The position numbers and the translations under genes are program-made. Shown one piece after another: positions 1 through 13,576 of a stretch of DNA of 13,576 nt. Position 1 is the first letter of the stretch. Each line of letters begins with the position of its first letter. The notes under the pieces are model-generated. The model did no database searches and was not told where the DNA came from. It worked only from the letters and a program-made list of their open reading frames with translations. The DNA comes from Candidatus Hermodarchaeota archaeon (GTDB taxonomy: Archaea > Asgardarchaeota > Hermodarchaeia > Hermodarchaeales > Hermodarchaeaceae), in contig JAEOUH010000014.1 of assembly GCA_016839365.1 (NCBI GenBank), positions 1 through 13,576 of the forward strand, in the 5' to 3' direction.

Positions 1-43
1 CGCGCCAGTAAGCAAGAAATATTCCGGGCATTCTAATGTTCAT
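1..43 (-). CDS. possible 5' end of a divergent gene running off the window (MNIRMPGIFLAYWR...; alternative ATG at 31)
   Basis: Two in-frame ATGs on the minus strand (43 and 31), open to the window edge, facing an AT-rich intergenic region. Only 14 codons are visible. Confidence 0.35.
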   Translation of the reverse strand, partial: MNIRMPGIFLAYWR

Positions 44-70
44 TTAACCTACATAATGACCGACTTAATT

Positions 71-88
71 TTATTTTTCAAAAAATAA
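71..88. promoter_or_regulatory. perfect AT-rich inverted repeat TTATTTTT-CA-AAAAATAA, possible operator
   Basis: 8-bp arms with a 2-bp spacer in the divergent intergenic region. Low complexity reduces its significance. Confidence 0.3.
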
Positions 89-210
89 CCGTTTCAAGGC
101 TTTTTTATGGAATTCTCTTCCATGTCCCTTTAGTACTGTAGAATAGATTTTCCTTACTGATTTTCATTATGTGCTTTTCTAAACCGCTTAGACGACTTGG
201 AGAAAACATG

Positions 211-224
211 CGAAGCTTTATATG
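211..224 (+). promoter_or_regulatory. archaeal BRE/TATA promoter (CGAAGCTTTATATG) for the 279-1996 operon
   Basis: Purine-rich BRE-like segment followed by TTTATAT about 55 bp upstream of ATG 279. A near-identical GAAGCTTTTATAT lies upstream of arcC on the minus strand. Confidence 0.6.
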
Positions 225-230
225 CTGTAA

Positions 231-270
231 AATGAAGATGAATGAATATCAATGAAACTTAATGAGGTAA
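231..270 (+). repeat. four AATGA direct repeats with exact 10-bp period
   Basis: AATGAAGATG / AATGAATATC / AATGAAACTT / AATGAGGTAA start at 231, 241, 251 and 261. A degenerate fifth unit (tATGc) lies in phase at 221. Confidence 0.75.
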
Positions 271-278
271 CGTGAGCG

Positions 279-482
279 ATGGCAACCGAAAAAGCGTCAG
301 CGTCTGGGAGAGCTCATCCGGACGCGATGGCCCGTCTCCAAGCTCCCAGCATCGAGGAGCAGCTCAAGGAGGCCATGCCTTTGGTGACGGCGACGTTACG
401 TGTTCGGATTGCTCGAACGATTGCACAACTACGCGAAGATGAATCATTGGCCAAACGAAAAAGAGGAGTGAGGAATGCGTGA
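279..482 (+). CDS. small hypothetical alpha-helical protein with basic C-terminus (67 aa)
   Basis: GAGGT SD at 264-268, upstream TATA box, and its stop overlaps the next start (GTGA). Confidence 0.65.
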   Translation: MATEKASASGRAHPDAMARLQAPSIEEQLKEAMPLVTATLRVRIARTIAQLREDESLAKRKRGVRNA

Positions 483-760
483 GTGACAAAGTCAAAGCGC
501 TTCAACCCAAATTACGAATACAAGAAGCAGTGACACAACTTGATGCGACCACAGTCTTGGAACTAATTACCCCCACTGCCAGGACCTTTGAGTGCCAACG
601 TAATGGACACCTGGTGGATGGCGGCTACTGTGCCCTCTTCTGCCCTATCGGTAAGGAGATGGTTATCTTTGATCCAACTGGTGGCATCGAAGTCGTCTGT
701 CCCTTTGCCTACAACAACTTCTTGGGGCGAATGGGTGACGGTGTCTCATCTGATGCATAG
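479..760 (+). CDS. small hypothetical protein, putative Zn/metal-binding (C-x11-C-x3-C-x18-C) (93 aa)
   Basis: GTG start overlaps the upstream TGA, with GAGGAG and GAGG SD-like runs upstream. Four spaced Cys plus a His in FECQRNGH..YCALFCP..VVCPF. Confidence 0.75.
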   Translation: MSDKVKALQPKLRIQEAVTQLDATTVLELITPTARTFECQRNGHLVDGGYCALFCPIGKEMVIFDPTGGIEVVCPFAYNNFLGRMGDGVSSDA

Positions 761-835
761 CGAAAGGGTATCTGGGAGAAGCGTGTGAACAAACAACCAG
801 GGAGAAAAGAAATCCTCCATCATAGGTGATGAAAG

Positions 836-1996
836 ATGTTCGCTTTCGATGAGCGATTGAAGAGTCTAGGCTGGTCGGATTTTCCATTCCGTATTGATGT
901 TATGCCTGAAGTCTTCGCTGGGCAAAAAAGATTGCTCAATCCCTTAACGATTCAACTGCGAACCGGTAACATCATTCTCATCGAAGGCGGTCGGGGGACT
1001 GGGAAAACGCATATACTACGGTGGTTAAATGATTCTCTGGCAAAATCAAAGGGTATGGTTCCTCTTCTTATTTCTGAACCCTTGAACTCATCGATATTGA
1101 GCAATGCATTGGTTTCGCTGATGAACCATCATCTCATGACGAAAAATAAAATTGTTCCAACACTCGTCGATGCAATGGGGGCAAAAGTTCGTGAGTTCCA
1201 CCAACAGAGTAATCAACGGATCGTCCTGTTAATTGATGACAGTCAGTCACTCGCCTTGACACATGATGATTCAGAAACCATCGAAGCGGAGAAACGAAAA
1301 ACAGTTCGGTGGCTACGGGTTCTAAGCGATTTACCTGCCGTCGTTGTATTCATGGCTGGGCTCACTGGATTCTCAAAAGCTCTAACAAGTATCTTTCCCC
1401 CGATAGCCGAACGGGTCACATTAGAATTCGCCTTAGAGGCCGAAGGACCCGAAGGCATCGAAGTCCTCACAGTAAAAGAAACCGAGCAGCTCATTCGCGA
1501 ACGCATCCAACATTTCGGTGGAAAGGGATTGACACCCTTTAACGCTGAGGCCATTGAAGAAATTCATCTTCATACTCGTGGTTATCCCCGCAGTACCTTA
1601 CGATTCTGTGAAAATATCATCTCATTAGCCTTTCAGGACGACACACCAGCCGGAGACCGTATCACGCGGGAATTCGTGCAACAAGTCATCAAACAGCGAC
1701 CCAGTCCACCACCAGTTACAGCACTAGCACCTAGTACTTTAGATCAGGCACGATTTATCGAAACGAGTCCAGCAGATGAAGATGAGGAATGGTTCGAAGA
1801 GTTCGATGAACTCACCGCCACTCAACGGGAAATTTTGAACATTACAAAAGAACTGAAACGAGTCACATCAGCAGTCGTTGCAGAAGAAATTGGTATCACG
1901 AAGGGCACAGCGTCTAATGAGCTCAAAAAATTATATGACATGGAAAAAATTCAGCGACGTAAAGGGTACCGTGGATATGAATACGTGCCCCGCTAA
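836..1996 (+). CDS. AAA+ ATPase (ExeA/GspA-like, AAA_22/initiator clade) with C-terminal winged helix-turn-helix
   Basis: SD AGGTGA at 824-829. N-terminal LGWSDFPF motif, Walker A GGRGTGKT, Walker B LLIDDSQ, Arg finger IAERV, sensor-II GYPRSTLRFC, a Pro-rich/acidic linker, then wHTH LTATQREIL...VAEEIGITKGTASNELKKL. Confidence 0.88.
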   Translation: MFAFDERLKSLGWSDFPFRIDVMPEVFAGQKRLLNPLTIQLRTGNIILIEGGRGTGKTHILRWLNDSLAKSKGMVPLLISEPLNSSILSNALVSLMNHHLMTKNKIVPTLVDAMGAKVREFHQQSNQRIVLLIDDSQSLALTHDDSETIEAEKRKTVRWLRVLSDLPAVVVFMAGLTGFSKALTSIFPPIAERVTLEFALEAEGPEGIEVLTVKETEQLIRERIQHFGGKGLTPFNAEAIEEIHLHTRGYPRSTLRFCENIISLAFQDDTPAGDRITREFVQQVIKQRPSPPPVTALAPSTLDQARFIETSPADEDEEWFEEFDELTATQREILNITKELKRVTSAVVAEEIGITKGTASNELKKLYDMEKIQRRKGYRGYEYVPR

Positions 1997-2049
1997 TGAT
2001 TCTTTTCAAACAGAATTTTGCAGGAATTCGTCTGAACTGCTTAGAGACA

Positions 2050-2061
2050 CATATCTTTAAG
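2050..2061 (+). promoter_or_regulatory. putative TATA box (TTTAAG) for the GTPase gene pair
   Basis: CTTTAAG about 50 bp upstream of ATG 2113. The same CTTTAAG occurs at 11301-11307 before the radical SAM gene. Confidence 0.4.
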
Positions 2062-2112
2062 TGACACTTCCACGGAATTAACATTAGAAAAACCTGCTGC
2101 CGGGACCAGCCT

Positions 2113-2661
2113 ATGTCACACGATGCATTTGATTACCTCTTCAAAGTGGTTCTCGTTGGTGACGCTGAAGTCGGTAAAACCAGTCTCACGACACGCTTCG
2201 CCTATGGTACTTTTACCGATGGCTATATTTCAACTCTCGGCGTTGATTTCATTGTTAAATCCCTACCCCTAAGCAATTATATCGTTAAGCTCCAAGCTTG
2301 GGATACAGCAGGGCAAGAGCGGTACGCAGGAGTTCGGCCTATTTACTATCGAGGTGCGAGAGGAGCTCTTTTGGTCTTTGATATCACGGTGCGACAAAGC
2401 TTTGTAAATGTCGATAAATGGTTAGAGCAAATTCACAAATTTTCAGGTCCAGATGTGCCGATCATCCTGGTAGGGAATAAAATTGACCTGCTTGAATCCA
2501 GGGTCGTTACCTCTGATGAGCTGCGTGTCTATGCATCTCAAAAAGGAATGCAATATTTTGAAACCAGTGCGAAAACCGATTATGGCGTCAATGAAGTCTT
2601 TCATAAGCTCGCAGAACTTATTCTCGCTTACGAACTTGCCAAAGAAGGGTCACAGGAATAG
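2113..2661 (+). CDS. Rab-like small GTPase (Ras superfamily)
   Basis: G1 GDAEVGKT, G2 Thr in YISTLGVDF, G3 WDTAGQE, G4 NKID, G5 ETSAK. Rab-family motifs LGVDF, KLQAW, YYRGA and LVFDIT, plus N-terminal FDYLFKVVLVG. No Cys, so no prenylation site. Confidence 0.96.
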   Translation: MSHDAFDYLFKVVLVGDAEVGKTSLTTRFAYGTFTDGYISTLGVDFIVKSLPLSNYIVKLQAWDTAGQERYAGVRPIYYRGARGALLVFDITVRQSFVNVDKWLEQIHKFSGPDVPIILVGNKIDLLESRVVTSDELRVYASQKGMQYFETSAKTDYGVNEVFHKLAELILAYELAKEGSQE

Positions 2662-2699
2662 CAGGGACCATACGCCATTAATGCCCAGGTCGAAGTGTG

Positions 2700-3908
2700 A
2701 TGAATGAGAATGCTTCAGATTCGAGAATTCAAACACCAAGACTAATCTGGGAACTTCTCGGGCAATATCTAACACTAAGCGAAAAATATGATAAACGAAC
2801 CAAAGTAATCGAAGAACACGCGAATCAACGTCTTATCCGGTATTTTCAAGAAAAATCCCCTGAGCTTAAACATCATTTAGTAGATACAAATGCGTTAATC
2901 GGATACATTGACGAATATGTAGATTATTTGTTGATTTATTACGCATATTATCGGAGCGTTCGTCGGGGTATGGAAACGCTCTTTGCATCAATCGGTATAA
3001 CCGACCACCGCATGTTCGCTGAAATGGTACGTGCAACCAGTGATCCACGGGTGAAAATTCAGATCAATGATTTAGACCAAAAGGGTGTAGATTGGTTTCT
3101 TCGTCAGTTTCTCGATGAATTTCAAGCCGTAGAACGCCATATAAAGCGGCTAGGTGACTACCTTCCAAAATTGAGGGAAGCCGTGGAACAAACCTACAGT
3201 GAAAGCATGCAACGTTTTTGTGATGTACTCCAATATGCGACATCAGATGAATCGAAACAGCTTCGAATAGACGGATATGCAAAAGTGGAAACAGCATTAG
3301 AGAATGAAGATTTGAGCAAAAAGGTGAACCATGTAGTAGAAGCGGTTGACTTCTTTGTCAGGGATGCACAGAACCATCCTACATTCATTCTTACCGAGTC
3401 AACAGGATATTTTGGTGCAGCAGAACTGGAAGAGTTTGACCAAAAGATTACTTCCTTCAAGAGTGTTCATGAACTCTTTAAGGAGCATGTCAGCCTTTCG
3501 AATCGTACCCGCTGGATCTATGAACGCCATCACACCACCTTATTTTCAAGTATCTTTGAAGGCTCGCACTTGGAATTACTAGAGATGCGGGACAGAATAA
3601 GCAGGGGGGAGCCATTGAAGACTTATGAGTCGCACATCCGGGATTGTCAGGGTATGCTCCTCGGCGTTTCTCAAGCGTATTCCCTGTTTTTAGAGTATAG
3701 TGCTTATTCCCAACAGATGCTAACTTTGGTTGATGCATATAGGGAAATTGCTAATTTCCTTCAAAGTGAGTTAGTTCAAATTTTGTATACCATGGAATTG
3801 CAACGGAACCATTTGTACCTTGAAGTCCGTGATGACTTCCGACAAACTTTAGACAAGTTCCAGCAAACCCTCTTGGAAGTCTGTTCCCTAAACACTACAG
3901 AAAATTAG
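2700..3908 (+). CDS. hypothetical all-alpha-helical (helical bundle/rod) protein, 402 aa
   Basis: Long ORF 38 bp after the GTPase stop, with AGGT at 2687-2690 before ATG 2700 (GTG 2697 is an alternative start). Amphipathic E/L/Q/R-rich helices, few Pro or Gly, no TM segment, no recognisable enzyme motif. Confidence 0.85.
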   Translation: MNENASDSRIQTPRLIWELLGQYLTLSEKYDKRTKVIEEHANQRLIRYFQEKSPELKHHLVDTNALIGYIDEYVDYLLIYYAYYRSVRRGMETLFASIGITDHRMFAEMVRATSDPRVKIQINDLDQKGVDWFLRQFLDEFQAVERHIKRLGDYLPKLREAVEQTYSESMQRFCDVLQYATSDESKQLRIDGYAKVETALENEDLSKKVNHVVEAVDFFVRDAQNHPTFILTESTGYFGAAELEEFDQKITSFKSVHELFKEHVSLSNRTRWIYERHHTTLFSSIFEGSHLELLEMRDRISRGEPLKTYESHIRDCQGMLLGVSQAYSLFLEYSAYSQQMLTLVDAYREIANFLQSELVQILYTMELQRNHLYLEVRDDFRQTLDKFQQTLLEVCSLNTTEN

Positions 3909-3966
3909 CCGATCCATCAATCGCTTGGTTTTGCTCTATTATCCTACACGCCCACTTGCTCTGTGG

Positions 3967-3981
3967 TAAAAACCTTTTTAG
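3967..3981 (+). promoter_or_regulatory. putative BRE/TATA promoter (AAAAACCTTTTTAG) for the sensor-receiver pair
   Basis: A-rich BRE-like run followed by TTTTTA about 25 bp before TTG 4006. Confidence 0.5.
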
Positions 3982-4005
3982 CTTGAGATTCGTTCCTCTT
4001 TTCTA

Positions 4006-6045
4006 TTGTTTTGGTCTGGAAGTGCGGGTGTGGTGTTAGAAAAGCTTCAAAGCAGTCGCTGGTTTCGAAGCTATAACCAAAAACTCGTTGCAATCGCGAC
4101 ACCAATTGCATTCCTTCTCTCAGTGCTTCCACTTGTCATCGGATTCTTCGCACCCCAAATTGCGGGGGTCTATCTGATTAGCGCATACATTGTTGTTTTT
4201 TTGACGGTTTTTGGAGTATGCCTAGCTCTGCGAGGGTTTCATAATCAGACTGCTAGACGATTGGTCTTCATTGTTGCCGGGGCGAGTTTCGTAGGTGCCT
4301 TGGCTCATTACTGGCTTCTGATTGAAACCGTCTTTTTTGGCTTTCCCATCATATACCCCAATGTCTCTGCCTACATTGCTGTCACAGCAAATCTGATTCT
4401 ACTCGTGGGATTCATATTGGTCTCAGTTGAACAACGTAGACGGTCCAGGCGGCAAATTACCGGTTATATGCTGATTACCTTATTCTTTGCGGCTTGTATT
4501 TTATCGACTTATCAAATGAATCTCATTTTTGAACCACCAGTCCTTCCAGCAATTGGAACCGGTGTGCGAATACTTCTTGGTTTCTTTACTGCAATCTTTG
4601 CCTGGGCTTTTTACTTCAACACAGATCCATCCCAAGAGGTCATTAGCCGATTCAGTCGTATAATGCTAGTAATTTCTAGTCTTTTTCTCATCCTTGGCTA
4701 TACTGCTTTCGCTTATCAATATGCCATGAGCTGGCAGGCTGTCTCGGTTTTCTATTATGCTGGCTCGCTATCAGATTCTTTCACGCTCTTCGCCATCTTC
4801 TTCTTTCTCATTTCAGTATTGACTATTTTTGGTAAAACTCTCGAGGATATGGCCACCATTCGTCCTATATCTGTGAAATACGAAGGTATCACTCGGGTTA
4901 TCTTAATTCTCTCTTTACTCGTGGTGATGACACTCATCGCCACCATAACGATTTTTTTGACTAGTCGTGTGCTTCTGGTTTTTTTGAGCCCGATTGATGC
5001 CATGATCGCGTTACAGGCTATTGGCATCGGGTTACTCATAGGATTCATCATAGTTGGGCTAATAGTTGGGGGAATTGGGTACTTCCTTGCCCGGTTGATA
5101 TATCAGCCTTTAGAACAACTTGAAATAGAAACCAGTGCGGTCACAGAGCCAGGATTGATTTCTTATCAAGAGCCGGTTGGTTTAGTTTTCACAGAACTTC
5201 AGGGAATTTCGGATAGTTTCACAAACATCCTTACTGAATTAAGTCGTGTGCGTGCAGAGTTACGCCGATTCACAGTTGTTGAAAGACGTCCTCTAACTCC
5301 TTCAAAATCCCAGCTAGTCAAACTCGACTATTATTTGGGTGTACTCAACAACACGATCACAAGTGGGCTGCAATCTATTCTAAGTCTCACTGAAATTGGG
5401 CAGGGCACATCCAATCCAGAGGAACGATTGGAGGCCTTGAACCTGATCCACTCCGAAATACAAGAAATTCAATATATGCTCAGAAGCGTCCAATTGCTGC
5501 GACTCATCGATATTCAGGCATTGCCTGAGCTTAGCCGAATCGATTTGAGGTCTGTGATTACTCAGATCATTAATGAACTACACACGCTCTTCCCTGAATC
5601 CGCAAGTCAAATCTCACTTTCCCTTCCCAGTAATGCGGCATTCGTATTAGTGAATGAGTACGTTACGCAAATCTTTCAGCCCCTCTTCCGGTTAGTCTTG
5701 ACTCAAGGGGGTGGGGGTTCGTCCACTATAGATGTAACCTTCTCAAATGTCACTGAGTTAGGAACCGATTTTTGGCAGGTAGATATCTCCCACCCAAAAT
5801 GGGTGCTCTCTGATCTTGAAAAAGTCCTTTTATTCCGAGAAGACATTGAACAGCCACAAAAAGCAAATCCCAACCTCCTTCTGGTTCCTGCCTTAATCGA
5901 ATACTATCGTGGCAAATTCAGGGTTACAAATATCGTACTCGATGATCCACAGTATGGGACCCTACTACAAGTGTTACTTCCCAAGGCGAAACTACCCCGA
6001 GTTCGCACACAACGCAAGTCTAGGAAGAAATCAGGAGCTGACTGA
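4006..6045 (+). CDS. multi-pass membrane sensor with HAMP-like, DHp-like and HATPase-like domains; degenerate (pseudo) histidine kinase
   Basis: About 10 hydrophobic segments, then HAMP-like IYQPLEQL...ELQGISDSFTNIL, DHp-like VLNNTITSGLQSILSLTE, IDLRSVITQII and a C-terminal LIEYYRGKFRV...GTLLQVLLPKA typical of HATPase ends. H, N, G1 and G2 boxes are not conserved. The start may instead be GTG 4030 or 4033. Confidence 0.85.
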   Translation: MFWSGSAGVVLEKLQSSRWFRSYNQKLVAIATPIAFLLSVLPLVIGFFAPQIAGVYLISAYIVVFLTVFGVCLALRGFHNQTARRLVFIVAGASFVGALAHYWLLIETVFFGFPIIYPNVSAYIAVTANLILLVGFILVSVEQRRRSRRQITGYMLITLFFAACILSTYQMNLIFEPPVLPAIGTGVRILLGFFTAIFAWAFYFNTDPSQEVISRFSRIMLVISSLFLILGYTAFAYQYAMSWQAVSVFYYAGSLSDSFTLFAIFFFLISVLTIFGKTLEDMATIRPISVKYEGITRVILILSLLVVMTLIATITIFLTSRVLLVFLSPIDAMIALQAIGIGLLIGFIIVGLIVGGIGYFLARLIYQPLEQLEIETSAVTEPGLISYQEPVGLVFTELQGISDSFTNILTELSRVRAELRRFTVVERRPLTPSKSQLVKLDYYLGVLNNTITSGLQSILSLTEIGQGTSNPEERLEALNLIHSEIQEIQYMLRSVQLLRLIDIQALPELSRIDLRSVITQIINELHTLFPESASQISLSLPSNAAFVLVNEYVTQIFQPLFRLVLTQGGGGSSTIDVTFSNVTELGTDFWQVDISHPKWVLSDLEKVLLFREDIEQPQKANPNLLLVPALIEYYRGKFRVTNIVLDDPQYGTLLQVLLPKAKLPRVRTQRKSRKKSGAD

Positions 6046-6046
6046 C

Positions 6047-6403
6047 TTGGCCAGGGCTGTGATGATCATTACTCCTCATGAGTCATTAAGCCGATCAATT
6101 GCGAAGCTAATTACTCAAGCAGGATTTGATGTTTGTCCTGGTGTGGATAACTTGGGAGGTTTTCGCCATGCATTAAATGCGGCTGAAACGCCTCCAAATG
6201 TACTCCTCGTCGATTATTGGTTAAGTCGGGCACAAACCATCGATTTCATCAAGAGCCTGAAACGTCAACGGTTTGTTGTGATTCTAATGGGAACACATTT
6301 TCTTGGTAAAGATGTGGCGGCCGCAGAGGGGATTGGATTCCTCGAGAAACCATTCACTAAAAGCGACCTTGTAAAAGCCATTGCTTCCGCGAAACAGAAA
6401 TAA
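6047..6403 (+). CDS. stand-alone atypical response-regulator receiver (CheY-like) domain, 118 aa
   Basis: TTG start 1 bp after the sensor stop, with SD AGGAG at 6033-6037. Receiver pattern PNVLLVDYWL (Asp kept) and FLEKPF (Lys kept), but beta-1 ends IITPH instead of the acidic DD/ED pair. Confidence 0.85.
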   Translation: MARAVMIITPHESLSRSIAKLITQAGFDVCPGVDNLGGFRHALNAAETPPNVLLVDYWLSRAQTIDFIKSLKRQRFVVILMGTHFLGKDVAAAEGIGFLEKPFTKSDLVKAIASAKQK

Positions 6404-6406
6404 CGT

Positions 6407-7246
6407 TTACACAGGTACAAGATTACGTTCGCTGGATGAGGTCACGTGGAGCGCTTTTCCAGCAATGGGTCCATGATACTCTCGGCAGGAGAATAGACTA
6501 ATAATTCGTCCGTCAAAGTATTCATGAAATCCATGAGGGAAAACCTCATGGGCTCGAACAATGAGATCCAACTTATTTTTGGCCATGAATTCTTCTGTGA
6601 TATCCTGGCCAAAGGTTCGTATTCGATCTCCTCGCATTGATGATCCAAAACCTTTCACAGTTTCCCTTGGGTCATTCCAAAGCAGCTGAAATGTAATTGG
6701 ATTAACGGGCTCAATTTCCATGGGTAGCGAATCTATATCCTGCACCTCTTTTAGTGTTTCAGGGATCCCCCCATGCACGGCGAATATTTTATGCTGAACG
6801 CTAATTGCGGCTAGGGGTAGATCCCTGAAAACCTTCCAATAATGTGTGATCACATCACCTAAAGAGAGTTGAACTCTGTCAAAGAACCCGTAGGCGCGAT
6901 TTATACTCGGAGTTTCATGGTTCCCCCGCAAAAGCATCAATCGATTCGGAGCTTCGGTCTTCAGATATAGAAGCAAATTAATGTTTTCAATTTGGAAGGA
7001 TCCACGATCGACATAATCCCCAAGGAATACAAAAATCGTTGGTGTGTGCCAATACTTTGTCAGCAGTCGTTGGGTCGACTCCCAGTCACCATGGGTATCC
7101 CCAACGAAGAGTAGTGGCTTATTCGGAAGTTTGAGTAATCGGGGTTCCTGGTGTAGTAATGGTTGAACTCGCTCTAGGAGCTGTAACACTTCTTCAACGG
7201 AGTATTCCTGTACAATCTTCACCGCTTCTGAAATCATTGTGGCCAA
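6407..7246 (-). CDS. PPP-family Ser/Thr protein phosphatase (PP1/PP2A-like metallophosphoesterase)
   Basis: GDTHG, GDYVDRG, LRGNHE, VHGG, LLWNDP and IVRAHE motifs. Start is TTG 7246 or ATG 7237. Confidence 0.95.
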   Translation of the reverse strand: MATMISEAVKIVQEYSVEEVLQLLERVQPLLHQEPRLLKLPNKPLLFVGDTHGDWESTQRLLTKYWHTPTIFVFLGDYVDRGSFQIENINLLLYLKTEAPNRLMLLRGNHETPSINRAYGFFDRVQLSLGDVITHYWKVFRDLPLAAISVQHKIFAVHGGIPETLKEVQDIDSLPMEIEPVNPITFQLLWNDPRETVKGFGSSMRGDRIRTFGQDITEEFMAKNKLDLIVRAHEVFPHGFHEYFDGRIISLFSCREYHGPIAGKALHVTSSSERNLVPV

Positions 7247-7302
7247 ATTCCGCGCCTAGTGTATCTGATTTTAGGGGTTGAATGTTTTTTAGAAGAAATT
7301 AA

Positions 7303-8241
7303 CTATTTTACGACTATATGAGTACCAGCCTTGCCAAGAATTGCTCGGGCGATGTTTTCAGGAGAAGTAATGATGGCAAATTCGCCCCCCTCCTCAAGGA
7401 ATTGAATGACGGATTCGATCTTCGGAGCCATGGATCCAGGGGCAAAGTGTCCCTCTTTCAGGTACTGTTTTGCCTCCTTGACAGTCATTCGATCGATTGG
7501 GCGTTGATCCGGTTTACCAAAGTTCAGGTACACCTTGTCAATCGACGTCGAGATGAGAAATCCCTTCGCACCCAACGCCTTACAAAGCAATGCTGAAGCT
7601 CGATCCTTGTCAATCACCGCGGCCACTCCTTTCAAAATCCCATCCTCTTGCACCACTGGAATACCTCCACCCCCTACTGTAATAACAATGAATCCGTCGT
7701 CAAGCAGGTTATCCACAACCTGTGCTTCAATAATTTTTTTCGGAATTGGTGATGGAACCACACGGCGCCATCCTCTTCCCGCGTCTTCAACAACGTGCCA
7801 GCCCTCTTCGATACGGCGTTCCGCCATATCTTGATCCATGAAAGAGCCAATGGGCTTATTGGGGTGGGTGAAGGCAGGGTCGCTGGCATCCACTAGGACT
7901 TGTGTAACGACAGTTACGGGTAGTTTGTCCATTTTGCGTCTACGAAATTCGCTCAGAAGAATTTGCTGAAGCATATACCCAATCGCCCCTTGTGTGTCAG
8001 CGCCACAAAAATCAAGGGGAACCTCATGGAGTTCACCAGCAGCCAACTCGGAGCGCCGAAGAATAAATCCCACTTGGGGCCCGTTGCCATGGGTGATTGC
8101 GACATCCCATCCCTGTTCCACCAAGTCAACAATGTGGGGAACGGTTTCTGCTGCAGCTGCGTATTGGTCTGGCACAGTTTTACGTGCTGCGTCCTTAATG
8201 AGGGAATTTCCCCCAATGGCAACAACAATTCGCTTAGCCAT
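7303..8241 (-). CDS. arcC: carbamate kinase
   Basis: VVAIGGNSL, THGNGPQVG, TQGAIGY, PNKPIG, GWRRVVPSP, GGGGIPV, AVIDKD and GSMAPK motifs. Confidence 0.96.
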   Translation of the reverse strand: MAKRIVVAIGGNSLIKDAARKTVPDQYAAAAETVPHIVDLVEQGWDVAITHGNGPQVGFILRRSELAAGELHEVPLDFCGADTQGAIGYMLQQILLSEFRRRKMDKLPVTVVTQVLVDASDPAFTHPNKPIGSFMDQDMAERRIEEGWHVVEDAGRGWRRVVPSPIPKKIIEAQVVDNLLDDGFIVITVGGGGIPVVQEDGILKGVAAVIDKDRASALLCKALGAKGFLISTSIDKVYLNFGKPDQRPIDRMTVKEAKQYLKEGHFAPGSMAPKIESVIQFLEEGGEFAIITSPENIARAILGKAGTHIVVK

Positions 8242-8297
8242 CTTCAGAACGTCCTAAGTGCTGTTTCCCAAGAGAACTTACCTCATCCTTTGCTTTG

Positions 8298-8310
8298 ATA
8301 TAAAAGCTTC
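8298..8310 (-). promoter_or_regulatory. BRE/TATA promoter (GAAGCTTTTATAT) for arcC
   Basis: Matches the promoter-like motif at 212-223 and lies about 55 bp upstream of the arcC ATG. Confidence 0.55.
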
Positions 8311-8387
8311 TCAACAGAAGAGATTCAAAATTACTCTAAGGCAGGTTGGATAAACACTTATGCTGGTTTAAACGCACAAGAACTAGT

Positions 8388-9350
8388 ATGGTGTCTTTTG
8401 GCGATGTTAAAGCGGCTCATGATCGGATTCGGAAAGCCATTATTGAAACACCTGTGATGACATCTTTAACTGCCAACCAACTAGCTAATTGTAGCATTTT
8501 CTTCAAATGTGAGAACTTCCAACGAATCGGGGCTTTCAAGTTTCGTGGCGCGTTTAATGCTCTTTCACAATTATCAACCGAAGAAAAAGCCCGGGGAGTC
8601 ATTACTCATTCATCTGGAAATCATGGACAAGCAGTTGCTCTGGCTGCAAAAATGCTTGGAATCAAGGCAACAGTGGTCATGCCCAAAAATTCTTCACAAG
8701 CAAAAATTGCGGCAACGAAGGGATATGGTGCAACGGTTGTATTCTGTGAACCAACCGTACTCGTCAGGGAGGAAACCACGCAAGAACTAATCGAGTCCCA
8801 CAAATACATCCTAGTGCATCCCTATGATGATCCAAAAATCATTGCCGGAGCTGGAACAGCAGCTTTCGAACTAATCAATGAAGTAGGCACCCTAGACGTT
8901 GTGTTAGCCCCAGTCGGAGGAGGGGGTCTAATCAGTGGCACAGCAATTACGACAAAGGGCTTATGTCCTTCTGCCAAGGTCTTCGCAGTCGAACCAGAAC
9001 AAGCCAATGATGCCTACCGCTCATTCAAATCAGGAAAACTCTATCCAAGCATTAACCCCAACACAATCGCTGACGGACTACGCACTTCCTTGAGTGAGTT
9101 AACCTTCTCAATCATCCAACAACACGTCGATGACATCATCACGGTTTCCGAAGACGAAATCCTTGAAGCCATGAGGTTCCTCTGGGAACGAATGAAACTC
9201 GTCGTTGAGCCATCCGGCGCAGTACCGCTCGCGGGGCTCTTGAAAATAAAAAGACAGGTTTCTAATCAGCGTGTTGGCATTATTCTGAGTGGAGGGAATG
9301 TAGACATTTCTCGCATTTTTGACCACTGGCATAAAGAAATTACAAAATAA
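8388..9350 (+). CDS. fold-type II PLP enzyme, serine racemase / threo-3-hydroxyaspartate ammonia-lyase / threonine ammonia-lyase family
   Basis: FKCENFQRIGAFKFRGA (PLP Lys), HSSGNHGQA, PVGGGGL, EPEQAND, TIADGL, VEPSGA and SGGN motifs. No ACT domain. ATG 8388 is preferred over TTG 8346. Confidence 0.93.
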   Translation: MVSFGDVKAAHDRIRKAIIETPVMTSLTANQLANCSIFFKCENFQRIGAFKFRGAFNALSQLSTEEKARGVITHSSGNHGQAVALAAKMLGIKATVVMPKNSSQAKIAATKGYGATVVFCEPTVLVREETTQELIESHKYILVHPYDDPKIIAGAGTAAFELINEVGTLDVVLAPVGGGGLISGTAITTKGLCPSAKVFAVEPEQANDAYRSFKSGKLYPSINPNTIADGLRTSLSELTFSIIQQHVDDIITVSEDEILEAMRFLWERMKLVVEPSGAVPLAGLLKIKRQVSNQRVGIILSGGNVDISRIFDHWHKEITK

Positions 9351-9360
9351 GGCTATCTTC

Positions 9361-10323
9361 TCAGATTAATCCCGCTTCCTTGAACAATTCATCTAATTGG
9401 TGTTGCGTCGGATCACGATAATGCCCTCCGCGATGTTGTTCAGGAATCAGAAAATCTGTGACAGATCGCACATATGGGATTTCTCGAATTCTACTTGTGA
9501 TTTCTTTGATCCGCGATGGCTCATTGGTAAGGAGGGTCACCGTCAAAGTTGGTTCATCTAAAAATGTGAAAGCGTGCCAGAACTCGCTGGTGTACTGCGT
9601 ATAAACCCATTCTATGATCTGCCTGGGCGTCGTCTTCATCTCGTCATAACGAATGAAATACTCAAGCTCAACGTCTCCTAAGGCAAGATAATTCATTCGC
9701 ATCGTGAAGTGTACGCCTCCACCTTTTTGCAGCTCACGGAGAATGCGGCTGACCCGTCGTGGTGTCAACTCCGTTTGCGTGGCGATTTTTCCAATTGACA
9801 TCCGAACGTCAGCGGTCAAGCAACGGAGAACCTTTAACTGGTTTTGAGTGAAATTCACCTTATTCCCGCGATTGCGAACCTTACTATGGGCAGGAGCATC
9901 CGGAACGAATGTCGAAATCGGATGGAATTCAACCTTTTCGATTGATTTCAAGGATTCGATGCTTTGTTTTAGCTGAAAAAAATCAGCGGTTCCTGTAACA
10001 AAAGTTCCGCAGGCGTACCTGTTAGGGGAAGACCGATAGAGATAACGGACCTGTTGAAGGTTACCAATCTGGTCCAAGAGATCGGTCATTTTTTCTCGGC
10101 CATCGGTGGTAATGATTACATACAGGTTTTCAAGGTCCAGCATGGCCATGCTTAACTCGACAGTGTATTCTTGGATAACACCCAATTTTTCCAGTCTTTT
10201 TACACGGTTCTTAATCGTGTTGAATGATTGTTTGAATTTTTTCGCTAGGTCTTGGAAAGAGACACGAGCGTTTCCGAACAATTCCCAAAGTAACGCTTTG
10301 TCCAGCGGATCCACGACCAACAT
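9361..10323 (-). CDS. Lrp/AsnC-family transcriptional regulator with two tandem HTH-RAM modules
   Basis: HTH1 LDKALLWELFGNARVSFQDLAK...TIKNRVKRLEKLGVI and HTH2 NQLKVLRCLTADVRMSIGKIATQTELTPRRVSRILREL, each followed by an alpha/beta domain. Confidence 0.9.
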   Translation of the reverse strand: MLVVDPLDKALLWELFGNARVSFQDLAKKFKQSFNTIKNRVKRLEKLGVIQEYTVELSMAMLDLENLYVIITTDGREKMTDLLDQIGNLQQVRYLYRSSPNRYACGTFVTGTADFFQLKQSIESLKSIEKVEFHPISTFVPDAPAHSKVRNRGNKVNFTQNQLKVLRCLTADVRMSIGKIATQTELTPRRVSRILRELQKGGGVHFTMRMNYLALGDVELEYFIRYDEMKTTPRQIIEWVYTQYTSEFWHAFTFLDEPTLTVTLLTNEPSRIKEITSRIREIPYVRSVTDFLIPEQHRGGHYRDPTQHQLDELFKEAGLI

Positions 10324-10512
10324 CCCAACTCAGATGCATTTGGAACTCATTGGCTCATTTCGCCACCAGCTCCAACGAAATGTGAAACCTCCTTCCCAAA
10401 CAGTTAAGCAAATACATACGGTTGTATTAAAGAATTCCTTCAAACTGCGCAATTTTGCAATGAGCCCTGCAAAAATAACCTGTTTTCATCGGTTTTGGTG
10501 TAGATTATTGCA

Positions 10513-10559
10513 GTATCAGTTTACTAATGATACATAAAAATGGTGGTTCAAAATGAACC
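10513..10559. promoter_or_regulatory. two palindromes GTATCA-N9-TGATAC and GGTTCA-AAA-TGAACC, candidate operators
   Basis: Perfect 6-bp arms at 10513-10533 and 10545-10559, between the Lrp-like regulator and the divergent secreted-protein gene. Confidence 0.45.
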
Positions 10560-10650
10560 CGCAAAACTCCGGGACACCTTGTGTGACCGGGTGGAATGCA
10601 AATTCTGGGGACGGGTAACCTCAGATTTCAATGGTTTCTAATCAGTCAAA

Positions 10651-10659
10651 AGGAGGTGA
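10651..10659 (+). promoter_or_regulatory. strong ribosome-binding site AGGAGGTGA
   Basis: Full anti-SD complement 5 nt before GTG 10665. Confidence 0.85.
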
Positions 10660-10664
10660 AAACC

Positions 10665-11159
10665 GTGAGTAAGCTAAGCCTCGCAAAGGGACTAGGTGTC
10701 GTGCTGTTTGTCTTTGTTATCTTCCTCGCCTTTATTCCAACTGCTCAAGCTAAACCGTTTCGAAGTGAAATGGAGGTCTACTTCAATCCTCTCTTCGGGA
10801 CTGATCCTTCTGAACCGATTTGGATTGGATATATTCATGGGGATCTTGAAGGTACTATGACCTTCTGGGCGACTGGACCTGATCCACCGAAGGATATAGG
10901 ATACGATGCTGACAACGCCCTAGGCTATGAATGGAACGTACATTTCTTCACAGAAGACTGGATAATAGTGACATCTCTGGGTACAATTTGTGGAATCGAT
11001 AAAGGTTGCACAGTATCTGCCAACTGGAAATTCCGAATGAATGGCGAAGTAACCTCTGCTACTGGAGCATATAGCCATCTAGTAGGTCATCAAGTACATA
11101 TGAATGGTCAAATCAATTGGGGTCTATTGCAGGCTATTGGTCCTGTCAATATTAACTAG
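10665..11159 (+). CDS. secreted beta-rich protein, possibly allene-oxide-cyclase/dirigent-like barrel (164 aa)
   Basis: Perfect SD. Sec signal peptide MSKLSLAKGLGVVLFVFVIFLAFIPTAQA|K. Alternating beta-strand pattern with NGEVTSATGAYSHLVG, resembling the I-x-G-G-T-G-x-F/Y-x-x-x-x-G motif of AOC-like barrels. Confidence 0.85.
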   Translation: MSKLSLAKGLGVVLFVFVIFLAFIPTAQAKPFRSEMEVYFNPLFGTDPSEPIWIGYIHGDLEGTMTFWATGPDPPKDIGYDADNALGYEWNVHFFTEDWIIVTSLGTICGIDKGCTVSANWKFRMNGEVTSATGAYSHLVGHQVHMNGQINWGLLQAIGPVNIN

Positions 11160-11168
11160 GAAAACCGT

Positions 11169-11214
11169 AAAGGAGACTCTTTGATCTTGCGAAGAGTCCC
11201 CCTTTTCTTTTTTT
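11169..11214 (+). terminator. hairpin plus T-tract terminator
   Basis: GACTCTTTG-ATCTTG-CGAAGAGTC stem (one G-U), then CCCC and TTTTCTTTTTTT, 10 bp after the stop. Confidence 0.75.
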
Positions 11215-11345
11215 CACATAAAAAAATGAATAAAGAAAATGACACAGTTGGAGGGGACCAATTTAATTCCCAATATTGGTTGGTATAGTGGGAGCGAACT
11301 CTTTAAGCTTAAACTTCCATCGAATAGTATTCATCGGCGAGTTTC

Positions 11346-12488
11346 ATGGTAAAAATATCGAATCAGGACATTTTGCGTCTTAAGGTGGCGATGCTCACCC
11401 GCGGAGTTCGCTTTACATCCGATGAGTCCAGCGGTCGTTCAGGAGGTGCTGGTCCGACTCTTGGTCGTTATTTTCTCCTTAACGATACCGTTGTCGTTAA
11501 TGCACCTGTTCGAACCAAAGATCAGGTTGAACAGTTTCATACTTTAGAAGTAAGGCCTGTTGACGATAATCAGTTCACTATCCAATTAGAAGGAAAGTCC
11601 TTTCCGATTACACCACTTGGCACCCCGCAATTCTATCAGGCGGAGTTAGCTGATGGCACTCCAATGAAGCACATCGCCCTAGTGCATGGAAAGGATTGTC
11701 TCGCCACAACCATTGTCCAGCATTGTGATTATTTTGATTGTGGATTAGAATGTCACTACTGTAGTATCCCTGTCAGTCTACAAGAAGGTTCGACTATTCT
11801 CCGAAAATCTCCTGATCAGTTCATTAGGGTTCTCTATGCTGCCCAACAAGAAGGCTGTGCAACGCATCTTACTTTAACTATGGGTAGCCCTGATCGCCCC
11901 GATCGTGGAGCTCAAGATTATGTTGATTTTGTCTCTTCGATTCGACAATATAGTGATGTGCCGATTCATGTTCAACTTGAACCCCCCGATACTCTTGATC
12001 AGCTTCGCGCACTGAAAGATGCCGGAGTAGACACCGTGGGTATTCACCTGGAAATCTACGATGATGCCCTGCGAAAAAAATACTGTCCTGGAAAATTCGC
12101 CCATGCGAGCTTTTTTGATTATTATAACGCATGGAGCAACGCCGTTCGCATCTTCGGGAGAGGTCAAGTGGATTCCTTCATTCTCTTAGGTCTTGGAGAA
12201 ACACCAGAACAACTTCACCAAGGATTCAAAACTACCATCGAACTCGGCGTTATCCCCGTGCCGGTGCCCTGTCGTCCTAATCCTGGCTCACGACTAGAAG
12301 GATTTGTCCCTCCATACGTCGAGAACCTCGACCAGCTGGTCGATATCTACATCGACTGTGCAACTCTCCTCGTTGATTATGACCTTGATCCCACAAGCCA
12401 TCGAGCGGGGTGTGTTCGCTGCACCGGATGCACAGCCCTCACAGAAGCTTATCATGTTATCCAAATTCAGAAGAAAGGCAAGCATTGA
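11346..12488 (+). CDS. radical SAM protein, MSMEG_0568/NitD-like family
   Basis: GRSGGAGP N-terminal motif, IALVHGKDCLATTIVQHC, cluster motif CDYFDCGLECHYC, GVDTVGIHLE, FGRGQVDSFILLGLGE and C-terminal AGCVRCTGC. Confidence 0.9.
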   Translation: MVKISNQDILRLKVAMLTRGVRFTSDESSGRSGGAGPTLGRYFLLNDTVVVNAPVRTKDQVEQFHTLEVRPVDDNQFTIQLEGKSFPITPLGTPQFYQAELADGTPMKHIALVHGKDCLATTIVQHCDYFDCGLECHYCSIPVSLQEGSTILRKSPDQFIRVLYAAQQEGCATHLTLTMGSPDRPDRGAQDYVDFVSSIRQYSDVPIHVQLEPPDTLDQLRALKDAGVDTVGIHLEIYDDALRKKYCPGKFAHASFFDYYNAWSNAVRIFGRGQVDSFILLGLGETPEQLHQGFKTTIELGVIPVPVPCRPNPGSRLEGFVPPYVENLDQLVDIYIDCATLLVDYDLDPTSHRAGCVRCTGCTALTEAYHVIQIQKKGKH

Positions 12489-12517
12489 AAAAATCTCACA
12501 GTGCAATATCTTGTACC

Positions 12518-13054
12518 ATGTCTCTGCCGCCGTCCACCAAAGATTTTCCACCCGAAGACCCCGCCATCCATATCGAAGAGCTAACCATCGAAGATGCAAA
12601 TGAAATCGCGCAACTAATGGCACTGGTCTGGCCGAAATCGACACATATCCCCGTGGAATGGCGAAGGAACCGCGTTCTTAGCCCCGAACAGATAATCAAC
12701 GAAATGACTTCTGGTTATCACTACTTCGGCGCTAGGATTCAACAACAAATTGCTGGATTCTACAAGACGATTCTCAAAGACGAGGGGTTATTTGGGGAAC
12801 ATCAAACTGTTCATCCCAATTTTCGGCACCGGGGTCTTGTCCGGGCCATGTATCGCCAATTCATCACTTATGCCAAGGAACTTAAGGCTCCAGCCAATCT
12901 TTGCAACATTCTCTACGATCATGATACCATGCGCCAACTCGTGGAAAGCTTCGGCTTTCAACCCGACGGAGAACCCTATGAACAAGCCCCTGGAATGCTA
13001 GTGCAGCTCTACAAACGACCCACACAACTTCAAAACTTTAAGAAAAAAAGGTGA
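12518..13054 (+). CDS. GNAT-family N-acetyltransferase
   Basis: IEELTIEDANEIAQL, acetyl-CoA motif A TVHPNFRHRGLVRAM and LVESFGF. Start is ATG 12518 or TTG 12485, which overlaps the radical SAM stop as TTGA. Confidence 0.88.
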   Translation: MSLPPSTKDFPPEDPAIHIEELTIEDANEIAQLMALVWPKSTHIPVEWRRNRVLSPEQIINEMTSGYHYFGARIQQQIAGFYKTILKDEGLFGEHQTVHPNFRHRGLVRAMYRQFITYAKELKAPANLCNILYDHDTMRQLVESFGFQPDGEPYEQAPGMLVQLYKRPTQLQNFKKKR

Positions 13055-13077
13055 AGGGCGGTTCCCATCCGCCCTTC
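13043..13077 (-). terminator. GC-rich hairpin terminator between convergent genes
   Basis: Perfect 9-bp stem GAAGGGCGG-ttcccat-CCGCCCTTC at 13053-13077. On the minus strand it is followed by ACC and seven Ts. Confidence 0.75.
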
Positions 13078-13105
13078 GTGTGCTGGTTCGCATTGGAGGT
13101 ATTTC

Positions 13106-13576
13106 CTAGTCGTAACGGACGCGAGGATCAAGAAAACCATAAAGAATATCCGCGATGAAATTCGCGATAATCACAGTGAGCGCCATGATATAGAAGATCG
13201 CCTGCAGCACGGGATAATTTTGAGCCATCACTGATTCGAAGATGAGCCGTCCAATTCCATACCAGTTGAACACTGTCTCCGTGAGGGTTGCACCGGTTAT
13301 AAGGAAGCCAAAGGTCAACGCGATCATGGTCACCAACGGCAGGATTGCATTACGGAGTGCATGTTTATACAGCACTGAGCGTTCATCTACCCCCTTGGCC
13401 CGTGCGGTGACGATGTAGTCTTCGGTGAGCACGTCAATGAGGGTGTTCCGCATCACGAGCATGTAGCCCCCATACGAGACGAGGGCCAGGGTAATGGAGG
13501 GGAGGAACAGGTGCCAGGCCACGTCCAACGCGTAGGCGAGGGGGTCAGCCGGTGGGGGCACGCTGACTGTGCCGCC
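13106..13576 (-). CDS. dppB: peptide/nickel ABC transporter permease DppB/OppB, 3' part (5'-truncated by the window)
   Basis: HLFLPSITL, EAA loop DYIVTARAKGVDERSVLYKHALRNA, ETVFNWYGIG, NYPVLQA and C-terminal DPRVRY. The frame is open to the window edge. Confidence 0.93.
   Translation of the reverse strand, partial: GGTVSVPPPADPLAYALDVAWHLFLPSITLALVSYGGYMLVMRNTLIDVLTEDYIVTARAKGVDERSVLYKHALRNAILPLVTMIALTFGFLITGATLTETVFNWYGIGRLIFESVMAQNYPVLQAIFYIMALTVIIANFIADILYGFLDPRVRYD

Follow-up and report, generated by a model that had tools for sequence, protein, structure and literature searches.

The Rab-like GTPase gene and its transcription unit

This locus raises the question of whether a soluble helical protein, encoded directly behind a Rab-like GTPase gene, acts as a partner of this GTPase or is co-transcribed with it for another reason. 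Asgard archaea possess dozens of Rab-like GTPases, which are rarely paired with partners in the layout of the genome (PMC10933270). The window, i.e. the whole stretch of 13,576 nucleotides that was analysed, is contig C48 of a 2.2-Mb MAG of Candidatus Hermodarchaeota archaeon.

The GTPase gene (positions 2113 to 2661, + strand) encodes a Rab1-like small GTPase of 182 amino acids (Pfam Ras, E 1e-56), and its closest relatives in the PDB are Rab1 and Rab35 (E 1e-53 to 1e-45). The boxes G1 to G5 are intact (GDAEVGKT, T41, DTAGQ including the catalytic Gln, NKID and SAK). Of the motifs RabF1 to F5, LGVDF, KLQAW, YYRGA and LVFDIT were found, and F3 is diverged (RYAGVR). The C-terminus extends about 12 residues past helix 5. 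The geranylgeranylated C-terminal cysteines which eukaryotic Rab proteins bear on a hypervariable tail are absent, and none of the 19 Rab orthologs contains a single Cys; the protein thus lacks a prenylation site. This paralog is specific for Hermodarchaeia, its best matches in the other lineages bearing the P402 family being 42–54% identical. The known class of Asgard Rab-like proteins gains a new member in this GTPase, which shares the Ras-family fold, Rab-type motifs, intact G-boxes and the absence of C-terminal prenylation cysteines with Thor-Rab (PMC10933270), and differs from it in being Hermodarchaeia-specific and in having a fixed downstream partner gene.

According to the initial annotation, the GTPase gene lies 38 bp from the gene of an all-helical, soluble protein, both share an upstream TATA-like element, and a separate promoter at about position 3975 bounds the unit. 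These features were recovered. The second gene (2700 to 3908, + strand) encodes P402, which comprises 402 amino acids from the ATG, or 403 if translation starts from the GTG at 2697, and the spacer between both genes (2662 to 2699, +) measures exactly 38 nt. The TATA-like box TTTAAGTGA is located before the Rab gene (2056 to 2064, +); it has only 16 copies genome-wide, and its core TTAAGTGA is unchanged in all 15 aligned orthologous regions, which stem from two genera and include the genome G013. No conserved promoter-like motif occurs across the orthologous Rab-P402 spacers (about 17–42 nt). TTTTTAGC, a TATA-like element belonging to the next gene (3975 to 3982, +), was found again before the orthologs of that gene (4006–6045) in four genomes (G007, G014, G012 and G005). 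Because the promoter motif is conserved and the spacer is short and free of motifs, it is a fair inference that Rab and P402 form one two-gene transcript starting from the TATA box at 2056. The RNA data consist of a single contig of 205 nt within P402 from one metatranscriptome, which does not reach the Rab-P402 junction. A sigma-70 promoter scan was set aside, as it is inapplicable to archaeal promoters.

P402 is an internally duplicated helical protein

The description of P402 as an all-helical and soluble protein stood. The AF2 model (pLDDT 87.6, pTM 0.77) is helical apart from isolated bridges, the highest 19-residue hydropathy is 0.75 without any hydrophobic segment, and the protein is acidic with a net charge of -17. 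Two linked four-helix bundles are a better description of the model than the term "rod", which had also been applied. P402 is a tandem duplication of a unit of about 195 amino acids, with repeats at about residues 10–203 and 204–402. When one half of the family alignment is matched to the other, HHalign gives a probability of 96.9% (E 2e-10, 177 columns), and a kink of the Ser-Pro type is conserved in each half of P402, located at S167 and S356, respectively. The model of a distant family member (pLDDT 87.7) exhibits the same two-fold helix pattern. Structural matches to P402 span either residues ~60–245 or the joined N- and C-termini, and these aligned ranges imply that the predicted fold consists of two four-helix bundles with a swapped first helix.

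Purifying selection acts on the gene, with a dN/dS of about 0.07 versus the nearest ortholog. Across genera, P402 diverges faster than Rab (41–43% versus 63–67% identity). Within clade A of the family, to which P402 belongs, R269, Q136, Q325, Q339 and Q388 are invariant. No catalytic constellation is conserved throughout the family, in which only structural residues, the Leu-x-Ser-Pro kinks, are kept. An apparent frameshift of P402 in genome G006 was rejected, as it is an N-run of the assembly.

Searches for related folds yielded only general likeness. With two independent family models, Foldseek gave no match in the PDB at E ≤ 0.001, and structure searches of the Atlas with the family models remained below a TM of 0.5. 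The wide and second-look searches with VIA retrieved only generic four-helix bundles (best Z 10.8–11.8), mostly designed proteins, and no CATCHR, BAR, spectrin, TBC, Vps9, ALIX-V or CHAD chain was among the best 50 VIA matches; on these results a relationship to the latter folds is possible. The Pfam, NCBIfam and PDB searches did not specifically assign P402 to the TBC GAPs, Vps9 GEFs or DENN GEFs. The likeness to CATCHR, BAR, TBC or Vps9 proteins that had initially been suggested was thus unconfirmed. P402 was likewise matched to no unrelated enzyme fold by Foldseek, VIA or profile searches, and a profile match to UvrD (E 0.002) was gone when a broader alignment was used.

The only near full-length match with both models was the ligand-binding domain of the chemoreceptor McpZ (PDB 8f7n), a multi-module helical bundle (Z 8.6–10.1, 260–273 residues aligned, Foldseek E 0.04, rmsd 8–9 Å, TM about 0.2). 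P402 possesses neither a transmembrane nor a signalling domain, and the likeness probably reflects a common arrangement only. Helical Rab effectors and tethers, such as CATCHR subunits, Fy-2 of the FERRY complex and BAR proteins, are soluble helical-bundle proteins like P402. The FERRY chain reached a VIA Z of 8.5–8.7 over about 170 residues, which is the background level of helical bundles, and P402 is distinguished from all of these proteins by its internal two-fold repeat and by the lack of a detectable sequence link.

Linkage of Rab and P402 across genomes

An ortholog of the Rab gene is present in 15 of the 19 genomes containing the family. In 13 of these 15 Hermodarchaeia genomes Rab is directly followed by P402, and the same adjacency occurs in four more divergent metagenomic loci. 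The synteny check proposed in the initial annotation thus yielded a conserved linkage, with two qualifications: conservation extends over a whole block, and P402 is missing in two genomes. The block consists of a longin-like gene, two small ORFs, an AAA-wHTH gene, Rab and P402, followed by an M28 peptidase gene at some loci and by genes for a membrane protein, a phosphatase and a carbamate kinase-like protein. Since the whole block is syntenic, the adjacency of Rab and P402 is not specific. In the rearranged genome G013, the TATA box, Rab and P402 have stayed together, with the AAA gene on another contig, in front of a different gene. The AAA+/winged-helix ATPase gene (836 to 1996, +; matches to Pfam AAA_22 and HTH) is thus separable from the Rab unit.

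In G005 and G011, Rab, its promoter and its neighbours are kept, and P402 is cleanly missing. Because some lineages lose P402, Rab is most likely independent of it. Both losses may represent a single event (AU p 0.23). The switch regions of Rab are almost invariant among the orthologs. Residue 72 in switch II is Ala in all 17 P402-linked Rab proteins and Ser in both P402-less ones (G005 and G011). As the two losses possibly go back to one event, this split is a weak lead on the linkage with P402.

The longin-like gene lies four genes upstream of Rab, across a contig break (G000:C61:16632-17678, L173; ortholog at L025:4185-5231). It encodes 349 amino acids with a longin-like N-terminus and has no Pfam match; three paralogs occur in the genome. 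Longin domains represent the usual class of GEFs, and, judged from its sequence, the protein is a candidate GEF for Rab.

A Roadblock-Rab-DENN operon has been described from Asgard archaea (10.1101/2020.10.19.343400). In both cases, a small GTPase and a putative partner share a conserved unit. P402, in contrast, is a duplicated helical bundle and no roadblock, longin or DENN protein, and the longin-like gene is located further upstream in the block.

The P402 family and its GTPase neighbours

Asgard archaea possess an unnamed family of paralogs, of which P402 represents clade A. A profile search first reached three distant relatives; the iterated search detected the family in all 18 other Hermodarchaeia genomes and in three other Asgard families, f7 (5/5), f22 (6/6) and f10 (1/1). 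In about 370 further Asgard genomes searched, no convincing member turned up. Each genome contains two to five copies, the genome of the window three, among them the paralogs B and C at C44:12518-13747 and C45:92229-93401. No description of this helical family was found in the literature search, and both the family as such and the duplication within it appear to be new.

In the tree, the Hermodarchaeia members form the clades A (window), D, E, C, F and B, of which those linked to a GTPase (A, D and E) branch off deepest. Members of clade D are located downstream of a GTPase gene on the same strand, either directly (L079) or with one EamA transporter gene in between (L067, L072, L074, L076 and L106). 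Clade E1 lies behind a gene for a GTPase of 377–380 amino acids, directly at L113 and with a V4R gene in between at L065. At L109, the member of clade E2 follows a longin-linked GTPase with intact motifs after a gap of ~25 nt. At L066 there is a divergent adjacent GTPase gene. The GTPases neighbouring clades D and E1 are sisters (97/88) and do not group with the Rab of the window.

No GTPase neighbour was found for clades C and F, most of B, P0039, P0040/P0042 and L038, nor at any of the nine family loci outside Hermodarchaeia. For the enrichment count, clade A was left out, and a same-strand GTPase gene within two genes upstream was scored at about 21 independent loci. Three of the 21 loci had such a GTPase against a background of 1.8% (p 0.006, or p 0.05 if D and E1 are counted as one event), and about 17 of the 21 had no GTPase nearby. 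The enrichment is modest, the test being post hoc and many of the contigs short. That clade D and its GTPase are absent together was discarded as a signal: the clade D block was not found in six genomes, G000 included, and it is the whole block that is missing from those assemblies.

Some further observations were made at the family loci. Family genes occur in tandem arrays of two or three (L083:6472-10380, L156, L158, L091 and L065), indicating ongoing duplication, mostly outside Hermodarchaeia. The GTPases upstream of clades D and E1 include conserved pseudo-GTPases with degenerate G3, G4 and G5 boxes (L067:7743-8321 and L113:5314-6444). Besides, the block of clade D holds a second EF-2 paralog, a TPR gene and an MFS gene (L067, L072, L074, L076 and L079). 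The V4R-domain gene at L065:5218-5757, which belongs to a superfamily related to TRAPPC3, is located between the GTPase and two family genes. A Cys-rich protein of 495 amino acids with a weak match to Vps23_core (E 7e-4) is encoded directly upstream of a family member at L107:4931-6415. At a single locus, P0039 (gene 6582-7820, JGI 3300042731) is immediately followed by two Snf7 (ESCRT-III) genes of the same orientation.

Possible functions of P402

The proposal that P402 belongs to a class of GTPase partners is partly borne out. The conserved linkage, the Rab promoter, the absence of a match to an enzyme fold and the three other GTPase-linked loci speak for it; the block-wide synteny, the Rab genomes without P402 and the predominance of paralogs without a GTPase speak against it. 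Because most family members have no adjoining GTPase, Rab and P402 are an unproven GTPase-partner pair, and the claim of a Rab effector is likewise unproven.

It comes close to an even chance that P402 is a passenger, namely a copy of a mobile, lineage-expanded helical family which has stood behind the Rab promoter since early Hermodarchaeia and shares the transcript of the GTPase but does not bind it. Its own, GTPase-independent job might be that of a cytoskeletal or scaffold protein or of a carrier of small ligands or lipids. Consistent with this, most paralogs lie amid unrelated metabolic genes (DUF362, acyl-CoA synthetase, urocanase and metallo-beta-lactamase), often in tandem arrays, P402 was lost cleanly in two genomes, and long-range synteny accounts for its conserved adjacency to Rab. 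Furthermore, small GTPase genes of another Asgard genome are generally not found in operons with regulators (PMC10933270). On the other hand, three further family loci lie behind other GTPases, above the background rate, and the Rab-P402 unit outlived the rearrangement in G013. A passenger role is marginally likelier than any single partner mechanism, and the partner mechanisms combined are about as likely.

Among the latter, we tentatively hypothesise that P402 is a co-transcribed accessory adaptor which binds the switch surface of Rab in a GTP-dependent manner. Both genes would form a transcription unit that starts from the TATA box at 2056, and P402, with its predicted fold of a pseudo-symmetric double four-helix bundle, would serve as a non-enzymatic scaffold and, within the GTPase system, as an accessory adaptor or effector. 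GTP-loaded Rab might dock via switch I/II onto the conserved mid-helices of P402 (residues ~80–135, 260–280 and 315–345), and the two bundles could bridge to a second partner. Rab itself would not depend on P402, in agreement with the loss of the latter in some lineages. That P402 binds the Rab GTPase directly is rather doubtful. In the prediction of a complex of Rab, GTP/Mg and P402, an ipSAE of 0.00 was obtained twice, which carries no weight either way. Still more speculative, and unlikely on balance, is that the whole family forms a class of effectors or adaptors dedicated to small GTPases, and that this class was co-duplicated with, or repeatedly recruited to, different Rab-like GTPases and pseudo-GTPases of Hermodarchaeia.

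If such a dedicated class existed, it would be the first prokaryotic Rab partner known that is neither a longin nor a roadblock protein, and binding of P402 to Rab would mean that helical-bundle effectors were at work before eukaryotes. The conserved two-gene unit, the sister pairs and the genomes that naturally lost the partner as controls allow a concrete and cheap binding test. Regardless of binding, P402 stands for an Asgard protein family that is new and lineage-expanded, and whose fold is internally duplicated and has no specific match in the PDB.

Membrane remodelling or tethering by P402, as a relative of BAR, CATCHR or dynein-tail bundles, is very unlikely. The features of P402 in the ESM Atlas resemble the tail of the dynein heavy chain (0.95), yet the recognition score of 1378 is below the mark of 2300, and the dynein-tail likeness was rejected when it was not repeated with a second family member. 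A match to COG6_N (E 0.016) covers only 34 amino acids and is below the cut-off, the F-BAR proteins retrieved by Foldseek have E values of 0.15 or worse and a TM of 0.19 or less, and one paralog lies upstream of the Snf7 genes mentioned above. Against this stand the overall acidic character of P402, which may nonetheless have a basic face like that with which BAR proteins bind membranes, the lack of a hydrophobic segment and a helix pattern that forms an internal two-fold repeat in which the long helices are swapped. No pointer specific to membrane remodelling was obtained, and this part of the initial annotation is not supported.

Least probable is a role of P402 as catalytic regulator (GAP or GEF) or GDI-like chaperone of Rab: the low intrinsic activity of Asgard Rab proteins, which probably need regulators (PMC10933270), and the invariant Arg and Gln residues of clade A, which could act as fingers, are outweighed by family-wide conservation that is limited to structural kinks, by the tolerance of Rab to the loss of P402, and by the longin-like gene upstream on C61, which is the better candidate and makes such a role less likely.

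Flanking genes of the window

Upstream of Rab, two small coupled ORFs (67 and 93 amino acids, no family) and the AAA+/winged-helix ATPase gene occupy positions 279–1996, in an order that is strongly conserved in all Hermodarchaeia loci examined. Downstream of P402, positions 4006–6403 encode a membrane protein of 679 amino acids with a degenerate histidine-kinase-like tail and a receiver-like ORF of ~117 amino acids (about 6047–6403, +); the orthologs of both genes at L189 match HATPase_c and Response_reg. At L032, the ortholog of the 679-aa membrane protein gene and the M28 peptidase gene in front of it are fused into one gene encoding 1396 amino acids.
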